From contig JACRJQ010000008.1 of the NCBI GenBank assembly GCA_016215405.1, positions 25,866 through 89,865 of the forward strand: a stretch of 64,000 nucleotides of DNA, written 5' to 3'. Of the stretch, positions 1 through 64,000 are shown in pieces; the first letter of the stretch is position 1, and the number at the start of each line of letters is the position of its first letter. The position numbers and the translations under genes are program-made. The notes beneath the pieces were generated by a model. The model did not search any database, was not told the origin of the DNA, and was given only the letters and a program-made list of their open reading frames with translations. The DNA is from Candidatus Tayloriibacteriota bacterium (GTDB taxonomy: Bacteria > Patescibacteriota > Minisyncoccia > Phycocordibacterales > UBA6065).

Positions 1-1538
1 ACCGGCCTCTCGCGCCTCTCAAGAGGCCTCTGTGGGTCTCTCTGTCCGTCCCTGTGTCCCTCTCTCCGGGCTTCCCCCGTCTGCTCGCGAGACGGGTCGC
101 GCGGGCGGTCTCCGCCGCCCTGAGGCGGTCGCGGCCTCTCAGGCGCTCGCGAAGGCTCGTCACGGCGCGGACGGTCTTCTTGCCTGCGCGGCGCAGGCAA
201 GGATCCTTCGGCGCGCCTCTCGGATTCCGCGGCGGCGCGGTCGAGCTCCTCGCTCGAGGTCTGCTTGCGCACCTGCTCTTCGACGATCGACCGTATCTGG
301 CCGAAATTAGCGCGCGAGCTCTCGACGACCTGCTCTCTGAAAGAGATCGTGGGCTCCGGTATAGGCGGAAGAGTGGTACCCGAGAACGGCTGTGAGCCGA
401 TGCCGTCTATCATGAGGCGCAGATATATCTGGGCGAACCCGAGGTTCACGATGTCTTCGGCGGTGAACTGCGGAGCGAATTCCTTTTCGAGGACCTCCGC
501 GTCGAACGAGCCTACGCGAAAGACGATCATGGTGCCCACGTTTCCGAATACGGCCGCGCGCACCTCCTCCGACATCTGCTCTATATACTGATGGGCTATC
601 GTGAGATTGAGCTTGTACTTCCTGGCCTCTGAAAGGATATCAGCGAAGGACTCGTTGGCGAACGACTGGAACTCGTCGACATAGAGATAGAACTGAGGAA
701 GGCCTCGAAGGACCTTCTCCGAGACGTCTGCGCGCGACATTGCTGCGAGATATATCTTGGTGATGAGCATCGCGCCGAGGAGGTTGGCGTTCGACTCTCC
801 CACGCGCCCTTTGGAGAGGTTCACGATGAGGATCTTCCTCTCGTCCATGAGCTTTCGTATGTCGAACGACGATTTCGGCTGGCCGATGATGTTGCGGATG
901 AGGGGGTTCGACGTGAACTGCCCGATCTTGTTCTGGATCGCAGGGGTCGCCTCGGCCGCGAACCTCTCGGTATATTTCGCGAACTCGTCGACCCAAAAGG
1001 ATTTGACCGCTGGATCGCTCACGTTATCGACCACTCTCTTGCGATAGTTCTTGTCGGAGAGCATCTTATTGACGCCCAAAAGGGTCGCGCCCGGATACTC
1101 GAGGAGGGCGAGAAGCGTGTTCGAGAGGATGTATTCCATTCGCGCCGACCACGCGTCCTCCCAGATCTTCTTGAAAGTCGACATGAGTCCCGAGACGACG
1201 AGATGCCTCTTGTCGTAGCCAACGTCCTCCATCACGTTGAAAGAGATCGGATGCTCGATATCGAACGGGGCGAAATAGAGGACGTCCTTTATGCGGTCCT
1301 CAGGGACGTAGTTGAGGAGGAGTTCAGCGGTCTTGCCGTGAGGGTCGATGAAGCAGAGGCCTTCCCCGCCCTGGATGTCCTGGACTGCCATGTTCTCGAG
1401 GAGGGTCGACTTGCCCATACCCGTCTTACCGATGACGTACATATGGCGCGTCCTATCCTTGGCTTTTATGCCGAATTTTATCCTCTTGTTGCGCGAATCC
1501 GTCTCCGCGAAATATGTGACCTTGTCGTCGCTCGTCAT
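1..1538 (-). CDS. P-loop NTPase of the TraG/TraD/VirD4 (type IV secretion coupling protein) or DUF87/HerA-like family. N-terminal Walker A, and a long Arg/Pro/Glu/Asp-rich low-complexity C-terminal tail. The 3' end of the gene lies beyond window coordinate 1.
   Basis: Translated by hand on the minus strand from ATG at 1538. MTSDDKVTYFAETDSRNKRIKFGIKAKDRTRHMYVIGKTGMGKSTLLENMAVQDIQGGEGLCFIDPHGKTAELL, then ...FYLYVDEFQSFANESFADILSEARKYKLNLTIAHQYIEQM (Walker B DEF followed by the E-A-R-K-Y and AHQ motifs typical of coupling ATPases). There are no stops down to position 1. The codon usage matches the genome. The ORF is absent from the track because its stop codon lies outside the window. Confidence 0.6.
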   Translation of the reverse strand, partial: MTSDDKVTYFAETDSRNKRIKFGIKAKDRTRHMYVIGKTGMGKSTLLENMAVQDIQGGEGLCFIDPHGKTAELLLNYVPEDRIKDVLYFAPFDIEHPISFNVMEDVGYDKRHLVVSGLMSTFKKIWEDAWSARMEYILSNTLLALLEYPGATLLGVNKMLSDKNYRKRVVDNVSDPAVKSFWVDEFAKYTERFAAEATPAIQNKIGQFTSNPLIRNIIGQPKSSFDIRKLMDERKILIVNLSKGRVGESNANLLGAMLITKIYLAAMSRADVSEKVLRGLPQFYLYVDEFQSFANESFADILSEARKYKLNLTIAHQYIEQMSEEVRAAVFGNVGTMIVFRVGSFDAEVLEKEFAPQFTAEDIVNLGFAQIYLRLMIDGIGSQPFSGTTLPPIPEPTISFREQVVESSRANFGQIRSIVEEQVRKQTSSEELDRAAAESERRAEGSLPAPRRQEDRPRRDEPSRAPERPRPPQGGGDRPRDPSREQTGEARREGHRDGQRDPQRPLERRERP

Positions 1539-1627
1539 TCGCCCAATTATGCCATTTTCCCGCCTAGAGATAAAGAAAAGCGGCACGCCAGGGGTAAGCT
1601 GGCGCGCCGCGCGTATAAAACGTCACG

Positions 1628-1846
1628 CTACTGATTGGCCATCGCCATTCGCGACTCCTGGTGGGCGAGCGCATCGTCCGCGAGGATCTGCATCGTCGCA
1701 ACCCTGCCACGGATTCGGGCGCAGCCCCGCTCGAAGTCTTCCCTCATCCAATCCGGCATTCCGGACATGGGTTTCGGGTCTTCGGCGGGAACCGCGGCCT
1801 CTTCCGAGGTATGGGTTTCTTGGCTGGCGGCCTGTGGTGACTTCAT
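1628..1846 (-). CDS. Hypothetical small protein (72 aa) just upstream of, and co-directional with, the TraG-like gene.
   Basis: ORF MKSPQAASQETHTSEEAAVPAEDPKPMSGMPDWMREDFERGCARIRGRVATMQILADDALAHQESRMAMANQ. High GC3 codon usage like neighbouring genes. No homology recognised. Confidence 0.25.
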   Translation of the reverse strand: MKSPQAASQETHTSEEAAVPAEDPKPMSGMPDWMREDFERGCARIRGRVATMQILADDALAHQESRMAMANQ

Positions 1847-2051
1847 GGTATTTCCAACTGCTGTCGAGTGTGCATGTCGTCTCTCTCCGAAAGGATCGAT
1901 CGGCCTCCGGAGAGAGGTCCCGAAAACGCTCGAGACTCCGATATAGTACTCCTCTCCCGCCCTTTGTCTAGGGTGGGTATCCACGAGACGCGATGGAAGG
2001 AAAAACGAAAGCCGTCCTAGGTAAGGACGGCTCGGAAGGGCGCGGCAGGCG

Positions 2052-2426
2052 TCACTTCGCGGGGATGAAAGGCGCGTCGATGCGCGGCCTCTCTGGCATC
2101 CGGCCGAGTCCCGGATAAGGCGACCCTTGAGGCGTCCGTGGACGGGCGAGGAGCTCGCGCTTGCGCGCTTGAGCCTCGCTGTTCCCTTCGACGCATCTCG
2201 TGCAGAGCGTCCGATCGAACTCGTGCTCGCACTTCCATCGCCTGCACTGAGGACACTGGCGCCGAAGGCTCCGGTAATCCTTCTCGATACGGTGAACGAG
2301 CGGGATAAGGAGGATGGGTATCGCCAGAAGGACCGTGCGGTCCCAAAAGTAAGCGAAGGCGATGACAGCGAGGACGAAGAGCACGCAGGAGTGCTTCGTG
2401 AATCGGTTCCAAGGCAGTTTTTTCAT
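2052..2426 (-). CDS. Small membrane protein with a C-terminal Cys-rich zinc ribbon.
   Basis: MKKLPWNRFTKHSCVLFVLAVIAFAYFWDRTVLLAIPILLIPLV (TM helix), then CPQCRRWKCEHEFDRTLCTRC. The codon usage is typical of the genome. Confidence 0.5.
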   Translation of the reverse strand: MKKLPWNRFTKHSCVLFVLAVIAFAYFWDRTVLLAIPILLIPLVHRIEKDYRSLRRQCPQCRRWKCEHEFDRTLCTRCVEGNSEAQARKRELLARPRTPQGSPYPGLGRMPERPRIDAPFIPAK

Positions 2427-2507
2427 GATGTCGGTCTCCGAACAGTGGGTTGGTAGCAAAAAGAGCTAGACTACTATTATATCATGATTAGAGCCTATCC
2501 GCAATAG

Positions 2508-3758
2508 CTAGATCTGCGGCTCGAGCGCGGCGCGGGTGTATCTATTCCCTGCGTTCCAGAGGAGCCACGAGTCGAGGCCCGCGTCGTACGCCGCGCGTAT
2601 CTGATCGCGAACCATCTCGGCCGTATAGGGTACGGGGTAATTATTATCCTGAAGCCACGGACGGATCTTCTTCGGATCGAATGAGGGCTTGGCGTATATC
2701 GCGGGCGTAGAGGTGCCTATGCGGGCGCCAGGCAGGGCGACCCGGGTCGTCGTAGCGACGGCGCGCGCGACCGCCCTGTCCATAGAATATTTGACCACCT
2801 CGTAGACGTGCGCGTTCGGGTCTCCGAGGCCAAGAAAGCTCTTCGGATAGTGGGACGGATAGACCATGGGCGCTATGTAGTGGAAATTCGGCAGCGCCTT
2901 CTCTAGTATCTGACCGATATTGAGGTCATCCTCGTTCGTCGCGGTCATGCCGAAGAGGTCGGCCGAGATGACCATCTTCGATGAGAGCTTGCCCCAGATA
3001 TATTCATAGAACTCGCGCATGACCTCGCTCTTCTCTTTCGATCCCGCCCATGGATAGGAGATATCCCTCATGTCGCCATCCGACGGGAATCGGATGTAAT
3101 CGAAATTTATCTCGTCGAATCCGATGGCGTAGGATTCTTCGGCGATGAGGACCAGATAGTCCCAATGCTCCTTCGCCCCCGCGTCTATCCACGGGATGCC
3201 CTTGTGGTCCCGCCAGACCGTCGACGTCGCGGACGCCTTCTTTACCGCGAGCTCGGGCCTCGCCTTCACCATGAAGGCGTCCTGGAAGGCGGCCACGCGA
3301 CCGATGACATAGATGCCTCGCGCATGAAGCTCGTCTATGAGGTCTTGCATGTCTCTGACAAAGCAGTCCCCTTTCGCGGCGGGTTTCAGAGCTTCCGACT
3401 CGGGCATAAAGGAGATGAATCCGTCATAGGTCTTTATGTCGACCACGACGGAGTTTAGCTCGGTCTCGTCGATGAGCTTCATGAGGTTGTTGCGCAGAGA
3501 CGGCGTAGACGCTACGCAGGAGGTCATGTAGATGCCGCGCACCGCCGAAGGCGTCGCGACGTGGGTCGCCTTTCGTACGTCTATCGCGGGCTCGGGCGCC
3601 GTAGTAGTCGCGACCTCGATCGCCGAGGCTCCGTGATAGGTGAGGTCGGAGAGTGGAGGCACCCCTATATAGAGGAAGGTAAAGGCAAAAACAAAGAGCG
3701 AGGCGAAGCTCACTCCTATCCTCCACGCCCTTACGCTCTCTTTGGTCCTCGCTCTCAA
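2508..3758 (-). CDS. Membrane-anchored putative glycoside hydrolase-like protein (GHL10/DUF187-type TIM barrel).
   Basis: 416 aa. N-terminal TM anchor (GVSFASLFVFAFTFLYIGV). Motifs GIYVIGRVAAFQD, GFDEINFDYIRFP and WLLWNAGN are reminiscent of the YngK/GHL10 family. Confidence 0.45.
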   Translation of the reverse strand: MRARTKESVRAWRIGVSFASLFVFAFTFLYIGVPPLSDLTYHGASAIEVATTTAPEPAIDVRKATHVATPSAVRGIYMTSCVASTPSLRNNLMKLIDETELNSVVVDIKTYDGFISFMPESEALKPAAKGDCFVRDMQDLIDELHARGIYVIGRVAAFQDAFMVKARPELAVKKASATSTVWRDHKGIPWIDAGAKEHWDYLVLIAEESYAIGFDEINFDYIRFPSDGDMRDISYPWAGSKEKSEVMREFYEYIWGKLSSKMVISADLFGMTATNEDDLNIGQILEKALPNFHYIAPMVYPSHYPKSFLGLGDPNAHVYEVVKYSMDRAVARAVATTTRVALPGARIGTSTPAIYAKPSFDPKKIRPWLQDNNYPVPYTAEMVRDQIRAAYDAGLDSWLLWNAGNRYTRAALEPQI

Positions 3759-3770
3759 GAGATTTTCAAA

Positions 3771-3983
3771 TTAAGCCTGTGTTTCCGAGACCGGCGACTT
3801 TTCTACGGGAGCTGGCGCCTCCGCCCTCGCCCTCTGAGGCTCTTTGCCGGAAAGGTAAGAGAACGCCATGACGAGAAGCCCTAAAGCGATATAGAAGACG
3901 TCGTCCCATGCCCTCGGAAAGCCGAGGAACTGAAGGATCAGGACTACGAAGCCGAGCAAGACGAGGATGTTTCTGAATCTCAT
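3771..3983 (-). CDS. Small membrane protein (70 aa).
   Basis: MRFRNILVLLGFVVLILQFLGFPRAWDDVFYIALGLLVMAFSYL. Two predicted TM helices. Genome-typical codons. Confidence 0.4.
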   Translation of the reverse strand: MRFRNILVLLGFVVLILQFLGFPRAWDDVFYIALGLLVMAFSYLSGKEPQRARAEAPAPVEKSPVSETQA

Positions 3984-4021
3984 AGGGATCTTTAAGCGAT
4001 TATTGCCGCTAGTATAGCGCC

Positions 4022-4723
4022 TTACTCCTCGGGCGAAAAGGGTTTCGCCTCCCTCTCGGCGCTCACGATGACGACGAATTCTCCGCGCAGGGTGCTGGGA
4101 TTGTTCTTAAACGACAGAAGGATCTCTTCCGCTGTGCCCGAAAGATAGGATTCGTACATCTTGGTGAGCTCGCGCAGTATCGTCACGTTCTTGCCCGAAC
4201 CCTTAAGCGACTCGAGCGCCTTCTCTATGCGATGCGGCGACTCGTAGAAGATATACGGCCTCTCGCCCGTCCTAATCTCCTCAAAGAGGGTCTGGCGGCC
4301 CTTCTTGTGCGGCAAGAATCCCAAGAAGACGAATTCGTGGAGGGGCCTGCCTGCGACGGATATCGCTGCGGTCAATGCCGAAGGCCCCGGAACGGCGACT
4401 ACCGGCACGTCGGGAAGGCGCGATCTCACTTCCGAGACGAGAAGCATCCCCGGATCCGATATCCCCGGAGTGCCCGCGTCGGTCACGAGCGCGATATCCT
4501 TGCCCGCTTCGAGAAGCTCGATGACGCGGTCCATCTTCGAAAGAGGGCTCTGGGCGTGAAAGCTCTCGGTCGCCGTCCGTATGTCGTATTTGGAGAAGAG
4601 CACCCGGGACGTACGCGTATCCTCGCAGAACACGACGGAAACCTCTTTAAGCACGCGCAAAGCGCGCAAGGTGACGTCCTCGAGGTTTCCTATCGGCGTA
4701 GCGACTATATAGAGAGTAGCCAT
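4022..4723 (-). CDS. rsmI: 16S rRNA (cytidine1402-2'-O)-methyltransferase RsmI.
   Basis: MATLYIVATPIGNLEDVTLRALRVLKEVSVVFCEDTRTSRVL...LVTDAGTPGISDPG. Canonical RsmI/tetrapyrrole-methylase-like motifs. The start was moved to the internal Met at 4723. Confidence 0.9.
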   Translation of the reverse strand: MATLYIVATPIGNLEDVTLRALRVLKEVSVVFCEDTRTSRVLFSKYDIRTATESFHAQSPLSKMDRVIELLEAGKDIALVTDAGTPGISDPGMLLVSEVRSRLPDVPVVAVPGPSALTAAISVAGRPLHEFVFLGFLPHKKGRQTLFEEIRTGERPYIFYESPHRIEKALESLKGSGKNVTILRELTKMYESYLSGTAEEILLSFKNNPSTLRGEFVVIVSAEREAKPFSPEE

Positions 4724-4750
4724 AGCGTATGGGGTAAGTATACTATCAAT

Positions 4751-5959
4751 GTGATAGTAAACCTCCAAAAGCCCGTCGTCTACGTCACGCGCGACATCGA
4801 GCGAGCTTTAGGCATGGAGCCTTCAGGGAGCTACTTCGTCATATCGAACGATACGGCATACGGCAGGAAGGTCCGGGAAGCGTATCCTGACAACGTCCTG
4901 CTCGTCCGCGACCGAGGCGAAACCTCGGTAAAAGATACCGAGGTTTCGCCTCGGTATCTCGATACATACGATCTCCTGCTCATGCCCGAGGTGCAGAGGG
5001 AAATCTCAGACCGCGACGCCGACCTCCTCGTATTCCAGAACACCCCCCGCATCGAAAGGCTCGCCAAAGAGAAGGGCTGGAGCCTCCTCAACCCGTCGGC
5101 CATGCTCTCGCGCGAGGTCGAAGAGAAGGTCTCCCAGGTGGCATGGCTCGGCGAGGACGCCTCTCTCCTGCCCCCTCACCGCATCGCGCTCGCAAAGGAC
5201 GCGAGGTTCGAAGGCGCGAAGTTCGTGCTGCAGTGGAACCACTCACATACAGGAGAAGGCACCTATGTCATAGATTCGGCCGAAGCACTCTCTTCTGTAG
5301 CCTCGAGATTCCCGGATCGAGAATGCCGGATAACGAGATTCGTCGAGGGGCCGGTATTCACCGTGAACTCGGTCGTCGCGGAGGCGATCATCGTCGGAAA
5401 CCCGAGCTATCAGATAACCGGCCTCGCGCCCTTCACCGACCTTCCCTTCTCTACCATAGGCAACGACTGGGACCTTCCCCGCGACGAAGAGTACGCGGCG
5501 GTGAGCGAGGAGGTCCGTAAGATGGCGATCCGTGTCGGAGAGAGGCTCCGGCTCTCGGGCTGGTACGGGCTCTTCGGCATCGACGCCGTCTACGACGAGA
5601 AAGCCGGAAAGACATATCTCCTCGAGATAAACGCGCGCCAGCCCGCCTCGACCACGCTCGAATCGAAGCTCCAGAAGAGCGACTCTATATTCGAAGCCCA
5701 CCTCTCTGCGCTCCTCGGCCTTCCGGCTGCGAGCGGTCCGGAGATACGAGGGGCGCAGATCGTAAAGCGCGTCACCCGAGAGGCTTATTCCATAGACGAA
5801 GCCGCCCTCTCGGATAAGGGCCTCTCCCTCATCGGATACGAGAACACCGAGCACAACAAGGAGATCCTGCGCATCCAATCCGAGAGAGGTATAATGAGAG
5901 CCCACAACAAGCTCAACGACCTAGGGATATCCATAGCATCATGCATCCGCAAGATATAG
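4751..5959 (+). CDS. ATP-grasp domain protein (peptide/amide ligase-like).
   Basis: C-terminal ATP-grasp signature LSGWYGLFGIDAVYDEKAGKTYLLEINARQPAST. The start is uncertain (GTG 4751 or ATG ~4812). The upstream part of the track ORF (4232-4750) overlaps rsmI and is not coding. Confidence 0.7.
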   Translation: MIVNLQKPVVYVTRDIERALGMEPSGSYFVISNDTAYGRKVREAYPDNVLLVRDRGETSVKDTEVSPRYLDTYDLLLMPEVQREISDRDADLLVFQNTPRIERLAKEKGWSLLNPSAMLSREVEEKVSQVAWLGEDASLLPPHRIALAKDARFEGAKFVLQWNHSHTGEGTYVIDSAEALSSVASRFPDRECRITRFVEGPVFTVNSVVAEAIIVGNPSYQITGLAPFTDLPFSTIGNDWDLPRDEEYAAVSEEVRKMAIRVGERLRLSGWYGLFGIDAVYDEKAGKTYLLEINARQPASTTLESKLQKSDSIFEAHLSALLGLPAASGPEIRGAQIVKRVTREAYSIDEAALSDKGLSLIGYENTEHNKEILRIQSERGIMRAHNKLNDLGISIASCIRKI

Positions 5960-6744
5960 ATACGGAAAAGACGGGAAGCTCAAAGCTCGAAGGCAAAGCC
6001 CGCGCCGTCGTGGATTCCTACCTCGCCTTGCCTCTCGGCACCAAGCCTTCTTGCCCCTATTTCAACAATCGCAGGCGCAAAGGGCGCGGAGGGCTGCGCG
6101 TCCTCGTCGGGAAAGGCGCGCCGGAGGAGATCGCGGGAGAGGCGGAGATATTCGCGCTCCGGCAAAGGATAAAGCTCAACCTTCTCTCGACCGATAAGCT
6201 CAAAGAGTTCCTCTGCGAAAACGACCTCGGCGTCGATTGCTCCGGTTTCGCCTATCATGCGCTCGATGCGCTCTGTCGGGAAAAGAGAGGAAGGGGCATA
6301 CAGAGCTTCGTGAAGTCGAATAGAACAGGAATCCTCGGAAAGATCCTCGCGAGGCTGCGCCCTGCCGAGAACCTCGGGGTGAGCTCCTTCAGAAACGACA
6401 AGAACGGCTCTGCCGTCAAAGTCAGAGACGCGATGCCCGGAGACCTCATCACCTTTATGGGCACGGGCCGCGACAAGACGTACAACCACATCCTCGTCAT
6501 AACAGGCGTCGATAGGCTCGGCGGCGATACGCGGCTCACCTACGCGCACTCCTACTCGTGGCCTTCGGACGGACTCTACGGCCACGGCGTCCGCGAGGGC
6601 GACATACTCGTCCACGGCGAAGACCTCCTCGGCGGGACATGGAAGGAACAGGGTCAGACCGGAAGCGACAACTATACGTTTACGAGCGCTCGCGACGCGA
6701 AAGAAGTCTCGCTGCGCCGGCTGAATTTCCTTGTTGAGAGATAA
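5941..6744 (+). CDS. Putative papain-like/NlpC-P60-like cysteine peptidase or amidase (Cys-His), overlapping the ATP-grasp gene by 19 nt.
   Basis: DLGVDCSGFAYHAL (candidate catalytic Cys) and downstream YNHILVITGVD (candidate His). The 19-nt overlap with the ATP-grasp gene suggests translational coupling. Confidence 0.4.
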   Translation: MHPQDIDTEKTGSSKLEGKARAVVDSYLALPLGTKPSCPYFNNRRRKGRGGLRVLVGKGAPEEIAGEAEIFALRQRIKLNLLSTDKLKEFLCENDLGVDCSGFAYHALDALCREKRGRGIQSFVKSNRTGILGKILARLRPAENLGVSSFRNDKNGSAVKVRDAMPGDLITFMGTGRDKTYNHILVITGVDRLGGDTRLTYAHSYSWPSDGLYGHGVREGDILVHGEDLLGGTWKEQGQTGSDNYTFTSARDAKEVSLRRLNFLVER

Positions 6745-6747
6745 TCT

Positions 6748-6775
6748 CGCCGCGCCGTAAGGCGCGGCTTTTTCT
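6748..6775 (+). terminator. Rho-independent terminator hairpin (GCCGCGCC-GTAA-GGCGCGGC + T-run).
   Basis: gccgcgccgtaaggcgcggctttttcttc, directly after the stop of the peptidase-like gene. Confidence 0.5.
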
Positions 6776-6785
6776 TCTCTTGCTA

Positions 6786-6882
6786 CCCCGCCGGATCCGC
6801 ATCCTCCTTTGCGAAGAACTGTCTGAGCCGAGTCCTCGAAGGCGAGTTCGGCAAGAAATAAGGCATGGATCGGCTGAAAGAA
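6786..6882 (+). repeat. Copy A of a ~95-nt conserved intergenic element (imperfect inverted repeat ending GGATCGGCTGAAAGAA), immediately downstream of a terminator and upstream of mraY.
   Basis: It aligns base-by-base with copies at 10712-10805 and 34295-34391. The shared core is ATCCGC..CTTTGCGA(A/G)GA..GTCTGAGCC..GAGG(A/G)CG..GCA..GAAA..GCGGATCGGCTAAAGAA. Confidence 0.55.
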
Positions 6883-6958
6883 AACGTTCGATTCAGAAGC
6901 CTATGAAAATTCATTCTAAACCTTCAAATTTGGCCCTTTCTGGCGTATACTCCACCTC

Positions 6959-8092
6959 ATGACCGACTTCCTCCCCACCCAGATACAAAGCCTCACCTCG
7001 CTCCTCGGCTGGGCCATCACATCGGCGCTTGTAGCCCTTATCTGGGCGCCTTTCCTTATAAAATATCTGCGCCTCTGGGGCATAACCAGGCAGAGCGCGG
7101 GGGACGCCACCATGGGCATGGAATCGCGCCAAGGCAAAGCCGCTACGCCTATCATGGGAGGCCTCCTCATAATACTCACGGTACTCCTCCTCACCTACTT
7201 CTGGAATTGGGAGAGGCGCTACACATGGGTGCCTATCGGCGTCCTGGGCATCTCAGCGCTCCTTGGCGCCGTCGACGACCTCCTCAACGTCTTCGGCTCC
7301 GAGCGCAGGCAGAGGTCTCTTTCCCAGACCTTTACCCTCATCCGCGTCCACAAACTCTGGTACGCGAAGCTCTGGCTCATCGTCACCTTGCCGTGGACGG
7401 TCTTCAAGAGAGCGACGACGATCTTCGGCTCCAAGCAGCGCCGCGGAGTGCTCGTGCACGAGAAGCTCCTTCTCCAATTCGCCGCCGGAGGAATATCGGC
7501 ATGGTGGATCTATTGGAAGCTCGGAGAGAGCTGGCAGAACATCTATGTGCCATGGCACGGCTATCTCGATATAGGGGTCCTCGTCGTGCCCCTTATAATC
7601 CTCATCGTCATGTTCACGGCGAACGCGGTTAACGTGTCCGACGGCATGGACGGCCTCGCCGGCGGCATGCTCATCCCGACTTTCGGCGCCCTCGCCTTCA
7701 TGGCGTGGGTATCCGGCTACAGCGAGCTCGCCGTCCTTAACTCAGTGACCGCCGGCGCTCTCCTCACCTATACCTATTTCAATATAAAGCCGGCCAGATT
7801 CCAGATGGGAGATGTAGGCAGCTTGGGCCTCGGCGGGCTCCTCGCCATAAACGCCCTCGCCACGAACTCGATGATCATCCTCCCTTTCATCGCCTTCATG
7901 TTCTACGCCGAAGCCCTGACGGTCATACTCCAGACGGTCGGACGCCACGTCTTCGGACGCCGCATATTTCGCATGGCTCCCCTCCATCACCATCTCGAGC
8001 TCCGCGGCTGGTCGGAAGAGAAGGTCATCATGCGCATGTGGGTCGTCCATCTTGGTTTCGTCGTCTTGGGCGTCTGGATAGGGCTCCACTAA
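6959..8092 (+). CDS. mraY: Phospho-N-acetylmuramoyl-pentapeptide transferase MraY.
   Basis: NAVNVSDGMDGLAGG, APLHHHLELRGW, 10 TM helices. Confidence 0.9.
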   Translation: MTDFLPTQIQSLTSLLGWAITSALVALIWAPFLIKYLRLWGITRQSAGDATMGMESRQGKAATPIMGGLLIILTVLLLTYFWNWERRYTWVPIGVLGISALLGAVDDLLNVFGSERRQRSLSQTFTLIRVHKLWYAKLWLIVTLPWTVFKRATTIFGSKQRRGVLVHEKLLLQFAAGGISAWWIYWKLGESWQNIYVPWHGYLDIGVLVVPLIILIVMFTANAVNVSDGMDGLAGGMLIPTFGALAFMAWVSGYSELAVLNSVTAGALLTYTYFNIKPARFQMGDVGSLGLGGLLAINALATNSMIILPFIAFMFYAEALTVILQTVGRHVFGRRIFRMAPLHHHLELRGWSEEKVIMRMWVVHLGFVVLGVWIGLH

Positions 8093-8093
8093 G

Positions 8094-8741
8094 ATGTCGT
8101 ACCTCAACTGGGACACCAAAGTCGTAGCGGATCTATCCCCCGAGAACGTCGCAAAGATGTACGATGAAGGCTACGTGTTCACCAGGGTCGACAAAGGCGT
8201 GATGAACAGGACCCGCTCTTTCCGCGTGAACCTAAAGGCGTATCAGGCGTCCTCAGAGAACCGCCGTGTCCTACGCAAAGCCGAAGACCTCTCGCTTAGA
8301 GTGGAAGCCATCCCCTACCCCCTTTATTCCTGGAAGATAGGCAAGCTCGCCAAGGACTTCTACGAGAAGTTCGGAGACAACGTCTTTACGGCGAACAAGA
8401 TAAAGGAGATATTCACCGACGAAGCGAAGTCGAATTTCAACCGCGCCCTCGTCTATAGTTCGAAGAGATCGGGAGAAGACGTCGGATACGCGGTGTGCCA
8501 CGAGTCGAAGAGCCTCCTGCACTATTCCTACCCCTTCTACGTCGAGGAGCCCTCGCGCGGCATCGGCATGATGACCTTAGCCCTTGAGTGGGCGAAGGCT
8601 AAAGGCCTCGACTACGTCTATCTCGGCTCGCTCTCCCGCCCTTCTGACTCGTATAAGCTCCAATTCCTCGGCGGCGAGTGGTTCGACGGCGCGCATTGGC
8701 AGGTAGACACCGCCCCGCTCAAAGCCATCCTCAAGCCCTAG
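8094..8741 (+). CDS. Arginyl/leucyl-tRNA--protein transferase family (Bpt/ATE1 C-terminal domain-like, GNAT fold) protein lacking the N-terminal Cys cluster.
   Basis: LDYVYLGSLSRPSDSYKLQFLGGEWFDGAHWQ resembles Bpt DYLYLGYWI..S.KM.YK..F.P.E.L.DGAWQ. YSYPFY resembles MYSYFDP. The gene starts 2 nt after the mraY stop. Confidence 0.5.
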   Translation: MSYLNWDTKVVADLSPENVAKMYDEGYVFTRVDKGVMNRTRSFRVNLKAYQASSENRRVLRKAEDLSLRVEAIPYPLYSWKIGKLAKDFYEKFGDNVFTANKIKEIFTDEAKSNFNRALVYSSKRSGEDVGYAVCHESKSLLHYSYPFYVEEPSRGIGMMTLALEWAKAKGLDYVYLGSLSRPSDSYKLQFLGGEWFDGAHWQVDTAPLKAILKP

Positions 8742-8764
8742 GGAATCCGTTAGAGCTAAAAACA

Positions 8765-8780
8765 GTATCATATATGATAC
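8765..8780. promoter_or_regulatory. Perfect 16-bp palindrome GTATCATATATGATAC (candidate operator) upstream of rlmH.
   Basis: Seen directly. A near-identical element, ctaaaaacagtatcGtatCtgatac, recurs at 53554-53578. Confidence 0.3.
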
Positions 8781-8801
8781 TATCGCTAGAAGGATAAAAG
8801 A

Positions 8802-9224
8802 ATGAAGATATCTCTCGTAACGGTCGGAAAGACGCAGGGAAAGGAGTTCGCCGAGTCTATCGCGGACTATTCGAAGCGCGTCTCGCGCTACGTCCAGTTC
8901 GAGTTCGTCGATACGGTCGAGGAAAGGCTCGCCAAAGCGCTCGAAAAGATGGATCGCGTGTTCCTCCTCGACGAGCACGGCAAAGAATATACGTCCATGG
9001 AATTCTCGGGCTTTGTAGAGAAACAATTGAACGCCGGCGTGAAGAACGTCGCCTTCGTCATAGGCGGACCCTTCGGATTCTCGGACGAGGTCCGCGCCCT
9101 CGCCGACTCCTCCATCGCCCTCTCGAAGATGACCTTCCCCCACGACCTTTGCCGGGTCGTATTCCTCGAGCAGCTCTATCGGGCGTTCTCCATCCTTCGA
9201 AACGAGAAGTACCACCACGAATAG
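8802..9224 (+). CDS. rlmH: 23S rRNA (pseudouridine1915-N3)-methyltransferase RlmH.
   Basis: 140 aa SPOUT protein, MKISLVTVGKT...VAFVIGGPFGFSDEV...FPHDLCRVVFLEQLYRAF. Confidence 0.9.
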   Translation: MKISLVTVGKTQGKEFAESIADYSKRVSRYVQFEFVDTVEERLAKALEKMDRVFLLDEHGKEYTSMEFSGFVEKQLNAGVKNVAFVIGGPFGFSDEVRALADSSIALSKMTFPHDLCRVVFLEQLYRAFSILRNEKYHHE

Positions 9225-9265
9225 CTTCCAAATCGCCCTCCTATCGCTTACTATAGAAGTCCATT

Positions 9266-10663
9266 ATGGAAAATCCCAAGAAGGTCCACTTCATAGGCAT
9301 CTGCGGCGTCGCTATGAGCGCCGTGGCGACTGCTCTGTGGCAGAAAGGATTTAAAGTGACAGGATCTGACGCGGGCTTCTATCCGCCCGTCTCGACGCAC
9401 CTCTCGAACGCGGGCATCCCCTACTATTCGGGCTGGCATCCGGAGAAGATGGTCGAGGGCGGCGCGCCGGACCTCGTCGTCGTGGGCAACGCCGTATCGA
9501 GCCAGAATCCCGAATTCGTCTACGTAAAAGAGAGAGGCATCCCTTTTAAATCCTATCCAGAAGCCGTGGGCGAACATCTCATAAAGCCCCATTCGGTGGT
9601 CGCTTCTGGCACGTACGGCAAGACGACTTCATCCGCGCTCCTCTCGCACATATGGAAGCATGCGAGCCTGAAGCCGTCGTACATGTACGGCGGACTCACT
9701 CAGGACGGCGCTCCGTCAGCCGCGGCGGATTCGGGCGAATGGTCTATCGTCGAAGGAGACGAATATTCCACTTCGAAATGGGACAAGGGAGCGAAATTCT
9801 TCCACTACAGGCCTACGCACCTCCTCCTCACGGCGGTAAAGTGGGACCATGCCGACCTCTACCCTACGGAAGAATCGTACTTCGACGCTTTCAAGAAGCT
9901 CGTCTCCCTCGTGCCCAAAGACGGCGTTATCGTCGGATGCATAGACGTCGAGAGCGTCCCCAAGCTCCTCGCGAAGAGGGATTTCATAAGCTACGGAGCT
10001 CACAAGGACGCGTCGTACAGGTACGAGAACATCGTCCAGACTCCTTCCGGACTCACTTTCGATATCGTCTACCACGGCAAGAAGTACAATATCGAATCCC
10101 CTCTCCTCGGCGCATACAACGCAGAGAACATCACGGGCTGCTTCGCTATGGCGTACGCGTGCGGCATCTCCCCCGGAGACATCTCGGATGCGATAAAGAC
10201 GTTTCCCGGGATGAAGAGGCGGCTCGAAAAGCGCTACGAGAACGCCGTGACAGTGATAGACGATATCGCCCATTCGCCGGAGAAGGCGCGATCGGTCCTC
10301 AACAACCTCCGCCACATCTACTCAGGTCTCGTCATCGCCGTCTACGAGCCGAACATCGGCAACCGCACGACCCAATCGAAGCCGGCGTACAAGGATGCGT
10401 TCAAGGACGCTGACACGGTCGTCATCCCCCGCCTCACGAAGCTCAAGGTAGACCCCGACAATCCTGAGGCGTATTTCGACGGAGACGAGCTCGCCGCGAC
10501 CATAGAAGAGAGCCACAAGGAGGTGCACTATCTCGACAGCGACGAAGAGCTCGTCGAATTCCTGGTAAAAGCCCGCGGCAAAGGCGACGTTATAGCGTTT
10601 TTAGGCTCCCACGGCTTTCGCGGGATGATAGAAGAGACGGTAAAGAGGCTGGCACAAAACTAG
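9266..10663 (+). CDS. Mur ligase: UDP-N-acetylmuramate:L-alanyl-gamma-D-glutamyl-meso-DAP ligase (Mpl)-like, or MurC.
   Basis: HFIGICGVAMSAVATAL...VTGSDAGFYPPVSTHL closely parallels the E. coli Mpl N-terminus (ILGICGTFMGGLA...VTGSDANVYPPMS). GTYGKTTSSA P-loop. Confidence 0.8.
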   Translation: MENPKKVHFIGICGVAMSAVATALWQKGFKVTGSDAGFYPPVSTHLSNAGIPYYSGWHPEKMVEGGAPDLVVVGNAVSSQNPEFVYVKERGIPFKSYPEAVGEHLIKPHSVVASGTYGKTTSSALLSHIWKHASLKPSYMYGGLTQDGAPSAAADSGEWSIVEGDEYSTSKWDKGAKFFHYRPTHLLLTAVKWDHADLYPTEESYFDAFKKLVSLVPKDGVIVGCIDVESVPKLLAKRDFISYGAHKDASYRYENIVQTPSGLTFDIVYHGKKYNIESPLLGAYNAENITGCFAMAYACGISPGDISDAIKTFPGMKRRLEKRYENAVTVIDDIAHSPEKARSVLNNLRHIYSGLVIAVYEPNIGNRTTQSKPAYKDAFKDADTVVIPRLTKLKVDPDNPEAYFDGDELAATIEESHKEVHYLDSDEELVEFLVKARGKGDVIAFLGSHGFRGMIEETVKRLAQN

Positions 10664-10669
10664 AAAAAC

Positions 10670-10695
10670 CACGTCAGAGGCGTGGCTTTTCTTAC
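10670..10695 (+). terminator. Rho-independent terminator after the mpl/murC-like gene.
   Basis: aaaaaccacgtcagaggcgtggcttttctt. Confidence 0.5.
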
Positions 10696-10711
10696 CTCCC
10701 CTCTCCAACCT

Positions 10712-10805
10712 CCTGTCGAATCCGCGTTCTTCTTTGCGAGGATCGTGCCGAGTCTTCGAGGACGCTTGCGCTCCGCAGCAAAGAAAACGCGGATCGGCTA
10801 AAGAA
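10712..10805 (+). repeat. Copy B of the ~95-nt conserved intergenic element (inverted repeat ATCCGCGTTCTTCTTTGC / GCAAAGAAAACGCGGAT).
   Basis: Aligned with copies A and C. An 18-nt near-perfect inverted repeat flanks a ~50-nt core. It follows the terminator at 10670-10695. Confidence 0.55.
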
Positions 10806-10857
10806 GGAGCTTGGATTCCGGGTCAAGCCCGGAAAGACAGAGGAGGGTGGGGACCCT

Positions 10858-11022
10858 CTATTTTCCCTCGTCCACGATCTCTAGAGCGACCTTATCTCCA
10901 TCGAGAGAGACGACCTCGAGCACGATCCCGCACAGAGGGCATTCTATGACGTACCCCTTAGTGATCTTCGGATGCTTCGAGACGTCGATATCGTTCTTGC
11001 ATTCTGGGCAGACGCATTTCAT
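10858..11022 (-). CDS. LysW/ArgW-like zinc-ribbon mini-protein (54 aa).
   Basis: MKCVCPECKNDIDVSKHPKITKGYVIECPLCGIVLEVVSLDGDKVALEIVDEGK. It matches the LysW architecture CPEC...C..CG..LEVV.LD plus an acidic tail, but the C-terminus is EGK rather than ...EE/DWGE. The larger track ORF (10858-11292) is only its out-of-context upstream extension. Confidence 0.5.
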   Translation of the reverse strand: MKCVCPECKNDIDVSKHPKITKGYVIECPLCGIVLEVVSLDGDKVALEIVDEGK

Positions 11023-11086
11023 ATTCGTTGGTCGTTTAGGTCTAAAGCGCTTTATATAATACCCGAAAGGGGCTAGTATACAAGGC

Positions 11087-11920
11087 ATGTTCGGCATAGC
11101 ACTCACGGCGCTCGGGTCGTTTCTCGACGAGACGGCCGCTTCCATCGGAAAGTGGGCAGTCACCCACAAGAAAGAGCCCCTTATGGTCATGGGGTTCCTC
11201 AACGTATTCTGGGTAAGCGCCATCTTCGGCGCGGTCGCTCTGTTCAAGGGAGAGTTCGCGTTCGCGCCCGCCGCCCTTCCCCTCTTCCTCACAAGGTCGG
11301 TCTTCGAGATCGCTCAATTCCACATAGGCCTCCTCGCCACGGTCAAAAGCGACAGAAGCGCCTTAGGATTCCTCATGATCCTCACGCTCCCCCTCCTCCT
11401 CGCCGTTGATACCGTCCTCGGCTACGAGATGACGACCTTGCAGCTTCTCGGCGTCGCGACGATCGTCCTCTCCCTGGCCCTCCTTCTCGTAAATCACGGC
11501 ATATCGAAAAAAGGGCTCGGCTACGCCCTCTTCATCGCGATCAATCCCGTGATCACCATCTCGATGTTCAAGTACTCGATCACCCATTACAATACGGTCG
11601 AAGTCGAACAGAGCCTCATGTTCGGCGTGCTCGCCGTCTACGGCGCCGCCATGTCGTACGTCATGCACAGGGAGAATCCCTTCAAATACCTCAAGAACCC
11701 GCTCTGCCTCGCTCACTCGCTCTTGCGCGGCGTAAGCGGGACCATGCACAGCTTCGCGTACGTATTCGCGCCTGCGTCCGTCATCACCACGGCGAAGCGC
11801 GCCGCATCGCTCTTCGCGGCCGTAGTGTCCGGGAACGTCTACTTCCACGAGAAGCATCTCGTCTTGAAGCTCGCGTCGTTCTCGCTTATCGTCTTGGGCC
11901 TTATACTCATCGTAGTATAG
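11087..11920 (+). CDS. DMT-superfamily (EamA-like) membrane transporter, ~10 TM.
   Basis: 277 aa polytopic membrane protein with an internally duplicated 5-TM organisation. Confidence 0.5.
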   Translation: MFGIALTALGSFLDETAASIGKWAVTHKKEPLMVMGFLNVFWVSAIFGAVALFKGEFAFAPAALPLFLTRSVFEIAQFHIGLLATVKSDRSALGFLMILTLPLLLAVDTVLGYEMTTLQLLGVATIVLSLALLLVNHGISKKGLGYALFIAINPVITISMFKYSITHYNTVEVEQSLMFGVLAVYGAAMSYVMHRENPFKYLKNPLCLAHSLLRGVSGTMHSFAYVFAPASVITTAKRAASLFAAVVSGNVYFHEKHLVLKLASFSLIVLGLILIVV

Positions 11921-11929
11921 TTACATCAT

Positions 11930-12811
11930 ATGCTTACCCCTCAGATAGAAGCGCCAGAGATAGCAGAGGAGCTCGGCATCCCGAAGCTCTATATAAAGCG
12001 CGAAGACCTGCATCCGTACGGGTCGCATAAGGGCCGCTCTATCCCTATGATGATAGACCTCAAGGCCGCCCGAGGGGCCAAAGAATTCGCCATATCTTCT
12101 TCCGGGAACGCGGCGATAGCGGCCGCTCGGCATATCGAGAAGAGGAACCTCGCGGGAGACGACCTGAGGCTCACCATCTTCGTAGGCGAGAGGATAGGCG
12201 AGGCGAAAAGAAAAGCGCTCGAGAACGTATCGATCGACGAGAGGATCAAGGTCGTGGACTCTCCCCGCCCCCTTCAGGCCCTCTTCAACCTGCTCAAAAG
12301 CGAGAACGGAAAGCCCGAGAGCCTGCGCCAGTCGACCGACCCTGAGGCTCTGCCAGGCTATAAATCGCTCGCCTTCGAGATCGCAGGCACCCCCGACCTG
12401 TCCGCGGTCTTCATCGGCACGTCTTCGGGGACATCCGCCCAGGCGCTCGCTGAATATCTCATAGAGCACGAAAAGAACGCCCAGATACACGTCGTCCAGA
12501 CGCGCGGGAACTCCCCTATCGCTCGGGCGTTCGATGCCGAAGAATACGAAGGCGAACCCTCTCTCGCCGATGCCATCGTAGACAAGGTCGCTCACAGGAA
12601 GGACGCCCTCGAAGAGGCGGTGCGGAGGACCGGAGGCTCGGGATGGGTCGCTTCTAATGCCGACATAGAGAAGGCCGTAAGGCTTTTGAGCGAGAAGGCG
12701 AATGTCCGAGCCACGCCGAACGGAGCCTTGGGCCTCGCCGGCGTCATACGCGCGATCTCCAAAGGCTGGAAGCCAGAAGGCGCGGTCGTAGCGATCGTGA
12801 CGGGAAGGTAA
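11930..12811 (+). CDS. PLP-dependent fold-type II enzyme (threonine synthase / cysteine synthase superfamily).
   Basis: LHPYGSHKGRSIPMM (PLP-lysine loop), glycine-rich loops SSGNAAIAAA and GTSSGTSAQA. Confidence 0.6.
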   Translation: MLTPQIEAPEIAEELGIPKLYIKREDLHPYGSHKGRSIPMMIDLKAARGAKEFAISSSGNAAIAAARHIEKRNLAGDDLRLTIFVGERIGEAKRKALENVSIDERIKVVDSPRPLQALFNLLKSENGKPESLRQSTDPEALPGYKSLAFEIAGTPDLSAVFIGTSSGTSAQALAEYLIEHEKNAQIHVVQTRGNSPIARAFDAEEYEGEPSLADAIVDKVAHRKDALEEAVRRTGGSGWVASNADIEKAVRLLSEKANVRATPNGALGLAGVIRAISKGWKPEGAVVAIVTGR

Positions 12812-12843
12812 TCAAAAGCCCGCTTCTATAAGCGGGCTCGCTG

Positions 12844-13197
12844 TCAGGGGGCCTTCCGGGCCCTCCATCGTTCGAGAGAGAAGACCGATTCCGTGCGCAT
12901 GGCGTCGTCGTCTTGGTCGTCTTCCATGACGATTATGCAGACCGTGTCCGGGCCGTGCTTGCGGACGAAGCCGAGCTTGCCTGCATGGGAGCTTTTTATG
13001 TTGACGGGCGTTTTCTTGCCGTCTTTCGAAAAGACGAAGAAGTCTATGTCCTCGCCGCGGGCGCCCTTCGTCTTCGCGCGCTCGATCCGATCGAGCCAAT
13101 CCGGCGCCTTCGCCGAGTCTCGGAAGAGGGCGAGGAACCGCTCCTCGCTCCTGCGTCCCCTCTCTCGCTTTGAATGAGCGTCTCCATCGGTGTTCAT
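12844..13197 (-). CDS. Hypothetical protein (117 aa), downstream partner of the 13308-14666 gene.
   Basis: Start MNTDGDAH is preceded by GGAAGGAGG ~11 nt upstream. GC3-rich codons. The overlapping plus-strand ORFs are rejected. Confidence 0.45.
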   Translation of the reverse strand: MNTDGDAHSKRERGRRSEERFLALFRDSAKAPDWLDRIERAKTKGARGEDIDFFVFSKDGKKTPVNIKSSHAGKLGFVRKHGPDTVCIIVMEDDQDDDAMRTESVFSLERWRARKAP

Positions 13198-13307
13198 CGG
13201 TGATGTTTCCTCCTTCCCTATTATAGACAATAAAAAAGGGGCCAGTGAGATGTCCTGGCCCCGTTCCCTTTCAAGCGCCCTTCTCTGTGAGAGCCGCGCT
13301 ATCGGGG

Positions 13308-14666
13308 TTATTGTGTCGCCTTCTGCGCCGCCTCGGACGCTCCGTCGAGGACGGCGCCGAGATCAAGCGACCCCACCACCGCCTCCCAACCGTCCCGCGT
13401 CGCGGTCTTCTGCACTGAGGACGCGCCGTCAGGGGAGCTCTCGTAGCGCTCGATCCACTCCGCCTGCCCGTTCCCCGAGAACGCGCTCTTCGCGATGTCG
13501 ATGATGGCCGACATCGGAAGAAGGGAGCGGTTATACGGATGGGCGAACGATCCCGAGAGGAGCAGACGCTCGAAGGCAAGATGCCATTCGGGGCTGCACT
13601 CCTTGGTGCCGTTCCCCATGGCTTCCACGATCGAGGCCTTCCTGCCCGTCCGCGCCTTGTGCTCCGCCATGCGAACCATGGTAGCGAAGTCTTCGAGCGA
13701 CGGGCCGCCGTTCGGGTTCGAGACGACTTGGTATTGCCCGGACGAGCTACGGATCGCGACGATTGCCCAAGGGCCCTCGATCGACGATTTCGCGGCTTTT
13801 CCGGCATACTCGTTGTCGCTTTCGATGAAGAACGCGCGAGCCTTTGCCGAATCGACATCGATCTCGACCGCGACGGGCTTCTCCTTCATTTCGGCTAACG
13901 CCTTCATGTGGAGGACCTCGTCGAGATAGAGAGCGCGGAACGCCTCTTTGAGCCAGCGCTCGCGCACGGGAGACCGCATCTTCGACGCGATCGCCGCAAG
14001 CTCGGTCACCCGCTCGCCTTTGTGGGCGACGCTCCCCCGGATATAGCGGGAGACCTTCTGGGTCGAGTTGTGCGCCTTGTTGTAGCCACGATGGAGGGAG
14101 TAATCCTTCCAAGCGGCTTCGAGGTCGAACCTCTCGTCCGTCCTCCCGAACACGATGGCGTCGTAAGCGGCAGAGGCCCAGAGGTATGTCGCCTCCTGGT
14201 CTCCGCCCCCTTTGACGCGATGCATGATCTTGATGAGGTTGGCGAGCTGGGTATGTCCCACCTTCGGCTGCGTATCGCACCAGAGGGTCTCCTCGAGGAG
14301 CTCCTTCATACCCGGCTTTCCGAGGACGCGCAGGCGCTGCGCCACGAGAAGCGCCGCGCAGGTGCCCTGAAGGCGCCCTTGCGGCGTATGCTCGTCGAAG
14401 ACGTAGCCCTGCGGATTCTTGACCGTCCCGCCCAGACCGATGTAGATCCGATTGGGGTAGGTCGTTTCGAGCTTTTCGGCGAGGAAGACGAGCTTGGCGT
14501 TTTTTACGCCAGGGAACGCCTCCGCGCCGAACCGGTCGAACTGCCAAGTGCCGAGCATCTCGTCGTTATCCGCGCGGTTATGCGCATAGACGGCGACGAT
14601 GGGCTCGACCCGTGACAGGTTGGTGTGGTTGCGGCCGTTATGGCCGCGATTTTCGATGTGCTTCAT
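13308..14666 (-). CDS. Hypothetical protein, possibly a diverged DHH-family phosphoesterase.
   Basis: IVAVYAHNRADNDEMLG resembles DHH motif I (H-x3-D-x-D). VFDEHTP and RVKGGGDQE loosely resemble motif III and the DHHA1 GGGH motif. The start was taken at MKHIENRGH (the track start at 14714 is TTG). Confidence 0.4.
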   Translation of the reverse strand: MKHIENRGHNGRNHTNLSRVEPIVAVYAHNRADNDEMLGTWQFDRFGAEAFPGVKNAKLVFLAEKLETTYPNRIYIGLGGTVKNPQGYVFDEHTPQGRLQGTCAALLVAQRLRVLGKPGMKELLEETLWCDTQPKVGHTQLANLIKIMHRVKGGGDQEATYLWASAAYDAIVFGRTDERFDLEAAWKDYSLHRGYNKAHNSTQKVSRYIRGSVAHKGERVTELAAIASKMRSPVRERWLKEAFRALYLDEVLHMKALAEMKEKPVAVEIDVDSAKARAFFIESDNEYAGKAAKSSIEGPWAIVAIRSSSGQYQVVSNPNGGPSLEDFATMVRMAEHKARTGRKASIVEAMGNGTKECSPEWHLAFERLLLSGSFAHPYNRSLLPMSAIIDIAKSAFSGNGQAEWIERYESSPDGASSVQKTATRDGWEAVVGSLDLGAVLDGASEAAQKATQ

Positions 14667-14757
14667 TTTCTGGATGGGTCTTGCGACCCGACTGGGTTTC
14701 TGTGTTTGGGGCAATTGCCCTCTCGAGGGCGTACATGAAATGCCGACCTCTACCTAC

Positions 14758-14788
14758 TATTATACCACAATAAATATATAAAAGTCAA
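14758..14788 (-). promoter_or_regulatory. Sigma70-like promoter TTGACT-N18-TATAAT for the 13308-14666 operon.
   Basis: Reverse complement of 14758-14788 reads ttgacttttatatatttattgtggtataat. Confidence 0.4.
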
Positions 14789-14796
14789 TATAGCAA

Positions 14797-14820
14797 AACC
14801 GCCCTGTAGGGCGGTTTTGC
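14797..14820 (-). terminator. Rho-independent terminator downstream of pyk.
   Basis: aaaaccgccctgtagggcggttttgc. Its flanking A/T runs allow bidirectional function. Confidence 0.5.
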
Positions 14821-14839
14821 GTCTCTTCCCTCCCGAGAG

Positions 14840-16258
14840 CTAGAGGGTCTCTACGAGGAGCATGTTGGTCTCCGTCGCCTTGCCGAAAGGCAGGGCGGAC
14901 GCCATGACCACTTTGTCTCCCTTCTTCGCGAGCTTCGACTTGAGGAAGTACTCCCGGACCATCTTGGCGACCTCGTTGAAGTCGGTCGTGCGGTGGACGA
15001 GGACAGGCTGCGTGCCCCACGAGAGGATGGACTGCCTGAAAGTCACCTCGTTAGGGGTGAACACATAGATAGGCTGGGTCGGCTTGTGGCGCGATATGGA
15101 TCGAGCGGATCGGCCCGATTCGGTGAACGAGACGAGATATTTCGCCCCCACTCGATCGGCGTTCTTGACGGCCGAGAGGGTCACGGATTCGCCCGAAGTG
15201 AGGATGGTGCCGGGCACGACGTCGAGGAGCTGCTTCTTGACGAGGCTGCCTTCGACCTGGAGCGCGACCTTCGACATGACCTCGACGGCCTGGACCGGGA
15301 AGTCGCCGAGCGTCGTCTCTTCCGAGAGCATGACAGCGTCGGTGCCGTCGACGATCGCGTTCGCGACGTCGGATACCTCCGCGCGCGTAGGAACGGGCGC
15401 CTTTATCATCGATTCGAGCATCTGGGTCGCCGTGATGACAGGCTTGCCCGCCTCGTTACACTTCCTGATGAGCATCTTCTGGGCCGCAGGGACCTTCTCT
15501 GCGGGTATCTCGATCGCGAGGTCTCCTCGAGCGACCATGATGCCGTCGGCAAGGGCGATTATCTGGTCGATACAGGAGAGGGCCTGAGGGGTCTCGATCT
15601 TGGCGATGATCCTCGCCTTGGACTTCCTCGCTTGGAGGATGGCGCGGAGCTCCTCGATGTCAGAAGGCCTGCGGACGAACGAGAGGGCGATGAAGTCCAC
15701 CTTGTTCTTTATGCCGAATTCGAGGTCGGAGCGATCCTTCTCCGTGAGGGAGGATATCGAGAGGTCCGAGTCCGGCAGGTTCACTCCCCTCTTGCCCTTT
15801 ATCTCGCCGCCGACGAGGATCTTGCAGACGACGTCGTTGCCCTTCACGTCGAGGACTTCGAGCTTCTTCCTGCCGTCGTGGAGGAATACGATATGGCCCT
15901 TCTTCACCTCTTTCGCGAAATTAGGATAGTTCACCGAGACGCGCGTCTCGTCGCCCTCGACCTTCTCGGTCGTGAGCGTGAACTTCTTGCCTTCGACGAG
16001 CATGACCGATTCGGTCTTGAAGGTGCCGATGCGGATCTTCGGGCCGCCGAGGTCCTGGAGGGTGGCCGCCGGGATGCCGGTCTTCTCCACGGCCTTCTTG
16101 AGGTTCTTCACGCGGTTGCCGTGCTCGGTGAAATCGCCGTGAGAGAAGTTGAGGCGCATCACGTTCATCCCGGCCTTAAGGAGCTCGGTGAGCCTCTCTT
16201 CGGACTCGGTCGCTGGGCCTATGGTACAGACGATCTTCGTTTTCTTGGCGGTTATCAT
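14840..16258 (-). CDS. pyk: Pyruvate kinase.
   Basis: MITAKKTKIVCTIGPA...MNVMRLNFSHG...GPKIRIG...MVARGDLAIEIP. Full length, 472 aa. Confidence 0.95.
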   Translation of the reverse strand: MITAKKTKIVCTIGPATESEERLTELLKAGMNVMRLNFSHGDFTEHGNRVKNLKKAVEKTGIPAATLQDLGGPKIRIGTFKTESVMLVEGKKFTLTTEKVEGDETRVSVNYPNFAKEVKKGHIVFLHDGRKKLEVLDVKGNDVVCKILVGGEIKGKRGVNLPDSDLSISSLTEKDRSDLEFGIKNKVDFIALSFVRRPSDIEELRAILQARKSKARIIAKIETPQALSCIDQIIALADGIMVARGDLAIEIPAEKVPAAQKMLIRKCNEAGKPVITATQMLESMIKAPVPTRAEVSDVANAIVDGTDAVMLSEETTLGDFPVQAVEVMSKVALQVEGSLVKKQLLDVVPGTILTSGESVTLSAVKNADRVGAKYLVSFTESGRSARSISRHKPTQPIYVFTPNEVTFRQSILSWGTQPVLVHRTTDFNEVAKMVREYFLKSKLAKKGDKVVMASALPFGKATETNMLLVETL

Positions 16259-16405
16259 TTCTTGCGTGGTTTATATCCTAAAAATAAGACGAGTCCTTAT
16301 GATACAGAAAAACGGCGTTTTTTCAAACGATTCAACGATAAAGCCCGACCAAGCGCTCGATCCCTGCGACCTGCGGGACAAAGAACGGTCGGGCGCGATA
16401 CGATC

Positions 16406-17032
16406 CTAGACTGCCGGATGAGGGTCGGGAGCCTTTACAGGGAGCGCTTTGAGGCTCTGGTATACGTAGACCGTCGCGAGAAGGCATACGGGAGACGTGA
16501 TGAGAAGGCCGACCCCTAGAGCGAGGGCCCCGAGAAGATTGAGGAGGAAGAGGACGACCGAGAATCCGAGAAGGTCCCAGAATCGCCCTTTCGTAAGCGA
16601 CCAGCTCCTCTTTATGGACTCGAGGGGCTTCATATCCTCCTCGACCAAAGCGAAGGCGAAGACGCCGAGCCTCACCACGAGATAGACGCCGGGAAGTATG
16701 AGCGCCGCGAAACCGGCGATATAAGATACCGTAAAGAGGAGGGTCGCGAGGACGTAGCGGCCGAACATCCCCCAGCTCGCCGCGAAGATATCCTTCGCCT
16801 CCGGCTTCCCTCCCGCATGGATCTTGAGGCCGACCCGAACGAACGTGAGCATCGCGAAGAGGTTGACCGCCATCCCCAGAAGCTGCGCGGCCAGGCTCTT
16901 GTCTCCCGTGAATCCGATTATGCCCGCGGCGACGAAGAACCCGAGGGTGAGAAGGACGAGGAATTTCACGTTCTCTCGGAATTTCGTCCAACCGTAAGAA
17001 AGGGCCTCCTTTATAGTGAATGTAGATTGCAT
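16406..17032 (-). CDS. Polytopic membrane protein, function unknown.
   Basis: 208 aa, ~6 TM helices (GFFVAAGIIGF, LATLLFTVSYIAGFAALILPGVYLVV, LLGFSVVLFLLNLLGALALGVGLLI). Confidence 0.5.
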   Translation of the reverse strand: MQSTFTIKEALSYGWTKFRENVKFLVLLTLGFFVAAGIIGFTGDKSLAAQLLGMAVNLFAMLTFVRVGLKIHAGGKPEAKDIFAASWGMFGRYVLATLLFTVSYIAGFAALILPGVYLVVRLGVFAFALVEEDMKPLESIKRSWSLTKGRFWDLLGFSVVLFLLNLLGALALGVGLLITSPVCLLATVYVYQSLKALPVKAPDPHPAV

Positions 17033-17082
17033 GGTGTGCGCTATTGATTAGGTGGGTCTATTTTACCAAATAAAAGCCGCCT

Positions 17083-17895
17083 TTATTCCTTCGCGAGCGC
17101 GTGGCCTGCTCCCCTGCCTAAGGCATAGATCCTGCCTATCTCCCGGGCCGAGAGCGACTTATTGAAGAAATGTATATCGTCGATAAGGAGCGTAGAGTCG
17201 AAATAGGGCGTCGGAAAATAGAGGACCGAAGTGGCGTCGAGATTGATCCCGATAAGGACCGAGGCGTCGGCTTTGCCTTGGAGCGCCCCGTCGACATATA
17301 TGGCGAGAGTGTTCGCGGTCCGATCGAGGACGCATGAGGCGTAGTGCCATTGACCGTCGTTATAAGCCGTCGTGCCTACGATAGAGAGCGTGCCGTTCGT
17401 GTGGACATAGCACTGAAGCGCGCCGCCAGTAAGATTCATTATCATCCCGCTCGCATTCGAGCTGTCGGATTTGCGCATGAGCGCGGCGCCCGCCTGAGTT
17501 GTTTTAAACCACATCGCTCTCGTAGCGCTGCCGAGCCCTATATCGAGGATGGCGCTGTCGGGCACGGTCACTCCCTGACCGTTGGTCATGGAGAGCGAGC
17601 AGCCGACCGCCATCGGAGAATCGTTCGATACCCATACGGGAGAGCCGTTGAAGGCGCCGTTGTTCCCGTAGCCTGAGCGGTCGCGGACCGTCGTACCCGA
17701 ACATTCGTCGAGGTCCCAAAGGCCGACGAGTTGGTCGCCGAGAGCCCTGTCGGTGGTAGCGGCCGCTTGCTTCCCCGCCGCTATCCTCGCCTTGGCGCGA
17801 GCGGCGTTAAGAGAGGAAAGGACCACGCTCGAAAGGAGCGATATGATCGATATGACGACGAGAAGCTCTATGAGGGTGAAGGCGCGGCGAGACAT
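17083..17895 (-). CDS. Type IV pilin / pseudopilin with prepilin N-terminal methylation motif fused to a ConA-like/LamG lectin domain.
   Basis: MSRRAFTLIELLVVISIISLL (class III signal), then DGQWHYASCVLDRTANTLAIYVDGAL (LamG-like). Confidence 0.75.
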   Translation of the reverse strand: MSRRAFTLIELLVVISIISLLSSVVLSSLNAARAKARIAAGKQAAATTDRALGDQLVGLWDLDECSGTTVRDRSGYGNNGAFNGSPVWVSNDSPMAVGCSLSMTNGQGVTVPDSAILDIGLGSATRAMWFKTTQAGAALMRKSDSSNASGMIMNLTGGALQCYVHTNGTLSIVGTTAYNDGQWHYASCVLDRTANTLAIYVDGALQGKADASVLIGINLDATSVLYFPTPYFDSTLLIDDIHFFNKSLSAREIGRIYALGRGAGHALAKE

Positions 17896-18157
17896 GACGG
17901 AATTTTAGCATGGAGAAACGGCTTCAAATCCTAGACGCAGCTCCACAGGAGCTGCTTACGCGCACACTAGGAATTTTGGTCATTACATGACCAGTATCCG
18001 TTTCCCATTTCTTCGGATGCGTACATGTGGTCACAGGTCTCTTCGCCTCGTCAGGCTCACAGCCCGCGACCCCGCCTCGCGGCTTTTCGAAACGAAAAGC
18101 ATCGCTCCGGCTCGCACAAACGGAAAATCTTGCCACTGGCAGGATTTTCCAAATTTG

Positions 18158-18230
18158 TGCGCGTACTAGGATTTGAACCTAGGACCCCATCAGTATCAGT
18201 GATGTGCTCTACCAACTGAGCTATACGCGC
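18158..18230 (-). tRNA. tRNA-Ile (anticodon GAU).
   Basis: Reverse complement gcgcgta-ta-gctcagttggtagagc-a-catca-ctGATac-tgatg-gggtc-ctagg-ttcaaat-cctag-tacgcgc-a. All stems pair. 73 nt. Confidence 0.9.
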
Positions 18231-18391
18231 ATATATGGCTGTGCGCATCAGATTTTCGAGAGGAGAGACCCTCATGCCACCTGATACGTGTACATGCTTT
18301 TGCCCGTGAAATATAGCAAAAGCGAGCCTTTTAATCAACAAAAAAGCGCCCGTTCTCTCTACGGGCGCTCTGGAGTTTTTTGGACTCTCGA

Positions 18392-18727
18392 TCACGAGAG
18401 GATCCAGATCCACCACCAGTCGACCGACGGCAAGGGCAGTGCGTGCGCGCCGAGTCCCACGATGAGGACGAGGCGGACGAAGCCGAGACCGAAGTAGAGC
18501 GACGGGAGGAAGAGCCAGAAGATCCAGGGGTGAGCCGGGTCCTCTTTGAGCCATGCGGCGAGTTCGCGATAGACGCCGCGTGCTTTAGGGGCAGAGCACT
18601 TCCACGCGGCAACGATGCCGATGAAGGTCCACATGATCCCTTCGCACGCGAGATCGACGACGAACAGAACGAGACCGACCGCATACTCGACGAACGACTT
18701 TCTCGGGGTGAAGACCTCGAGGTTCAT
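18392..18727 (-). CDS. Small membrane protein (111 aa) encoded between 16S rRNA and tRNA-Ile.
   Basis: MNLEVFTPRKSFVEYAVGLVLFVVDLACEGIMWTFIGIVAAWK... 3 TM helices. Genome-typical codons. Its own consensus promoter lies upstream. Confidence 0.45.
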   Translation of the reverse strand: MNLEVFTPRKSFVEYAVGLVLFVVDLACEGIMWTFIGIVAAWKCSAPKARGVYRELAAWLKEDPAHPWIFWLFLPSLYFGLGFVRLVLIVGLGAHALPLPSVDWWWIWILS

Positions 18728-18802
18728 GATGTAATGGGGGTTGAATTTCCGTGCCTTGGCAAAGGGAGTCCCTCTCTCGAGGTTCCCGGACTTATTGTAT
18801 CT

Positions 18803-18830
18803 ATTATATCTAATATATATAATTTGTCAA
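18803..18830 (-). promoter_or_regulatory. Consensus sigma70 promoter TTGACA-N16-TATAAT driving the 18392-18727 gene.
   Basis: Reverse complement: ttgacaaattatatatattagatataat. Confidence 0.45.
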
Positions 18831-19164
18831 GTGCCCTGCCCCGCGCAAAAAAAAGGCGCCTCGGATGGAGGACGCCTCGTAGATGGCTTTTACGGGCCAT
18901 CAGGCCGTAGCGATCGTGCCGATCGACTGGTCGCAAAGGGTGGCGTGGGAGAAGGGATTCTCCAGCACGAGCCTCTTTGGGGCCGTGGTCGATTGTGTGG
19001 ACTTCGGAGCCGGCCAGCTCTTCGCAGGGCTTGTGAGCGCTGAGGGAGCTGGCCAGTTCTTGGGTTGCTGATCGCTTGAAGGAGCGGGACGGGCGGGAGG
19101 ATTCATGTGATTCGGTATGTATCTATATCATATCATATTATACACTTTTGTCAACAACCCTTCG

Positions 19165-19195
19165 GACATGAGAAAACCGCCCTTTCGGGCGGTTT
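19165..19195 (-). terminator. Hairpin terminator immediately 3' of 16S rRNA.
   Basis: aaaaccgccctttcgggcggttttcttcgc. Confidence 0.4.
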
Positions 19196-19351
19196 TCTTC
19201 GCAAATATGTATACTGTCCTCTATTTTGTTCCGTTCTGGTCGTAGGTTCTTCCCCTACATCCATGCAGTTTAAGGTGTCTGCAAAACCCGGATGCTAGGC
19301 ATCCGATCGACTCCGTTAGCTTTCATCCAAAAAGGACGAAGAGCGTGTTTT

Positions 19352-20855
<1,504 letters not shown>

Positions 20856-21260
20856 AAACCGCAGATGGAGATCCCGAAGGACTTCTATCTGAGGCGAACG
20901 GAACAAAATAGATCACAGTATGCGAACTATCTTCTTCCTGGGAGATTCACGGGTGCTTTCCCGCCTCCACGATCCTATGGAGCATGGGGTCGAAAGCCCT
21001 CTTACAAATTTTCATTTGAATAGAGCCTACCCTCATGCTTATATCCGAAGAATACACTTGAACTTGCACAATACAGTTAGGATACTGTTTTACCAGTACA
21101 CTTTAACTTGCATTTGTTCTCTCCGCCGTGGCCAATGTGGCCCGGCGGAATTGATTATCTCAATATTTCAACGATCTCCTCACTAAGAGACCGAGGGAAT
21201 CAAAAAGTGCTTTACCAGCACTTTCTGACGTCCCACAAGGCTCTCAATGAGGTAAGGGTA

Positions 21261-21289
21261 AGTATACCCACGGCCGCGAAGGAGTCAAG
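21261..21289 (-). promoter_or_regulatory. Putative 16S rRNA promoter TTGACT-N16-TATACT.
   Basis: Reverse complement: cttgactccttcgcggccgtgggtatact. Same architecture as the 23S promoter at 40443-40470. Confidence 0.4.
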
Positions 21290-21361
21290 CCCTAAGACGC
21301 AGTAAAGGCAAAAGCGCCATAGAACGGCGCTTTTGCTCGCTATCTCGCGACTCGAAGATCC

Positions 21362-21532
21362 CTAGCTCTGGCCGCCCTTCCTACCAGCTTCCCTCGCCTT
21401 CTCGGGATCGTTCGCGAAGTTACCTGGGTTGTTCTCCTTGCCTTGGCTCTGTCCGCCCTTCGAAGCGATATCTCGCTGCTGCTCCGGGTCCATTCCCGCG
21501 AACCCTCGTCCGTTGTTATTTTCGTTAGCCAT
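21362..21532 (-). CDS. KGG-repeat stress-induced small protein (YciG/Con-10-like), 56 aa.
   Basis: MANENNNGRGFAGMDPEQQRDIASKGGQSQGKENNPGNFANDPEKAREAGRKGGQS. Below the 60-aa cut-off of the ORF track. A hairpin terminator (aaaagcgccatagaacggcgctttt) follows at ~21305-21335. Confidence 0.6.
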   Translation of the reverse strand: MANENNNGRGFAGMDPEQQRDIASKGGQSQGKENNPGNFANDPEKAREAGRKGGQS

Positions 21533-21678
21533 AGATGTTTTCTATCGGTGAGATTTTAATGTTCTTTGGAGCGGACCGCCCGCGCATCCGAGAACCGGTC
21601 CGCATCGATAATACGACGGGAACGCGACATTTATTTCATCTTCATCCGTGGCGGGCGGCTATGCGCGCCGCGCGAGAG

Positions 21679-23157
21679 CTAGAATATCTCAGACGTCACG
21701 CCCGAATACGCGTCGAGTATCGCTCCTTTCTCCTTCATGAGGTACTCGAGCTCGTCCTCGATGACGACGCCTTGTTCCAATAGATAGTTATGGCTCGCGT
21801 CGGCGGGATTCGCGAGATATGAATCGTATTCGTTCTTCTTGCGCGACCAAAGCGAGACCTTTGCCTCGTATTCCTTCTCCTTGAGAGCGCTTCGGGCCGC
21901 GAGCTCTCTGAGGGTCTTTTTCTGGTAGTCGCCGAGGGCCTCTATCGAGCGTTCCTCGTTCACGACGAAGACGTTGAAGGCGTGCGCCTGAGACTTGAGA
22001 AAATCCATCGCGCCGTAAAGCCCCTGAGCGGCGATCTTGAGCTTATTGAGATAGAGCTTGGTGACCTTGCCGTCCTGGTCTCCAGCGAGCCTTGAATTGA
22101 AGCTGTCAAAAGAGTTCTTGCCGGAAGAGATGGCGATCGCGTAATCGATGGCCGCGCTATTTCTCGTGCCGTCGAAGATGGCGTCGATCTGGCCGCGGAC
22201 GAGAGCCTCGTCAGGGGTGCGGAACCGCTTGTCCTTATAGAGTCTCATTCCCGCCGTTATCTGGGATAGGGTCGAGCGCAAGGAGCTCGACGTGACAGAG
22301 TACTTCAGACACGTCTTCATCTCCTCGAGGACCTTGCACGAGGACTTGTCCGGTATGCCTATGAACGCGCCGGACCTATCGAAGATCGCGCCGCCGTTAT
22401 CGAGAGGCTTCCTGTCTACTGCGACCTCGATAGAATCCGAGCCTGCGCGCGAGACGACGCCCGAGAGGAACGGCTCTCCGCCTGACCCGCCTTTCGTTGA
22501 AGGCATCCCGGCGACATAGACTCGGTCTCCCTGCTTTGCCGTCGACTGCGATCCGAGCTCTATCGGGCGATATGTCCCCTTCTCGGAGATCTTCACTACC
22601 GCCGCGCCTCGAGCCTCGTCGAGGCCTACGAGCCGCGCGGCCTTTCTCGATCCGTTCGAGAGGATGACCGTGACGTCTTCGACGACGCCCGTGACGGATT
22701 TGTCCGCGCCTTCGATCCACACACCGTAGGCAGGCACGAGTATGCGGCCCTCGGCGTCTATGATGACACCGCTCGAAGACGTCGTGGCGGTCTCGACCAC
22801 GACGAGCGACTGCTTCACCTTAGCGAGGACTTCCTTGTCGGAAGCGCTTCCGGCGGCGGACGCCGGCTTCGCCGCTGGTTCGACCTTCTTCTCTTCGACC
22901 TCTTTCACTCCCGCCGCCCGCAGCTTCTTTTGAGCCTCCTGGAGCTTGTCCTCGAGCTCGGCGATCCTCTTATAGAGGTCGCTTACTGTAGGCGTCGCGA
23001 CGATGACCTCGTCGGTCGTGCTCGCCGATCCGAGGACGGCTTCGGAGGTCGTCTCCTTCTGGAAAGCCTTCCATGTGGAAGGCTTCCACCAAGCGGCTTC
23101 TGCCGCCGACGGAAAGACGAGGATCGCGAGAAGGAATAAAGATACGGTCTTTGCCAT
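21679..23157 (-). CDS. Secreted trypsin-like (chymotrypsin-fold) serine protease domain protein with a coiled-coil N-region and a C-terminal extension.
   Basis: Signal peptide MAKTVSLFLLAILVFPSAAEA. GVIIDAEGRILVPAYGV, DRVYVAGMP, PLDNGGAIFDRSGAFIGI (GDSGG-like). Confidence 0.55.
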   Translation of the reverse strand: MAKTVSLFLLAILVFPSAAEAAWWKPSTWKAFQKETTSEAVLGSASTTDEVIVATPTVSDLYKRIAELEDKLQEAQKKLRAAGVKEVEEKKVEPAAKPASAAGSASDKEVLAKVKQSLVVVETATTSSSGVIIDAEGRILVPAYGVWIEGADKSVTGVVEDVTVILSNGSRKAARLVGLDEARGAAVVKISEKGTYRPIELGSQSTAKQGDRVYVAGMPSTKGGSGGEPFLSGVVSRAGSDSIEVAVDRKPLDNGGAIFDRSGAFIGIPDKSSCKVLEEMKTCLKYSVTSSSLRSTLSQITAGMRLYKDKRFRTPDEALVRGQIDAIFDGTRNSAAIDYAIAISSGKNSFDSFNSRLAGDQDGKVTKLYLNKLKIAAQGLYGAMDFLKSQAHAFNVFVVNEERSIEALGDYQKKTLRELAARSALKEKEYEAKVSLWSRKKNEYDSYLANPADASHNYLLEQGVVIEDELEYLMKEKGAILDAYSGVTSEIF

Positions 23158-23284
23158 AGTGCTATAAATCTACTCCTTGAGGGGTAAAAAGCAATAAAGG
23201 CTCTTCCCTAGCCCGGCATCCGCTCAGGCTTTCTCGTCCCACACTAGATTAAAAGACCTCCGCAATGGAGGTCCTTTGATCTAG

Positions 23285-23366
23285 TGTCGTGGGAGGGACT
23301 CGAACCCTCAACCTTTGCAGGATGCGCTTCTGAGACGCACGCGTATACCAGTTCCGCCACCACGAC
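23285..23366 (-). tRNA. tRNA-Leu (anticodon CAG) with long variable arm.
   Basis: Reverse complement gtcgtgg-tg-gcggaactggtatacgc-g-tgcgt-ctCAGaa-gcgca-tcctgcaaaggt-tgagggttcgagtccctc-ccacgac. Acceptor and T stems pair perfectly. Confidence 0.85.
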
Positions 23367-23421
23367 ATAGAAAGCCATCATGACCGACTCTATCAGAACT
23401 TTCTCCGCCGATAAAGAAGCC

Positions 23422-24114
23422 CTAGGCGCGCCCCTCCTTAGAGGCTTCTCCTACGGACGCGAAAGGCGCCTTCATAGGCTCCCATATATAGAGGACGAGG
23501 GAGAAGGCCGCCACCTGCGAGAACATGCGCAGCCTGCGCCAGAAACCCTTAAAGAACCCGTATTTCTCCTCTTTCGAGAAATGCCTGAGGGAAGGCACGA
23601 TCTCGTAGCCTGTCCCCTTCCCGTACCTGCGAGCGGCGTAGTTTAAGGCGAGCTCGATCCGAAACCCTTTCTTGTGGTTCGCCGGGATCTTATACCAGAG
23701 GCTTTTGACGAGGGCGCGCTGCCCCGACAGGACGGGCGATATATAGAAAAGCTTTTTCGAGAAGACGAGGGGCCTCGCGAAGATCCCTACGTGCATATCG
23801 AGCCTCCCAGAGACTACAGGATCTATGATGACGGAGAGCTTCTCGTACGTCATCCCGAGGACGTCGGCGTCGAGGAATAGGATGATATCGCTTTTGGCCG
23901 CCTTGACCCCGATCTCCATCGCGTTCGCCTTGCCAGAATTCTCCGAAAGGCGGATCACCTTCGCGCCTGCCTGAGCGGCTATCCGGGAGGTCCCGTCCTT
24001 CGAGCCGTCATCGACCACGATCACCTCTTCGATGCGAGGGTGGCCGACGACGGCCTTCACCGCCTCGCCTATCGTGCTCTCTTCGTTATATGCCGGGATT
24101 ATCGCTGAGACCAT
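23422..24114 (-). CDS. Family 2 glycosyltransferase (polyprenol-phosphate glycosyltransferase-like).
   Basis: SAIIPAYNEESTIGEAVKAV...VIVVDDGSKDGT...LFLDADV (DxD region). Confidence 0.8.
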   Translation of the reverse strand: MVSAIIPAYNEESTIGEAVKAVVGHPRIEEVIVVDDGSKDGTSRIAAQAGAKVIRLSENSGKANAMEIGVKAAKSDIILFLDADVLGMTYEKLSVIIDPVVSGRLDMHVGIFARPLVFSKKLFYISPVLSGQRALVKSLWYKIPANHKKGFRIELALNYAARRYGKGTGYEIVPSLRHFSKEEKYGFFKGFWRRLRMFSQVAAFSLVLYIWEPMKAPFASVGEASKEGRA

Positions 24115-24689
24115 GTTCTTTTGAATAGTGCGCCCAATATGAGATGCGCCGCGACGAGGAACGCCACGAAGACGAGGAACGCGACCTCGAGGCCATGGAC
24201 GAGATCGGTGAGGTTCGACAGCGAGAACTCGATCGAATACGCGAGAAGGGCGATGAAAACCGTGAGCGATAGTATGCCGAGAAAGTTCACCGAGAGATAT
24301 CTGCGGAGCGGCATCCTCTGGCTCCCGGCGAGTATCTGCGCGGCGACCCGGACCCCGTACACGAATTTAGAGAAATACAGGACGACGGACGACCTCTTCA
24401 TAAAGGCGCCCGAGAGCATATCTGCCCCTTTTTTAACCCGGGCGTTCACGAGCCTTCCGTAAAACCGGTCTTTCATATGGAGGCCGACATAGTACCAAGC
24501 GAGGTCGGCGAGAGTCGTCGCCGCGACGGCGACAGCCACGACATAGGGCATCGAGAGCTTACCCGCCAGGGCGAAATACACCGCAGGGAGAAGGACCGCC
24601 TCGCCGGCGAATATGAGCCCAACGAATATGAAGATATACGGGTGGAGGCTCGCCGTATCAAGGATGCTCTGAAAATATGATTCGATCAT
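24099..24689 (-). CDS. DedA/VTT-domain family membrane protein.
   Basis: 196 aa. FVGLIFAGEAVLLPAVYFALAGK and VLYFSKFVYGVRVAAQILAGSQRMPLRRYL are typical DedA motifs. The gene overlaps the GT2 gene by 16 nt. Confidence 0.7.
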   Translation of the reverse strand: MIESYFQSILDTASLHPYIFIFVGLIFAGEAVLLPAVYFALAGKLSMPYVVAVAVAATTLADLAWYYVGLHMKDRFYGRLVNARVKKGADMLSGAFMKRSSVVLYFSKFVYGVRVAAQILAGSQRMPLRRYLSVNFLGILSLTVFIALLAYSIEFSLSNLTDLVHGLEVAFLVFVAFLVAAHLILGALFKRTWSQR

Positions 24690-24732
24690 GTCCTGGTATT
24701 ATATCGGCCCGCGACCCTCGCCCCAAGCTCTA

Positions 24733-26262
24733 TTAGGAGCCTGTGTAAAGCGATATTATGGCGGGTACCGACCAGAGCTTGCCCCCGGATCTCCTCGCGA
24801 ACACAGCGACGTCGGTCCTGCCCTCCCCCTCTTCATAGCGGAACTCTACCGTCGCAGATGCGCCTCTTTCAGATATCCGCGCCTCGGCGGGACCCTGAGA
24901 CAGGACTACGTACTTGTATTCGTACCCCGTCTCGCGACCGTCCGCCGAGAGCGCCGTCGCCCTTAGCGCGATAGAGCGATTCCCGCCTACGTCGAGCCTC
25001 CGAGCGACGGCGCCGGGAGTCTCGAAGAGCGCCTCCGCGTCGTCGAACGTCTCCGATGCCACGGACAGCTCGACGAGGGGCGGCACATCAGAGAGGGCGA
25101 GGCCGTTTATGGAGTCGACGAGCTTGCTTGCGTCGTATGCCGGTCGGACCGACCCTCCCTCGAGCCTATGGGCGAGATACGAGCTGCCGTGAGAAAGCTC
25201 GCTTCGAAGATAGCCGTCGTCCGAATCCACAGAGTAGTGGGAATAGCGGATCATCGCCTGTAGCGTGGGGATGAGCATCCCTTTCGCGGCCAAAGCCTTC
25301 TTTACATCGGGGCGGAAAGCGGCGAGGCCCGCGAATCCGAGCTCGACGAAAGCCAGGTCGCTCCCCGATGCGTCATGGATCCTCAGGCTCCCCGCGCCGC
25401 AATCGCATATCTGCTTCGAGCCTATGACATACGGGGTATTCGCGATATTAGCCGTCGCCTGGTCTACCTCCGACGGATCCTCAAGAAGCCCTTTATCGTA
25501 AGGGTCGCCCGCGAAAGAATCGTCCGAAAGAGAGGGATAGATATAGAGATTATTGCCTCTATAAAGCCTGTAGAAGGCTTCTGTACCAGACTGGCTCCTG
25601 TACATCGCATAGGGGATGCCGTGCTTGACGGAGCCTTCGGTCGACCCGCTATACGACGCCTGCCCTATAGTGGGCTGAGGAGATACCGAGGTCGCCCTGC
25701 CTCCCGACCCGATCCTCCAATCGTGCTGCGGAAAGAGACGATGCTCGGGCGGGCAGTCGGGGGCAGGCGTCCAGCCCACGCAGAAGTTCACGTGAAGGCC
25801 GTCTCGATTATCGTAGAGGTCGCCCGCATTCCCTGCAGCCTTGCCCGACGCGTAGAGGGCGTTGAGCTTCTTGCAGGTCTCGATATCTATCATCTTCGAA
25901 GGGCTATACCCATCGGACCCGAAAGCCGATTCGTTGCAGACGGCGCTCTTCGCGCCGTCCGTCGAAGCCTCGGCCTGAGCCGCCCCTGCGCTAGTCGGAG
26001 ACGTCGTTCCTTCGGCGCTTTGAGAAGTCGAAGCGAGGCTCGCTTCGCGCGTGCGCGTAGACCCGATGGAAGTAGAGCCCAAGCCAGGGCGCGCGGTCGA
26101 GGGCGATGGCGCGAGGACCTTAAACCGCTCCGGCACGGATATGGACGAGAAATCGGCCGAAGCCTCGCTCCCGGCCCGCGGAGAGAGACTCGCTCTCATG
26201 CCAAATATGCCCGCTGCGACGGCTATGATTATGAGCGCTGATAATATGGCTTTCGTCTGCAT
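24733..26262 (-). CDS. Secreted/anchored hypothetical protein with a Ser/Thr-rich linker.
   Basis: N-terminal signal anchor, low-complexity STS region, then a globular region with a Cys pair (ICDCGAGSL). No family recognised. Confidence 0.45.
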   Translation of the reverse strand: MQTKAILSALIIIAVAAGIFGMRASLSPRAGSEASADFSSISVPERFKVLAPSPSTARPGLGSTSIGSTRTREASLASTSQSAEGTTSPTSAGAAQAEASTDGAKSAVCNESAFGSDGYSPSKMIDIETCKKLNALYASGKAAGNAGDLYDNRDGLHVNFCVGWTPAPDCPPEHRLFPQHDWRIGSGGRATSVSPQPTIGQASYSGSTEGSVKHGIPYAMYRSQSGTEAFYRLYRGNNLYIYPSLSDDSFAGDPYDKGLLEDPSEVDQATANIANTPYVIGSKQICDCGAGSLRIHDASGSDLAFVELGFAGLAAFRPDVKKALAAKGMLIPTLQAMIRYSHYSVDSDDGYLRSELSHGSSYLAHRLEGGSVRPAYDASKLVDSINGLALSDVPPLVELSVASETFDDAEALFETPGAVARRLDVGGNRSIALRATALSADGRETGYEYKYVVLSQGPAEARISERGASATVEFRYEEGEGRTDVAVFARRSGGKLWSVPAIISLYTGS

Positions 26263-26347
26263 ACCTATCTAGTACGTAAGGTGCCGTCGTTTTCAGTCAA
26301 AAAGAAAGCCGCGCTCCGCGCGGCTTTCTTTTTGAAGGGTCGGCGGG

Positions 26348-27241
26348 TTAGGACCTCCTCTGCCACTTGAACACCGTGACGAGGAGGGGCGATCCGAGGA
26401 ATATGGACGAGTACGTTCCGGCGGTGATCCCCACGAGGAGCGCGAGGGCGAAATGCTTCGTCGCTTCGGGTCCGACGACGTAAAGGACGGCTATGGCGAT
26501 AAGGGTCGTAAGGGACGTGTTGATAGAACGGACGAACGTCTGGCCTATCGACTCGCCGACGATGGCGTCGAAGGATTTCCTGTCACCGTGGGCCCTTAGA
26601 TTCTCCCTCACGCGATCGAAGACGACGATAGTGTCATGGATAGAGAAGCCGAGGATGACGAGGAGGGCGGTCACGAAGAGAGTGTCCACCTCGACCCCCG
26701 AGAAGCGGCCGAGCGCCGCGAACAGGCCTGCGGGGATGAGGATGTCGTGCAAGAGCGCGACGATGGCGATAAGGCCGTACTTCCACGACGACACAGGCTT
26801 AGACACCTTCCTAAAGACGAAAGCTATGAAAAGGACGATGGCGATGAGGACGAGGACGATGGACATCCACGACTTCTCGAGAGCCTCCTTTCCCAAGATA
26901 GGGCCTACCGAATCGAATCTCTTCTCGGTAAGCGCCGCTCCGCCGCCCAAAGCGGCGAGGACGGCGTTATGAGCTTCGGGAGAGAGTTCCTGGGTCCTTA
27001 AGATATAGCCCGCCGACCCAGTCTCTCGTATCGAATACTCGCCGAGCTTGAGAGCCTCGAGCTTCGGCCTGAGATTTTCGGCCGTAGGCCTGGTCGAAGT
27101 GCCGTATTCGACCTCGATGATGGAACCTCCCTTGAAATCGATTCCCGGCCTAAGTCCCCACGCGAAGATCGCGTAAAGTGATGCTATGACGAGCGCCGCG
27201 GAGACTGCGTAGAAGAATTTCCTGTGCGTGACTATGAACAT
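26348..27241 (-). CDS. secF: Protein-export membrane protein SecF.
   Basis: MFIVTHRKFFYAVSAALVIASLYAIFAWGLRPGIDFKGGSIIEV. 6 TM helices. Immediately downstream of secD. Confidence 0.85.
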   Translation of the reverse strand: MFIVTHRKFFYAVSAALVIASLYAIFAWGLRPGIDFKGGSIIEVEYGTSTRPTAENLRPKLEALKLGEYSIRETGSAGYILRTQELSPEAHNAVLAALGGGAALTEKRFDSVGPILGKEALEKSWMSIVLVLIAIVLFIAFVFRKVSKPVSSWKYGLIAIVALLHDILIPAGLFAALGRFSGVEVDTLFVTALLVILGFSIHDTIVVFDRVRENLRAHGDRKSFDAIVGESIGQTFVRSINTSLTTLIAIAVLYVVGPEATKHFALALLVGITAGTYSSIFLGSPLLVTVFKWQRRS

Positions 27242-27248
27242 GGCGGTA

Positions 27249-28580
27249 TTAGTTAGCTTTCTTTGCTATGAATCCGGAACCGAAGAAGAACCTCGCGAGA
27301 GCGCCATCGCCCTTAGCGCCGACCGCCATGAGGATCGTCCTCGACGCGGTGAGCGCCGTGAACATAGAGACGACGACGCCGAGCCCGAAGACGAGAGCGA
27401 AGCCTTTTATCATGGGCGTCGAGGCAAAATAGTAGAGGATCACCGCGGTTATTATCGAAGAGAGGTTGGAATCACGGATAGAGAGCCATGCTCGATGGAA
27501 GCCCTCCTTGATCGCGTCAGGGAGAGAAAGGCCCTTCTTAAGCTCTTCCTTCATTCGCTCGAAGATGAGTATGTTCGCATCGACCGCCATGCCGAGGGTA
27601 AGGATGAAGCCTGCGATGCCTGCGGCGGTAAGAGTAACCGGGATGAGCTTGAAGAGGGCGAGGTTAAGGGCTACGTATATGGAGAGCGCGAGCGCCGCGA
27701 CGAGTCCGGGCACGCGGTACCAAACGACGAGGAACACAGAGACGGCGATAAAGGCGATGAGTCCGGCGAAGAGCGACGCCTCGAGGGCGTCTTTGCCCAA
27801 GGTCGCGCCCACGGTCTGGGTAGAAGCGAGCGACACCGGAACGGGAAGGGCTCCGTAGTTGAGGTCGCGCACGAGGCTGCGAGCCTCTTCTACCTTGAAG
27901 GAGCCGTTGATAACGGCCTGTCCGCTCTCGATCGAGCTCTCGATGACCGGCATGGATATCGGCGCCCCATCGAGGAATATCGCAAGGACCTTCCCGACAT
28001 TCTCCTTGGTGATCTTGGCGAAGAGGTCCGCTCCCTCCTTATTGAACTCTATGCCCACGCGCGGCGCATAGGTCGTCTGGTCGAATTCGAGGCGGGCTCG
28101 AGAGAGGTACCTGCCCGTAAGGCCGGTCGTGACGAATATATCGTCATAGGTCGCGGAGAGCCTCTCTGCATCCGTAAGGTTCTCGGAGCCCGGCTTTACG
28201 AGCCTGAAATCGAGGGTCGGGGTCTTGCCTATCATGTCTACCGCGGTCTTCACATCGGTGACGCCCGGGAGCTCGACGATGAGCCTATGGACCGTATTGC
28301 CGACGGTGCCGCCGGTCTCTACCTGTACCAGGGGCTCCGAGACGCCGAAGAGGTTTACGCGGCGTTCGACGACGTCGGCGAGAGACTGCATAGCGTCTTT
28401 CGCCTCGCTCTCGCCGAGCTTCGAGGTATCGGCGTCAAAGACGAGATGGGTCCCGCCCGAAAGATCGAGGCCGAGGCGGTATGGGAAGCGAGAATCCTCG
28501 CCCGCCTTATCGTAGGTAAAGTATCCGACGGCTGCCGCGAGTGCGATAAGGACCAGGGCAGAGATTCTTTTTTTCCACAT
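27249..28580 (-). CDS. secD: Protein-export membrane protein SecD.
   Basis: RLGLDLSGGTHLVFDADT..., periplasmic domain, then C-terminal 6-TM core. Confidence 0.85.
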   Translation of the reverse strand: MWKKRISALVLIALAAAVGYFTYDKAGEDSRFPYRLGLDLSGGTHLVFDADTSKLGESEAKDAMQSLADVVERRVNLFGVSEPLVQVETGGTVGNTVHRLIVELPGVTDVKTAVDMIGKTPTLDFRLVKPGSENLTDAERLSATYDDIFVTTGLTGRYLSRARLEFDQTTYAPRVGIEFNKEGADLFAKITKENVGKVLAIFLDGAPISMPVIESSIESGQAVINGSFKVEEARSLVRDLNYGALPVPVSLASTQTVGATLGKDALEASLFAGLIAFIAVSVFLVVWYRVPGLVAALALSIYVALNLALFKLIPVTLTAAGIAGFILTLGMAVDANILIFERMKEELKKGLSLPDAIKEGFHRAWLSIRDSNLSSIITAVILYYFASTPMIKGFALVFGLGVVVSMFTALTASRTILMAVGAKGDGALARFFFGSGFIAKKAN

Positions 28581-28678
28581 AATCGTTACGGTGTTTGTAA
28601 TGTAGGGCTATACTAGCCCCTTTTTCCCTATTTTGCAAAAGAAGATCCGCAGGCACGACGCCCGCGGATCCTTCGAAG

Positions 28679-29506
28679 CTACGCCTGCCTCGACCGTATC
28701 TCTTCGTTCACCTTAAGGACCGCCTCGAGGAGCCTCGGCCTGTATCCCGCCTTCGCCGAAGCTTTGACTATGGCGTTCACGTCCTTAGGCAGGCATTTGC
28801 CGCCAAATCCCCTGTCGTCCTCATAGACGAGAGTATGTGACCGGCTGTTGCGCCCGTCTAAGAGCCAGAGCTCGCGGAGCTCGTCGTAATCGACGCCGAG
28901 GGTCTCGGCGATGTTGTAGAACTCGTTGCAGAACGTTACATTCGTAGCAAGAAAGCTGTTCTCCATGTATTTCACGAGCTCCGCGGTCGTGCTGTCTGTT
29001 ATCTCATAGACGACGTCTGCGCCGAGGACGCGCTTGAAAAAACCCAATATCTTACGGGCGTAGGACCGCTCGCCGCCGATGATGACGAAGCTATGGAGCT
29101 TCATGTCGGTCGGATGGGGATGCCCCTTCCAGAAGGGCACGCTGTAATTGCCCTCCCCTATATATTCCGGAGAGAACGCTATCTTCCTCTTGTGCTTCTT
29201 GGAGAGGGCCTCTGTGGTTCCCGGCGGGATCGTGCTCTTTATGAGGACGAGCGGGACGGAAAGCCATGCAAAGGTGTCGTCTATCGCGGAGAGGTCAGCC
29301 GATCCATCCTTTCCCATAGGCGTAGGGACGCAGACCACGGCGAGCTCCGCCCTTTTATTTATCTCCTGCTTCGAAGCCGAGATGCCAGGAGAAGCAACGT
29401 CGTAGATAAGGACTTCGAAGTGGTCCTTAAAGAACCTCTCGACTGCCTTGCCGACGTAACCGTGGCCTATGACGGCCACAGCCTTCCTCCTCGTCTCTGT
29501 TTTCAT
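28679..29506 (-). CDS. Nucleotide-sugar dehydrogenase (UDP-glucose/GDP-mannose dehydrogenase family), short form of 275 aa.
   Basis: AVIGHGYVGKAV Rossmann motif and central-domain motifs (GFGGKCLPKD). Canonical members are ~390-440 aa, so the C-terminal domain appears absent. Confidence 0.65.
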   Translation of the reverse strand: MKTETRRKAVAVIGHGYVGKAVERFFKDHFEVLIYDVASPGISASKQEINKRAELAVVCVPTPMGKDGSADLSAIDDTFAWLSVPLVLIKSTIPPGTTEALSKKHKRKIAFSPEYIGEGNYSVPFWKGHPHPTDMKLHSFVIIGGERSYARKILGFFKRVLGADVVYEITDSTTAELVKYMENSFLATNVTFCNEFYNIAETLGVDYDELRELWLLDGRNSRSHTLVYEDDRGFGGKCLPKDVNAIVKASAKAGYRPRLLEAVLKVNEEIRSRQA

Positions 29507-29564
29507 GATCGTAGATAGGGCTATGGATAATGCCTTCCCTACAACCCTTCGGACGAAAGGAAGG

Positions 29565-30521
29565 TTACGCCTGCCCGACCTTGCCTTCGATCTTCTCTCT
29601 ATACCAAGCGACTTCGCGGCGCAGACCCTCTTCAGGCGAGACCTTCGGATCGTAACCGAGGATCCTTCGCGCCTTGTCTATGCGAGCGGAAGTCTCGATC
29701 TGATCCCCTGCCCTGCGAGGCATCCTCTTGAAGGCGATCTTCTTGTCTATTATCCGCTCTATGAGAGCGAGACCTTCCCCGGTCGTGATCGTCTTATCGC
29801 TTCCTATATTGAATATCTCTCCTCGGACGAGGGCGGCTTTGGCGAGGACGATCGAGCAGGCATCCACCACGTCAGAGACATGGGTATAGCTCCTTATATG
29901 GCGCTCGGAGCCGTCGTAAAGGGTGAGCGGCTCGCCGCGGAGGACGTTTCGTATGACCTTATGATAGAGCTTTTCCGGACGCTCTCTCTCCCCGTACACG
30001 GAAAAGAGGCGCAAGACAGCGACTGGGAGGCCCTTGTCGCGAAAATAGGAAAGGGCGAGCTGCTCGGACGCGAGCTTGGTGACGCCGTAGTGCGAGGTAG
30101 GCTTCGGCTCCGTGGCCTCGTCCGAATCGGCCTTCGCGCCATAGACGGAAGAAGTCGAGATGTGCACGAAGATCCTAAGAGACGGGACCTTGCCCGCCGC
30201 CTCGAGGAGCCTGTGCGTGGCGATTATATTGTTCTTCACATACGCCTCGAACGCCGTCGAGGCAGATATGCCCGGCTGCGCGGCGAAATGGTATATAGCC
30301 TCGACCCCTTCGAGCGCGAAGGCGAGGTCGTCCGACGAGAGATCGAGGCGCACGACCTCTATCCCCGACCTCCCCAGGTCGGCTATGGTTATCTCCTTTA
30401 TCTTCGGCGAATAGTAATCCGTGACGGCATCAAGGCCCAGGACGTCGTGCCCCGCCCTTTTGAAAGCCTCGGCGACGTGGGAGCCGATAGCGCCCGCGGC
30501 GCCTGTCACTAGGATCTTCAT
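29565..30521 (-). CDS. NAD-dependent epimerase/dehydratase (UDP-sugar 4-epimerase / UDP-glucuronate decarboxylase-like SDR).
   Basis: MKILVTGAAGAIGSHV...YGVTKLASEQ (YxxxK). Confidence 0.8.
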   Translation of the reverse strand: MKILVTGAAGAIGSHVAEAFKRAGHDVLGLDAVTDYYSPKIKEITIADLGRSGIEVVRLDLSSDDLAFALEGVEAIYHFAAQPGISASTAFEAYVKNNIIATHRLLEAAGKVPSLRIFVHISTSSVYGAKADSDEATEPKPTSHYGVTKLASEQLALSYFRDKGLPVAVLRLFSVYGERERPEKLYHKVIRNVLRGEPLTLYDGSERHIRSYTHVSDVVDACSIVLAKAALVRGEIFNIGSDKTITTGEGLALIERIIDKKIAFKRMPRRAGDQIETSARIDKARRILGYDPKVSPEEGLRREVAWYREKIEGKVGQA

Positions 30522-30523
30522 GG

Positions 30524-31576
30524 CTATCGCACGAACTCCATATACCTCCCCTCCTTCTTCACGAACGCCTCTTTAGGCTGGAACTTGTATCTGTATCCGT
30601 ACATCTCGGTGATCTTCGAACCGTCGACGGCTATAGGGTATGAGTAGGATTTCCAACCTCCTTTCGAGGTCGGGACCTTACCGCGCGACGCATGCCACAT
30701 AAAGAAGAACACTATGCGGATGAGATACGGATGGATAGGAACGGCTTTCTTGCCTACCGCTTCCGCCATATCGCGACCGCGCACCGATGGCCCCGGAGGG
30801 CATATGTTGAAGGCCTCGTACTCGCCCTTAAGGTCCTTAAACGAGAGCAGTGCGACTATGTCGACGACGTCGTCTTCGTGGATGAATTGGCGTAGCCACT
30901 TCTTGGTGACCGGGACGAACGAGACCATCGCCGAGACGAGCCGATGTATGAAATTCTCCTTGAGCTGTCCGGAGAGCGCCGCTTGAAGGCCGAAGCGTAT
31001 CCTCATATACCTGCCGCGAGGACCCGTTATCGCCGCAGGCCGAACGACGAACACTTGAGGAACGCCTCCCCTCTTCTTCGCCTCCGCATACTTCGCCTCG
31101 AGACGCTCTTCGACTATCCTCTTCTCTTCCGCATAGAGATAGTCGGTCTTCCTGAATCCTTCGGATTCCTTGAAAAGATGGTCGACTTCGTTGTCTGGGA
31201 ACGCGCCGTACGAGGCGACGGTCGAGAAATGCACCAGCTTCTGCACGGAAGGAGCCGACAAGGCGAAATCGAACACGGCGTCGGAGCCGTCGACGTTCCA
31301 TTTCCACTGGATGTCCTTCTTCCCGTACATCTCGCGGATCTGCCAGGCGGTATGGATGACGATGTCAGGAGCGAACTCCCTCGCTCGGCCGACCCACTTA
31401 TCGGCCTCGCAGAGGTTCGCCTGGACGAACGACACCTTCTCCTCCCCGGCATAGAGCTCGGAGGCAGGCTCTTTGTCTATCGCGAGTATCCCTTCGACGT
31501 CCTTTCGGGCAGAAAACTCCCGGACGAGCATCGCGCCGACGTACCCCGAGCCTCCCGTTATGAGTATCCTGTGCAT
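30524..31576 (-). CDS. NAD-dependent epimerase/dehydratase family protein (extended SDR).
   Basis: ILITGGSGYVGAML...YLYAEEK. Confidence 0.7.
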   Translation of the reverse strand: MHRILITGGSGYVGAMLVREFSARKDVEGILAIDKEPASELYAGEEKVSFVQANLCEADKWVGRAREFAPDIVIHTAWQIREMYGKKDIQWKWNVDGSDAVFDFALSAPSVQKLVHFSTVASYGAFPDNEVDHLFKESEGFRKTDYLYAEEKRIVEERLEAKYAEAKKRGGVPQVFVVRPAAITGPRGRYMRIRFGLQAALSGQLKENFIHRLVSAMVSFVPVTKKWLRQFIHEDDVVDIVALLSFKDLKGEYEAFNICPPGPSVRGRDMAEAVGKKAVPIHPYLIRIVFFFMWHASRGKVPTSKGGWKSYSYPIAVDGSKITEMYGYRYKFQPKEAFVKKEGRYMEFVR

Positions 31577-31584
31577 GTGATTTT

Positions 31585-32949
31585 CTATTTTCCTCCCCTC
31601 GAAGCGAGGGTCGCTATGGTCTGAAGCGCTATCTTGAGATCGAGCATGAGCGACCTGTTCTTAATGTAATAAAAATCGTAGGCGAGCCTTGTCTTTGTCT
31701 CTTCGAGCGACTGGGGCGGGAGCTCCTGCCTGATCTGCGCCCAGCCCGAGAGTCCCGGCTTTATGATGGTTCTCATAGTGTAATACGGTATCTCTCGAGA
31801 TAGTTTCATGCCCAAGTCGTATATGTCCGGGCGAGGGCCTACGAGCGAGAGGTCTCCTTTGACGACGGAGAAGAGCTGCGGCAGCTCGTCGATGCGCGAT
31901 CTCCTCAGGAGCTTGCCCACGCGGGTTATCCTGTCGTCGTTCTCTTTGACCCAGGCGCCTTTATCGCTTCGCCTCATGCTTCGGAACTTCGGTATGCGTA
32001 TGACCTGGTTATCTTTGCCCACCCGCTCCTGGACGATGAAGACCGGCCCGCCGTCATCGAGCTTTATAGCTATATAGACGAACGGGTAGAGGACGAGAGA
32101 GGCGAGCCCCAAGGCGAGGGCGATCCCGAAGTCCATGAGCCTCTTCGTGACGTCGTAGACGCGCTTCGGATATGCCGATATGTTCTCCACGAACCAGCCG
32201 TGGGAGAGGAGCGAGAGCGCGACGCGGCCGAACACCCCCTCATAGACCTGATGCATGTCCATGAAACGCGCGCGCGACAGGAGGAGGTTATAGAGGTCAG
32301 GAAGGACTGAGCGGGTCTTCTCGTTATAGAGGTCGATGACGACGATAGGCCGGCTCTCGGACGATATCTTAGAAAGGAAATCCCTTTTGAACGAATCGGG
32401 GGTGAGGGCGTCGAGATCGGCCGAAGAGGAGAACGTGAAGTGGTAGTGAGGATTAGCGTTCACCTCCCTCTCGAGCTCCCTCATCTCCGCCCCGCTGCCC
32501 ACGAGGACGGCGTCCGCCCGCCTTTCGATCCGGATCGACCTGAAGATTCCTGCTCGCCAGAGGAGGATGAAGAGCGTCGAGACGGCGAAATAGAGGAAGA
32601 GGTTCGTCTTCGGCGCGATCGTGCCGGTGAGGTCGGAAGCGATCTCCGAGAACGGGGCGAAATAGAAGAAGCCGACGGCGATCGCGGCGTTCACGAGCTG
32701 GACGTTAAGGAAGATGGGCGGGATCGCGCTCCTGAAGAGGCCAGCGCTCCTCTCGTAGAGCCCGGCTATGAAATAGACCGCTATCCAGATGAGGAAGAGA
32801 TAGGAGAAAGGATAGAGATGCTCGTAAAAGAGGCTCGCGTCGGGTACGGAGAGGTATCGGATGGCGAGAGTCGCCCAAAGGGCGAAGACGAACGCCGCCA
32901 CGTCGCCGATAAGCAGTATCACGGGCGTTTTTCGGCTCAAGATAGGCAT
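31585..32949 (-). CDS. Polyprenyl glycosylphosphotransferase (bacterial sugar transferase, WbaP/CpsE-like), initiating enzyme of polysaccharide synthesis.
   Basis: C-terminal ELPQLFSVVKGDLSLVGPRP. N-terminal TM helices. Confidence 0.85.
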   Translation of the reverse strand: MPILSRKTPVILLIGDVAAFVFALWATLAIRYLSVPDASLFYEHLYPFSYLFLIWIAVYFIAGLYERSAGLFRSAIPPIFLNVQLVNAAIAVGFFYFAPFSEIASDLTGTIAPKTNLFLYFAVSTLFILLWRAGIFRSIRIERRADAVLVGSGAEMRELEREVNANPHYHFTFSSSADLDALTPDSFKRDFLSKISSESRPIVVIDLYNEKTRSVLPDLYNLLLSRARFMDMHQVYEGVFGRVALSLLSHGWFVENISAYPKRVYDVTKRLMDFGIALALGLASLVLYPFVYIAIKLDDGGPVFIVQERVGKDNQVIRIPKFRSMRRSDKGAWVKENDDRITRVGKLLRRSRIDELPQLFSVVKGDLSLVGPRPDIYDLGMKLSREIPYYTMRTIIKPGLSGWAQIRQELPPQSLEETKTRLAYDFYYIKNRSLMLDLKIALQTIATLASRGGK

Positions 32950-33017
32950 ATAGTAGGTACAATATTACAAGAAAACAGCGAGGTTACAAGGCGAATCTGA
33001 GATATAATCTAGAGGCT

Positions 33018-34142
33018 ATGGAGACCGCAGCGCGCAAGAAACTCCTCATACTCATAACGAAATCGAACTTCGGGGGCGCTCAGCGCTACGTTTTCGATCT
33101 GGCGAGGTCGCTTAAAGGAAGATACGACGTCACGGTAGCCCTCGGAGGCGACGGGATGCTCAAAGCGAAGCTCGAAGAGGCGGGGATTCGCGTCGTATCC
33201 ATCCCCTATCTGGCGAAGAGCGTAAACCCGTTGAAGGACGCTCTCGTGTTCTTCTGGCTCTGGAAGACGCTTAAGCGGGACAGGCCGGATATCGTTCATG
33301 TGAATAGTTCGAAGATCGGCGGCGCCGGTGCCTTCGTCGCGAGGATGATAGGGATAGACAAGGTGGTCTTCACCGCTCACGCATGGGCGTTCAACGAAGA
33401 CAGGAGCGCTATCGCGAAAGGCCTTATCGCGTTCCTTCACTGGCTCACGGTGATGCTCTCTCATAAGACCATCGCCGTCTCTGGCGCGGTAAAGAGACAG
33501 ATATCCCACCTTCCCTTCATGGACTCGAAGATAGAGGTCGTCCACCTCGGGCTCGAGCCCGTGGAGGCTTTCTCCCGCAAGGACGCGCGCAAGCTTTTGG
33601 AGATAAAAGAGAAGGAGTTCGCCATAGGGACGATAGCCGAGCTTCATCCTATAAAAGGGCTCAACTACGCCCTAGAATCGCTTTCCACGGCGCCCTTCGA
33701 TTTCTCTTACACCATAATCGGCGAAGGGGACGCCCGAAAGAGCCTCGAAAAAACGATAGCTGCCGCGCCCAAGCTCGCAGGCCGCGTCAGGCTCGCGGGA
33801 TTCCTCCCCGACGCGCCGAAGCTCCTCCCCGCTTTCGACATATTCCTCCTGCCCTCCCTTTCCGAGGCGTTCGGCTATGTCCTCTTGGAAGCCGGACACG
33901 CGCGGCTCCCTGTGATAGCGTCATCGGTGGGAGGCATCCCTGAGATCATCGAGGACATGAAGTCCGGCATCCTCATCCATCCAAAGAATCCGAAAGAGAT
34001 CGAACGGGCCATAGCCCACCTCTACGAGGACGAGGTGACGAGAGACAACCTCGCATTCACGCTCATGAACAAGGTAAAGAAGGAATTCTCCCTACAAAAG
34101 ATGGTGGAAGGGACGGTGGCGGTTTACGAAACTGCAAAATAA
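33018..34142 (+). CDS. Family 4 glycosyltransferase (GT-B, group 1).
   Basis: FGGAQRYVFDLARSL...EAFGYVLLEAGHARLPVIASSVGGIPEII. Confidence 0.8.
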   Translation: METAARKKLLILITKSNFGGAQRYVFDLARSLKGRYDVTVALGGDGMLKAKLEEAGIRVVSIPYLAKSVNPLKDALVFFWLWKTLKRDRPDIVHVNSSKIGGAGAFVARMIGIDKVVFTAHAWAFNEDRSAIAKGLIAFLHWLTVMLSHKTIAVSGAVKRQISHLPFMDSKIEVVHLGLEPVEAFSRKDARKLLEIKEKEFAIGTIAELHPIKGLNYALESLSTAPFDFSYTIIGEGDARKSLEKTIAAAPKLAGRVRLAGFLPDAPKLLPAFDIFLLPSLSEAFGYVLLEAGHARLPVIASSVGGIPEIIEDMKSGILIHPKNPKEIERAIAHLYEDEVTRDNLAFTLMNKVKKEFSLQKMVEGTVAVYETAK

Positions 34143-34249
34143 GCTACTCGCGATTTCTAGACTGGTCTTTGAAATTTTTCTTTTAGCCCTTTCCTTTGTC
34201 GGGCACAGATAATCCCAACAAGGGAAATGGACGGAGGTTGAGAGAGGAA

Positions 34250-34290
34250 ATAGCCCGATTCGCGAAGCGAACCGGGCTATTTTCCCTCTT
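34250..34290 (+). terminator. Rho-independent terminator after the GT4 gene.
   Basis: aaatagcccgattcgcgaagcgaaccgggctattttccctctt. Confidence 0.5.
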
Positions 34291-34294
34291 AATA

Positions 34295-34391
34295 CCCCGC
34301 CGAGCCCGCGTTCTTCTGAGCGAGGACTGTCTGAGCCTGAATCTATGAGGGCGAGTTCCGCAGCGAGGAAAATGCGGATCGGCTAAAAGAA
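34295..34391 (+). repeat. Copy C of the ~95-nt conserved intergenic element.
   Basis: ccccgccgagcccgcgttcttctgagcgaggactgtctgagcc...gagggcgagttccgcagcgaggaaaatgcggatcggctaaaagaa aligns with copies A and B. Confidence 0.55.
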
Positions 34392-34447
34392 AAACTATAG
34401 GATGCAGCGCGGACGCATCGCCCCCAAAGCAACTATGGTCGTTTTGC

Positions 34448-35593
34448 CTAAATACCCAAAAACTCGTTCTTCGTCTCTTCCCTATGCGCGTCGCGCATGT
34501 AGCGGCGATGGGATTCGAGGATGCCCAGGGCGAAGAACGCCGTGAGAAGATGCGAGCCTCCGTAAGATACGAACGGCAGAGTGATCCCCGTCACCGGCAG
34601 AAGCCCCATATTCATGCCGACGTTTACGAGGAAATGGCTCATAAAAAGAGTCGCGAGTCCGAGGCCGTAGAGTATCTCGAAATTAGTAGCTCCCCGCCAT
34701 GAATTCGCGATGATCCGCCAGATAAGGAGCGCGAAAACGGCGAAGAACAGGATCACCCCTGCGAATCCCCACTCTTCCGCGAACGCGGCGAAGACGAAGT
34801 CCGTCTGGTATTCCGGAAGGAACTTGAGCTTCGATTGCGTGCCGTATCCTATCCCTTTCCCCCATATCTCCCCCGACCCGACAGCGACCATCGATTGATA
34901 GGCGTTATATCCCGCTCCGCGCACGTCCGAGAGCGGATGGATGAAGGAAACGATGCGGGCCTTCTGATAATCCTTGAAACCGAAGCTCCAAAGCAGCGCG
35001 AACGCTACGGCGCCGCAAGCGATAAGGGTGAAAAGGTGCCTCTTGGAGAGCCCTGAGACGAGCGTCATGCCAAGCCAGACGAGAGCTATGATGACGGCGC
35101 TGCCGAAATCCGGCTGCAAAGCCACGAGAAAGAAGAGGATCGCCGCGTATACCCCAGAGACGATTATATGGCGGATATTGGCTATCTCGATGTGCCTTTT
35201 CGAGAAATATTTCGCGAGGATGAGGATGAGGAGGACCTTCGCGAAATCGGTGGGCTGAAACGATACGGATCCGAACTGTATCCAGCTCTGCGCTCCCTTT
35301 ACTTCGGCTCCGAGGAGAAGGAGGCCGGAAAGAAGGAGTATCATGAGGCCGAAGAGAAGGACGAGGACTTGGGTCCTTTTAAGGAAAGACCAGTCGATGA
35401 ACGACGCCGCGAAGAACGTCGCGACAGAGACGCAGAGCCACATGACCTGCCTCGCGAAATAGGGGTCGTCCCCGACGAACGAATTCATCGTGACGAGCCC
35501 GAAGAGGACGAGCACGACGGCCGACCCGAGCATCACCCAGTCTATGCGGAACCGCGCGAAAGACGCGGCGGCCTTTTGTATCATTTCGGACAT
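34448..35593 (-). CDS. SEDS-family peptidoglycan glycosyltransferase (RodA/FtsW).
   Basis: 381 aa, 10 TM helices. QPDFGSAVII, FAAFAEEWGFAG, LPFVSYGGSHL. Confidence 0.85.
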   Translation of the reverse strand: MSEMIQKAAASFARFRIDWVMLGSAVVLVLFGLVTMNSFVGDDPYFARQVMWLCVSVATFFAASFIDWSFLKRTQVLVLLFGLMILLLSGLLLLGAEVKGAQSWIQFGSVSFQPTDFAKVLLILILAKYFSKRHIEIANIRHIIVSGVYAAILFFLVALQPDFGSAVIIALVWLGMTLVSGLSKRHLFTLIACGAVAFALLWSFGFKDYQKARIVSFIHPLSDVRGAGYNAYQSMVAVGSGEIWGKGIGYGTQSKLKFLPEYQTDFVFAAFAEEWGFAGVILFFAVFALLIWRIIANSWRGATNFEILYGLGLATLFMSHFLVNVGMNMGLLPVTGITLPFVSYGGSHLLTAFFALGILESHRRYMRDAHREETKNEFLGI

Positions 35594-35599
35594 TGGGTT

Positions 35600-36355
35600 C
35601 TATGGCTTTTCTACGAAGAGGACCTCTTTGCGCACGACTGGGCGAGAGAACTTCTCAGGCCATGTGAAATAAAGGGTCGTGGTCTCGCCGGGAAGGAGGG
35701 ATTCGACGACGGTCTTCGAGAACGCGATCCTATTGTCTTCGTCGTCATAGAGCACTATGAACACGTCGACGTCGCGCGATGCCCTGTCGACCGATTCGTT
35801 CTTGACCCTCGCTTCCGCTTTCGGCGAACCGTCATCCGCCAGGTCGACGGAGAGGGCGCGGAGCTTGGCGAGGCTCATCCCCGGCCTCCAACCCGGGACG
35901 CCGGTGAACTCGAAGGTCGTCCTCACAGGGAACCGCTCGCCCGTCTCGATCGTGCCCTCGAACACCGCGAACCTCTGTCCAGCGGGTATGAAGCTCTTCC
36001 CTTTCCTCTCGGCGACGAGTATCCCGTCGCCGTCATAGAGCTTGAACGTATACGAGATCGACCCCGCCTCGACAGTCGGGTTCGGATTCTCTATATAGGC
36101 GAGAGAGTTGTAGATCCCAGGGACGACGCGCACCGAATGGCTCCAGAGGACCTTCGGCATGGCGAAATCGGCCGGACAGAGCTTCGTGCAAGCCCCGCCG
36201 CAATCGACGCCTCTCTCCTCTCCGTTCTGCTTGCCGTCAGAGCAGGTAGGCGCCTTGTAGAGAGCGAGGAACGTAGGCAGTCCGACTGCGAGCGCGAAAA
36301 AGACGAGAAAGCCGAAGAAGAATCCTGTTTTCCTGCGAGTAGACCACGATGCCAT
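35600..36355 (-). CDS. Membrane-anchored hypothetical protein upstream of, and co-transcribed with, rodA/ftsW.
   Basis: N-terminal TM helix, Cys-rich segment CSDGKQNGEERGVDCGGACTKLCP, beta-rich C-terminal domain. Confidence 0.45.
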   Translation of the reverse strand: MASWSTRRKTGFFFGFLVFFALAVGLPTFLALYKAPTCSDGKQNGEERGVDCGGACTKLCPADFAMPKVLWSHSVRVVPGIYNSLAYIENPNPTVEAGSISYTFKLYDGDGILVAERKGKSFIPAGQRFAVFEGTIETGERFPVRTTFEFTGVPGWRPGMSLAKLRALSVDLADDGSPKAEARVKNESVDRASRDVDVFIVLYDDEDNRIAFSKTVVESLLPGETTTLYFTWPEKFSRPVVRKEVLFVEKP

Positions 36356-36420
36356 GGGGACATTATAGCAAATCAGGCGAAGAAAAAGCCGCTCCTTTCG
36401 GAGCGGCTTTTTCGATTGAA

Positions 36421-36543
<123 letters not shown>

Positions 36544-36742
36544 CTCAATCCTCGCTATTTGAAACACAACAGATAAATATGAATTCTGAGAAAAGACAGT
36601 AAGCCTGAGCTTCCTGTGATTTCTAAATTTCCTAATAAGATCGGGTAATTAGTACTTCTCGGCTTAACACATTACTGTGCTTACACCTAAAGCCTATCAA
36701 CCTAGTAGTCTTCTAGGGCCCTCAAACGATTCCTTATCTTGG

Positions 36743-36785
<43 letters not shown>

Positions 36786-36921
36786 GACATAGCTACTCTG
36801 CGTTGCCACGGGCGTGACAGCAGATAGACCAGCGGTCCGTTCACTTCGGTCCTCTCGTACTAGAAGCAAAGCTCCTCAAGAATCAACGCCTGCAGTAGAT
36901 AGGAGACCAACCTGTCTCACG

Positions 36922-37200
36922 CTTCTTTTCGCATGTTGCCATGCGGAATGGACTATATCTTCATCCTTATTTATTTATTCATAAGGAGATCAACGTGTAG
37001 TCTCTACGGACGGGAACCCGCGCTCCCTTTCCTCGGTATTGCCCCCAATCATCTCCATTGTGGGTTTTACCGATATTAGTTGATGACGTACATGAAAGTT
37101 GCCCTTCATGACCGCCGTGATTGGTTGTGTCTCGTTTGTTTGTCCTTGATGTCCGAGGGATTCAGACTGTAGAGCCTATAATCTTTCGATTATGTTCTCC
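36922..37200 (-). other. ~280-nt ORF-less insertion (putative group I intron) in 23S at the E. coli ~2593 (I-CreI) site.
   Basis: It interrupts the conserved gctgggttcagaacgt|cgtgagacagg. The exon sequence resumes precisely on both sides. Confidence 0.55.
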
Positions 37201-37860
37201 ACGGTCTGAACCCAGCTCACGTGCCTTTTTAATTGGCGAACAGCCAAACCCTTGGGACCTTCTCCAGCCCCAGGATAAGACGAGCCGACATCGAGGTGCC
37301 GAACTCCGCCGTCGATATGAACTCTTAGGCGGAACGAGCCTGTTATCCCTAGAGTAGCTTTTGTCCGATAATCTTCCCCCGCATCTAATGCGTAAGGTCG
37401 GTTCACTTAGCTCTGCTTTCGCATCTGCTCGACAAGTACGTCTTACAGTTAAGCAAGTTTATGCCCATACACTATCGCCACGGTTTCCATTCGCGGCTAA
37501 CTTACCTTAATAGGCTCCTCCGTTACTTTTTAGGAGGATAGCGCCCCACTAAAACTACCCACCAGATACTGTCTCCCGCGGTTTTTGCCCTCGGGGTTAG
37601 AACATACAACGGCGAAGAACGCTATTTCACTGGCGACTCCATGCTGGCCGAAACCGCACTTCAAAGTCTCACGTCTATGCTACGCATCGCAATCGTATGC
37701 TCAATATCAAGCTGTAGTAAAGCTTCTAGGGTCTTTTCGTCTAACTGCAGGTACCCGGCATCTTCACCGGGATTGTATTTTCACCGAGCTGTACTTCGAG
37801 ACAGTTGCCCAGACGTTACACTATTCAACGCGTCAGAACTTACCTGACAAGGAATTGCGC

Positions 37861-38073
37861 TCAACTATTCCTCAGAGTTGGACTCTATCTTCAGCCTCTC
37901 TTTTAAGGGAGTAGGCTGCGCGGCGTTGGTCTCTATTTGACCGCGTACGGACTGACGGTGCATTACTGCCACCTCAGGTAGCTATCTGTGTAATTTCTAT
38001 TAGGCTCTTATTTATCAACACAACTATAGATCCGTCCCAGTCCTTCTGCATCCTTCCGAAGAAAGATGCAGAA
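37861..38073 (-). other. ~210-nt ORF-less insertion (putative intron) in 23S at the E. coli ~1925-1931 site.
   Basis: It interrupts the conserved ggtcctaagg|tagcgaaattccttgtcgg. The flanking sequence matches E. coli on both sides. Confidence 0.5.
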
Positions 38074-38917
38074 CCTTAGGACGGTTATAGTTACCGCCGA
38101 CATTCACCAGGGCTTACATTCATCAGCTTGATATAATCGCACCGCAAATGGTTGACCTTCTGGCATTGGTCAAGTGTCACCCCCTATACATCCTCTTACG
38201 AGTTCGCAGGGAGCTGTGTTTTTGATAAACAGTCGCCAGGCATACTTTAGCTGCGGCCCCTTGAGTAAACAAAGGGCAAGCCTTATCGCTAACTTACGGC
38301 TGCTTTTTTGCCGAGTTCCTTGAAGTACCTTCACTCGTTCGCCTTCGTCTTCTCGACGTGATCACCTGTTTCGGTTTTCGGTACGGATCACCTCCGGTTG
38401 TGCTTAGAGACTTTTCTTGAAAGCGCGCTTTGCATAGTTCCCCGTAGCAAGCTACGGCTTCCCTCCTGTCTTTAGGCTCGCTAATTGAATAGCTGCTTGC
38501 GGGATTTTCCTCGCAAACGCCCTCTGACCAAAGACCCCAATCCAATAAGGGGCTACGCATACTGTGCTCCGTCATCCCATCGCACCGGGTGTGAGTCACG
38601 GAATATTAACCGTGTGTCCATCAGGTACGGCTTTCGCCATCCCCTTAGGCCCGACTAACCCTTCGCTGATATCCATTGCGAAGGAAACCTTAATCTTTCG
38701 GCGTGCGGATATCCCATCCGCATTGTGGTTACTTGTGCCAACATTCTTACTTCTCTACGCTCCAGCATGGGTCACCCCTTTGCCTTCAGCGCGAAGAGAA
38801 TACTCTCCTACCAGAACATCTATACGAATATAGATGCAATCCTCAGTTTCGGTATCATGCTTTAACCCCGATCATCTGCGGCGCAGACTCTCTAAGTGAG
38901 TGAGCTGTTACGCTTTC

Positions 38918-38949
<32 letters not shown>

Positions 38950-39529
38950 TCACCGTCGAAGAAAATCCACCACCTCCCTTGTACTTAGCATGAATTTTGG
39001 GACCTTAAATTGAGATTCGGGCTGTTTCCCTTTTGTCTAATGGAGCTTAGCCCCCACAGACTTACTGCCGTTCTTTTGACCAGAGGTATTCGGAGTTTGA
39101 TAGGTTCTGCGATCTTTCGACCTGTCAGAATCTTCCAGTGCTCTACCCCCTCTGGGAACGAACGACGCTATGCCAAAACATATTTCGGAGAGAACCAGCT
39201 ATTACCGAGTTCGATGAGCTTATCACTCCATACCACATGTCATCGCAGAGTATTGCACGTCTCTAGCGTTCGGTCCTTCCTCTATCTTTCGACAGAGTTC
39301 AACCTGCACATGGCAAGCTCACCCGGCTTCGGGTCTGATACGTACTACTTTGTCGCGCTATTCACACTCGGTTTCCCTGCGGCTCCGGGCATTCAAGCCC
39401 TTAGCCTTGCAGCACGCATCAACTCGTTGGCTCATTCTTCAATAGGCACGCCGTGACGGTAATAAATTACCGCTCCGACTCCTTGTAAGCATATGGTTTC
39501 AGTTCTATTTCACCTCCCTCTCCGGGATA

Positions 39530-39569
<40 letters not shown>

Positions 39570-40442
39570 TTCTGGAATATTTAGCCTTAGCGGTTAGTTC
39601 CGCCAGATTCCCTCAGGCTATTCGTGTCCTGAGGTACTCAAGAATGGCAATAAAAGAGGTGTTTCGCTTTCGCGCACGGGACTATCACCCTCTGGGGTCT
39701 GTCTTTCCAGACAATTACGCTAACGAAACACTTTGTAACTCTTTCCACTATAAATAGTGACACTGCCACCTTACTACCCCCGATCTTAATCGCGTCCTAC
39801 GTCTTGCGACATAATCCGCGATTAAGACCGAGTTTGGGCTATTTCGCTTTCGCTCGCCACTACTAACGAAATGTTGTCGACATACATCGACATTGTTTTC
39901 TCTTCCTCCTGGTACTGAAATGTTTTACTTCCCAGGGTACGCTCATTCATGTCAAGCATGAATGTCTCTGGTATCTCTACCAGAGGAGTTGCCTCATTCG
40001 GAAACGACCGGATTAACGCCTGTTCAGCGGCTCCCCGATCATATCGTTGCTACACAACGTCCTTCATCGCTTCTCAGAAGCCTAGGCATCCACCATATGC
40101 TCTTAAATTTCCTATTAGGAAATTTAAAAACCACTTAACTTCTCTCAATGATATCGGCCTGCTTACAACAGACCGACATACAATTCATTTTTACCTGTTG
40201 CCCGTTTCTTTTGGTAAAGAAACGGTTTATCTCGATCTACCGTCTATAGATAGATGAGAATCGTCTCGCGCTCTTCTTTTGACGGGCCGACCTGGCCCTA
40301 AGCGCGTACGGGGTTTCGTTTTCAAATAACTCTCTGAAAGAAAAACCGCTCTTCGGAGAGCGGCATCGGAACAGGGCCAAATCAATGGCCTATTTGATGC
40401 GCGTTCTCTTAAGGGGATTCAACATATTCAGAGGTAGCCATA

Positions 40443-40470
40443 AGTATACTTACCCGCGTTTTAGAGTCAA
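40443..40470 (-). promoter_or_regulatory. Putative 23S rRNA promoter TTGACT-N16-TATACT.
   Basis: Reverse complement: cttgactctaaaacgcgggtaagtatact. It contains the 14-nt palindrome gtaagtatacttac. Confidence 0.4.
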
Positions 40471-40541
40471 GCTTTTTTCAACGATTCCGCCTTTTCGTCA
40501 AAGCCTCCGCCCTGTCGCGGCTCTGTGGAGCCATAGATTAC

Positions 40542-40570
40542 TTGACATAATCAGATATATGGTGTATAAT
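40542..40570 (+). promoter_or_regulatory. Consensus sigma70 promoter TTGACA-N17-TATAAT (divergent from the rRNA promoter) for the 40677 gene.
   Basis: ttgacataatcagatatatggtgtataat. Confidence 0.45.
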
Positions 40571-40676
40571 ATATTTATATAAGTTCATTGAGAAAGGCCC
40601 GGATTTGAGGGTTGAAATCGCGGATACGGCGGGAATTCCCCTGCCCTATGCCACGAAACAGCCCTCAAGTTCGACC

Positions 40677-41120
40677 ATGAAAAAGATATCGTTAGTCCTA
40701 CTCTCGATCCTCATCCTCGCCCTCGATTGTCACGCACGAGGAAGAGGCGGCCTCGGCGGGCGCTCGCGCACCGTCTATAGAGAGAAGGAAAAGGTCGTGT
40801 ATGTCCTTTGTGACGAGTGCAAAGCCCACATGCCGACGATCTCGGCGCCCGAAGATCTCTCCGGGATCAAGGTGAGCTCGGACGAATACGGCTGGACACG
40901 GATCGAAGCGCCCATCAAGGACGGCCGGGCGATCATGGCTCTCAGAAGCAAGGATCGGCTCGACTCCCTCACCTTGGAACAAAACGGCAAGGTGGTGTTC
41001 AGATCGAGCTACACAGGAAACGGATACGAGACCGATCGCGAGACCGAGAGAGTGTCTACCGACCGAGATGAGTGGTTTCGGTTCATGCAAAAGATACCGC
41101 TCATCATCCTCGAAAAATAG
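40677..41120 (+). CDS. Small secreted protein (147 aa) with a signal peptide.
   Basis: MKKISLVLLSILILALDCHARG... The start was chosen at the internal Met after the promoter. Confidence 0.5.
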   Translation: MKKISLVLLSILILALDCHARGRGGLGGRSRTVYREKEKVVYVLCDECKAHMPTISAPEDLSGIKVSSDEYGWTRIEAPIKDGRAIMALRSKDRLDSLTLEQNGKVVFRSSYTGNGYETDRETERVSTDRDEWFRFMQKIPLIILEK

Positions 41121-41258
41121 CGGTATCCCGCTCCGCTCAAGATAGATGTCGGCAACATCTATCAAAGCCCGCGCCTCGAAAGAGCTGCGGGTTTTGTTTT
41201 GTGCGAAAAAGCCGGCGGCGCATGTGCGCCGCCGGCTCTCTGTCTCAAAGAGACGGGG

Positions 41259-42302
41259 CTAGCTTCTCCAGAAGCTCTTTGCCGCCCTCCAACCGTACTT
41301 AGCGACGACGAGCGCTATCGCTATATAGACGAGCCACTGGATGACGACGAAGACGAATGCTACGAGGCCGACCGTGATCTCTTGGATGATGCGGTTTATG
41401 TCGTAGACGAAGTCGCGCACCGCCTGCTTCCATGAGTCCCCTATCGACCTTCCATCGACGTACTTGTTCTCGTAGACCGAGACTCGGAAATACGTGTAGT
41501 CGAGCTTGTCGAGCTCTCGGGCCTTGGCCTGCGCGAGATAGTCGAGCTGGCTATTTATGTTTATGCGCTCCTGGGTGAGGCGCTCGATGATGCCCACCTT
41601 GCTGTCGATTATCTTCGCGAGGGCGCCGGTGTCTTGCGATCGCGTCGCGATCGCGGTTATCTCGTCGTAGGCCGCCATCGCGCTTTTAAGCGTCTGGTCG
41701 ATGGCCGAGAGCTTGGACTTGAGGATATCCGTCTGCGAGGTAAAGTCCTCGACCTGATTCTTTATCGTGCGCACGTTCTCCGAGAGGTCCCTCGGGTCGA
41801 GCTTCTCGATGGCGGTGAGGACCTCGTTCACGCTCTTCCGTTCCACCTTAAAGACATGGTCGCATCCCCGGTCGTACGAGTTCGAGGACTCGAAGACGAC
41901 ATAGTCTTTCGCCTTCAGCGAGAGTATCGCCCCGCATGTCGCCTCGAGGTCGCCGGTCTCTATGGTCGCGCTGTATTCCGTCACCTCGAACGCCTCGGCG
42001 TCAGAGCCTGTAGTCCCTCCGCCGTAGTAAGGCATGGCGTTCCTATACGAGAGAGCCGGAGCTCCGGCGGCCTGGGTTGCCATCATCTTCTCTTCGAACA
42101 TCCTAGACTCCGCCATGTCGTAGGACGGAGCCATCGGAGCCACCATATTGAAAGCGACTCCTCCCCATCCCATCCCCATTCCGCGCCTCTCAGGCGAGAG
42201 AGCGCCGAGCACGGCGCCGAGCACTATCACGCCGACGAGCGCGGCGGCCGCTATCTTAAGAGCCTTCGTAGGGTTCTCCCTTATCTTCCTTAAAAATTCC
42301 AT
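41259..42302 (-). CDS. Membrane-anchored coiled-coil protein (DUF4349-like).
   Basis: N-terminal TM, Met-rich region, coiled coil, C-terminal TM helix (VGLVAFVFVVIQWLVYIAIALVV). Confidence 0.5.
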   Translation of the reverse strand: MEFLRKIRENPTKALKIAAAALVGVIVLGAVLGALSPERRGMGMGWGGVAFNMVAPMAPSYDMAESRMFEEKMMATQAAGAPALSYRNAMPYYGGGTTGSDAEAFEVTEYSATIETGDLEATCGAILSLKAKDYVVFESSNSYDRGCDHVFKVERKSVNEVLTAIEKLDPRDLSENVRTIKNQVEDFTSQTDILKSKLSAIDQTLKSAMAAYDEITAIATRSQDTGALAKIIDSKVGIIERLTQERININSQLDYLAQAKARELDKLDYTYFRVSVYENKYVDGRSIGDSWKQAVRDFVYDINRIIQEITVGLVAFVFVVIQWLVYIAIALVVAKYGWRAAKSFWRS

Positions 42303-42385
42303 ATGGGTTCGGTTAACCTTTCCTGATATGCCTCCAATTATAGCAAAAGCCGGGGCTCCAAAGCCCCGGCTCGCTCTGCCCCGCC

Positions 42386-42799
42386 TTATGCGGAGACCGA
42401 CGCTCCCCCTTTCTTTCCGACAGGGATAGCGAACTTTCCCGCGCCAGAGACCATGAGCCCGAAAAGGCCCGATATTATGGCGAGGACCGGCATGAGCGCC
42501 TGGAACACCGCGATGTTCATGGCCGCCGCTCCCTTGTAGCTATAGAACGAGGCGCCCACCATGATGACAAAGAGCCCCATCGAGGCGAGCTCGATCCAGA
42601 GGCCGAGTATGACCGCGAGCCCTCCAGCGATCTCGGCGTAGGCCACGAGGTAAGCGACGAAGGCTGGTAGACCCATCTGCCCGAAATATCCGACCGTCAT
42701 AGTCATGTCGGCGACCTTCATCCATCCGGCGCTTAGGAATATGCCTCCTATGATGAGGCGGGCGGCGAAGAGAAGGACGTCCTTGTATCGAGTGAGCAT
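42386..42799 (-). CDS. DoxX family membrane protein.
   Basis: 137 aa, 4 TM. LFAARLIIGGIFLSAGWMKV is a typical DoxX N-terminus. Confidence 0.75.
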   Translation of the reverse strand: MLTRYKDVLLFAARLIIGGIFLSAGWMKVADMTMTVGYFGQMGLPAFVAYLVAYAEIAGGLAVILGLWIELASMGLFVIMVGASFYSYKGAAAMNIAVFQALMPVLAIISGLFGLMVSGAGKFAIPVGKKGGASVSA

Positions 42800-42881
42800 C
42801 TGCGTTTGGTTAAACCCTTATAATGCCTTCCTATGATAGCAAAAGCCGTCTGCCTTGGGCAGACGGCTTTTGGGGAGAGTA

Positions 42882-43580
42882 TTACTGATGGCTCTTTATC
42901 TCGTCGCGAGTCCTCTCGATCCAGCGGGCCGCAGCCTCCTGGCCGCCGAGGCCGAAAGCGAGGCCGAACGCCAAAGCGAGAGCTACTACCACGCCGGTAA
43001 AGAGGGTCTGGATGAATCCAACCGCGATGCCGAGCTGTACGAGCGCGGCGAGGAGGGCGAAGATCCAGATAGCCCACTTCGTGACCGCGCCGAGGAAGTT
43101 CGCGGAGCGAACATTCGCTGCCTTTGCGGACGAAGCGACGATCCTCGAAAGGACGTCTGCGATGACGACCGAGACGAGGAGGATAAGGACGGCGACGATG
43201 ACCTGAGGCAAGTAGAGAAGGACTACCTGCTGGAGGAACATGTTCACCTGAGTAAGGCCGAGGACGTCAAAGGCCGCTACGAGGAACGCTACGATGACGA
43301 ACCACTTCACAAGGCCGCCTACGAAGGCGCCCGAGTTGAGGTTGACGCCAGCGCGCTTCACGACGTTGCCGAAGCCCGCCTGCTCGAGCGCGGCGTCAAG
43401 CTTGATAGCGCGGATAAGATGCGCGATAAGCTTGCCTACGAGAGCGCCCACTATCCAGCCGATGATGAAGATGACGACGGCTGCGATGAGATTTGGGAGG
43501 AATTCGATCGTGCCTGACCAGATGCCCTGGAAAGCGCCCGATATCGTGTTTCCCCACGTTTGGAGTACCATGATAATCAA
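42882..43580 (-). CDS. Membrane protein with tandem conserved-TM-helix repeats (MscS-associated TM_helix-like).
   Basis: Two similar segments, each with a TM helix followed by (L/I)xxA(G/A)VxLNxGAFVGG-like loops. Confidence 0.45.
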   Translation of the reverse strand: MIIMVLQTWGNTISGAFQGIWSGTIEFLPNLIAAVVIFIIGWIVGALVGKLIAHLIRAIKLDAALEQAGFGNVVKRAGVNLNSGAFVGGLVKWFVIVAFLVAAFDVLGLTQVNMFLQQVVLLYLPQVIVAVLILLVSVVIADVLSRIVASSAKAANVRSANFLGAVTKWAIWIFALLAALVQLGIAVGFIQTLFTGVVVALALAFGLAFGLGGQEAAARWIERTRDEIKSHQ

Positions 43581-43729
43581 AATTAAGGGTAATGCTTGTA
43601 AATTCGTGTACTTGCTGCAGCGAAAGCCGCAACGACCTTTTGTACGGCTTTAATTATAGCAATTTAAAACCCCCGAGGCGGGGGTTATGTGGACAAGTGG
43701 GAATTCTTATTTGCCTCTGGGAGAAAGGC

Positions 43730-44386
43730 CTATGCCCGAGCGATGCCTATCTTGTCCACCAAGATAGTGTGGGGGTAATCCAAGACGTCGCGAATGAGCT
43801 TGTCGTTCATGCTCTTCCTGTATGCGAAATCGGGGGCCGAGAGCACCGAATAGCGGATATCTTTGCCCATATCGGACTCTATCCCGCGCACGACCCTCTC
43901 GAGAGCGGAAGCCTTCACGTTATCCCCTACCACGAAGAGGTCGATGCGGGCATCCGCGTCTTTCATGAATATCCCCGACACCAGGACAGCCTTGATGCGT
44001 CCCGCCTTCTCGAGCTTCTTTACTATCGTGCGGTTCTCGAGAGAGTGCGTGCGCACGAGGAAATCTGATAGCTCCTCTCTAAACTCGAACTTGCTATCGA
44101 GAGAGAACGCTTTCACCTTCTTCTTTTTCTCGACGACCTTCTTCCCCTTCTTGGCCGATACGAGGCGTATGAGCTTGGACTGCCTCACAAGGCCGATCTT
44201 TTTGAACGCCGCCACCTCCTTCTCTATGTCGCGAGGCTTCGCGTCGGTCTTTGCGCGTATGTGCTCGACATCGAAAGCTGAATCGGGATTGAAGAGGAAA
44301 AGCCTCATCATCTTTACCCGCAAGGTCGAGCCGAAGAGCGTAGAAAGGGTGTCCATTGCTGTTTGGTGCTGTTTAAGTGGGTGCAT
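43730..44386 (-). CDS. Hypothetical protein with an N-terminal winged-helix-like segment and a Lys-rich linker.
   Basis: LRVKMMRLFLFNPDSAFDVEHIRAKT, KKGKKVVEKKKKVK. The start is uncertain (an alternative Met lies at ~44356). Confidence 0.4.
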   Translation of the reverse strand: MHPLKQHQTAMDTLSTLFGSTLRVKMMRLFLFNPDSAFDVEHIRAKTDAKPRDIEKEVAAFKKIGLVRQSKLIRLVSAKKGKKVVEKKKKVKAFSLDSKFEFREELSDFLVRTHSLENRTIVKKLEKAGRIKAVLVSGIFMKDADARIDLFVVGDNVKASALERVVRGIESDMGKDIRYSVLSAPDFAYRKSMNDKLIRDVLDYPHTILVDKIGIARA

Positions 44387-44587
44387 TATATCACCGATTC
44401 CTAAACGAAAAAGCCGATCCGATCGACGGCTGACGCCCCTCCCAACAGACCTTCTCGAACCGGCCGTTTCTGCCTTTTTATCCTGCCTCTCTGCCTTAGA
44501 GCGCGATATGAAGGGCCTTTGACAAAAGGCAGCGAAGGTTTAACCTTATCGTGTTAGGTTCCTCCACAATTCAGCCCCCAACTGCAT

Positions 44588-45160
44588 ATGCCAAACAAGC
44601 TCCTCATCCCTCCATCCGTCCAGTTCGCGCTCCAGTCCGGCGAAGCGAAGGTCCCGCTCGGGCGTTACTTCCATACCGCGCGCATCGAGCACACCCTCGT
44701 CGAGATCGGCGCCAAGGCGTTCCTTTCCGACGGCAAGCTCGAAGTCTTCGAAGAGCAGGCCCCGGGCAAGGAGGTAAAGCTTCCCGCTGACCTTTGGAAG
44801 GCTGTCGGTTTCCCGGCGCGCAAGCTCTCGATCACCGAGGCCCAAGCCGCGTTCTCGCTCCTTCTTCGCGGCCTCAAAGCCACGTCAGGGTTCGAGTTCA
44901 AGCCGTCGAAGGCTCACGTCTTCGGGCCGGATATCGTCAACATGCTCGTCCGGGAGTCGGATTCGGCCCACCCCTTCGCCCGCGGCGCCATCTGCGACGG
45001 AAAGATCGTCCTTCCTGCCCTCTCTTTCCTCCACCAGATCAAATGCTCGTGCGGCAAGAGCCTCACGGTCTCTCATGGGCAATTCCTGAAGCTCCGCGAC
45101 AGTCGGGCCCGTCCGATCTGCGAGGGTTGCCCTCCGCAGGCGGTCGCGGCGGTCGCCTAA
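44588..45160 (+). CDS. Hypothetical protein with a C-terminal Cys cluster (C..CSCGK...C..C).
   Basis: 190 aa, ending GAICDGK...IKCSCGKSLTV...ICEGCPP. A terminator hairpin (gcgctcacccgagcgcggctttttta) follows. Confidence 0.4.
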   Translation: MPNKLLIPPSVQFALQSGEAKVPLGRYFHTARIEHTLVEIGAKAFLSDGKLEVFEEQAPGKEVKLPADLWKAVGFPARKLSITEAQAAFSLLLRGLKATSGFEFKPSKAHVFGPDIVNMLVRESDSAHPFARGAICDGKIVLPALSFLHQIKCSCGKSLTVSHGQFLKLRDSRARPICEGCPPQAVAAVA

Positions 45161-45391
45161 GAAGGCTCTCCGAAAGCAAAAGCGAGTCGCGCTCACCCGA
45201 GCGCGGCTTTTTTATCGAAAGGGCCGAAAGCGCTCCGAGGAGAAAGAGAAAACCACCCCGACGGGTGGTTTTCGTGTCTATTGAAGGATATCCGAGCGTT
45301 ACTTAAGCTCGACCTTATCACGGATGATTTTCTGCTGAAAATCTCCGCGACCCCGCCTCCCCGCCCAAGGCGGGTCCGGCCGAAAGGTCGC

Positions 45392-45760
45392 TTACTTAAG
45401 CTCGACCTTTCCTCCTGCTGCCTCGATGTCCTTCTTGAGCTTCTCCGCGTCCTCTTTCTTGACGCCTTCCTTGAGAACCTTAGGAGCTCCGTCGACGAGG
45501 TCCTTAGCCTCCTTGAGGCCGAGGCCGAGGGCCTCTTTGACGACCTTGATAACGTTGATCTTAGATGCGCCGCCGTCCTTAAGCTCTACCGTGAAGGTAG
45601 ACTTCTCCTCTGCCGCTGGGGCTGCCGCTGGGGCTGCCGCTACCGCTTGCGCCGAGACTCCGAACTTCTCCTCGAGATGCTTTACGAGCTCGTGGAGGTC
45701 GAGGACCGACATAGTGTCGAGCGAGTCGACGATTGCCTTGAACTTTGCTGGGGTTTCCAT
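45392..45760 (-). CDS. rplL: 50S ribosomal protein L7/L12.
   Basis: [35 protein letters not shown]...[34 protein letters not shown]. Confidence 0.95.
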
Positions 45761-45809
45761 TGTGATAATAGTGGTAACAGATTGCTAATATATATGTTCT
45801 ACTCTTCCG

Positions 45810-46346
45810 CTAAGCCGTAGGCGCTGCCGCTGGAGCCGCTGCCTGAGCCTCCGCCGGCGCTCCCTTCTTCTTCGCTATCTCGCTCGCCGCTATGACGAAG
45901 CGCTGTATAGGAGAGTTGATGAGATTGACGACCTGAGCGTAGAGGGTCTTCTTGTCTGGGATAGACGCGTACGAGACGACGTCTGCCTTCGTGATGAACT
46001 TCCCTTCGAAGATGCCTCCGAGGATCGAGAGCTTATCCTTGTTCTTCTTGAGGAAGCTTCCGACCTCGCGGGCGGTAGAGAGGTTGTCCGCGCTATACGC
46101 GACCGCGACCTCTGCTCCCATCTCCGGCCTCGATCCTTCGATCTTGGCTGCGTCGAGGGCCCTGCCCATAAGGGTCTTCTTGGAGACGAGGAAGCTCACG
46201 CCTTGGGCCTTGAAGCCTTTTCGCATGGCGTTAGCCTCGTTCACCTTGAGCCCCTTGAATCCGACGAAGACGGCTCCCTTCGAGCCCTTAAAGACCGTCT
46301 CGAGCTCCTGTATGAGCTCCTTCTTCCTGTCTTTGCTAAGTGGCAT
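45810..46346 (-). CDS. rplJ: 50S ribosomal protein L10.
   Basis: MPLSKDRKKELIQELETVFKGSKGAVFVGFKGLKVNEANAMRKGFKAQGV... Confidence 0.9.
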   Translation of the reverse strand: MPLSKDRKKELIQELETVFKGSKGAVFVGFKGLKVNEANAMRKGFKAQGVSFLVSKKTLMGRALDAAKIEGSRPEMGAEVAVAYSADNLSTAREVGSFLKKNKDKLSILGGIFEGKFITKADVVSYASIPDKKTLYAQVVNLINSPIQRFVIAASEIAKKKGAPAEAQAAAPAAAPTA

Positions 46347-46590
46347 TGATATTTTGCTGGATCCCGGCTTACGCCGGGAAGCTGCGCGCTTAGAGCTGAT
46401 AAATAAAAGGCCGCCGAATGGCGGATGGAGTGAATACCAGCATAGCCCTTAGGCAGACTGGTTTCGACCTCAGTAGGAGTGCCTCTTTCGAGGATTATGG
46501 CCTTATATTGGGCCACCTACTTTCTCCGGCCTTTCGGGATAGAGACTACCAGATAGTTCTCCCCATTTCAAGGCTTTGACGAATCGGCCG
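46347..46590 (-). promoter_or_regulatory. Probable L10 (rplJ) autoregulatory leader / 5'-UTR.
   Basis: A ~240-nt structured non-coding region directly upstream of rplJ, with several GC helices, in the position where bacterial L10 leaders occur. Confidence 0.35.
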
Positions 46591-46668
46591 CCGTGCCTAT
46601 ACTGAGACACGAACCCGTTCCCTGTCCCGGGAGAAAGGACAATACCTCAACTGACAGTTCCCCATCAC

Positions 46669-46830
46669 ATGTCCATCCGACACAAGAAGCGCCATCCCGA
46701 CATGGTCTCCAAGACCCACAACCGCAAGATGCTCGTCAGCGCCCTCCGCCGGGCCGGAAAACTCAAGCCCGGCGAATCGTCCTCGCCCTTCTCGACCGAC
46801 GAGCTTCGGACCATGGCGGGCGGTAAATAA
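46669..46830 (+). CDS. Possible small highly basic protein (53 aa).
   Basis: MSIRHKKRHPDMVSKTHNRKMLVSALRRAGKLKPGESSSPFSTDELRTMAGGK. GC3-rich codons. No SD and no homology recognised. Confidence 0.2.
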   Translation: MSIRHKKRHPDMVSKTHNRKMLVSALRRAGKLKPGESSSPFSTDELRTMAGGK

Positions 46831-46953
46831 GCCAGCCTTCTTCGGAAACACGCGACCGCGCGACCCTCTGGGCCGCGCGGTTTATATTTCTATCGCATAA
46901 AAAAGGCGTCCGCGCAGAGAGCGGACGCCTGAGAACCGGCCTTGAATCTGCAA

Positions 46954-47673
46954 TTACCCGCGGGCCGCCGCGAGGAGGTCGAGGAGGGAGCCTGCGCCTG
47001 TGCGGCCGCCGCGACCGATGAGCTCGGCGAGCCGATCGAGAGGATCGCCTTCGCCGTCATCGTCGCCGTCGTCCTTGGCTTCTTCGGAGAATTCGATCTC
47101 GATGCGCTCGAGCAGCTCGGCCTCGTGTTCCGGCGAGAGGCCGCGCTTCTTGACGTCGCGGATCGCGCGCTCCTTGTCGGTCATCTCCGTGACGATGCGC
47201 CAGCCTTCGACGAACGAGACGTCCTTGCCGTAGACCTCGGGGTAGAGGGCGTGAACGCACTGCCAGACGTCGGCGCGGATGGCGTCGGCGACCTGGGAGA
47301 GCGCTTTGATCTCGCCCTTCCGGACTTTGATCTCGGAGCGGTTCTTCGGCGTCTGAACCGCCTCGGCGAGATGCCGGTAGTGGATCATGAGCGAGAACAG
47401 CTCGCGGGTCCGTTGGTCAGCCTCGCCGACGACGAAATGCTCGTCCTCGTTGAACCGCTTGAGCGGCTGGTAGAGGTCTTCGGGCTTCGTGACGCGTCCG
47501 GCGAAGATCGCGGACTTCTCGGCGAGGTAGACGCTGTGGACGTTCGGGGGACGGCTCGGCGCTTGGGGCGCCGGGGGCGTTCCGTTCGACGAGGCGGCGG
47601 GGGCGGTAGCAGAAGCGCCAGAGCCTGAGGCTTGGGCGCGGCGGGATGTCTTGGCCGTGGTTGCTGATTTCAT
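46954..47673 (-). CDS. Hypothetical protein with an acidic C-terminal tail.
   Basis: Start taken at MKSATTAKTSRR. Low-complexity Ala/Pro N-region, then a globular region, then DDGDDDGEGD. Confidence 0.45.
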   Translation of the reverse strand: MKSATTAKTSRRAQASGSGASATAPAASSNGTPPAPQAPSRPPNVHSVYLAEKSAIFAGRVTKPEDLYQPLKRFNEDEHFVVGEADQRTRELFSLMIHYRHLAEAVQTPKNRSEIKVRKGEIKALSQVADAIRADVWQCVHALYPEVYGKDVSFVEGWRIVTEMTDKERAIRDVKKRGLSPEHEAELLERIEIEFSEEAKDDGDDDGEGDPLDRLAELIGRGGRTGAGSLLDLLAAARG

Positions 47674-47778
47674 GGTTTTATTGTTTTTCAGCCGTATTTC
47701 GCTGAAAGTTTGGAGAACATACGCCACATGGCGTAATCGCGACATTAAAACAATATAGTAAAAATGTCAATCTTCTAG

Positions 47779-49086
47779 CTACCTGCCAGAAAGAGCGTCT
47801 TTGACCGCCTTTACGAGGCTCGAAGAGTCGATTTTCGACGAGAGCTCTGAGCTCCATGACGGGTTCCTTGTGTCGATATCCGGATCGACTCCCCTGCCCT
47901 CTACCGGTCCGCCGTCGTCGCGAAGGGTTATCGAATGGACGAGAAGCAGGAGATATTTGTCTTTCTCGTCTACCGTCGATTGGAGCGGGAAGGTATTCTC
48001 GACCGTTCCCCAGCCGCGCGTAGGCTCCCCTATCACCGTACCGAGCTTGAATCGCTTGAAAGCCGCGGCGGTCACTTCTGCCGTCGATTGCGTCATGCCG
48101 TCGGTGAGGACGGCGATCTCCTTGTATCGCGAGAGCTCTGGGAACCTCGGCTGCGACGTCCTCTGGACCTCGTAGTCGCCTTGATGGAAAAGGTCGAACG
48201 CGTATTGGTTCTGTCCCAAGAAAAGGCCGAGGAAGGCTGCCGCGAAGTCGAGAGCGCCGCCGAGATTGCCTCTGAGGTCGATTATCATGCTGTCGAGCCC
48301 GGGCGTCGTGGTAGCCGCGTAGACGCCGCGGGCGAATTCGAGGAGCGTCGTCGGGGATATGCGGTCGATCTTCATATACAAGGTTTTCCCATAGACGCTC
48401 TTGGACGCCGTAGGCTCTATCTTCGCTTCGTCATAGAGGTCTTTGGTATTCGGATCAGCGAGCACCGATTTCGCATAGGCGATCTTCTCGAGCTTCTCCT
48501 TCGCCTCGGGCGAGGGGTCTGATAGCAAGGCCTCCGCCTTCGCTTCATACGCGAGCCTCACCTCCTCTTCGCTTGCGCCCTTCTTAAGCCCGAGATCCTC
48601 GTAGAGGTCCTTGGACGAGTCGACGTTCGCCACATCCTCGCGAAAAGCGGTCTCTTGCGTCTGAGACAGGAGGCCGTTGCGGCCTACGGGCTCGAGGTTA
48701 TAGAGGGCCACGTTGAGCGTATCGAGGGCGAGCCTCTTCTTGGCATCCGTCGATGTGGCGGCAGAGAGCGCCGCCTCTATCATTGCTGCCGTGCCCGAAC
48801 GGCTTATGTTCGCGAGCACAGGCATGAGTATTGAATTCTGAGCCTTCTGCAAAGAGAGCTGGAAGTGGTTCGCGAGGTCCTTCTCCGAGGTCTTGGCCCA
48901 GTAGTTCTCCATGATCGAATCGTACCCTTCCATCACGAACCTCACGAAAAGGTCCTTCTCGGCTTCCGTCTTATATGACGGCGCCGCGGCCTCTTCGCCC
49001 TTCGCGAAGTAAGCGTACGCGCCGAGAGAGATCGCGACCGCAACGATCGCGACCGCCAAGAACCGAGCGCTTCGAAGGAATCTCAT
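47779..49086 (-). CDS. S41-family C-terminal processing peptidase with an N-terminal degenerate J-like segment.
   Basis: IIDLRGNLGG...VLTDGMTQSTAEV (S41 core). Upstream, KDLYEDLGLKKGASEEEVRLAYEAKAEALLSDPSP resembles a J-domain but has SDP where the HPD tripeptide is expected. Confidence 0.65.
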   Translation of the reverse strand: MRFLRSARFLAVAIVAVAISLGAYAYFAKGEEAAAPSYKTEAEKDLFVRFVMEGYDSIMENYWAKTSEKDLANHFQLSLQKAQNSILMPVLANISRSGTAAMIEAALSAATSTDAKKRLALDTLNVALYNLEPVGRNGLLSQTQETAFREDVANVDSSKDLYEDLGLKKGASEEEVRLAYEAKAEALLSDPSPEAKEKLEKIAYAKSVLADPNTKDLYDEAKIEPTASKSVYGKTLYMKIDRISPTTLLEFARGVYAATTTPGLDSMIIDLRGNLGGALDFAAAFLGLFLGQNQYAFDLFHQGDYEVQRTSQPRFPELSRYKEIAVLTDGMTQSTAEVTAAAFKRFKLGTVIGEPTRGWGTVENTFPLQSTVDEKDKYLLLLVHSITLRDDGGPVEGRGVDPDIDTRNPSWSSELSSKIDSSSLVKAVKDALSGR

Positions 49087-49179
49087 GCCTCTAGTATAAA
49101 ATCAGCCGCCTCTGTCCACAACGAACCCGCCGACGGAATATCCGAAATGTAAAACGGCCCGCTTTCGCGGGCCGCTCTC

Positions 49180-50439
49180 CTACCTCGGGATGCAGGACAT
49201 CGCTCTTTCGGGCGGCTGGTCGCAAGCTCCTTGTACGGCCCCGCGCGGCGTAGAGAACGAACATGAATCCCCTCTCTCCTTTCCTGAGCATGCGTCGATC
49301 GCCTCTTGCGGAGGCTGAGGAGCATTCGTGCCCGAGGCGGGCGGCGTGCCCTTGAACCCTTGAACGCTAGGGCTCGCGCCCTCTCCCCCTCCCTGAGCCT
49401 GCGCTGGCGCTTGGCTCGATGCCGAATATGCCGCAGGCTTTCCCCTGAAGCAGGAGACGGAATACGGGAAGTCTCGCGTCATGACATAGTGGTACGTCTC
49501 CCTCGTCTCACCGCCCTCTACGACCTCGCTTACGATGCCGTGACAGACGTCGAGATCCTCGGTCATAAGATACTTCCCTTCGGCCACCTTAGGGCCTGTG
49601 ATCGGAAACCCGTCGAACGCGTAGCCGAGAACGGTCGATACGGAAGCATCCTTGAAGCACTCGGAGAGGCTGTGATAATGATACTGTCCATTCTTCTCGG
49701 GATGGCCGGCACAGGAATCCTGCACCTCGTAAGCGGCCGCGTCGCGGAGCTCGGCGTCGAAGCCTGCGAATATCGGAACGCCTGAGAGCATCACCCCGAC
49801 CTCCATACCCATGCAATAAGGCGTATCCGAATAGACCGGACCGGCCGGCACGGAAAGCTCTATCGACTGAGCCGAGATGGCGTTCGGATTCCTATCATAG
49901 ACGTAGGCGGGATCCAAAGCCGAGACAGGAAACGTCCCGGTCACATGGCTTATAGGAAGCCCGTTTCCCGATAGAGACCGCGATGATCCCGAGACTTTCG
50001 AGGAGAACGTCGCGGCAGGCCACGACACAGAGCCTGCGACAGACGCTTTCTCGCTGGGATTCCAAAAGCCGTCCTTGATCCATGTCTGGACGCCCGCCTG
50101 AGCCCCGCCGCCCTTTCGCGGCACGTCGCAGAGATATATGTATCCTTTCTTCGGCGCGGTTATAGAATACCTGCCATCGCCCAAAGGCATCGTCTCGGGA
50201 AGCCTGCCCGCAAGAGCGAGGAGCTCCGCCTTAGCGAGCGCTTTCTGCGCGCTCGAAATCGCAGAGGGCTCGTCCGCGACCTTGGCGCTCTCGGGCTTTT
50301 GAGGCGCGGCGCTCTCGCGGACCTCTGTCGACGCCTCTATCCCGACCGAAACGACCGCGGGAGGCGTAGAGGTCGCTACGCTGATGCCCAAAAATGAGCT
50401 TACGGCTATGATGAACGACGAGAAGAGCTTTGCGAACAT
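49180..50439 (-). CDS. Secreted YHYH-motif protein.
   Basis: Signal peptide. NGQYHYHSLSEC (YHYH motif). Multiple conserved Cys. Confidence 0.5.
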   Translation of the reverse strand: MFAKLFSSFIIAVSSFLGISVATSTPPAVVSVGIEASTEVRESAAPQKPESAKVADEPSAISSAQKALAKAELLALAGRLPETMPLGDGRYSITAPKKGYIYLCDVPRKGGGAQAGVQTWIKDGFWNPSEKASVAGSVSWPAATFSSKVSGSSRSLSGNGLPISHVTGTFPVSALDPAYVYDRNPNAISAQSIELSVPAGPVYSDTPYCMGMEVGVMLSGVPIFAGFDAELRDAAAYEVQDSCAGHPEKNGQYHYHSLSECFKDASVSTVLGYAFDGFPITGPKVAEGKYLMTEDLDVCHGIVSEVVEGGETRETYHYVMTRDFPYSVSCFRGKPAAYSASSQAPAQAQGGGEGASPSVQGFKGTPPASGTNAPQPPQEAIDACSGKERGDSCSFSTPRGAVQGACDQPPERAMSCIPR

Positions 50440-50519
50440 GTTCTGCGATTAAGCGGCTAATGATAAAAGTATAGCAGCAAAACGGCCCGCCTAAGGCGGG
50501 CCGTTTCATCGTTCTTCTC

Positions 50520-51209
50520 TTATCGCATTATCCTCTCCGCGACGATCTCTGCCTTGATCGGAAATTCGTCGTCGACGTTCGCGATGAACGAGAGGTTAGG
50601 TATGATAAGGCCGAAATCGGACCTCTTGAGCTTCGTTTCCGCCGTCCCGATGATCGAATTATCCGTGACGTTCGCGACCACGGTAAAGACCGCGGGCTTC
50701 GTGACGCCCGATATCGTGACGTCGCCCGACACGTCGAACGAGGCCTTGCCTCCAGAGACAGCCGGATTCGATATGGACCTCGGCTCGAAGGTGATGAACT
50801 CGTTCTCCGGCTTATCCGACTTCAATATGAGCCTCACGATGGCGCCGTTGCGGTTAGCGCTGTCGGTGACGAGCGTCTTCGCGTTGAGGGTAAGGGTGCC
50901 GATCTCGACCCTCTCGTCTTTGACGGCTATATCGCCCGCTATCTGCGTCGTCGTCCCTACGACGAGCTTAGGCTTGCCGTTGAGAAGCTCGTTCATAGTG
51001 AAGGTGACCAGAGACTTCTCCTGCGAGATGCGATAGACCGAAGAGGTCGCGGAGCCTGCAGGGAGCTTCGCCGAAACCTCGTTTATATCCTGCGTCGGGG
51101 CCGATACCGGCCTCGTGACGTAAGCGTACGCCGCTATGGCGATGATGATGACCGCGATTATTGCGATGAGGGCTTTTTTCATATCTTTAATACGTTCTAA
51201 GTTGCTCAT
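50520..51209 (-). CDS. YceI-like domain protein with an N-terminal membrane anchor.
   Basis: SLVTFTMNELLNGKPKLVVGTT..., 8-strand beta-barrel-like pattern. The start may be the internal MKKAL at 51182. Confidence 0.55.
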   Translation of the reverse strand: MSNLERIKDMKKALIAIIAVIIIAIAAYAYVTRPVSAPTQDINEVSAKLPAGSATSSVYRISQEKSLVTFTMNELLNGKPKLVVGTTTQIAGDIAVKDERVEIGTLTLNAKTLVTDSANRNGAIVRLILKSDKPENEFITFEPRSISNPAVSGGKASFDVSGDVTISGVTKPAVFTVVANVTDNSIIGTAETKLKRSDFGLIIPNLSFIANVDDEFPIKAEIVAERIMR

Positions 51210-51313
51210 TCTGACCGAATGATTCTACCACGGCCGAACGCCGCCTTTCGGATCCAAGGCCCTGTGCGCATAGAAAAGCCAGCCGGGGAGGGCTGGCTCG
51301 GAAAAATCGACGA

Positions 51314-52123
51314 TTACGGGTTCTTGGAGAGCTCCGCGTGTCTCGCCTTCATCTTTTCGACGAGCTCGCGGAACGCGCGAGACTGCTCGAGGAGGATAAC
51401 CGCCTTTTTGCAGCCGTGGATCGAGGCTCCGTGGTCTTCCCTGCGCAAGAGCGCACTCACGCGGCCGTAAGACATCTCGAAGTTCGTCCTCAGGATATGC
51501 ATGAGGGCGAACCTGATATTGCTTAGGGCCTCGGGACGCTCCTTGCTCAAGATCCGGTCGAGGCGCTCGCCTGTCACGTCGCAGGCCGCCTTCAAAAGGA
51601 GCTGCACCGAGACAGGGCACGCGTCAGGCTCGCCTTCCAGCCGATAATGGCTCGGCAGTCCGGAGAGCAGCTTCTCGATAGCCTCCGCGTCGGAAGGCTT
51701 CAGGGGCCTGTCCGTCGCGCGCGGCGCGACCGAAAAGCTCGCTCTCATGACGTCTCGCGAGAGGACGAGCATGAGCTGGATCCGCCCCAGAGCGTCGACG
51801 TCGAGAGGGACCCCTTTTTGCTTTAGGCCGTCCCAGACCGCACTCACGAACTCCTTCGTGAAGCGCGGCAACATGCCGATCTTCGCGGCCGTCTCCACGA
51901 TGCTGTGCGGACGGAGCCCGTTCTGCAGGCCGTAGTGCTCGAGGAACGCGCGCTTGAACAAAGGAGGGATCTCCTTCGAATCGAGGGCATTCACCGAGGC
52001 GACGAACCTGCGCATGACGGAGACAAGCTCGGGAACCGCCTGCTTTATCTGTCGCAGCTCGATCCACGAGAACCTGATCGCACCCTCGCTCCCGAGGGTG
52101 GATTGCCCTTTGAGAGGCTTCAT
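51314..52123 (-). CDS. DnaA C-terminal (domain IV, HTH) domain-containing protein lacking the AAA+ module.
   Basis: C-terminus LSNIRFALMHILRTNFEMSYGRVSALLRREDHGASIHGCKKAVILLEQ matches the DnaA domain IV HTH. No Walker motifs upstream. Confidence 0.5.
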   Translation of the reverse strand: MKPLKGQSTLGSEGAIRFSWIELRQIKQAVPELVSVMRRFVASVNALDSKEIPPLFKRAFLEHYGLQNGLRPHSIVETAAKIGMLPRFTKEFVSAVWDGLKQKGVPLDVDALGRIQLMLVLSRDVMRASFSVAPRATDRPLKPSDAEAIEKLLSGLPSHYRLEGEPDACPVSVQLLLKAACDVTGERLDRILSKERPEALSNIRFALMHILRTNFEMSYGRVSALLRREDHGASIHGCKKAVILLEQSRAFRELVEKMKARHAELSKNP

Positions 52124-52248
52124 ACCGATATCCTTGGGTTAAGGGTTTGTTGGAAAAGAACGAAAACAACGCTTGAATGCGAGGCCTTCGCCACGCCGAA
52201 GCTCAACCGTATTACCACAAATACGAAAAAATGTAAATACCTTATCTT

Positions 52249-52389
52249 CTAGAGGTCCGAGACAATAGGATAGTCGTGGTCCGCTCCTTCCTTCGCGCCG
52301 AAAGCCCCTCCTTCCCTGAAACCAACAGCGACTATAGTCGTAACGACGAGAGTCGCCAGTATAAAGCCGACCAGGGTATCCTTGCTCAT
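52249..52389 (-). CDS. Possible small membrane protein (46 aa).
   Basis: MSKDTLVGFILATLVVTTIVAVGFREGGAFGAKEGADHDYPIVSDL. Genome-typical codons. Below the track cut-off. Confidence 0.25.
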   Translation of the reverse strand: MSKDTLVGFILATLVVTTIVAVGFREGGAFGAKEGADHDYPIVSDL

Positions 52390-52446
52390 GACGATACTAC
52401 GCAAAAACAGGCTGCTTTGGGTTCACCTATCTGAGATAATAGCCCT

Positions 52447-52833
52447 ATGAAGACCGGCATCGTCTTTGGAGTGTTCGACGGCCTCCATGAAGGCCACAAG
52501 GCGTTCCTTTCGCAGGCCTGCTCCCTTTGCGATGAGCTCGTAGTCGTTCTCACGCGAGACGAAACGGCCGAAACGCTCAAGGGTCGACTCCCCAAGTTCG
52601 CCTACCCCACGCGAGCTCAGACCGTATCCGAATTCCTTCCAGCCGCCCGGCTCATACCGTCAGACAGCGTCCTCGGCGCATGGAGCGTCTTTGAGGGCCT
52701 TCGCGATTTCGAGGCCTTCCTCGGCTACGACCAGGATGGGATAGCCCTGGAGCTCGACCGTCTCGGCATCCCCTACCGCCGCCTCGATCCCTTTCGCCCT
52801 GAAAAATACAAATCGAGCATTCTTAACCGCTAG
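52447..52833 (+). CDS. Cytidylyltransferase-like nucleotidyltransferase (HxGH family, FAD synthetase / glycerol-3-P cytidylyltransferase-like).
   Basis: GVFDGLHEGHKAFL (HxGH). Confidence 0.65.
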   Translation: MKTGIVFGVFDGLHEGHKAFLSQACSLCDELVVVLTRDETAETLKGRLPKFAYPTRAQTVSEFLPAARLIPSDSVLGAWSVFEGLRDFEAFLGYDQDGIALELDRLGIPYRRLDPFRPEKYKSSILNR

Positions 52834-53471
52834 AACTCGCGGCTCTCCCCTTCCTTTATAACTACGAATTGGATCCCAAGGGGCACGAGCACCGATTCCG
52901 GCACTCGATGCACTGGTCCGAGCTTGTCCGGCATGAGCATCCCCTCATGCACCGGAAAGGCGAATTTCGGCTTCATCTTTTTAGCGTAATCGACGCATTC
53001 TGAAAGCGTCGCCCAAGGACCCGCGACCGGCAGAGCGAGTATATCGATAGGCTTCTGCGGATCGGCGAACGAATCGCCGGGATAGAAGAGCCGATCGCCT
53101 ATGAAATACGCCGTATTCTCGACGACCTTAAGGCCCTGATACATAGGCCAGTGGTCCATGCCGAAGCCCTCGATCCTTACGCCCTTCCTCTCGACCGTCT
53201 GACCGTGTCCCACCAGCGTGTACCTGATCCCTTCTTTGTCCAAGATCTGCCCTACCCCTTTGTTGGTGAGAACCTCCGCCGCTGGGTTGTTCGCGAGCAC
53301 CTCCTTGAGAGACCCTACGTGCAGATGGTCTGCGTGCTCATGGGTGATAAGGACGATGTCGACGCCTTTGGCCTGGTTCTGCGCCGTCGAATACGCGCCA
53401 GGATCAGTAAGGATAGTCAGCCCCCTCTCCTCTATCACCAGACAACAATGTCCGAATTTCGTTATCTTCAT
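52830..53471 (-). CDS. MBL-fold metallo-hydrolase.
   Basis: VLITHEHADHL (HxHxDH), downstream His/Asp ligands. Confidence 0.85.
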   Translation of the reverse strand: MKITKFGHCCLVIEERGLTILTDPGAYSTAQNQAKGVDIVLITHEHADHLHVGSLKEVLANNPAAEVLTNKGVGQILDKEGIRYTLVGHGQTVERKGVRIEGFGMDHWPMYQGLKVVENTAYFIGDRLFYPGDSFADPQKPIDILALPVAGPWATLSECVDYAKKMKPKFAFPVHEGMLMPDKLGPVHRVPESVLVPLGIQFVVIKEGESREF

Positions 53472-53562
53472 ATGTAAAGATTATGTTATCACGGCACTCA
53501 ATCCCGCCCACACCCCTTACCCATATCTCCAACCGATAGTCTCCAAATGCCAACTAAAAACA

Positions 53563-53578
53563 GTATCGTATCTGATAC
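53563..53578. promoter_or_regulatory. Second copy of the GTATC-N6-GATAC palindrome (gtatcgtatctgatac) with a conserved ctaaaaaca 5' flank.
   Basis: 24 of 26 positions are identical to 8756-8780. It sits in the promoter region of the MBL hydrolase gene. Confidence 0.3.
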
Positions 53579-53603
53579 GGTTTCCAGAATTTAGACCTGC
53601 CTA

Positions 53604-53735
53604 TTATTTAGCAAGTATCGCCTGCGAATCACTGTCAGGCTGCGTAAAATAACCGCTGAAATAAAGGATGGAAAGGCTGACTGCAATAACTACGCTAAAA
53701 CTAATCGCAAACTTAAAGAAAGTCTTATCGAGCAT
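53604..53735 (-). CDS. Possible small hydrophobic peptide (43 aa) in an AT-rich island.
   Basis: MLDKTFFKFAISFSVVIAVSLSILYFSGYFTQPDSDSQAILAK. AT-rich codons unlike the rest of the genome. Confidence 0.2.
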   Translation of the reverse strand: MLDKTFFKFAISFSVVIAVSLSILYFSGYFTQPDSDSQAILAK

Positions 53736-53979
53736 AGAAAAATCATAGCATTTTTTAAATATTTGAATAATTTATATTTTCTTTAGACTTACTTTAGAAA
53801 TAATTTATCTGGGCAGCAAAAGCCGCGCACGGAGTGCGCGGCTTTTGCTTGCGGGTCGGTGCCCTTCTGCCTCTTGGTCTCATACCGGAGAGTATGGCAT
53901 ACCGCAGATAAAGAAAAGATAAATTTATGGCAAAACCGTGAACAGCTGAACGAGGCGAAACCTCGGTAATTTACGGCGA

Positions 53980-54975
53980 CTAGTAGCTCACCTGGTCGAC
54001 TATGAGGCCCTGCTTGTCATAGAGGGTTATGGTCTCGCGGCGTGAAGCCCAGAGCTCGCGGTTCTTGCCGAGGAACACGCGCCACTGCTTTAGGCTGAAA
54101 TCCGAGTCGCTGCGATGATAGGAGACGCAGCCCGGATAGTTGAGGTGCTCGCGGATGAAGGCCTTGCATTGGGACGTCAGGGTCTCGTCGAATCGCTTCT
54201 TGTCCGTCTTTTCCGGGTTCGAGCATCGATTCACGTAAAGAAGGTAGTCGTAGCATTGCTCGGTGACGTTTCTGGTGCCTTCTTCCTGGGCGGCGGCCGG
54301 GCAGAGAGAGGTCGACATAGGAGGGGTGAATGGGTAGTTCTCGAGGTAGCCCGCGCACTTGTTCTCGCGGAACGAGGTGTAGATCGAGAATGGGAATTGG
54401 GAGAACGGCTGGCCGGTCGTTATGATCGCGTTGTCTCCGGCGCCAAGGACGATGTCGCCTATGACGAAATTCCCTGACGGGTCGAGGAATTGCGTCCCCT
54501 GTCCTATGACCGCCGAATCCGTGGTCGGATAGACGTAGCTGTTATGGCTCGTCTCGATAGGGCGCGTGCCCTTGCCGTTCGTGAGGGTCCAGCCGGTGAT
54601 AGAGACGGGGTTTCCGGTGTTGCGTATAGTCACGTGCTCTTCATAGGGCTGGGCCGTCGAACCGGCGTTCCCCGTCCAGAGGTCTATCTGAGCGGCATAA
54701 GGCGAACGGCCTGGCTGCGAGGATCCGGTAGAACCTCCGGAAGAGCCGCTCGAAGAACCGCCCGTCGAAGAGCCGTCGTAATCGGGAAGGTTCGGCAAGA
54801 GCGGATTGGCGCGGTAGGAATAGTCGTTCGACGAGAGGTTGCTGAGGCTCGTGCCCGTGCCCGAAAGCCCGCCCCCTATATAGCGAGACGCGACAGCGAG
54901 CACTATAAGGAGGAGGAATATGGCTATTATTCCGAATAAAAGGGTCTTTACGAAGCCTTGTTCTCTTGATCTCAT
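53980..54975 (-). CDS. Secreted protein with a lamin-tail-domain (LTD)-like beta module.
   Basis: Signal anchor, Gly/Ser linker. EEHVTIRNTGNPVSITGWTLTNGKG matches the LTD consensus. Confidence 0.55.
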   Translation of the reverse strand: MRSREQGFVKTLLFGIIAIFLLLIVLAVASRYIGGGLSGTGTSLSNLSSNDYSYRANPLLPNLPDYDGSSTGGSSSGSSGGSTGSSQPGRSPYAAQIDLWTGNAGSTAQPYEEHVTIRNTGNPVSITGWTLTNGKGTRPIETSHNSYVYPTTDSAVIGQGTQFLDPSGNFVIGDIVLGAGDNAIITTGQPFSQFPFSIYTSFRENKCAGYLENYPFTPPMSTSLCPAAAQEEGTRNVTEQCYDYLLYVNRCSNPEKTDKKRFDETLTSQCKAFIREHLNYPGCVSYHRSDSDFSLKQWRVFLGKNRELWASRRETITLYDKQGLIVDQVSY

Positions 54976-55118
54976 GCCCTAGATTATATCAGAGAGCGCG
55001 CATGGGCCGGAGGCGCGATCATTTAGGCAAAGCAAAAACCGCATCTTGCGATGCGGTTTTTGCCTGTTGGACTAAGTCAAACCTTGCGATTCGACTCGTG
55101 CCATCGTTACCGTTCCTA

Positions 55119-57065
55119 TTACGGAAGCGATACCGAAGGAGTCCTCCACTCCGTCTTGTTGGTCATAGAGACAGACGATGCCTGTCCTACGCCAGCAGCC
55201 TGCCACCTGAAGCCGTTGATCTGAACAGCGTACTGGTTGGCCGAAGAGCCAGCGACAGTGAACTGAACAGTAACAGGGATCTGGACAGTGTTGTTCTTCG
55301 CGAGAGTGAACGACTGACCGTCAATCGTTACGCCAGACGAAGGCATCGAGTACGAGACGATAGCGTTCGTGCCGCCCGCGGTGTTAGCCGAGAGAGCTGC
55401 GTTCGAAGCACCGTTCTTGTAGACTGCGAGCCACGTTGCCGTGGTCGTAGCGCCGTTCGAATCACCGAAGAGGGTCGTGGTCGAAGCCGACGAACCGAAG
55501 GTGATGTCGCCGCCGACTGCAGTTACGCTAACCGTGAAGTTTGCGGAACCGGTCGAGGTTGCAACACCCGAGGTGTCGTTCGAAGAAACCGTCGTTCGAG
55601 TCATCGTAGGCGTGCCAACGAGGGAGAAGACAGGACCGACCTTTCGGATGGTCATGACCTCGCCTGCTGGAGCACCGGAGTCGGAGACCTGGGTACCCTG
55701 GAGGTTCTCAGCGATGATGTTCGTGAGGGAAGCGCTGAGGGAGTTCGCAACGTTTGTAGCGGTGCGGACGTCAACCTTGAGGGAGAGGGTCTTCGTACCG
55801 TCCTTTGCGACAATGAGGTTGTCAATGTCGTCGAAGGTGATCGTAGAACCCGTGACAGACTCGCTCATGACAAGCGTAGAGCCGTCATAGAGGTAAGCCG
55901 TCGTCGTGGTTGCCTGATCAGCCGTGTCGGAGAGGGTGAAGGTAAGATCCGTAACCTTGATGTCGGCCTTGTTTGCACGAAGGTCGAATGCGAGGAGAGG
56001 AAGCTTGTCGAGCTCGTCGTTGTTCGATCCGAGGGATGCGACAACGTCAGCAGCCTTGAAGTTTGCCGAGTTAACGGAAGCGTCAAGAGTTGCAGAGTCT
56101 ACGAGAGACGTCGAGATCGCAACGCCCTGAGAGAATTCGGAGACAGGACCGTACTGGTCGAGACCAGCACCGTCTACGCCTCGGACGCCGTCAGCAGCGA
56201 GAGTGATCGTACAGGTATCGCCCGTACCGTCACAGCCCGATGCGGACTGAGCCTTGATCGAAGAGTAGAGGTCAGCCTTTACCCAGAGGTACTTCGTCGA
56301 GTCCTTTGGAACGTTGTAGCTGAAACCACCGAGGGTGAGGTAGTAAGAACCGGAGTCCTTAACAACCGTGTTCGAGTTGAGATCTGCCTGAGCGAGAACT
56401 CGACCCGAGTCGTCGGTGATGTAAGCCGTCTTGAAGACCTTCGTGTAGATCGACGTGTTTGCGCCGAGATTGAGCTTAACGCGCTGGATGTTGATGTCCG
56501 AGAGCTTAGCCTCAAGCTTGATGCCGAGAACAGGTCGCATCGTCTCACCTTCGTAAACCGTGGTGTTCGAAACCGATGCCTTCTCTACGGTGAGGGTTCC
56601 CTCAACGCCAGAGTTGACAACAGGAGTCGAGCCAGTGTTCGTGGTGCCACCAGTCGTCATCGAGGAGCCCTTGTTGAGCTCAGCTCGAGTGAGAGGACCG
56701 ACGTAACCCGTTGCTGGGAGACCCTTCGAAGCCTGGTACTTTACGACAGCCGCCTTCGTGATCGAACCGAAGTATCCCGTTGCTGGAGATACGCCGATAG
56801 CGTTCTGGAGAGCGGTGACGTCAGCGCCAGACGAACCTACAGTGAGGTCCTTAGCGAACGAGACCGATGCCTGAGAAGAAACAGCTGCCTTTGCTGCTGC
56901 TGCCTTGTCAGACGAGATGATTCCGAGGCTGATAAAGAGGTCGACGAGCTGGCTAGCCGTCATTGACTGAGCGTTAGCCGAGAGAGCGCCGACACCTGCG
57001 AAGATCGAGAGAGCGAGGCCGAGACCTACGACTGCTGCTACAACCTTCTTAGTTGAAATTTGCAT
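55119..57065 (-). CDS. Large Thr/Ser-rich cell-surface protein with an N-terminal peptidoglycan-binding-like domain.
   Basis: Signal peptide MQISTKKVVAAVVGLGLALSIFAGVGALSANA. DVTALQNAIGVSPATGYFGSITKAAVVKYQASKGLPATGYVGPLTRAEL (PG_binding_1-like), then ~500 aa of T/S/V/G-rich beta repeats. Confidence 0.55.
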   Translation of the reverse strand: MQISTKKVVAAVVGLGLALSIFAGVGALSANAQSMTASQLVDLFISLGIISSDKAAAAKAAVSSQASVSFAKDLTVGSSGADVTALQNAIGVSPATGYFGSITKAAVVKYQASKGLPATGYVGPLTRAELNKGSSMTTGGTTNTGSTPVVNSGVEGTLTVEKASVSNTTVYEGETMRPVLGIKLEAKLSDINIQRVKLNLGANTSIYTKVFKTAYITDDSGRVLAQADLNSNTVVKDSGSYYLTLGGFSYNVPKDSTKYLWVKADLYSSIKAQSASGCDGTGDTCTITLAADGVRGVDGAGLDQYGPVSEFSQGVAISTSLVDSATLDASVNSANFKAADVVASLGSNNDELDKLPLLAFDLRANKADIKVTDLTFTLSDTADQATTTTAYLYDGSTLVMSESVTGSTITFDDIDNLIVAKDGTKTLSLKVDVRTATNVANSLSASLTNIIAENLQGTQVSDSGAPAGEVMTIRKVGPVFSLVGTPTMTRTTVSSNDTSGVATSTGSANFTVSVTAVGGDITFGSSASTTTLFGDSNGATTTATWLAVYKNGASNAALSANTAGGTNAIVSYSMPSSGVTIDGQSFTLAKNNTVQIPVTVQFTVAGSSANQYAVQINGFRWQAAGVGQASSVSMTNKTEWRTPSVSLP

Positions 57066-57736
57066 GTTGTGTGTACTTCTTGTAATGACCGAATCGGAGG
57101 CTCGAGTCTGACTTGTAAAATTCTCGAACGTTTCCGATCCGCTACTAACAAATAATCTTTCATCCCCTTCCCCGCTTATCGACGGCGGAGCTTGGGATGT
57201 GGAGCGCATCGTCCGGGCCTAAGCCCTGGCGACTGCTCCTCGACTATTCCGGGATCCATTATCCCAGCGCTCTGAGTTCGATCGGATCGAACGCACAGCG
57301 CTGGGTCGACATGGGCCCAGAGAATAGTGATGAGGGTTTCTAGGGAGGGTCGGATATGCGGAGAACCGTCCGGGACGTAAGGGTCGTCTGTAACTTTCGC
57401 GATCGCTATTCAATTATCAATGTGACAAGAGGTCAGACGAAAAGGGAGCGCGGTAGCCCAATAATTATAGCTTCGTGCCCCAATAGGCGCAAAACATATA
57501 AATGTGGATAACGGAATAGGCCTATTTGGGGCCTTATTCCGATACATACTCCACATACACTATATTATACGAAAAAGGGGCAAAAATCAAGTCAATATAA
57601 GGAGGGGGCCTGGGATGCCTACAGGAGGGGTATTTGCGGGCTTTTTACCCCTCCCTTTCGGAATAGCCCCCACCCTTAGACGAAACCCCGCTTTAGGCGG
57701 GGTTTCGTCTATTTCGATGTCCTTTAAGGACAGAAG

Positions 57737-58588
57737 CTACTTGTTGAGGGAGTAGGTGCTCCAGCGCCTCTCGCCTTCTTTCTTGAGAGTGCCGGCGGCC
57801 ACCATGGCAAGGAGCTCTCGCTGGATGGTCTTTACAGAGACACCCTTTATGCTCTCTACGAAATCGTTCACGTTGAGGCCGCTTCTCTTGGAGAGGAGCT
57901 TTACAATAATGGCCTGCCTGCCGTCCTTCGAATCGGTCGCCTTTGGCTGCTTTTCCTTTATGTCTTTGAGAGGGAGATACTCGGGCTTCGAAGAGACGGA
58001 GATCGTCTGTCCTTTAGGGGCGGTTGCTGGAGGAGTGTAAAGGACACGAGGAGCGTCGGCCTTCGGCGCTTCGGAGACAGCCGGAGCAGAGAGAGGCGCC
58101 TCACGTTCGGCAACCTTCGGAGAAGCGATGTCGAAGAAGCCTGGATCGAGCATAACGGTATCCTCGCTTCCCTTCCGGTTCTCGTCCTTCTCCATAAGAG
58201 AGAGGAGCGCCGTGAACTCGCGAGAGAGGATGCTGTAATTCATCTCGGAAATAAGCCCTGAATGGTGGGCGATGGACGCGAGAGAGACGATCTCGAGCGA
58301 GAGGCCTTGATATTCCTTTATGAGGTCTTTGCGCTCGGCGAGAGATACGGTATTAAAAGAGATGTTGAGCGCCATAAGAGAGAGAGCGTTCTCGCGTATC
58401 TTCCATTTGAGAGGCTCGTTGTCCTTGATGAAGTTCGTGATCATGTATACGGCCGTCACGAGCTTCTCGGTCTTTCGATAGACGTATGCAAAATGAGAGT
58501 TCCGATTGAAGAGAACGAGAGAGCTCACGTCGCCGCTCTCCTTTCGGGTCTCTATCTGCCTATCTCCGTTTTGACTCTGGTTTTCCAT
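57737..58588 (-). CDS. Hypothetical regulator with a C-terminal winged-helix DNA-binding domain, in a lower-GC stretch.
   Basis: C-terminus GVSVKTIQRELLAMVAAGTLKKEGERRWSTYSL. Codon usage is less GC3-biased than neighbours. Confidence 0.45.
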   Translation of the reverse strand: MENQSQNGDRQIETRKESGDVSSLVLFNRNSHFAYVYRKTEKLVTAVYMITNFIKDNEPLKWKIRENALSLMALNISFNTVSLAERKDLIKEYQGLSLEIVSLASIAHHSGLISEMNYSILSREFTALLSLMEKDENRKGSEDTVMLDPGFFDIASPKVAEREAPLSAPAVSEAPKADAPRVLYTPPATAPKGQTISVSSKPEYLPLKDIKEKQPKATDSKDGRQAIIVKLLSKRSGLNVNDFVESIKGVSVKTIQRELLAMVAAGTLKKEGERRWSTYSLNK

Positions 58589-58946
58589 ACGATGTTTATA
58601 AATATGGGCTTTTCGTAATGTCTTTTACTCTATGTCCTTGAAAAAGGGGTCCGTAAGCGAGATTTTCTGTCCTTTAAATAATATGTCTTTTATCGAATTC
58701 TGTCAAGAAGTGATGTCCATTATAGAACAGCCGTAAAGGACGTAAAGGGCAAGCCGCCGATGCGAAACGGAAGAAGGCTCGAGTCAATGCGGCGCGTCCT
58801 GCCCGAAGTCCGGACGGCAGGAGCGAAGCGAGGCGCCGTCGCATCGCGCGCTGTGTGGAAAAACGGCGCTCTGATAGACGGAAGCGTATTGGTCGGACCG
58901 CTCTTTTTAAGATGATGAGGTGCTCGCGTGATATAATTTCCACATC

Positions 58947-61220
58947 ATGGCCAAAAAGAAAAAGACCGGCGTCGAAGAGGCGCCGAAATCCGACAGAAAA
59001 TCGAAGGGCGGATTCTTCAAGAACCTCAAAGACGAGACGGTCCAGGGAGTCCTTATGATAGTGTTCTTCGTCCTCGCGATATTCACCTCTCTCGCCATCT
59101 GGGAGAAGGCGGGCATCGTGGGGCATTATACGTATCTCGGACTCTCGTATCTGTTGGGCGTCGGATACTACCTCCTGCCCCTCATATTCGTCGTCCTCGG
59201 CATAACGACGATACGCAACTTCCATCGCCATTTCGACGCCGCGAAGATCTACGGCTCGCTCCTCTTCCTCCTCTCCACCTTAGGCATCATAGAGATCGTC
59301 TCGCCTACCTACGGCGGCTTCATAGGAAAGTGGGTCGCCTTCCCCTTCGTGAGCCTCATCGACGTCTCCGCGTCCCTCGTCGTGCTCTCCGCCCTGGTCA
59401 TCATCTCTATCATCGTGGCGTTCAACGAGGAGCTCGACCTCAAGTCTCTCTTGCGATTCGGTAAGGACGAGGAGGACGAGGACGAAGAGGCCGAGATAGA
59501 GGAGGAGGTGAACATCAGGCTCTCTTTGCCTACCGAAGAGGAGGCCCCTAAAAAGAGGAAGAAGGAACCGGAGGCCGAGCCTGAGAAGACCAAGGAGGAG
59601 AAGAAACCGAAGAAGGACATGAAGGTCTCGACCGGCGTAGAGGACGACGGCAAAGACTTCATCAAGCCTTCGAAAGATACGGACAAGGAGTACACCCCTC
59701 CCCCGCTCTCGCTTCTCGAACGCGACAAAGGCAAGCCCGTCGTAGGAGACGTCAAAGCGAACGCGAACATCATAAAGAGGACCCTTATGAACTTCGGCAT
59801 CGACGTCGAGATGGACGAGGTCTCTATCGGCCCCTCGGTCACCCGCTATGCCCTTAAGCCCGCCGAAGGAGTGAAGCTCGCGCGCATCGTCGGCCTGCAA
59901 AACGACCTCGCCTTGGCCCTCGCCGCCCACCCTTTGCGCATAGAGGCTCCTATCCCTGGCAAATCCCTCGTAGGCATCGAGATACCGAACACGACAAAGA
60001 CGACCGTAGGCCTCGGAACCCTCTTCTCGAACGAGGAGTTCCAGACGTCCGAAAAGCCCCTCCTCGTAGCCATAGGCAAAGGCATCTCGGGCAAATCTCA
60101 CTACGTGAACGTGGCGAAGATGCCCCACCTCCTCATCGCCGGCGCCACGGGATCGGGAAAATCGGTCACTATACACGCCCTTATCGTCTCTCTCCTCTAT
60201 CGATGCTCGCCTGAGAAGCTCAAACTGATCATGATCGACCCGAAAAGAGTCGAACTTACGCTCTATAACAAGATCCCCCACCTCCTCACCCCGGTCATCA
60301 CCGATGCGAAGAAGGCGATCCTGTCCCTCAAATGGGCCGCAAAAGAGATGGATAGGCGCTACAACATCCTCCAAGAGCACGGCGTGCGCGACATAGACTC
60401 GTACCACAAGAACGTATACGAGCCCGCCTCGAAAAAGGTGAAGGTCAAAAAAGACGGCGAAGAGATAGACGCTCCAGGGCCTGATCCGATGCCTTATATA
60501 GTCGTCATCATCGACGAGCTCGCGGATATCATGCAGACCTACCCTCGAGAGCTCGAGGCCGGCATCGTCCGCCTCGCCCAGATGTCTCGAGCCGTGGGCA
60601 TCCACCTCATGCTCTCTACCCAAAGGCCGTCGGTAAACGTCATAACCGGCCTCATCAAGGCGAACATCCCTGCGCGACTGGCTCTCCAAGTGGCGTCCCA
60701 GGTCGACTCCCGCACCATCCTCGACACCGTGGGCGCGGAGAAGCTCCTCGGCGCGGGAGATATGCTCTACCTCGGCGGCGAGATGTCGAAACCTACCCGC
60801 ATCCAGTGCGCGTACATAAGCGAATCGGAAGTGAAGAAAGTCGTGAAATTCCTCGCCGACTCGCATATCGACGAGCTTAACGACGAGATAAACCTCACGG
60901 ACAACGCCGTAAAGAACGACAACGCCATATTCTCCGCGACCCTCGACGATATGGGCGAGGAAGGCGGAGAAGACGACGACGACGATATGTACGAACAGGC
61001 CAAGGCGGTCGTCATGGAAGCCGGAAAGGCCTCGACCTCCTATATCCAGAGGAAGCTGCGCGTCGGATACTCGCGCGCGGCGCGGCTCATGGACCTCCTC
61101 GAAGAACGAGGCGTGATAGGGGCGGCCGACGGCTCCAAGCCTCGACCGGTCGTCCTCGGAGGAGGCGGCTCGTCGGAGACATCGTCGGAAGGAGCGGCGG
61201 AAGAAGAGAAGCCTTTATAA
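58947..61220 (+). CDS. ftsK: DNA translocase FtsK/SpoIIIE.
   Basis: N-terminal TM helices, acidic/Lys linker, motor domain with LIAGATGSGKSV, C-terminal gamma domain (YIQRKLRVGYSRAARLMDLLEERGVIG). Confidence 0.9.
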   Translation: MAKKKKTGVEEAPKSDRKSKGGFFKNLKDETVQGVLMIVFFVLAIFTSLAIWEKAGIVGHYTYLGLSYLLGVGYYLLPLIFVVLGITTIRNFHRHFDAAKIYGSLLFLLSTLGIIEIVSPTYGGFIGKWVAFPFVSLIDVSASLVVLSALVIISIIVAFNEELDLKSLLRFGKDEEDEDEEAEIEEEVNIRLSLPTEEEAPKKRKKEPEAEPEKTKEEKKPKKDMKVSTGVEDDGKDFIKPSKDTDKEYTPPPLSLLERDKGKPVVGDVKANANIIKRTLMNFGIDVEMDEVSIGPSVTRYALKPAEGVKLARIVGLQNDLALALAAHPLRIEAPIPGKSLVGIEIPNTTKTTVGLGTLFSNEEFQTSEKPLLVAIGKGISGKSHYVNVAKMPHLLIAGATGSGKSVTIHALIVSLLYRCSPEKLKLIMIDPKRVELTLYNKIPHLLTPVITDAKKAILSLKWAAKEMDRRYNILQEHGVRDIDSYHKNVYEPASKKVKVKKDGEEIDAPGPDPMPYIVVIIDELADIMQTYPRELEAGIVRLAQMSRAVGIHLMLSTQRPSVNVITGLIKANIPARLALQVASQVDSRTILDTVGAEKLLGAGDMLYLGGEMSKPTRIQCAYISESEVKKVVKFLADSHIDELNDEINLTDNAVKNDNAIFSATLDDMGEEGGEDDDDDMYEQAKAVVMEAGKASTSYIQRKLRVGYSRAARLMDLLEERGVIGAADGSKPRPVVLGGGGSSETSSEGAAEEEKPL

Positions 61221-61259
61221 TCTCTTTATCAGGGCAAGGGATAATACCGAAAGGACGAT

Positions 61260-61613
61260 ATGACCGACAGAAGGAAGATAAAGCAGCTCATAAAATTCTG
61301 GATCGCCCTCGCGGCGATATTCGTGATCGCAGGCTATGGGGCGTTCCAGGCGAAAGACCTCGCCATGGGCCCGCAGATCGAGGTAACCTTCCCCGCCACA
61401 GGGACGCTCTCGGGCGAATCGCTCGTCGAGATACGGGGCACCGCGAAGAACATCTCGCGCCTCTCCCTTAACGGAGACAAGATATTCACCGACGAAGAGG
61501 GCCGATGGTCGGAGACGGTCCTCCTCTCGTACGGTTATAATATAATGACCCTCGAAGCGAATGATAGGTTCGGCAGGACCGAGAAAAGGACGTTGGAACT
61601 CATTTATAAATAA
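61260..61613 (+). CDS. Small membrane-anchored hypothetical protein between ftsK and recA.
   Basis: 117 aa. TM helix [17 protein letters not shown], then a beta-rich domain. Confidence 0.45.
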
Positions 61614-61623
61614 GCGAAACCAC

Positions 61624-62688
61624 ATGGCGAAAAAAGAAAAGAAGGAGGCGGCGACGATAGAGACTCACGAAAGACCGAACATCGAAGACACCCTCGCGGC
61701 GATAAAGACGAAATTCGGCGACGACGCCATCATGAAGCTCGGCGACAAGCCGAAAGTCGACGTGAACGCCATATCGACGGGATCGATCGGCCTCGATGCG
61801 GCCCTCGGCATCGGCGGCGTGCCTCGCGGCAGGATCATAGAGATCTTCGGGCCTGAATCGTCGGGCAAGACCACCCTCTCCCTCCATATAGTGGCCGAGG
61901 CCCAAAAGACGGGTGGCATCTGCGCCTTCATCGACGCCGAACACGCGATGGACCCTGAGTACGCGAGGAAGATCGGGGTCAAGATCGACGAGCTCCTCAT
62001 CTCCCAGCCGGATACGGGCGAGCAAGCCCTCGAGATCGTAGAATCCCTGGTAAGGTCAGGGAAGCTCGACGTCGTCGTCATCGACTCGGTCGCCGCCCTC
62101 ACCCCTAAAGACGAGATCGAGGGTGACATGGGCGCCCAGCACATGGGAAAGCAGGCCCGCCTCATGAGCCAGGCCCTCCGCAAGCTCACCGCCATAACCG
62201 CGAAGTCGAAGACCGTCGTCATCTTCATAAATCAGATCCGCATGCAGATAGGCGTCATGTTCGGCAACCCTGAGACCACGACCGGAGGAAAGGCTCTGAA
62301 GTTCTATACTTCGGTCCGAATGGATATCCGCCGCATCGCCCAGATAAAGAAAGGCGAGGAGGTCATGGGCGGCCGTTGCCGCGTCAAAGTGGTCAAGAAC
62401 AAGGTCGCTGCGCCGTTCAAGCAGACCGAATTCGACCTCATGTATAACGAAGGGATCAGCCGCGAAGGAGAGATCCTCGCCTTAGGCGAGAAGATGGGCC
62501 TTATAAAGAAATCAGGGGCGTCCTATAAATACGGCGAGGAGCCGATCGGCCGAGGCTACGATGCGACGAGACAGTTCCTGAAGGAGAACAAGAAAGTGGC
62601 GAACGACATCCTCCGCGAGATAAAGAAAGCGCTCGACAAGGGAGACATTCTCGAGGCCTCCCCTGCCCCAGCAGAGGCGGGAGAATAG
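61624..62688 (+). CDS. recA: Recombinase RecA.
   Basis: [57 protein letters not shown]. The start was moved to the ATG at 61624. Confidence 0.95.
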
Positions 62689-62966
62689 TCGGCGACCGGG
62701 CTCGAAGATACGCGCTTCAAGACGACGAAAAGCCGAGGGCGAATGCCCCGGCTTTTCGTAACTTGGTTGCATCTGCAAAAGATCGGAACTGCCGCGAGGC
62801 GTACCTCGCGGTCCGCAGACCATCATACGCAGAAGCGATAAAAGAAATATAAAATCGCTCTCTTGCCTTGGGGATATCGATAGAGGGCCGCCCTAAGTAG
62901 ACAACCTGTCTGCGTTAGGCTAGGATAAAGCCCTGTTAAGCCTTATTTAGATATACACCAACCAGC

Positions 62967-63557
62967 ATGGCGATGCTTGAATACAACGAGATAACGGTAC
63001 GCAAGTACATAGTGATCGAGGGCGCACCCTATGAAGTGATCGAGAACCACATCGCGCGCACCCAGCAGAGGAAGCCTCAAAACCAGACGAAGGTGAAGAA
63101 CCTCCTCACCGGGCGGCTCTCTAACATGACGTTCCACGCCGCAGACAAGGTGGCAGAGGCCGAGATCGACACCCGCGAGGCGAAATTCCTCTATACCTCT
63201 AAAGGAGAGTTCTGGTTCTGCGACGCGAACAACCCTGCCAAGAGATTCAAGATCTCTGCCGAGATACTCGGCCCGAAAGCGCTCTTCCTCAAGGCGAACA
63301 CCGTATACGACACCATGGTATTCGTCGACCCTGAGAACGAGGACGGCGAAGGGACGATCTTCGGAGTAAAGCTCGATCCGACCGTAGACCTCAAGGTCGT
63401 CGAAGCTCCTCCCGGCATAAAAGGCGATACGGCTCGAGGAGGCAATAAGCTCGTCAAAGTTGAGACGGGCGCCATGGTCACCGTTCCCCTCTTCGTGAAC
63501 GAAGGCGATACTATAAGGATAAATACGGAGACGGGCGAATATAGAGAGCGAGCGTAA
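62967..63557 (+). CDS. efp: Elongation factor P.
   Basis: 196 aa. KPQNQTKVKNLLTGR...three OB-like domains. Confidence 0.9.
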   Translation: MAMLEYNEITVRKYIVIEGAPYEVIENHIARTQQRKPQNQTKVKNLLTGRLSNMTFHAADKVAEAEIDTREAKFLYTSKGEFWFCDANNPAKRFKISAEILGPKALFLKANTVYDTMVFVDPENEDGEGTIFGVKLDPTVDLKVVEAPPGIKGDTARGGNKLVKVETGAMVTVPLFVNEGDTIRINTETGEYRERA

Positions 63558-63623
63558 TCTGACTCGAAACAAAAACCGCGCGGCCATAAGGTCGCGCGGT
63601 TTCGCATAGAGGTCAAAAGAGCT

Positions 63624-64000
63624 TCACAGGGCGCAGGCTGCTTCCGACAAGGGATTCCGAGGCAGCGTAAGCTTGGCCGCGAACCTGAGCATGGATGCGG
63701 ACGGGACGTAGGCGACAGGCCCCGGCTTTAGGGCGATGACGAGACGCGTCGCGAGGATATCGAACATCGCCCCAACGAGCACCGGGCGAGCCATGATGGC
63801 TAGCTTTTCCTTTGGGGCCGCCCCGTCCCAGAGCATGTAATTGTTCGCGCCGGTGACGGCCAATACAGGAGTCCGCCTGAACTCCCCGGGCGAGCCTAAA
63901 GCGAGCCCGATCACCTCGCCGAGCTTCGATTCGTTCATCTTCATGAGGAATTCGAAGGCGCCCGAGACCCTCTGCCCGAACAGACATGGGTCGAGGCCGC
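63624..64000 (-). CDS. Hypothetical protein, N-terminus beyond the window (partial).
   Basis: The open minus-strand frame continues to the window edge (…MKMNESKLGEVIGLALGSPGEFRRTPVLAVTGANNYMLWDG…). The overlapping Arg-rich frame (63613-63987) is rejected. Confidence 0.3.
   Translation of the reverse strand, partial: GLDPCLFGQRVSGAFEFLMKMNESKLGEVIGLALGSPGEFRRTPVLAVTGANNYMLWDGAAPKEKLAIMARPVLVGAMFDILATRLVIALKPGPVAYVPSASMLRFAAKLTLPRNPLSEAACAL

Follow-up and report, generated by a model that had tools for sequence, protein, structure and literature searches.

A family of imperfect-palindrome intergenic repeats beside terminator hairpins in a Candidatus Taylorbacteria genome, probably lineage-specific and non-autonomous

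We have found four paralogous copies of a non-coding, hairpin-forming DNA repeat in a 64-kb stretch of a Candidatus Taylorbacteria (CPR) genome; this whole stretch, at its full length, is called the window below. Our best explanation, to which we assign a probability of roughly 0.6, is that these copies belong to a lineage-specific family of intergenic repeats of about 120 bp, which is imperfectly palindromic, non-autonomous and of the MITE/REPIN/ERIC kind, and whose adjacency to terminator hairpins has come about either by hairpin-directed insertion or by survivorship. We have filed it as a new lineage-restricted family on the basis of six properties taken together: diverged paralogues, a palindrome, the non-coding nature, no transcription signals, insertions when compared with relatives, and uneven preservation of the hairpin. 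The host is unusual, but the element as known so far is of an ordinary kind. The genomes of CPR/Patescibacteria are extremely small and gene-dense, and in the window, whose GC content is 56.6%, the genes are tightly packed and most of the intergenic gaps are shorter than 150 nt. The coordinates of the copies, of the neighboring genes and of the adjacent signals are collected in Table 1.

Table 1. Repeat copies, flanking genes and adjacent signals, with positions counted from the first letter of the window (CM R1, covariance model R1)
Feature	Positions	Strand	Basis or remarks
Locus A, 267-aa gene without Pfam match	5941-6744	+	followed by mraY
9-mer GTTGAGAGA	6733..6741	+	7 nt left of hairpin A; may derive from the left end of a D-type (inverted) copy
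Terminator of the upstream 267-aa gene	6749..6776	+	terminator scan; hairpin GCCGCGCC-GTAA-GGCGCGGC at 6749-6768, then TTTTTCTT
Copy A	6776..6898	+	CM R1 118.7 bits
Predicted mraY promoter TTCAAA-N17-TATACT	6923..6951	+	promoter scan; 7 nt between its end and the ATG (6959)
Locus A, mraY	6959-8092	+	
Locus B, mpl-like gene	9266-10663	+	converges on the LysW-type gene
Bidirectional terminator hairpin, mpl (+) / lysW-like (-)	10662..10692	both strands	scans; AGAAAAA-CCACGTC-AGA-GGCGTGG-CTTTTCT
Copy B	10700..10822	+	CM R1 122.4 bits; best-preserved palindrome
Locus B, LysW-type zinc-ribbon gene	10858-11022	-	
Locus C/D, GT4 glycosyltransferase gene	33018-34142	+	converges on rodA/ftsW
Copy D	34162..34247	-	CM R1 23.5 bits, E 7.6e-5; inverted, diverged, 86 nt
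Central bidirectional hairpin between D and C	34252..34278	both	AGCCCGATTCGC-GAA-GCGAACCGGGCT, flanks AAAT and ATTTT
Copy C	34285..34408	+	CM R1 123.6 bits
Small hairpin GATGCGTCCGCGCTGCATC downstream of rodA	34401..34419	-	terminator scan; T-rich tail CTATAGTTTTTCTTTT from the right end of copy C
Locus C/D, rodA/ftsW	34448-35593	-	

Copies, extent and architecture of the repeat

The sequence-only reading of the window had reported three related copies of an element of approximately 95 nt, and the relatedness of these three (A, B and C) proved to be real and far beyond chance. In an nhmmer search of the window with a profile of the three, they were found at E-values of 1e-25 to 1e-28; the covariance model scored them at 118.7-123.6 bits; and their pairwise global identities are 78-83% (78-79% for A against B and C, 79-83% for C against A and B), with alignment scores about 10 sd over those of shuffles. 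Beyond A, B and C, the same profile gave zero nhmmer matches below E 1 in the window. The reported length has to be corrected, because the homology runs on past the 95 nt on both sides and the unit therefore measures about 121-124 nt. The left extension is a pyrimidine-rich (C)CTCT... block beginning directly past the terminator tail, and the right extension covers about 12 nt beyond an A-run, up to ...GAT(T/G)C(A/C)G.

The fourth copy, D, surfaced in an unfiltered covariance-model run over the window. It is 78-85% identical to the other copies over 80-82 aligned nt, with alignments 4-6 sd above shuffles, and it occupies the 110 nt between the stop codon of the GT4 gene (34142) and the hairpin preceding copy C. 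Both family ends are retained in it, as CCTCTCTCAACCTCC... and ...GGCTAAAAGAAAAA; its left end is nearest to that of B, and over 14 nt its right end is identical to that of C. About 37 nt have been lost internally, and the ATCCGCG/CGCGGAT blocks have gone from both arms. A candidate fifth copy at 53057 was rejected as a chance 17-mer match within a gene of the metallo-beta-lactamase fold. The DNA of the source genome covered by the analysis consists of the 64-kb window and a Logan contig of 2.6 kb (L013).

Every copy is an imperfect palindrome, in which the arms GYCGRRYCCGCRTYCTYCT..GCGARGA and TCCGCAGCRARGAAAAYGCGGATCGGC enclose an apex that varies and is about 30 nt long. The two ends differ, the left one being CTCT-rich and the right one reading GGCT-AAAGAAAA, and they can be written in short as CTCT...GGCTAAAAGAAAA. 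The inverted arms, GYCGRRYCCGC...GCGGATCGGC, are longer in copy B (CCAACCTCC...GGAGCTTGG), whose arms read CCAACCTCCTGTCGAATCCGCGTTCTTCTTTGC...GCAAAGAAAACGCGGATCGGCTAAAGAAGGAGCTTGG; in copy A, the palindrome is degenerate, with the arms GCCGGATCCGC...ATGGATCGGC and the right end GGCTGAAAGAAAAC. Two blocks, CCGCRTYCTYCT and GGATCGGCTRAA, are conserved in A, B and C.

The inverted repeat that had been pointed out in copy B is confirmed by its folding, with minimum free energies of -44 to -55 kcal/mol and z-scores of -3.6 to -4.4; its plus strand reaches -55 kcal/mol (z -4.4), and its minus strand has a z-score of -3.0. Shuffled sequences fold as well as copies A (z +0.6) and C (z -0.4) do, and copy D forms a shorter 16-bp hairpin of its own (z -2.5). 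The covariation term of RNAalifold was unfavorable, and many consensus pairs are broken in A. In the alignment fitted by the covariance model, which is structure-biased and holds four sequences, pairing occupies 84.6% of cells versus 76.7% in shuffles, and six pairs in these four rows have changed on both sides, mostly owing to D. The model-fitted pairing suggests at most that hairpin potential tends to persist across the copies, a tendency that could equally reflect function. Counts of G.U versus A.C in the stems (about 10 versus 5) single out no transcribed strand.

Indels of 4 and 5 nt between the copies rule out a conserved reading frame, in agreement with what had been claimed before. A micro-ORF was rejected as well: apart from the indels, which break the frame, the single ORF present, of 28 codons and located on the minus strand of A, has no counterpart in C. 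Scans for transcription signals found no sigma-70-like promoter ahead of any copy, and no promoter or terminator bounding the element in all copies on either strand. On the strand of the element itself, the palindrome is followed by the A-run of the right end and not by a T-run.

Terminator hairpins and gene context

Beside each of the four copies stands a GC-rich terminator hairpin, whose base is 5-14 nt (mostly 7-8 nt) from the start of the copy; all four turn the CTCT end towards the hairpin and the GGCT end away from it. The earlier statement that the copies share one orientation holds in relation to the adjacent hairpin, but not in relation to the strand, because D lies on the minus strand. 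Likewise, the statement that the copies follow the terminators of plus-strand genes is right in that a hairpin and a T-run stand before A, B and C; the GT4 stop codon, however, is 110 nt before the hairpin of C, and D lies between them.

The junctions can be given from the hairpin outwards. At copy A, GGCGCGGC is followed by TTTTTCTT and then by CTCTTGC..., with a spacer of 8 nt, which is the terminator tail. At copy B, GGCGTGG is followed by CTTTTCTT ACCTCC and then by CCTCTCC..., and the spacer of 14 nt becomes one of 8 nt if the extra ACCTCC is assigned to the element. At copy C, the order is CCGGGCT, ATTTTCC and CTCTTAA..., with a spacer of 7 nt, and at copy D, read on the minus strand, it is CGGGCT, ATTTC(C) and (T)CTCTCTCAACC..., with a spacer of 5-7 nt. 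Because D and C stand on the two sides of one bidirectional hairpin, the segment 34143-34447 folds as a single long palindrome (z -5.4). Among the neighboring terminator hairpins of the loci compared, no homology was demonstrable.

On the opposite strand, small host hairpins are followed by a T-run that comes from the right end of C and, more weakly, from that of D. The sequence TTTTCTTT is a common terminator tail elsewhere in the window, and reverse-complementing the right end of the element gives the same letters. Candidate copies behind other terminators with this tail (at 40345 and 1580) were rejected, as they are ordinary terminator tails only.

Read on the plus strand, the terminal TCTCTCAAC of copy D is the 9-mer GTTGAGAGA, which has two occurrences in the window, one at locus A and the other at the end of D, at an equal distance from the respective hairpins. 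At locus A it makes up the final codons (V-E-R) of the 267-aa gene ahead of the stop, and the C-terminus of this protein exceeds that of relatives by 2 residues and diverges past a conserved RRLNF, exactly at the 9-mer. This occurrence may be a remnant of an inverted copy; as the match was spotted post hoc, it is suggestive only.

Copy A had been placed in the 5' leader of mraY, and this is probably not the case, because the copy lies upstream of the predicted mraY promoter. In three relatives (L002, L003 and L156), a TATAAT/TATACT -10-like box is present 6-8 nt before the ATG of mraY, and the complete TTCAAA-N17-TATACT is also present in L156. From the position of the promoter 7 nt from the ATG, the mraY mRNA is predicted to be leaderless or to have a very short leader. 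Lying upstream of this promoter and behind the terminator of the upstream gene, copy A is probably in neither transcript. In antisense, B, C and D would fall in the 3' UTR of lysW, rodA and the GT4 gene, respectively. A Pfam scan of the approximately 55 proteins of the window found no transposase, RAYT (Y1-transposase) or TnpB domain. The GC skew across the window was uninformative for a replication-strand bias.

Empty sites in relatives and searches of sequence collections

The three loci that carry the element, A, B and C/D, are all empty in relatives (L002, L003, L014, L153, L155 and L156), in which the flanking proteins are 74-89% identical and the gaps are 8-79 nt in contrast to 194-305 nt here. 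At locus A, the gap of 214 nt in the window compares with one of 8 nt in L002 and one of 38 nt in L003, where the orthologue of the upstream gene encodes 258-261 aa; in L156, whose MraY is 86% identical, a hairpin is followed by 17 nt and then by the conserved promoter, with no element between. At locus B, the gap between mpl and lysW is 194 nt versus 23-79 nt in L002, L003, L014 (Mpl 84% identical) and L156, and the two gap sequences that were read, those of L002 and L014, contain only a terminator hairpin. At locus C/D, the gap is 305 nt versus 70 nt in L153 (RodA 87% identical) and 59 nt in L155 (89%). A hairpin without the element is found at the corresponding loci in L002, L014, L155 and L156. 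From these filled and empty sites between species, we infer that the element may have been mobile. In L014 and L153, the empty sites contain 7-mers like the GTCGAAT/ATCCGCG of the element; these were rejected as homology, because about one such match is expected by chance. Of two close JGI relatives (P0243 and P0244), P0244, whose MraY is 85% identical, has a gap of 206 nt before mraY on its contig (sample 3300071325).

The element had been described as conserved, which is misleading, as it is so only among the paralogous copies within one genome; the orthologous sites of the relatives compared lack it. The sequence-only reading had proposed searching related genomes and scanning Rfam, and both were done. 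In 1.35-1.43 Mb of related Paceibacteria DNA, composed of 80 loci around the SSB gene and the loci of the relatives compared, there were zero covariance-model, nhmmer or blastn matches to the element. A two-anchor pattern, CCGCRTYCTYCT-N45-75-GGATCGGCTRAA, which matches A, B and C, had zero matches in 596 Gb of GTDB representative genomes, and the best SSB match there, with 82% identity, suggests that the source genome itself may lie outside the representatives searched. Six matches of this pattern in JGI metagenomes were rejected as unrelated, mostly coding and due to chance. Similarly, 57 matches in IMG/VR to a shortened pattern (without the trailing RAA), many of which share a span of 95 nt, were rejected as chance and had no nhmmer similarity to the element. 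Phage and plasmid collections gave zero blastn matches.

In Rfam, no family was matched at the gathering thresholds; relaxed searches with all three loci gave miRNA/sRNA noise only, at 20-70 bits below threshold, and the group II intron family was not matched even at E 10. The element, which had been called novel, is so in the sense that neither Rfam nor any of the collections searched holds a match to it, but the kind of element to which it appears to belong is well known.

Interpretation and related repeat families

Among the possibilities named before, a REP- or MITE-like repeat is the one favored by the diverged copies, the palindrome, the non-coding nature and the empty orthologous sites. 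Such a repeat would have been spread by a trans-acting enzyme encoded outside the window, and most plausibly by one that acts on hairpinned single-stranded DNA, because target-site duplications are lacking: whichever plausible boundary is taken, none of the four copies is flanked by a direct repeat, although old duplications could have decayed, and a comparison of the junctions defined no clean terminal boundaries. The spread could alternatively have occurred by template switching or recombination at hairpins. Since then, the copies would have been decaying, with the strong hairpin kept by B only; the fold scores and the covariation term speak for such decay and not for selection on structure. 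Any effect on the host would be secondary; the A-rich right end may give a T-run on the opposite strand beside small host hairpins.

With regard to known repeat families, the closest architecture is that of REPINs, with two inverted arms, a spacer and no target-site duplication, and the specific family is not established. REPINs are doublets of REP sequences that form hairpins and are mobilized by RAYT transposases (Bertels & Rainey, 2011, PMC3116915; PMC3337134). The present element resembles them in being extragenic and in having two inverted arms of about 25 nt and a less conserved spacer, which form a hairpin of about 90 nt, as required of inverted REP-type units; it also has no ORF, and its copies decay and vary within one genome. 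REP-type repeats number from tens to hundreds per genome, REPINs usually in the hundreds, and are associated with a RAYT gene that the same repeats flank; in the 64 kb of the window, four copies were counted and no RAYT or other HUH gene was seen. The element differs in its conserved single-stranded ends, which are asymmetric (CTCT... and ...GGCT-AAAGAAAA); no sequence similarity to REPINs was found, and a steady placement beside terminator hairpins has not been described for them.

MITEs such as ERIC, RUP and Correia are imperfect palindromes of approximately 105-157 bp, which are intergenic and often located at the 3' ends of genes (Delihas, 2011, PMC3184786), and the long stem-loops and the filled versus empty sites between related genomes are common to them and our element. 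As in MITEs, inverted repeats occur here without a transposase ORF. The known families differ in having defined terminal inverted repeats and target-site duplications (e.g., TA), and sometimes a parent IS; here, there is no duplication, no parent IS was found in the window or the collections searched, and the host is a compact CPR bacterium. SPRITE differs in carrying a terminator-like motif itself. In our element an A-run and not a T-run follows the palindrome, the adjacent hairpins differ from locus to locus, and at loci B and C/D the hairpin is also present in relatives that are free of the element; a terminator-carrying repeat of the SPRITE type therefore does not describe it. Group IIC introns are typically found just downstream of terminator motifs (an inverted repeat and T's) in a fixed orientation (PMC1702495), but these retroelements are ribozymes with conserved domains and measure from several hundred to about 2000 nt, in contrast to the simple hairpin of about 120 nt without a ribozyme found here.

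The placement beside terminators admits a more specific reading, in which the element is a mobile one directed to hairpins or terminators. A trans-acting enzyme would recognize either a GC-rich hairpin or a terminated 3' end, and would insert the element in fixed polarity beyond the U-tract, 7-8 nt past the hairpin base and on either side of bidirectional hairpins. Such a novel guided insertion in CPR would account for the same end facing the hairpin in four of four copies with spacers of 5-8 nt, for the position of D and C on either side of a single bidirectional hairpin, and for the hairpins that stand free of the element at the same loci in four relatives; no target-site duplications are expected of HUH or IS110-type mechanisms, and the D-end 9-mer GTTGAGAGA at the matching distance left of hairpin A would fit as well, but this was noticed after the fact. 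With four copies, however, the polarity argument is weak (p about 1/8), the spacing of copy B differs (14 nt), and no candidate enzyme is known. Purifying selection alone would also leave the survivors just past terminator tails: because the ancestral gaps were only 8-79 nt, the harmless insertion point was just past the terminator U-tract. We consider directed insertion as a reading in its own right to be unlikely, and within the repeat-family reading, hairpin-directed insertion and survivorship are not separable with four copies.

Constant spacing and polarity at terminators could also indicate a role in the host, namely that of a functional, cis-acting RNA hairpin associated with 3' UTRs or terminators at convergent gene ends, which would stabilize or destabilize mRNA or insulate against read-through. 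Effects of this kind on mRNA stability or read-through have been reported for some copies of REP and ERIC. On the strand of lysW, rodA and the GT4 gene, B, C and D do sit between the stop codon and a strong hairpin, the diverged copy D retains hairpin potential, and the right end of the element supplies the opposite-strand T-run after small host hairpins. Against these points, no gene reads through A in that direction, and A is behind a strong plus-strand terminator; A and C fold like shuffles, the stem counts of G.U and A.C favor neither strand, and the same genes in relatives do without the element. We regard this reading as quite improbable. That the copies are small RNA genes, or sites at which a protein binds DNA (nucleoid-associated or gyrase/IHF-type, as in BIMEs), appears very improbable. 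A repeated, partly palindromic and intergenic sequence with two blocks conserved in A, B and C would suit either, but no sigma-70-like promoter precedes any copy, a terminator is located directly upstream, the palindrome ends in an A-run, Rfam gave no match and all the relatives examined lack the element; together with the poor folding of A and C, this is not what an independent small-RNA gene would look like. The absence of the GGATCGGC and ATCCGCG blocks from copy D argues against a fixed protein-binding motif.

Our literature search found no description of REP-like repeats in CPR/Patescibacteria genomes. With the repeat in place, intergenic gaps that were tens of nt long have grown to 200-300 nt, which indicates that compact CPR genomes tolerate selfish or neutral repeats. 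Such a repeat could mark strain-level variation, break assemblies, or explain spurious "conserved intergenic elements". If its placement reflects targeting and not survivorship, it points to a new hairpin-recognizing insertion activity; hairpin-guided insertion, if true, would be a DNA-level analogue of the targeting of group IIC introns, and the repeat would be the first characterized MITE-like family in CPR, whose T-rich ends could complete or create terminators for the flanking genes.

A gene end near the repeat, and terminator hairpins

The 267-aa protein encoded upstream of copy A of the intergenic repeat ends in ...RRLNFLVER-stop, and its orthologues end in ...RRL(K/N)F(AI/QK)-stop. The 9-mer GTTGAGAGA, which coincides with the last codons and stop of this gene (window 6730-6744), is also found at the end of copy D; repeat-derived DNA may have remodelled the 3' end of the gene. 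In a relative whose MraY is 85% identical (P0244), the gap ahead of mraY is 206 nt, close to the 214 nt in the window, and the gap between mpl and lysW is only 40 nt.

We also noted three closely similar bidirectional terminator hairpins, AAAACCGCCC....GGGCGGTTTT, with identities of 79-92%. In relative L014, the mpl locus has a hairpin that also resembles the bidirectional one between copies D and C in the window. Small families of repeats may thus exist among the terminator hairpins of these genomes.

Positions of the features discussed (window coordinates unless a relative is named)
Feature	Position	Strand	Remark
mraY -10-like box region	6923-6958		
efp -10-like box region	62950-62975		
-10-like box region, related locus L002	5840-5862		
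-10-like box region, related locus L003	6868-6885		
-10-like box region, related locus L156	49-85		
Bidirectional terminator hairpins	14795-14818, 19173-19196, 45249-45272		closely similar
16S rRNA gene	19353-20856	-	
5S rRNA gene	36428-36535	-	
23S rRNA gene	36628-40120	-	
Candidate small transcription unit	about 40340-40473	-	promoter-like motif and terminator
L7/L12 gene	45392-45760	-	
L10 gene	45810-46346	-	
269-aa DnaA-like protein gene	51314-52123	-	
Genes on the JGI contig encoding P0244	715-1488, 1695-2828		sample 3300071325

The rRNA genes and other genes of the window

The rRNA genes are unlinked in the window, 15.8 kb with intervening protein-coding genes separating 16S from 23S and 5S. 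Because the 23S match is 3493 nt long against a 2925-nt model, it should contain insertions of about 570 nt, putatively an intron or an intervening sequence; Rfam reported no intron family at gathering thresholds. Directly upstream of the 23S gene lies a candidate small transcription unit, which has a promoter-like TTGACT-N17-TATACT and, about 95 nt further on, a clean terminator (GCCGCTCT-CCGA-AGAGCGGT followed by TTTTCTTT), and for which Rfam gave no match with E up to 1.

Tandem 12-nt GC-rich repeats (CTGCCGCTGGGG and variants; 45598-45861) are present in or between the L7/L12 and L10 genes, and probably encode a low-complexity Ala/Gly/Ser-rich linker. In the 269-aa protein, the one domain detected is the C-terminal helix-turn-helix of DnaA, with a score below threshold (27.8 bits; cutoff 31.5). 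The protein is predicted to bind DNA and is a short DnaA-like protein rather than a complete DnaA.

Promoter boxes close to start codons

Boxes resembling the -10 element (TATACT, TATAAT, TATACA) occur 6-9 nt ahead of the mraY and efp start codons. Since the short spacing from box to start at mraY is also present in three related species, it suggests that leaderless or near-leaderless mRNAs, predicted here from sequence, are used in this lineage.

Follow-up and report, generated by a model that had tools for sequence, protein, structure and literature searches.

BptL, a putative aminoacyl-tRNA transferase of the ATE/Bpt branch encoded beside cell-wall genes in CPR bacteria and Verrucomicrobiota

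The window, the whole stretch of 64,000 nt that was analysed, carries between mraY and rlmH a gene for a protein of 215 aa, here named BptL. The identical deposited NCBI protein is recorded as 'hypothetical protein HZA81_03715, Candidatus Taylorbacteria', from a metagenome-assembled genome. The locus comprises the following features.

4763..5959 (+), uncharacterised ATP-grasp ligase, start approximate (ATP-grasp_3 E 1.4e-5; weak NCBIfam matches only)
5941..6744 (+), NlpC/P60-fold cysteine peptidase or amidase, peptidoglycan-peptidase-like and cytoplasmic-looking, overlapping the end of the ATP-grasp gene
6749..6768 (+), terminator-like GC hairpin and T-run after the NlpC/P60 gene (consensus scan), likely the upstream boundary of a mraY-BptL-rlmH-murC unit
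6923..6951 (+), sigma-70-like promoter match just 5' of mraY (consensus scan; weak 9/12 match)
6959..8092 (+), mraY, phospho-MurNAc-pentapeptide transferase (Pfam Glycos_transf_4; TIGR00445 E 9e-53)
8094..8741 (+), BptL gene, ATE/Bpt-like putative aminoacyl-tRNA transferase, 215 aa
8802..9224 (+), rlmH, 23S rRNA pseudouridine methyltransferase (SPOUT_MTase E 7e-46; NF000990 E 3e-49)
9266..10663 (+), MurC-type Mur ligase with three Mur ligase domains
10669..10685 (+), terminator-like hairpin just 3' of murC (consensus scan), likely the downstream boundary of the unit

Consensus promoter and terminator sites are no richer in the window overall than in shuffled sequence, and these three placements are suggestive at most. 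The TAA stop of mraY occupies 8090-8092 and the BptL ATG begins at 8094, leaving a spacer of 1 nt. The start proposed in the first-pass annotation, 2 nt after the last base of the stop, is correct. The two genes are probably translationally coupled. The same annotation had read the string as mraY-X-rlmH-mpl. The order of mraY, rlmH and a Mur ligase holds, while 'mpl' is better read as MurC-type, because the murC model outscores the mpl model (267 versus 234 bits, both under the curated cut-offs). A model in which the neighbour is Mpl and BptL extends a free gamma-D-Glu peptide by residue 1 before ligation was rejected as the lead model, because of this score order and because the ligase of the Microgenomates-type locus examined (L095) is MurC-type and lies beside murB, murA, murE and murF.

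Several further observations concern the surroundings. In the MraY of the window (377 aa), the match to TIGR00445 begins only near residue 150 (179.8 bits, slightly below the cut-off of 192), and the N-terminal 150 residues diverge from the canonical enzyme. The mechanically called ATP-grasp reading frame (4232-5959, 575 aa, ATG at 4232) overlaps the divergent rsmI (4022-4768) by more than 500 nt; the true start lies near 4763-4775, since homologues measure 395-405 aa. Within the 60 nt that separate the BptL stop from the rlmH start lies a perfect 18-bp palindrome, AGTATCATATATGATACT (8764-8781). A second copy with 3 mismatches occurs at 53562-53579, and shuffled sequence would not be expected to contain such sites. 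The palindrome could be an operator or promoter element. Downstream of murC, the window encodes a LysW-like zinc-ribbon protein of 54 aa (10858-11022, minus strand; sub-cut-off match to NF041070, E 4e-8). A further gene there (11930-12811, plus strand) specifies a PLP enzyme of fold type II with remote similarity to threonine synthase. The PLP enzyme is kept there in most of 80 related loci; the LysW-type ribbon was called in two of three gene-annotated ones. No other LysW-pathway genes were seen. A dedicated tRNA gene was not found near the BptL locus, where the only tRNA genes, tRNA-Ile and tRNA-Leu, lie 10-15 kb off.

BptL is a real, conserved gene. A chance reading frame is excluded by 979 homologues (E<=1e-3) of near-constant length, almost all about 215 aa (212-230 aa), and by 55 invariant positions in an alignment of 28 sequences with 59-77% identity. 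Members of the wider family can measure 225-275 aa, having some 12 additional residues at the N-terminus and, in many cases, a tail at the C-terminus. Databases label the family 'arginyl-tRNA-protein arginylyltransferase' (JGI) or 'GNAT family N-acetyltransferase' or hypothetical (NCBI). Literature searches in the context of CPR or peptidoglycan found no description of the family or its gene context.

By sequence, the relation to ATE/Bpt appears weak but consistent. The C-terminal stretch, LDYVYLGSLSRPSDSYKLQFLGGEWFDGAHWQ, carries the motif L172-D-Y-V-Y176-L177-G178 ... Y187-K188 ... F191 ... E195-W-F-D-G-A-H-W202-Q, which bears out the ATE_C/Bpt-like signature noticed at first pass. The lack of a Cys cluster, noted there as well, is borne out too, as the single Cys (C135) varies among homologues. 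None of the three family alignments holds Cys at an invariant column. All of the top seven matches in NCBIfam are to arginyltransferase (Bpt) models. The strongest of them (E 1.5e-8) joins BptL residues 41-203 to model positions 79-243 of 247, with 34.4 bits far below the equivalog cut-off of 170. Pfam matches are sub-threshold only (Acetyltransf_6 0.027, ATE_C 0.047). The ATE_C score (PF04377) is 14.7 bits against a threshold of 25, which remoter family members pass (P0176 30.1, P0200 34.0 and P0239 33.3 bits). Searches of PDB sequences with the single protein or a close-family profile gave no convincing ATE or Fem match, and a broader family profile reached ATE1 at an E of only about 0.4. 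The placement of BptL thus rests on the NCBIfam models and on fold comparison. Searched against 1.84 billion cluster representatives, the family profile retrieved only 355 clusters (50% identity) at E<=1e-3; this count, taken on hits without annotation, suggests that canonical Bpt is not drawn into the family.

An AlphaFold model of BptL, built from the family alignment, is confident (pLDDT 91.9, pTM 0.88) and shows the overall fold of ATE1/Bpt, an ATE_N-like subdomain with a GNAT core. The top Foldseek matches in the PDB are almost only aminoacyl-tRNA transferases, namely human ATE1, A-PGS/L-PGS/MprF, the yeast and Kluyveromyces ATE1 enzymes, Weissella FemX and L/F-transferase. A Bpt structure was absent from the PDB matches returned. 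Fold comparison to the model scored 16.1 for human ATE1 (204 of 215 residues aligned), 15.2 for the MprF soluble domain, 14.3 for klAte1, 13.8 for L-PGS, 11.6 for Weissella FemX, 10.3 for the tRNA-dependent peptide synthase Sbb17, 9.7 for S. aureus FemX and 9.2 for L/F-transferase. CoA-dependent GNATs scored up to 10.4. An assignment to an unrelated GNAT family, named beforehand as the outcome that would overturn the first-pass annotation, does not apply, because the comparison is topped by ATE1, MprF, L-PGS and FemX.

Two segments of BptL are candidate functional sites.

8253..8279 (+), basic helix S54-K62 (SENRRVLRK), putative equivalent of the helix by which ATE1/FemX/L-PGS bind the tRNA acceptor arm
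8652..8657 (+), putative catalytic Tyr-Lys dyad Y187-K188, invariant, aligned to ScATE1 Y303-K304

The dyad is invariant in every BptL subfamily examined. It follows the YLG strand as in klAte1, and the YLG...YK segment aligns to Y290-L-G...Y303-K304 of ScATE1 (hmmsearch; hhalign E 5e-5), whose sequence and numbering were checked against PDB 8e3s. Neither of the klAte1 variants K304A and Y303F has activity, and K304 is equivalent to K305 in FemX and to the catalytic Lys in L-PGS and A-PGS (PMC9351520). Residues 54-62 form a helix in the AlphaFold model. S54, E55, N56, R58 and K62 are invariant in the 28-sequence alignment, R57 is nearly so, and S-E-N-R-R is kept across the wider family. R41, R44, K84 and K87 are further invariant basic residues. 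A basic helix entering the tRNA acceptor arm is a hallmark common to these enzymes (PMC9351520, PMC10115844). The pocket for the arginine side chain, formed in ATE1 by S255, S273, E277 and Y289 and in Bpt by A, A, Q and L (PMC9351520), maps by alignment onto Y144, M159, A163 and V175 of BptL. Arg is an unlikely donor, because these residues are uncharged and include no acidic one; the pocket would fit a small or hydrophobic residue.

The N-terminal region is related to ATE1 less directly. In klAte1, R80, the first Arg of GFRRSG, binds the acidic N-terminus. The topological counterpart in BptL is G26-Y-V-F-T-R31, in other subfamilies G-F-L-P-x-R, and in the family overall G-[YF]-[VL]-[FP]-x-R. 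Alignment of the family to ScATE1 and klAte1 by hhalign covered the C-terminal core and left the N-terminal region unaligned, so the N-terminal correspondence is argued from motif and secondary-structure order only. On these grounds, the Arg of ATE1 that binds the acidic N-terminus appears to be replaced in BptL.

The gene context was compared across lineages. Eighty GTDB species-representative loci from Paceibacteria, Taylorbacteria, Magasanikbacteria and relatives encode proteins with 48-70% identity to BptL; the counts refer to loci with enough sequence. Among Paceibacteria, Magasanikbacteria and relatives, mraY lies upstream of the BptL homologue on the same strand in 73/73 loci, with a median gap of 23 nt (<=20 nt in 34 loci), so the mraY-adjacent position on which the first reading depended is conserved in related genomes. 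A MurC-type ligase follows downstream on the same strand in all 64 of the 64 loci. The gene rlmH stands between the two in only 12 of these 64 and is therefore a local, lineage-specific insertion. In one relative (L001), a PemK-family toxin gene (6707-7093, minus strand) has been inserted in opposite orientation after the BptL homologue and ahead of rlmH; the interval between BptL and murC thus tolerates insertions. The ATP-grasp ligase is conserved upstream in most Paceibacteria-type loci, usually 5' of mraY together with a 260-aa protein.

A second setting is the Microgenomates-type operon mraZ-rsmH-ftsL-PBP-murE-X-murC-murB-murA-murF-mraY, in which X is the BptL homologue. X shares overlapping start and stop codons with each of its two neighbours, and it directly follows murE, the gene for the installer of the position-3 residue. 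The closest MurC relatives of these contigs are annotated as Shapirobacteria. In one Microgenomates-type population, X and MurC are fused into a protein of 645 aa (P0263) with the Pro/Ser linker PSPSVPSPSVPSPSTPS. Its three contigs are 99.95-100% identical, and the fusion thus counts as one event. By its above-cut-off match to NF001126 and its EDPR motif, the MurE examined from the Microgenomates-type operon appears to be of the mDAP type. Walls with mDAP are usually cross-linked directly; actinomycetes do have LL-DAP-Gly bridges.

In Verrucomicrobiota (Limisphaerales), an alanine racemase gene lies directly upstream of the BptL homologue on the same strand in 41 of the 44 informative loci, typically at a distance of 36-42 nt; there are no other conserved neighbours. 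This alr-BptL unit is found on contigs L107-L168, and the phylum has cultivable members, which might allow genetics. These three independent settings point the family to the cell wall. Adjacency is no proof of a wall function, because dcw-type clusters also carry non-wall genes such as rsmH and, here, rsmI and rlmH. In one population, a BptL homologue (P0165; L173, 6001-8329) is followed 50 nt on by a lysyl-tRNA synthetase gene (NF001756, 518 bits, above cut-off), echoing the synthetase pairings of MprF/LysX and VlmA/VlmL. On a single contig, a BptL domain is fused to PPDK_N (ATP-grasp-type) and PEP-utiliser mobile domains in a protein of 809 aa (P0236; L172, 6001-8430), preceded at a distance of about 5 kb by a gene for a Mur ligase. 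For marine Bacteroidota members, a cell-wall context was not found.

Known aminoacyl-tRNA transferases resemble BptL to different degrees. With Bpt (Leu-tRNA-protein transferase) and ATE1 (Arg-tRNA-protein transferase), described by Pfam ATE_N/ATE_C and NCBIfam PRK01305, it shares the fold and the Tyr-Lys dyad. The Cys cluster of these enzymes (CxxC...CC), which binds Zn or Fe-S, is missing. BptL belongs to the ATE/Bpt branch by fold and residues, yet it falls short of the score thresholds, lacks the Cys cluster and probably also the pocket for an acidic N-terminus. FemX, FemA, FemB, MurM and BppA measure 330-420 aa and possess two GNAT-like domains, with a coiled coil in FemA/B, whereas BptL has one GNAT core with an ATE_N-like subdomain, gives no FemAB Pfam match and resembles ATE1 more closely in structure. 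BptL is no Fem protein, while its context suggests Fem-like work. L/F-transferase (Aat) is much less similar, without a sequence match and with another N-terminal domain.

BptL is best read as a distinct aminoacyl-tRNA transferase of the ATE/Bpt clade that was recruited to peptidoglycan precursor synthesis and probably acylates the position-3 diamino acid; a probability of roughly 55% is assigned to this reading. A Bpt/ATE-like transferase acting on a peptidoglycan precursor had been proposed from the first inspection. Fold, aligned Tyr-Lys dyad and cell-wall linkage speak for the proposal. Against it speak the missed curated score thresholds, the origin of the MurC fusion in one population, the mDAP-type look of the Microgenomates-type MurE and the marine Bacteroidota members, which show no link to wall genes. 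The dependence on tRNA, the peptidoglycan acceptor and the position of attack are what we infer. BptL would be a minimal, Cys-free enzyme of the ATE1/Bpt branch with a GNAT-type core, in a sequence family apart from canonical Bpt. The basic helix S54-K62 would dock the acceptor arm of the tRNA, and the conserved aromatic residues H143, Y144, F148, Y149 and Y176 may keep the CCA end in place together with the aminoacyl group. A free amine of the peptidoglycan precursor would attack the aminoacyl ester, and K188 with Y187 would stabilise the tetrahedral intermediate. In UDP-MurNAc-tri/pentapeptide, only the position-3 diamino acid offers a free amine, on its side chain. This amine, in UDP-MurNAc-peptide or in lipid I/II, would be the likeliest nucleophile. 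The predicted product is a stem peptide with a branch, like those of FemX/MurM, yet formed by an ATE/Bpt-clade enzyme.

The stage of action is indicated in two ways. Fusion to MurC and a place next to murE suggest action on the nucleotide-linked precursor, and the coupling to mraY suggests action on the lipid-linked one. Ala or another small neutral residue is a reasonable guess for the donor, no more, from the association with MurC/Alr and the uncharged pocket. Classically, tRNA-dependent ligases with a GNAT fold introduce branches of Gly or L-amino acids, and ATP-grasp ligases introduce those of D-amino acids (PMC2922099). In the window, one gene of the GNAT-fold transferase class and one of the ATP-grasp class flank mraY.

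Other functions were weighed against a peptidoglycan-directed transferase. BptL might be a divergent N-degron enzyme of the Bpt type that attaches a destabilising residue to protein N-termini, its place in the wall cluster being as incidental as that of rsmH or rlmH. The nearest sequence models and the nearest structure, Bpt and ATE1, fit this explanation, as do the JGI label and the translation-related rsmI and rlmH in the locus. It is nevertheless improbable in view of the missing ATE_N Cys cluster, the apparent replacement at the GFRRSG place, the scores far under all Bpt equivalog cut-offs and the 355 clusters that suggest a separate family. It is also hard to square with three independent cell-wall contexts and the MurC fusion. 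A tblastn search for ClpS and ClpP gave no match in 172 loci of family members (1.59 Mb of flanks) or in the window, a weak test because it covered flanks only.

An aminoacyl-tRNA-dependent enzyme may instead serve another acceptor, either a membrane lipid as with MprF, a polyprenyl-linked glycan or a small-molecule amine. This is unlikely, though less so than the N-degron function. MprF, L-PGS, A-PGS and LpiA are tandem-GNAT proteins fused to a membrane flippase domain, whereas BptL has neither, and its most consistent partners are the soluble MurC, MurE and Alr. An acyl-CoA-dependent GNAT N-acyltransferase, as the NCBI label of some members implies, with a cell-wall precursor or some other amine as its substrate, has little probability, given that no Acetyltransf_1-type Pfam match exceeds its threshold and that the closest structures are not CoA-dependent. 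Least credible is a GNAT-fold protein with no catalytic activity or with a regulatory role, one that would modulate MurC or MraY through binding of tRNA or precursor. Its tight coupling to MurC, with fusion in one lineage, would suit such a role, and the activity of BptL is a prediction; on the other side, the counterparts of the catalytic residues of ATE1 and FemX do not vary from phylum to phylum in this family.

The ATE/Bpt clade may contain an unrecognised, widespread branch forming a second, independently recruited tRNA-dependent lineage of peptidoglycan-building enzymes, a proposition held at slightly less than even odds. The branch occurs in Paceibacteria, Magasanikbacteria, Microgenomates-type CPR, Verrucomicrobiota and others. 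Its minimal, Cys-free form might be near the ancestral state of Bpt and ATE1, the transferases of the N-degron pathway. The family may connect wall-branching and N-degron enzymes in evolution.

To our knowledge, the ATE/Bpt clade is known only for tagging proteins for degradation. The wall chemistry of CPR bacteria is essentially uncharacterised because most members cannot be grown. The presence of BptL in mraY, murC and murE operons predicts a specific modification of the stem peptide, which can be checked by mass spectrometry, and the soluble 25-kDa protein is directly assayable. The existing JGI and NCBI labels of the family are probably misleading for hundreds of genomes. If the proposed function is true, many uncultured CPR bacteria and some Verrucomicrobiota would make branched or otherwise tRNA-modified stem peptides. 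Peptidoglycan synthesis dependent on tRNA would extend past the Fem family, and past the classical Gram-positives to Verrucomicrobiota. One enzyme clade would then join cell-wall branching and N-degron tagging, the best-known uses of aminoacyl-tRNA outside translation.

Follow-up and report, generated by a model that had tools for sequence, protein, structure and literature searches.

The imperfect palindrome lying between an mpl-like and a lysW-like gene in the 64-kb stretch of DNA analyzed here (the window) belongs to a small dispersed repeat family, and resembles a small DNA repeat that is either selfish or weakly co-opted, as opposed to a conserved structured RNA. On balance, we favor the reading that this copy (copy B; 10697-10820, + strand) is a young, lineage-restricted, non-coding and imperfectly palindromic dispersed repeat of the REPIN/MITE/ERIC kind, which was copied in trans. 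The element has a format of about 115-125 nt, with two arms of about 23 nt placed around a center of 40-50 nt, and the family is known from three full copies in the window and one partial copy in another genome. Each of the full copies starts at the T-tract of a predicted transcription terminator and occupies a site that is empty in nearly all related genomes.

Copy B is situated, as the initial annotation had it, between two convergent genes, both of which were recovered in our analysis, namely a Mur-ligase/Mpl-type gene (9266-10663, + strand; locus tag HZA81_03725, showing 100% identity to an NCBI protein encoded on a 189-kb contig of a groundwater CPR/Patescibacteria MAG, Candidatus Taylorbacteria) and a lysW-like gene coding for a Zn_ribbon_LysW domain (10858-11022, - strand). 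The intergenic region between the mpl-like stop at 10663 and the stop of the convergent LysW-type gene is 194 nt long. After the mpl stop there is a predicted bidirectional intrinsic-terminator hairpin (10662-10692, both strands), comprising an A-tract, a core stem at 10669-10685 and a T-tract; a hairpin just before copy B had indeed been noticed earlier, though at the slightly different position of 10670-10695. This hairpin abuts copy B and is taken to lie outside the repeated sequence, and relatives possess a terminator hairpin at the matching place with sequences that differ from it. On the opposite side a small hairpin abutting the lysW stop codon (10842-10859) is terminator-like on both strands, and together with 10702-10714 it constitutes an outer inverted repeat around copy B.

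Within copy B the left arm ATCCGCGTTCTTCTTTGC (10720-10737) and the right arm GCAAAGAAAACGCGGAT (10778-10794) are complementary except for one bulged C in the left arm. The long stem with 18-nt arms that had been described for this copy is accordingly present with this single bulge, and the center between the arms measures 40 nt in place of the approximately 50 nt originally given. The stem extends outward through the pairing of GTCGA (10715-10719) with TCGGC (10795-10799), followed by that of CTCCT with AGGAG. Two inverted units and a spacer are thereby combined into a single long hairpin with a 23-nt left arm (10715-10737; GTCGA followed by ATCCGCGTTCTTCTTTGC) and a 22-nt right arm (10778-10799; GCAAAGAAAACGCGGAT followed by CGGC) around the 40-nt central region (10738-10777), in which pairing is weakest and the sequence is least conserved. 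No self-complementary core was detected within either arm in an inverted-repeat search of 10600-10900 with a 6-nt seed. The RNA fold of 10693-10815 on the + strand has an energy of -53.9 kcal/mol versus a mean of -37.2 for shuffled sequences (z = -4.70), a stability reached by 0 of 200 dinucleotide shuffles, while the fold of the minus strand has a z of -2.43. Copy B was also rightly singled out as the best-preserved inverted repeat, with a z on the + strand of -4.7 versus -1.4 for copy C, which folds only slightly better than shuffled sequence, and +0.78 for copy A, which folds no better than it. Pairing is degraded in both of these copies relative to copy B. For copies B and C, folding is more favorable on the + strand than on the - strand.

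The three copies, A (6776-6896), B and C (34281-34399), are all on the + strand and display pairwise identities of 66-72% over 107-147 nt. In blastn comparisons copy B aligns with copy C at 72% identity over 107 nt (E 3e-11) and with copy A at 66% identity over 147 nt (E 1e-8). Profile searches with nhmmer and a covariance model recover copy B (E 1e-32 and 98.9 bits, respectively, over the full stretch homologous to A and C), copy C (E 3e-35 and 97.5 bits) and copy A, which is the most degenerate of the three. These were the only full-length copies found in the 64 kb by blastn, nhmmer and the covariance model with filters off, and the sole remaining covariance-model match below an E of 0.01 is a 59-nt hairpin (34178-34236). 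Copies A and B were encountered again in a separate Logan assembly made from the source sample (L089), which excludes an origin in assembly error. Given that T-tracts, A-tracts and GC-rich hairpins are functionally convergent, one could imagine that generic terminator-flanking sequences merely resemble each other by chance and that there is no family at all. However, the alignments exceed 100 nt with E-values of 1e-8 to 1e-11 in a 64-kb search space, the nine-base GGATCGGCT in the right arm is invariant in the three window copies (its version in the L103 genome, discussed below, being GGGCCGGCT), and a fourth copy was found in that other genome with an E of 6e-6. The probability of such a coincidence is negligible, and the blastn and nhmmer results together with the L103 copy exclude it for practical purposes. 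Elsewhere in the window, an intergenic hairpin AGATCCGCAGG...CCCGCGGATCC (28633-28678; covariance model 17.1 bits, E 0.02) has in its stem the motif GATCCGC/GCGGATC, which also occurs in the arms of the repeat, and might represent either a chance match or a minimal relative.

The claim that the element is repeated and terminator-adjacent holds for all three homologous copies. In every case the upstream + strand gene is closed by an intrinsic-terminator hairpin, and the copy begins at the T-tract of this hairpin. These preceding hairpins differ in sequence from one copy to another. The terminator hairpin before copy A (6749-6768, + strand) has 8 G-C pairs followed by TTTTTCTTCT, and copy A lies between it and a promoter-like site, TTCAAA-17-TATACT (6923-6951, + strand), of the downstream glycosyltransferase-4 gene, the -10 region of which is conserved in L005. 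Copy C is preceded, and overlapped at its left end, by a long hairpin followed by TTTT (34238-34292, + strand; 26-nt arms, 85% complementary), and is succeeded by a terminator-like hairpin of the convergent RodA gene (34401-34419, - strand), for which the A-rich right end of copy C supplies the T-tail. Thus copies B and C both lie between convergent genes, and their right-side hairpins are terminator-like on the minus strand (10858-10843 and 34419-34401). If the predicted terminators work, the element probably lies in short stretches that are transcribed from neither side. The shared orientation of the three copies relative to the upstream terminator would arise by chance one time in four and is no more than suggestive. 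In all copies the T-rich left end and the A-rich right end are roughly complementary; three copies do not suffice to fix the ends, and with the ends known only this roughly, inspection of the junctions revealed no consistent direct repeat.

As to whether a common structure is conserved, the palindrome itself is real, given that 84% of the cells pair in the + strand consensus structure versus 35-50% in slid registers. However, the initial annotation's further proposal of a conserved structured element was not borne out, at least with three copies, on which a covariation test has low power. The covariation term of the three-copy consensus fold is positive, that is penalizing, on both the + strand (+2.35) and the minus strand (+0.79). 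Among the 21 pairs of the long stem, 6 are invariant, 6 show a one-sided change, 8 are broken in at least one copy and just 1 is compensated, and the observed covariation was reached by 206 of 500 shuffles. Comparison of the folds of the three copies, which had been suggested beforehand, hence gave no supported common structure, as would be the case for a degenerate palindromic repeat, and as far as three copies tell the reading as a conserved structured RNA is not supported. The element was also unmatched in Rfam 15, both in a search of the whole window at gathering scores and in searches with each copy at permissive E-values; apart from the rRNA and tRNA genes, these yielded nothing but generic-hairpin matches below threshold, to families of miRNA precursors. 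Hammerhead and other small ribozymes and group II intron domain 5 were likewise rejected for want of a match to any Rfam family. With regard to the rRNA genes themselves, the 23S rRNA match (36628-40120, - strand) is 3493 nt long versus the 2925 positions of the model, and thus includes about 570 nt of inserted sequence, with no match to an Rfam intron family, and the 16S gene (19353-20856, - strand) is unlinked, being about 16 kb away from the 23S-5S pair (5S at 36428-36535, - strand); a tRNA-Ile gene is found at 18157-18230.

We also rejected a small protein-coding reading: indels of 4 and 5 nt between the copies are incompatible with a reading frame common to them, and ORFs that overlap one copy are not maintained in the others. 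Nor is the element an intrinsic terminator in its own right, as on the + strand its long stem has an A-rich tract after it and on the - strand a U-rich tract before it, and the terminator scan was passed only by the separate flanking hairpins. One of these, namely the hairpin adjoining copy B, scores as a terminator on the minus strand, and this raises the possibility of a minus-strand small RNA gene, with the adjacent hairpin (10692-10662 in copy B) serving as its terminator and its 5' functional region provided by the conserved right arm. Such a gene would also account for the presence of a hairpin at a fixed distance from every copy, though the hairpin sequence varies, and for the fact that site A, compared with other genomes, has acquired a hairpin along with the element. 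However, the promoter scan detected no conserved promoter-like site on either strand of the copies, the upstream region on the minus strand included, the minus-strand T-tail is poor at copy A, and there is neither covariation nor an Rfam match to speak for an RNA. Furthermore, the similarity between the hairpins of A and B, which share GGCG(C/T)GGCTTTT, is weak evidence, as GC-rich stems of the AAAGCCGCGC and AAAGCCGCG types are generic terminators in this genome. This bears also on the idea that the hairpin might form part of the repeat; upstream of the hairpin, GTTGAGAGA is common to A and C and is not found at B. We consider a small RNA gene quite improbable.

Orthologous loci were fetched from public assemblies, and the genes flanking each of the three sites keep the same order in them. 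Site A spans 214 nt in the window versus at most 58 nt in the 21 relatives with the most similar glycosyltransferase-4 protein, the flanking genes almost abutting in some of them. Site B, with its 194 nt in the window, is reduced to 6-30 nt in most relatives, and in the closest relative (84% Mpl identity; L090/L091) consists of 79 nt with only a long terminator hairpin inside. Site C spans 305 nt in the window versus 70, 59, 16 and 19 nt in L100, L102, L104 and L105, respectively, being empty in both the closest GT1 relative (L104) and the RodA relative L105. The element is, then, an insertion relative to related genomes, with filled and empty orthologous sites as in MITEs: A, B and C are empty in relatives, and C is filled in L103. 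In this exceptional genome (run ERR7015355; RodA 88% identical) the copy at site C is found on a 2.3-kb contig which ends 84 nt past the RodA stop, within the element copy (TCCGCAGCGAAGAAAACGCGGGCCGGCTAAG...), and the partial copy (2257-2340) is recovered by nhmmer with an E of 6e-6 and by the covariance model with an E of 8e-4. A contig break within the repeat is what would be expected of a multi-copy sequence in a short-read assembly. The L103 genome probably holds several near-identical copies, and would be the best place for studying the family.

Apart from L103, no further copies were present in 1.43 Mb from 88 loci, of which 85 are from related Patescibacteria and three are unrelated chance matches from a pattern scan, and the covariance model recovered only the partial L103 copy when run over 32 of the closer loci. 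The strict pattern CCGCRTYCTYCT-N52-64-GGATCGGCTRAA had 0 matches in the GTDB species genomes, and blastn against the phage collection gave no match to the element. Three matches to the strict pattern in JGI metagenomes show no similarity between the anchors and were dismissed as chance, as were 8 matches to a looser pattern in IMG/VR. Weak nhmmer matches in L034, L042 and L100 fall in coding-like sequence and were treated in the same way.

The right arm is identical at 27 of 31 positions (87%) between the window and L103, even as the four-fold degenerate sites of RodA are only 44% identical between them, that is essentially saturated, and the spacer of 46-56 nt between RodA and the element is unalignable. 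In view of the saturation of synonymous sites, an inherited and neutrally decaying copy does not explain this degree of conservation, and the alternatives are selection on the arm, a recent independent insertion into the same type of site, or gene conversion/homogenization among copies. The L103 right arm is about equally similar to window copy B and to the orthologous copy C. It (GGGCCGGC) also pairs better with the left arm of copy C (GCCGAGCCC) than does the right arm of copy C itself, which implies that at least one of the lineages changed without compensation.

This conservation of the right arm could be taken as a mark of a selected cis-acting 3'-end module, in which a hairpin in RNA or DNA would reinforce termination, insulate convergent units or stabilize the upstream mRNA. 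The constant placement at the terminator T-tract in the same orientation, the very stable fold of copy B, the advantage of the + over the - strand in the folding of B and C, and the frequent occurrence of long single palindromes at the mpl-lysW gap of relatives all agree with such a role. However, most relatives function without the element at all three sites, the stems in copies A and C are eroded and uncompensated, and the upstream terminators already look competent. Moreover, the tract after the element is A-rich and not U-rich, so that the element is no intrinsic terminator itself. We regard a selected module of this kind as unlikely, and continue to favor a dispersed repeat.

A different question is whether the repeat is complete, or the remnant or end-fragment of a larger mobile element, for instance a solo end of the IS200/IS605 type or a MITE of about 220 nt with 14-nt inverted-repeat ends. 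At site C, and at this site only, a perfect 14-nt inverted repeat, TTTTTCTTTTAGCC (34175-34188) and GGCTAAAAGAAAAA (34381-34394, at the right end of copy C), brackets a 220-nt unit. Both matches are perfect and on opposite strands, where even with 2 mismatches allowed chance would give 0.25, and the two 14-mers could be the terminal inverted repeats of the 220-nt unit. In addition, a short hairpin followed by GGCTAAAAGAAAAA on the minus strand (34175-34236, - strand; covariance model 19.2 bits, E 0.005) adjoins copy C in inverted orientation. The absence of recognizable target-site duplications would also be typical of IS200/IS605 elements, which usually do without them and carry sub-terminal hairpins. 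Against this, no outer partner is seen at copies A and B, whose ends are simply T-rich and A-rich; the window ORFs scanned do not include a related transposase; and searches of GTDB, JGI, IMG/VR and the related loci uncovered no longer homologous element. There is in our estimate a slim chance that the repeat derives from a larger element in this way.

More generally, a Pfam scan of 39 ORFs in the window identified no transposase, RAYT, integrase or reverse transcriptase, and neither nhmmer nor the covariance model found in the window a parent insertion sequence sharing the ends of the element. Template/variable repeats of DGRs, retrons and integron attC sites were rejected, given that the ORFs scanned include neither a reverse transcriptase nor an integrase, that the neighbors of the element are housekeeping genes in conserved order, and that the differences between copies are not adenine-specific. 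Among the other genes of the window is one for a type IV coupling-protein-like product (1-1538, - strand), which is of the DUF87/TrwB type in relatives and shows 79% identity to its L005 orthologue. It runs off the left edge of the window, which accounts for the apparent lack of a clean ORF there.

Related Paceibacteria were found to have their own 80-125-nt imperfect palindromes, dispersed or single, between convergent genes, which are unrelated in sequence to the window family. Dispersed pairs occur in L016 (11428-11513 and 12635-12725) and L030 (958-1046 and 5387-5475), and single palindromes are seen at the mpl-lysW gap in L009, L011, L026, L028 and L075. This suggests that palindromes proper to each lineage may be a general feature of such gaps in the clade. 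A further case is that of L027 (Minisyncoccia MAG JBEKVT010000001.1), in which two 125-nt palindromic repeats (12550-12674 and 16617-16741) lie in separate intergenic gaps. The centers of the two are about 93% identical, their 30-bp outer arms differ at many positions, and 10 of the 47 predicted pairs have changed on both sides to Watson-Crick partners, with 0 broken and no G-U. The window family offers nothing nearly as strong in favor of a hairpin being maintained, whether in DNA or as a single strand. Compensation of this sort would suggest that copying or selection acts on the hairpin form itself, at the level of DNA or of a single strand. These 10 compensated changes, along with the 87% identity of the right arm in our family, underlie a rather far-reaching suggestion that Paceibacteria-type CPR have a class of hairpin elements not described so far, which are specific to individual lineages, measure about 100-125 nt, home to or are retained beside terminators, and are maintained and not decaying. 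Such elements could be REPIN-like partners of an unknown enzyme, or genuine insulators between transcription units; at present we consider the existence of this class doubtful, and rank the reading of a decaying dispersed repeat well above it. A palindrome of another kind, a perfect inverted repeat with two 20-nt arms and a 5-nt loop (4911-4955), is located within the ATP-grasp_3 gene of the window (approximately 4766-5959, + strand). At the same place the protein has gained about 11-12 residues in frame (..RDRGETSVKDTEVSPRY..) relative to the L004 and L005 orthologues, which lack them, and the repeat resembles the in-frame palindromic inserts known from Rickettsia.

Based on these observations we propose that an enzyme whose gene lies elsewhere would have copied the dispersed element in trans to a small number of sites, probably in the form of a single-stranded hairpin, with the copies either persisting or preferentially landing just beyond terminators. 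In a streamlined genome, which we take to be roughly 1 Mb in the source group, the gap beyond terminators may be the sole dispensable DNA, in the sense of being neither coding nor needed for transcription; alternatively, the hairpin with its T-tract may itself be the target. Following insertion the copies would decay, presumably as neutral sequence: copy B, being nearly perfect, would be the youngest or the best kept, copy C is eroded, and the eroded copy A would be the oldest. Any effect on the host would in this scheme be secondary, such as the provision of a back-up hairpin for read-through transcripts or of a spacer between converging polymerases.

Few known genomes are as streamlined as those of CPR/Patescibacteria, for which a low repeat content is the usual description, and our search of the full-text literature found no description of such elements in CPR bacteria. 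A repeat present at about one copy per 20 kb, along with unrelated analogous families in neighboring lineages, indicates that small hairpin elements still colonize such genomes, and the positions of the copies reveal where these are tolerated. Repeats of this type also break short-read assemblies, as in the L103 contig, and could be mistaken for regulatory RNAs. If the right arm is a binding site, or if terminators are targeted, the family would additionally provide a handle on an unknown mobilizing enzyme in uncultured organisms. As it stands, however, this is an ordinary kind of element in a host lineage that is unusual, and new, for its kind.

The element can be compared with several known families without being assigned to any. 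The ERIC/IRU sequences of Enterobacteria are imperfect palindromes of about 127 nt that are intergenic, non-coding and patchy at orthologous sites. The element is like them in size, imperfect palindromy, intergenic location, patchy presence and absence, and lack of coding capacity, but it has no sequence similarity to them, and whereas ERIC sequences belong to transcribed DNA, being found in operon spacers and in 3' UTRs ahead of the terminator, the element lies beyond terminators. Its constant orientation and its start right behind the hairpin and T-tract of a terminator recall the class C group II introns, though at about 120 nt the element is far too short for one and has no intron domains, Rfam intron match or reverse transcriptase. 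Correia/NEMIS elements and other bacterial MITEs (reviewed in PMC3184786), which can act as terminators or RNA-processing hairpins, are like it small, non-autonomous, inverted-repeat-bearing intergenic insertions, often beside gene ends. The definition of a MITE calls in addition for terminal inverted repeats matching those of a parent IS and for target-site duplications (TA in the case of Correia), whereas the copies here showed a perfect 14-nt pair around site C only and no consistent direct repeat at their junctions.

The closest in form are the REPINs, which are REP doublets that form hairpins and are mobilized by RAYT transposases, and whose populations are of mixed age and subject to mutational decay (Bertels & Rainey, PMC3337134). 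They differ from our element in that its arms are not themselves short GC-rich palindromes, in that no RAYT gene is found among the ORFs of the 64-kb window, and in the small number of copies and the CPR bacterium as host. On the other hand, the two share an organization of two inverted units with a spacer of tens of nucleotides that make a long hairpin, arms of about 20-25 nt, a total length of about 90-120 nt, an extragenic and multi-copy distribution, and copies of mixed ages with decay. The ends too are comparable in being asymmetric in composition, REPIN orientation having been described as 'AA-TT' (Bertels & Rainey, PMC3337134). We accordingly describe the element as working like a repeat of the REPIN/MITE type, with no claim of membership in any named family.

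Follow-up and report, generated by a model that had tools for sequence, protein, structure and literature searches.

Insertions occur in 82% of CPR 23S rRNA genes, 45% of those being group I by Rfam, and those associated with LAGLIDADG genes gather at hot spots around the peptidyl-transferase centre, namely at positions 1917, 1931, 1952, 2593, 2604 and 2657 (Tsurumaki et al, 2024, PMC11270868). The same survey cites Brown et al (2015) for the removal of CPR 23S insertions from transcripts. In cyanobacteria, introns at L1917, L1931 and L2593 have been described (Haugen et al, 2007, PMC1995217), and those at L2593 share their site and their J8/7-P7 core both with Cr.LSU, the I-CreI intron of the Chlamydomonas chloroplast 23S rRNA gene, and with the intron presented here. 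However, Cr.LSU and the cyanobacterial L2593 introns are ~745-890 nt long and contain a LAGLIDADG gene and P7.1/P7.2, whereas the intron presented here measures 279 nt and has neither (PMC1995217). The CPR introns of the survey come from the same host group, the same gene and the same hot spots, 1931 and 2593, are likewise detected as group I by Rfam and likewise show a mosaic presence and absence among relatives; yet the survey stresses LAGLIDADG insertions and offers no helix-level structure, whereas in our ORF-less copy P1-P10 and an extra helix, PA, could be placed (PMC11270868). In its size, its lack of an ORF, its complete P3-P9 and P4-P6 and its GNRA loops on P2 and P9, the intron resembles the Azoarcus/Anabaena and CPR tRNA introns of ~200-280 nt (PMC13011429), which however sit in anticodon loops, are unrelated to the LAGLIDADG rRNA lineage and have no 5' exon-clamp domain.

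Here, we use covariance-model searches, folding, alignment of homologues and genome and metagenome scans to analyse this insert, and we argue that it is best explained as an ORF-less L2593 group I intron with standard splicing, an exon clamp and I-CreI-type kinship, a reading that we hold, taken as a whole, with a probability of about 0.9. The one point of a preliminary description of the locus that needs correcting is novelty, since 2593 and 1931 are already on record as sites at which CPR 23S rRNA genes frequently contain introns: the L2593 intron is an ordinary CPR feature that will not surprise a specialist, and its recognition is a correct and useful annotation.

In the window, by which we mean the whole stretch of 64,000 nt that was analysed, the 23S rRNA gene with its two introns occupies positions 36628-40120 of the minus strand, as established with the Rfam model LSU_rRNA_bacteria (RF02541, 2256 bits) and by alignment to E. 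coli 23S rRNA, and all intron and exon coordinates below refer to this strand. The gene is 3493 nt long, compared with 2925 positions in the Rfam model. E. coli numbering was taken from a global alignment anchored at H69, the sarcin-ricin loop and G2582, which places an insertion of 279 nt (36922-37200) exactly between U2593 and C2594, and a second large insertion of 211 nt (37862-38072) between U1931 and A1932. The exon flanks of the first are GGGUUCAGACCGU and CGUGAGACAGG, and position 2593 lies in helix 93, in the peptidyl-transferase centre. The preliminary description had reported an insertion of ~280 nt at 36922-37200, which the E. coli alignment shows to be exact to the base, and had assigned it to the I-CreI/2593 site, which also stands, as the insert follows U2593 and sibling introns encode I-CreI homologues (E 3e-21). 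It had however quoted an E. coli-like exon, gaacgt, where the actual exon has C at 2590; in helix 93, this departure from E. coli (A2590C) is matched by a compensating U2604G, as read from the sequence. Neither the minus strand nor the 211-nt insertion after U1931 had been mentioned there. Removing exactly 36922-37200 produces a 42-mer that is present uninterrupted in 15 metagenome contigs, and the boundaries of the L2593 insert are therefore unambiguous.

Several lines of analysis support the assignment of this insert to the group I introns. The Rfam model RF00028 matches intron nt 81-272 over its full length with 44.1 bits, at an E-value of 3.4e-10 locally and 6.1e-8 window-wide; the curated gathering score is 50, P1 and P7 are not part of the model, and the window's copy has short peripheral loops. 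The minimum free energy (MFE) fold of the insert has a z-score of -6.2 relative to shuffled sequences and recovers P2, P3, P4, P5, P6, P8 and P9. All proposed P1-P10 pairs are canonical in the window sequence, and the core from P3 to P9, including the P3/P7 pseudoknot and the P4-P6 domain, could be placed completely and with support from the family. All sequence-level checks proposed in the preliminary description favoured its group I reading, which is supported by the RF00028 search that it had suggested (3e-10 locally, 6e-8 window-wide), by a fold in which P1-P10 and a guide sequence can be identified, by covariation across 42 homologues and by intron-less relatives.

The covariation was assessed in an alignment, A1, of 42 introns with the CPR type of exon and no ORF, together with their exon flanks, representing 41 distinct sequences. 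In the proposed structure 89.2% of the alignment cells are paired and the covariation score is 0.388; in slid controls, with the 3' partners moved by 1-3 columns, the values are 32-42% and 0.07-0.10. Compensatory changes on both sides are present in 41 of the 68 pairs. None of 500 shuffles matched the observed values; related sequences inflate the shuffle statistics, whereas the slid controls are unaffected by them. For a structured RNA, evidence drawn from sequences alone can hardly become stronger.

How is the ribozyme laid out? The 5' exon segment C2590-U2593 (CCGU, 37201-37204) provides the exon strand of P1, with the 5' splice site after 37201, and pairs with G86-G89 of the guide UCACG-GCGG (nt 81-89, 37112-37120). 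The other part of the guide, U81-G85, pairs with the 3' exon segment C2594-A2598 (CGUGA, 36917-36921) to give P10, and in the family P1 and P10 are 98.8% and 91.7% paired, respectively. Directly 3' of the 5' splice site, the MFE fold has a hairpin with a GAAA loop (nt 1-30, 37171-37200); its sequence differs among relatives, and the region is poorly conserved in A1. A search of the insert on its own gives a weak LSU-model alignment in which nt 30-36 (UACAGUC) fall on GACAGUUC, the 3' strand of helix 93 (37165-37240, minus strand); the intron of this copy has a mimic of the strand with which the 5' exon strand naturally pairs. Downstream of the guide, the P2 hairpin with its GCAA tetraloop (nt 92-109, 37092-37109) has compensatory changes in all seven pairs, as does P3 in all six of its pairs, formed between AUCAAC (nt 117-122, 37079-37084) and GUUGAU (nt 207-212, 36989-36994) and 94.7% paired. 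In the P4-P5-P6 domain (nt 128-193, 37008-37073), P4 is 96% paired, the proximal pairs of P5 and P6 covary, and P6 is a small hairpin of 25 nt at the place where sibling introns hold an endonuclease gene.

The 5' strand of P7, GAGACUA (36998-37004), is invariant in 41 of 41 sequences, and the helix joins G197 and, across the bulged A198, G199-A203 to U246-C251. J8/7 (UGAAGAUA) together with the 3' strand of P7 (UAGUCC) spans 36950-36963, follows the Rfam core consensus with posterior probabilities marked by an asterisk, and is invariant in the family. The same invariance and agreement with the Rfam consensus hold for G197, the bulged A198, the pair G199-C250 and UGAAGAUAUAGUCC. In group I introns a bulged A and a G-C pair of P7 have a role in the guanosine site, and by analogy A198 and G199-C250 would form the guanosine-binding site here. 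Between the 5' strand of P7 and the 3' strand of P3 there are only three nucleotides (CAC), leaving no P7.1/P7.2; in A1, a P7.1/P7.2-type extension is present in four rows (L093, L043, L100 and L073). P8 (nt 214-237, 36964-36987) covaries in five of seven pairs, with a distal part that is poorly aligned and 62% paired, and P9, with a GCAA tetraloop (nt 256-271, 36930-36945), in five of six pairs at 96.6% pairing. The intron ends with the terminal guanosine, omega-G (nt 279, 36922), after which lies the 3' splice site; this nucleotide is G in 42 of the 42 aligned introns.

The recognition of the 5' exon departs from that of the canonical L2593 introns. In the latter, where the exon is GAACGU, a single continuous P1 of 7 bp (GCGUUCU) is formed ~10 nt into the intron, whereas in the window's intron a P1 of 4 bp is combined with the extra helix PA. 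Across the CPR subfamily, P1 (CCGU/GCGG) likewise comprises only 4 bp at the family level. The U2593.G86 wobble at the 5' splice site is kept in 41 of 41 distinct sequences, and the guide reads GCGU where the exon of the intron is AACGU. PA pairs the 5' exon segment U2584-A2589 (UUCAGA, 37205-37210) with UCUGAA of the intron (nt 35-40, 37161-37166); 99.5% of its cells in A1 are paired, and exon and intron strands covary, with changes from C-G to U-A in seven sequences and from G-C to A-U in 13. Neither PA nor P1 is conserved when it is extended into the territory of the other. With the intron strand of PA located 5' of the guide, PA and P1 cross one another when drawn as a secondary structure; they may be stacked along the uninterrupted exon strand or form in succession. 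This arrangement suggests that PA acts as a clamp that holds the 5' exon and thereby compensates for the short P1. Two longer versions of P1 were considered and rejected: a long helix (UUCAGACCGUG/UACAGUCUGAA) that continues across the splice site with a U-A pair, which is possible in this copy and only 66% paired in the family, no better than shuffles, and a 6-bp P1 (GACCGU/GCGGUC), which is present in this copy with outer two pairs that are only 50% paired across the family.

The 5' exon-intron junction of this copy lies in a long helix, which speaks for an RNase III-type intervening sequence (IVS) that is excised without religation and leaves the 23S rRNA fragmented. Such sequences are likewise extra stretches of the bacterial 23S rRNA gene that are absent from the mature rRNA, and CPR 23S rRNA genes do contain short insertions other than introns at classic IVS sites (PMC11270868). 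However, they are simple hairpins at helices 9, 25 or 45, and 2593 is not among the known IVS sites, whereas the window's insert lies in helix 93 and has a full group I core, a guide and a terminal G instead of a single long hairpin; moreover, the family does not conserve the long helix that spans the splice site. We consider an IVS the least probable explanation of the insert, to be given next to no weight.

For a group I intron of this anatomy, standard splicing would proceed as follows. The guide UCACG-GCGG (nt 81-89) would form P1 with CCGU, the U2593.G86 pair defining the 5' splice site, while UCUGAA (nt 35-40) would pair with exon 2584-2589 and hold the 5' exon as a clamp. A free guanosine bound in P7 would then attack after U2593. 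Subsequently, G279 would enter the guanosine site and P10, formed by UCACG with CGUGA, would align the 3' exon, so that ligation of the exons would restore the helix 93 sequence GACCGU-CGUGAGACAGGUU. U2584/U2585 and A2602 belong to the peptidyl-transferase centre. Removal of the insert seems essentially obligatory, because it splits the strand that contains U2584/U2585 and that pairs opposite A2602.

This consideration also bears on the possibility that the insert is a lineage-specific expansion, or an unspliced insertion, that is kept in the mature 23S rRNA, which the preliminary description had named as the alternative to an intron. A precedent may be the L1931 group I intron of Simkania, which is reportedly unspliced (Everett, 1999, as cited in PMC11270868), and true expansions are present in the same 23S rRNA gene of the window, such as ~90 nt near position 284. 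Nonetheless, an expansion retained at this point would divide the 5' strand of helix 93 beside U2584/U2585 and A2602, close relatives are precisely without the insert, and a guide for both exons and an invariant terminal G would serve no purpose in it. We find that alternative unsupported by the guide, the terminal G and the intron-less relatives and regard it as very improbable.

Does the intron still splice by itself? It is a reduced form without P7.1/P7.2, and its autonomous activity is putative. One may envisage a degenerate group I intron that has lost self-splicing and needs a host protein or another RNA, for instance a co-resident intron. This would agree with the RF00028 score below the gathering score, with the absence of an intron-encoded maturase or endonuclease, and with the lack of P7.1/P7.2 and the short P1 (PMC1995217); splicing of the Thermotoga 23S intron is in fact protein-assisted (PMC3984707). 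However, the catalytic core of the window's intron is complete and matches the family-invariant positions, and the fold is kept by compensatory change across hosts with only ~75% 23S identity, which argues for ongoing selection on a ribozyme. In addition, many ORF-less introns of similar size do self-splice, for example in CPR tRNA genes (PMC13011429). We therefore consider degeneration unlikely and infer that the L2593 intron is catalytically active.

The preliminary description had also proposed a minimal, endonuclease-free form, and this agrees with our data. The largest start-to-stop ORF on the sense strand within the insert encodes 39 aa, stop-free stretches reach 60-61 codons and lack a usable start, and two ORFs of 76-78 aa merely clip the edge of the insert and lie mostly in the rRNA exon. 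A tblastn search of the insert with 32 endonucleases from sibling introns found no LAGLIDADG remnant. We also considered, and rejected, a degenerate endonuclease gene within the stretch of 78 nt that separates the guide from the 5' splice site, where tblastn gave nothing significant and which is not where the gene of the siblings sits. The ORF of the long sibling introns occupies the P6 loop, between P4-P6 and P7, and in some cases extends into P7. The encoded proteins of 145-205 aa contain a single LAGFLDGDGS motif and match Pfam LAGLIDADG_1, and one of them matches I-CreI over 133 residues (E 3e-21), as well as I-MsoI and I-CvuI. By these comparisons, the window's intron is a member of the I-CreI-type L2593 lineage that has no endonuclease, a relative of the mobile introns and not itself a mobile member; mobile introns of the I-CreI type, with a LAGLIDADG gene in the P6 loop, are either its ancestors or its sister group. 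As it has no endonuclease gene, the intron cannot home by itself, and within its clade it is probably inherited vertically.

How widespread are introns of this type? One genome of each bacterial or archaeal species was scanned for the J8/7-P7 core with CGUGAGACAG 12-42 nt downstream of it. At least 119 loci in these species-representative genomes have the same core immediately before C2594. Among the matches listed, most belong to Patescibacteria and Omnitrophota, with others in Eremiobacterota, Anaerolineae, Acidobacteria and Thermosynechococcus, and both junctions could be recovered for 88 loci. The lengths of these 88 among the matches listed are broadly bimodal, ~36 being of 233-317 nt and ~30 of 690-830 nt, with others in between, and ~30 of the 88 recovered copies carry a gene of the I-CreI-family LAGLIDADG type.

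The 23S exons of the window are 92.6% identical to those of a 'Candidatus Parcubacteria' MAG (L098) and 90.8% identical to those of a 'Candidatus Paceibacterota' MAG (L059), and the remaining CPR 23S rRNA genes compared have at most 79% identity to them. On these identities, the host can be placed among the Parcubacteria/Paceibacterota (CPR). DNA of the window is also present in the sequencing run SRR12113407. A chloroplast origin, which the I-CreI site might have led one to suspect, was rejected, as the window has 58% GC, bacterial genes and a 23S rRNA gene 92.6% identical to that of Parcubacteria MAGs. L098 and L059 both have homologous L2593 introns, of 309 and 460 nt, which are 75-78% identical to that of the window; the intron is thus diverging faster than the exons, consistent with a long residence in the clade.

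Metagenomes were scanned for the clade-specific intron-less junction, GGCACGUGAGCUGGGUUCAGACCGU joined to CGUGAGACAGGUUGGUC. It was found in 15 metagenome contigs, the three closest being L130, L135 and L131. L130 is 93.6% identical to the window exons over 1003 aligned nt, is without both introns and has an insert of ~300 nt near 2499. L135, at 88% identity, lacks the L2593 intron and has a 209-nt L1931 insert as well as inserts near 2258 and 2499, and L131, at 85.7% identity, is without both introns and has an insert near 2258. The inserts near 2258 and 2499 in these three contigs are about 300-340 nt long, and the window has neither. Within one clade of 86-94% 23S identity, introns at 1931, ~2258, ~2499 and 2593 therefore occur in differing combinations of presence and absence. 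The L2593 element is thus an optional one with precise limits, and the clade is mosaic in its intron content.

These observations have practical consequences for the annotation of this genome. The 23S rRNA gene measures 3493 nt, whereas the mature rRNA should measure 3003 nt, the length that remains, by arithmetic, when both inserts are taken out. Regions 36922-37200 and 37862-38072 need to be masked in rRNA binning, primer and probe design, phylogenetic placement and length filters; otherwise the organism will be mis-aligned or discarded. Beyond this, CPR bacteria are known to be rich in rRNA introns, and the locus contributes a further example with well-defined limits and an annotated structure.

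The remainder of the 23S rRNA gene differs from that of E. coli in smaller ways. The non-intron expansion of ~90 nt near position 284 (39731-39820, minus strand) falls in long hairpins of the Rfam alignment, expansions of 13-15 nt are located near positions 228 and 1507 (39877-39891 and 38480-38492, minus strand), and deletions of 7-15 nt near positions 879, 1728, 1752, 2784 and 2810. The 5S rRNA gene (36428-36535) lies downstream of the 23S rRNA gene, the two together spanning 40120-36428. The 16S rRNA gene (19353-20856) has the same orientation and no insertion, and it forms with tRNA-Ile a second unit (20856-18157); no tRNA-Ala was found in the region 18157-40120. [quoted passage not shown]

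Finally, the more interesting structural leads are the two-part binding of the 5' exon and the second insertion, a mini-intron without P4-P6, whose handling deserves the most interest at this locus. This 211-nt insert after U1931 (37862-38072, minus strand), with the exon junction CCUAAGGU/AGCGCAAUUCC, seems to be derived from a group I intron, as indicated by an RF00028 match of 24 bits (E 2e-4) and by covariation in its family. No further group I element was found in the window, for instance in tRNA genes, by the RF00028 search at E <= 0.05. Alignment A2 comprises 11 L1931 homologues of 193-229 nt, in which the proposed structure is 92.4% paired, versus ~40% for slid controls, with 31 covarying pairs. 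The mini-family has a hairpin directly 3' of the splice site and a guide, GYU-ACCU, that pairs with both exons (P1 and P10), and it keeps P3, P7, P8, P9 and the terminal G under covariation. Compared with the canonical L1931 introns L046, L011, L026 and L094, however, the whole J3/4-P4-P5-P6-J6/7 block is absent, and a canonical P4-P6 assignment for the insert was rejected because this block is simply missing.

The base opposite U1931 is A in 11 of the 11 mini-family members, so that the pair at the splice site is U-A rather than U.G. L046 and L087 share the 5' domain of the mini-family, keep P4-P6 and have G opposite U1931. In L046 (5150-5445), from a Paceibacteria MAG, this 5' domain and an intact P4-P6 are combined in an L1931 intron of 296 nt, which by the boundary call ends in A and not in G; this may be a 1-nt ambiguity or a missing omega-G, and one Coxiella intron is reported to lack omega-G.

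A 4-bp P1 crossed by an upstream clamp recurs in the L1931 insert, where exon 1920-1927 forms an 8-bp helix with the intron segment UGGGACGG across the mini-family. It is conceivable, and we put this forward tentatively, that compact CPR rRNA introns use an undescribed form of 5' exon recognition, consisting of a short P1 and a covarying clamp in a pseudoknot-like or sequential arrangement, a design that appears independently in the neighbouring P4-P6-less L1931 insert. Our searches of the accessible literature found no description of a two-part guide in CPR or of natural group I introns without P4-P6, which is not proof of their absence. Compared with its full-length form, an engineered td ribozyme without P4-P6 reacts ~1000-fold more slowly (Ikawa et al, 2000, as cited in PMC2879505). 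If it still splices, the L1931 element would be a natural counterpart of the engineered 'minimal catalytic domain' ribozyme without P4-P6.

Follow-up and report, generated by a model that had tools for sequence, protein, structure and literature searches.

The 23S rRNA gene in the 64,000-nucleotide stretch of Candidatus Tayloriibacteriota DNA analysed here (the window) is interrupted within an invariant stretch of the molecule by a short insertion, which raises the questions of what kind of element this is and how it could be removed. Group I introns at the same site, position 1931 of the large-subunit rRNA (L1931), are known from Simkania, Thermotoga, and Synechococcus, where they are 654-700 nt long and carry LAGLIDADG genes, and where Synechococcus pairs its L1931 intron with one at L2593 (Haugen et al. 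2007, PMC1995217). They also occur in organelles (Haugen et al. 2007, PMC1995217; Tsurumaki et al. 2024, PMC11270868). Among CPR bacteria, insertions interrupt 82% of the 23S genes, and position 1931 is one of the sites singled out as a hotspot ('23IS7'); the endonuclease I-ShaI derives from a CPR 1931 insertion, and Rfam could class only 45% of the CPR 23S insertions as group I (Tsurumaki et al. 2024, PMC11270868). The window intron belongs to site 23IS7, as it is an insertion at E. coli position 1931 in a Patescibacteria-like host. As first written, the finding of an intron here is therefore ordinary, known biology, both the site and intron-rich CPR rRNA genes being already documented. What appears to be new beyond this, on comparison of sequences, is a predicted group I variant that lacks P4-P6 and the U.G wobble, has additional covarying exon-binding helices, and is shared by about 100 relatives.

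Site, boundaries and gene context

The 23S rRNA gene lies at 36628-40120 on the minus strand (Rfam LSU_rRNA_bacteria, 2256 bits), its 3493 nt standing against the 2925 positions of the model. The 5S gene follows directly at 36428-36535, which gives a 23S-5S span of 36428-40120, and the 16S gene lies apart at 19353-20856 (both placed by Rfam in the window). The preliminary description, which had seen a CPR-like host with unlinked rRNA genes, was right on both counts. The nearest 23S genes are of the Paceibacteria type (loci L014, L012, and L053; 77-80% identity), and the metagenome contig L181 has exons 91.6% identical to those of the window, an orthologous L1931 intron that is 83.5% identical, and an L2593 intron as well. 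The two L1931 introns differ by compensatory changes in H1 and P8 (Table 1), and this comparison with L181 suggests purifying selection. A search for sibling contigs by way of a flanking protein retrieved one contig only (Logan SRR12113407), which ends before the 23S gene.

Read in RNA sense directly from the sequence, the junctions run ...ACCGUCCUAAGGU, 211 nt, and then AGCGCAAUUCCUUGUCAGGUAAGUUCUGACG..., with ...GGUAACUAUAACCGUCCUAAGGU as a longer reading of the 5' exon. The insertion splits U1931 from A1932 in E. coli numbering, the last base before it being a U and its own final base being G211. The LSU covariance model, run on 37650-38250, places a 214-nt insertion within the invariant CCUAAGGUAGCG, between H69 and H71, and the register resumes after it, as had been stated. 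The insert is therefore not an expanded variable helix; placement in such a helix by a structure-aware aligner had been named beforehand as the outcome that would speak against an intron, and the intron claim stands. Its dimensions needed correction. The length of about 212 nt is in fact 211 nt; the endpoints 37861 and 38073 mark the right place, but both are flanking exon bases (A1932 and U1931); and the exons quoted as ggtcctaagg and tagcgaaattccttgtcgg actually read cgtcctaaggt and agcgcaattccttgtcagg. The site between H69 and H71 is at the subunit interface, and failure to remove an L1931 intron should damage the ribosome.

The insert is ORF-less, as described (longest sense-strand ORF inside it, 35 aa), and thus holds no endonuclease ORF of the kind expected in a homing intron. 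A tblastn search with the endonucleases of relatives found no LAGLIDADG gene in the 64-kb window. The insert is predicted to fold at -68 kcal/mol (z-score -3.7 relative to shuffled sequences). It is also correctly called the second of two 23S insertions, the other being a 279-nt insertion after U2593 (36922-37200). This L2593 intron scores 44.1 bits against Rfam Intron_gpI, just below threshold, with P3-P9 aligned including P4-P6.

Table 1. Parts of the L1931 intron and adjoining exons. Intron position p corresponds to window position 38073 - p.
Feature	Window position	Strand	Observation
Whole intron	37862..38072	-	Starts UCUGCAUC, ends AUAGUUG; delimited by junctions, LSU insertion, and R1 model
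5' exon GUCC, -10 to -7 (E. coli 1922-1925)	38079..38082	-	Pairs with intron GGAC 36-39 (P1a)
5' exon AGGU, -4 to -1, ending at U1931	38073..38076	-	Complementary to ACCU 94-97 (predicted P1); U-1 opposite A94
H1, 12-bp hairpin with UUCG loop, 1-12 with 17-28	38045..38072	-	12/12 pairs change on both sides; 96.1% paired
Helix A, 5' strand GGACU, 30-34	38039..38043	-	Pairs with 120-124
Helix A, 3' strand AGUCC, 120-124	37949..37953	-	Covariation
GGAC, 36-39, partner of 5' exon GUCC	38034..38037	-	Covariation with exon
X, variable segment, 40-90	37983..38033	-	27-79 nt in family; conserved motifs UUAUAG and AAUCAUUACA
Putative internal guide sequence GCUACCU, 91-97	37976..37982	-	GCU complementary to AGC (predicted P10), ACCU to AGGU (predicted P1)
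P2 hairpin, 99-118, GNRA-type loop C-A-GUAA-U-G	37955..37974	-	8/8 pairs change on both sides
P3, 5' strand CGCGGU, 128-133	37940..37945	-	6/6 pairs change on both sides; 98.2% paired
Linker CAAAU, 5 nt, 134-138	37935..37939	-	Place of J3/4-P4-P5-P6-J6/7 in relatives
P7, 5' strand AGAGACCA, 139-146	37927..37934	-	Invariant; G140 and G142-C144 pair with G190-C193; A141 bulged
P3, 3' strand GCCGCG, 149-154	37919..37924	-	Covariation
P8 hairpin, 155-181	37892..37918	-	5/6 outer pairs change on both sides
J8/7 and P7 3' strand AAGAUAGAGUCC, 182-193	37880..37891	-	Invariant; aligned to Intron_gpI consensus GAAGAUAUAGUC
P9, 194-197 with 207-210, loop GAGGAAU 200-206	37863..37879	-	4/4 pairs covary; loop pairs with 3' exon
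Terminal G (omega G)	37862..37862	-	G in 95/95 metagenome members, 3' end set by exon alone
3' exon	37849..37861	-	AGC +1 to +3 in predicted P10; AUUCCUU +7 to +13 with P9 loop
Junction of ligated exons, if the intron is removed			CCUAAGGU joined to AGCGCAAUUCC
32-mer for exon-junction reads			ACCGTCCTAAGGTAGCGCAATTCCTTGTCAGG

Group I features and the Rfam score

Against the Rfam model Intron_gpI (RF00028), the covariance-model search proposed in the preliminary description gave a group I match from end to end of the insert, but with only 24.0 bits against a threshold of 50 (E = 2e-4 in a 226-nt search), and a gathering-threshold Rfam scan of the whole window returned no Intron_gpI match at this insert. 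The alignment sets 111 model positions, from the 5' strand of P3 through P4-P6 to the 5' strand of P7, against only 4 nt of the insert; its 3' part, with P8 and the J8/7-P7 element GAAGAUAGAGUCC, is aligned at high posterior probability. The score is low because only 5 nt separate P3 from P7, where longer relatives hold J3/4-P4-P5-P6. With P4-P6 and the U.G wobble absent and the score under the Rfam threshold, a covariance check at default settings would look negative or marginal.

The catalytic half of a group I intron is retained: P3, P7 with a bulged A and a G-C pair, P8, J8/7, P9, and the terminal G. In this class the G-C pair of P7 normally forms the guanosine site and J8/7 is the catalytic strand, whereas P4-P6 is the scaffold domain and J4/5 the receptor for the wobble pair. 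P7 is predicted to form from G140-C193, G142-C192, A143-U191, and C144-G190, with A141 bulged, and its two strands, AGAGACC and GAAGAUAGAGUCC, are invariant and complementary. The elements AGAGAC and AAGAUA.AGUCC also occur in canonical relatives, and the 5' element of P7 recurs in the L2593 intron of the window. P3 and P8, which flank the P7 strands, change on both sides in most of their pairs (Table 1), and P3 makes a pseudoknot with P7. With P7, P1, and P10 invariant, the case for these helices is made by complementarity and homology and not by covariation. RNAalifold favours pairing of 31-34 with 189-192, in competition with helix A and P7, but GGAC 36-39 and GACU 31-34, both of them chosen by RNAalifold, were rejected as partners of P7, since compensatory changes were found only for helix A and the exon pairing.

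From these sequence features, namely a 5' exon ending in U, the omega G, a bulged P7 with the G-C pair of a guanosine site, the J8/7 consensus, and P3 with P8, the insert is classed as a group I-derived intron, albeit one without a P4-P6 domain, a U.G wobble, or an Rfam score of at least 50 bits. The assignment of an intron-type insertion to site 1931 is thus borne out by the exon junctions, the LSU model, and the match to the family model described below.

A family of short L1931 introns

A genome scan covering one genome per species, in which the J8/7-P7 consensus was followed by the 1932 exon, found L1931 group I introns in at least 120 species from many phyla. One family, of about 630 nt and with the guide sequence GCUAGCCUUAG, occurs in Acidobacteriota, Proteobacteria, Nitrospirota, Chloroflexota, and others, and another in Eremiobacterota. 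A short family of 198-260 nt shares with the window intron its 5' hairpin, the motif GGACU(G/A)GGAC, and the 3' end GAGGAAUAGNNG. A metagenome scan with the core pattern AGAGACCA...AAGAUAGAGUCC, which is specific to this family and independent of the site, added at least 120 further loci. Among the matches listed, 116 members had both 1931/1932 junctions, of which 94 were distinct and at most 270 nt long (these relatives span 180-260 nt). No mini-type member outside position 1931 was present among the matches listed. The other matches either were introns with an endonuclease gene, several of them inserted elsewhere or lying in mitochondrial cox1-like genes, or had arisen by chance in coding DNA. 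Among the matches listed, the named genomes with mini-type introns belonged to Patescibacteria or to unclassified bins, with the exception of a single bin that bore the label Nanoarchaeia. The patescibacterial lineages include Nomura-, Yonath-, and Zambryskiibacteria, Paceibacterota, Minisyncoccia, and Saccharibacteria.

A covariance model (R1), built from 29 members and a hand-derived structure, gave a single match in the window, exactly at the intron (186.7 bits, E about 1e-44), and aligned all 94 relatives with scores of 61-194 bits. In the R1 alignment, standard pairs fill 93.8% of the cells, as opposed to 33-43% when the partners are slid, and both partners have changed in 38 of the 41 pairs. 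Covariation scores 0.772, compared with at most 0.105 in controls, and none of 500 shuffles reached the observed values. Six helices covary: H1, which begins at the first base of the intron, helix A, P2, P3, P8, and P9. Helix A appears as GGACU/AGUCC, GGAUU/AAUCC, UGACU/AGUCA, and GAACU/AGUUC, and the loop of P2 is conserved as G, U/A, A, A. In the guide sequence, G91, U93, A94, and U97 are invariant over the 95 rows, C95 is kept in 94 and C96 in 93. An all-against-all covariation scan on a MAFFT alignment was too noisy and was dropped. A second R1 match in locus L203 was considered as a mini-type intron at a different site, where it could have served as an independent check on the guide sequence, but it proved to be the terminal part (P3'-P8-P7') of an L2593 intron with an ORF.

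Probable loss of P4-P6

The distance between the 5' strand of P3 and AGAGACC is exactly 5 columns, with no insertions, in 95 of the 95 rows, and neither per-sequence folds nor RNAalifold revealed a shared helix in X that could replace P4-P6. Longer relatives from the same lineage keep this domain, among them a 279-nt intron from Magasanikbacteria (L109), a 313-nt intron (L093), and those of L215, L161, L164, and L100. Like the mini family they have H1, helix A, GGGAC, the guide sequence with P2, P3, P7, P8, and a P9 loop AGGAA; they alone hold ...UAUAUGCUGG...CAGCAGG...CCUC, which corresponds to J3/4-P4-P5-P6-J6/7. R1 aligns along the full length of L109 and L093, with 69 and 146 nt, respectively, where the model has 12-13 positions inside P3. 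Against Rfam, L109 reaches 51.3 bits, above threshold, with P3-P4-P5-P6-P7 aligned, and as this match begins about 90 nt into the intron, the 5' domain is an addition specific to the lineage. L1931 families from outside the CPR gave no match to R1. As the longer relatives keep P4-P6 and the non-CPR families do not match R1, the mini family is best read as a natural P4-P6 deletion derivative.

Some longer relatives (L021, L010, L035, L032, and L148) carry LAGLIDADG_1 genes in their P6 or P8 region, and LAGLIDADG_1 matches in endonuclease-bearing relatives, including L021 and L010, score 84-97 bits. By the simplest route, a single deletion would have taken the endonuclease gene together with P4-P6 from an endonuclease-carrying intron.

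Predicted recognition of the splice sites

The putative guide sequence G(C/U)UACCU lies immediately 5' of P2, as it does in canonical L1931 introns and in the longer relatives L093 and L109, but at about 90 nt from the 5' splice site it is unusually far away. The intervening 5' domain, made up of H1, helix A, and segment X, is specific to the lineage. Although group I introns are regarded as having a U.G wobble at their 5' splice site almost without exception, U-1 stands here opposite A94 in all 79 distinct rows (U-A, not U.G), and position 94 is A in 95 of 95. Most relatives with P4-P6 have GCUGCCU and hence the usual wobble, in contrast to the A of all mini-type members. However, L215 and L161 have an A at the wobble position and P4-P6 as well, so that A94 and the loss of P4-P6 are not strictly coupled. 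Changes in the guide sequence against the 5' exon consist of U at 95 or 96 opposite G; the exon is invariant and the changes are one-sided only. P10 is likewise 100% paired, with C or U at 92 opposite G+2, and here too the exon bases never vary and the changes are one-sided.

Two further pairings join intron and exons. P1a, between 36-39 and exon positions -10 to -7, occurs in 94 members as GGAC/GUCC (59), GAAC/GUUC (31), or in wobble or compensated form (4), and is unpaired in none; it is 100% paired in the 79 distinct rows, one pair being CG in 52 and UA in 27. As the covariation in P1a is largely one split between two subfamilies, it may reflect few independent events. The P9 loop and 3' exon positions +7 to +13 combine as AGGAAU/AUUCCU, AGGUAU/AUACCU, GGGGUAC/GUACCUU, and AAGGGAAUA/UAUUUCCUU, a helix that is 94.8% paired and shows AU/UA and UA/AU/CG exchanges. 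These intron-exon counts come from a hand-built, gapless concatenation in fixed register (A4).

Other arrangements were rejected. A canonical P1 directly after the splice site would put U-1 opposite A29, but H1 starts at +1 and position 29 varies between A, C, and U. The segment GCGCAGCCU (152-160) is complementary to both exon ends, but it lies inside P3 and P8, is unconserved in the family, and was treated as chance. The guide sequence was also matched to the P9 3' strand (C92-G208), but exceptions in L111, L236, and L233 break this arrangement.

Proposed mode of removal and alternative explanations

We propose, with a probability of roughly 0.7 from sequence comparison, that the insert belongs to a Patescibacteria-specific lineage of homing group I intron derivatives that have lost P4-P6 and would still be removed by group I chemistry. 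Removal would follow the two usual transesterifications with a guanosine bound in P7. The splice sites would be held by four intron-exon pairings, namely GUCC with 36-39, AGGU with 94-97, AGC with 91-93, and AUUCCUU with the P9 loop. By their connectivity, P1a, P1, P2, and helix A could close as a four-way junction with linkers of 1-2 nt, and this exon clamp and the 5' domain would together make up for the lost P4-P6 scaffold and wobble receptor. In keeping with removal, rRNA insertions of CPR bacteria were reported to be absent from transcripts, according to PMC11270868 (citing Brown et al. 2015). Engineered group I ribozymes without P4-P6 are a precedent for it, since they are still active according to PMC2879505 (citing Ikawa et al.). 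Against it stands their rate, about 1000-fold lower, which seems ill-suited to unaided maturation of rRNA.

How far such an intron would act alone is a separate matter. That these introns are autonomous natural group I ribozymes without P4-P6 or the U.G wobble, with a bipartite P1, a helix between the P9 loop and the 3' exon, and a 5' pseudoknotted four-way junction positioning the substrate, a task that usually falls to P4-P6 and J4/5, is a tentative extension of this proposal, and one against which we would still wager. Another variant on which we place less than even weight is a reduced ribozyme in need of a helper, which could be a protein (a cofactor or a maturase) or a P4-P6 domain acting in trans, with the L2593 intron as one conceivable source. 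The slow rates of the engineered ribozymes would agree with a helper, the same 23S gene does carry a second group I intron with intact P4-P6, and 27 of 43 family loci also have an insertion at L2593. However, 8 of the 43 loci lack any other insertion of at least 100 nt in the part of the 23S gene from about 1778 to 2654, so that a sibling rRNA intron is no general requirement; the window has no LAGLIDADG gene, and the extensive covarying clamp between intron and exons suggests a solution based on RNA. It is improbable, in our estimate, that the insert is a catalytically dead relic, either retained as part of the mature 23S rRNA or excised by host RNases to leave a fragmented molecule. The absence of P4-P6 and of the wobble and the sub-threshold Rfam score would fit such a relic, as would the Simkania intron at the same site, reported as unspliced in a title cited in PMC11270868. 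Yet the family keeps J8/7, both strands of P7, the guide sequence, and the terminal G invariant over 94 divergent members while six helices covary, which is the pattern of a working ribozyme and not of a tolerated spacer. The location at the subunit interface and the reported absence of CPR insertions from transcripts speak against a relic as well, and the ends of the intron do not pair with each other as those of RNase III-processed intervening sequences do.

Two readings that would make the insert unexceptional carry far less weight. Were it an ordinary, complete group I intron scored poorly by the general Rfam model, the end-to-end Rfam match and the likewise sub-threshold 44 bits of the neighbouring L2593 intron would be understandable, but the 111 model positions facing 4 nt, the constant 5 nt between P3 and P7, and an X segment with no helix to stand in for P4-P6 leave it very little room, and the 69-146 nt that longer relatives hold at that very point contradict it. 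A lineage-specific expansion of an rRNA helix, or an assembly artefact, can appeal to the extra length of the gene only and is scarcely credible at all, because the LSU model places the insert in an invariant single-stranded stretch and over 100 independent assemblies have the same element at the identical base.

Relation to known introns and significance

The window intron shares with the long L1931 introns its insertion point, the U before it and the G at its end, the J8/7-P7 consensus, P3, P8, P9, and a guide sequence complementary to the same exon bases, and with Synechococcus the presence of an L2593 intron in the same 23S gene. In contrast, the long introns have a full P4-P6 with a complex P5 region and an endonuclease gene, whereas the window intron has neither, pairs U-A instead of U.G, and places between the splice site and the guide sequence a domain of about 90 nt that is absent from the non-CPR L1931 families, as judged by R1.

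Patescibacteria tRNA introns and similar short bacterial introns are comparable in size (about 200-250 nt), ORF-less, and likewise found in bacterial hosts. However, their P4-P6 is complete, they have the U.G wobble, and they occupy other insertion sites; self-splicing has reportedly been shown for the Patescibacteria tRNA introns. RNase III-processed intervening sequences are also short, ORF-less, and located in 23S rRNA, but they sit at the tips of variable helices, in helices 25 and 45, and their ends form one long stem. The insert described here lies in the invariant 1925-1935 stretch, and its 5' end folds as H1 and its 3' end as P9.

The closest parallel is an engineered one. According to PMC2879505, the minimal catalytic domain ribozymes of Ikawa et al. 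(2000) lost the same domain and keep the same P3-P7 core. However, these were made in the laboratory by deletion from the Tetrahymena and T4 td ribozymes and have low activity, while the window family is natural and conserved and has additional exon-binding helices. Searches of open-access literature found this engineered case only, and no natural group I intron without P4-P6; within that literature, the reduced architecture thus appears not to have been described previously.

All group I introns are generally taken to contain P4-P6, as one of their two core domains. In this family, over 90 divergent sequences from nature have neither this domain nor the U.G wobble, and yet are clearly under selection for structure. 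They may represent a late stage in the life cycle of homing introns, the intron persisting after loss of its endonuclease gene and of part of the ribozyme. A match of 24 bits, like that of the window intron, would probably escape an Rfam classification of CPR insertions, and if the mini introns splice, they would explain part of the approximately 55% of CPR 23S insertions left unclassified by a general covariance model (PMC11270868). They would then also be a natural counterpart of the laboratory minimal catalytic domain, and a compact system, with a core of about 120 nt and a 90-nt clamp, in which to study how a substrate helix is positioned without P4-P6. If they are autonomous, this would make them the first 'half' group I ribozymes from nature, with a minimal architecture that is new to the class.

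Insertions and rRNA gene layout

The 23S rRNA gene carries, besides the mini intron at L1931, an ORF-less group I intron at L2593. Its junctions read GACCGU | GGAGAAC...AAGAAG | CGUGAGACAG, its P4-P6 domain is intact, and P3-P9 was aligned by the Rfam Intron_gpI model at 44.1 bits, slightly below the threshold of 50 bits. Among the 43 family loci (from L012-L240) in which all landmarks were found, 27 have an L2593 insertion accompanying the mini L1931 intron, and eight have no further insertion of at least 100 nt within 23S positions about 1778-2654. Insertions of other loci fall within the landmark-bounded intervals 1932-2060, 2060-2447, and 2447-2505; a single locus has one within 2505-2583.

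Compared with the Rfam consensus, the 23S rRNA also has short additional stretches in domain I: a hairpin tip is longer by about 33 nt, and 8 positions of the model are represented by 23 nt. These resemble ordinary expansions of helices. In the window, 16S is not linked to the other rRNA genes; 23S-5S lies on the same strand, about 16 kb upstream of it. The 16S gene is followed by tRNA-Ile, and no tRNA-Ala was seen in the window (1-64000). The G+C content is about 49% in the rRNA genes and 57-59% in the window, the latter being high for a CPR genome.

Coordinates of features in the 23S rRNA gene (window numbering)
Feature	Position	Strand	Remark
L2593 group I intron	36922-37200	-	ORF-less, 279 nt; first 23S insertion, after E. 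coli U2593
AGUCC 189-193, mini intron	37880-37884	-	P7 3' strand
A189 and G188, mini intron	37884-37885	-	P7 inner end
C145 and A146, mini intron	37927-37928	-	P7 inner end
GGACU 30-34, mini intron	38039-38043	-	5' strand of helix A
Domain I extra segments	39790-39890	-	

Possible alternative pairing in the mini intron

GGACU has two complementary AGUCC partners in the mini intron, at 120-124 and 189-193. Pairing with the former, which forms helix A, is the covarying one, whereas RNAalifold favours the latter; this predicted pairing may represent an alternative, inactive conformer. The inner end of P7 has two mismatches that are fixed in the mini family, C145.A189 and A146.G188. Relatives with AGAGACUA / AAGAUAUAGUCC have U-A and A-U at these places, and an L2593 intron in locus L203 has C-G in place of C145.A189.

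Distribution and possible relation to organellar introns

In a scan of genome contigs, L1931 group I introns were found in at least 120 species (L002-L121), and the hosts among the matches listed include Acidobacteriota, Eremiobacterota, Proteobacteria, Nitrospirota, Chloroflexota, Planctomycetota, Gemmatimonadota, Chlamydiota, and others. These introns are far more widely distributed among MAGs than the older literature implies. L1931 introns of the CPR type, with their characteristic 5' domain, also occur in bins labelled Gammaproteobacteria (L032 and L035) and Nanoarchaeia (L096), labels that most likely reflect mis-binned rRNA contigs.

The P7 elements of the mini family (CCUCAGAGACCA ... 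AAGAUAGAGUCC) are shared by the endonuclease-bearing introns of two loci, L141 and L188, whose 3' exons resemble mitochondrial cox1. These common elements suggest a connection between the bacterial intron lineage of the mini family and organellar introns.
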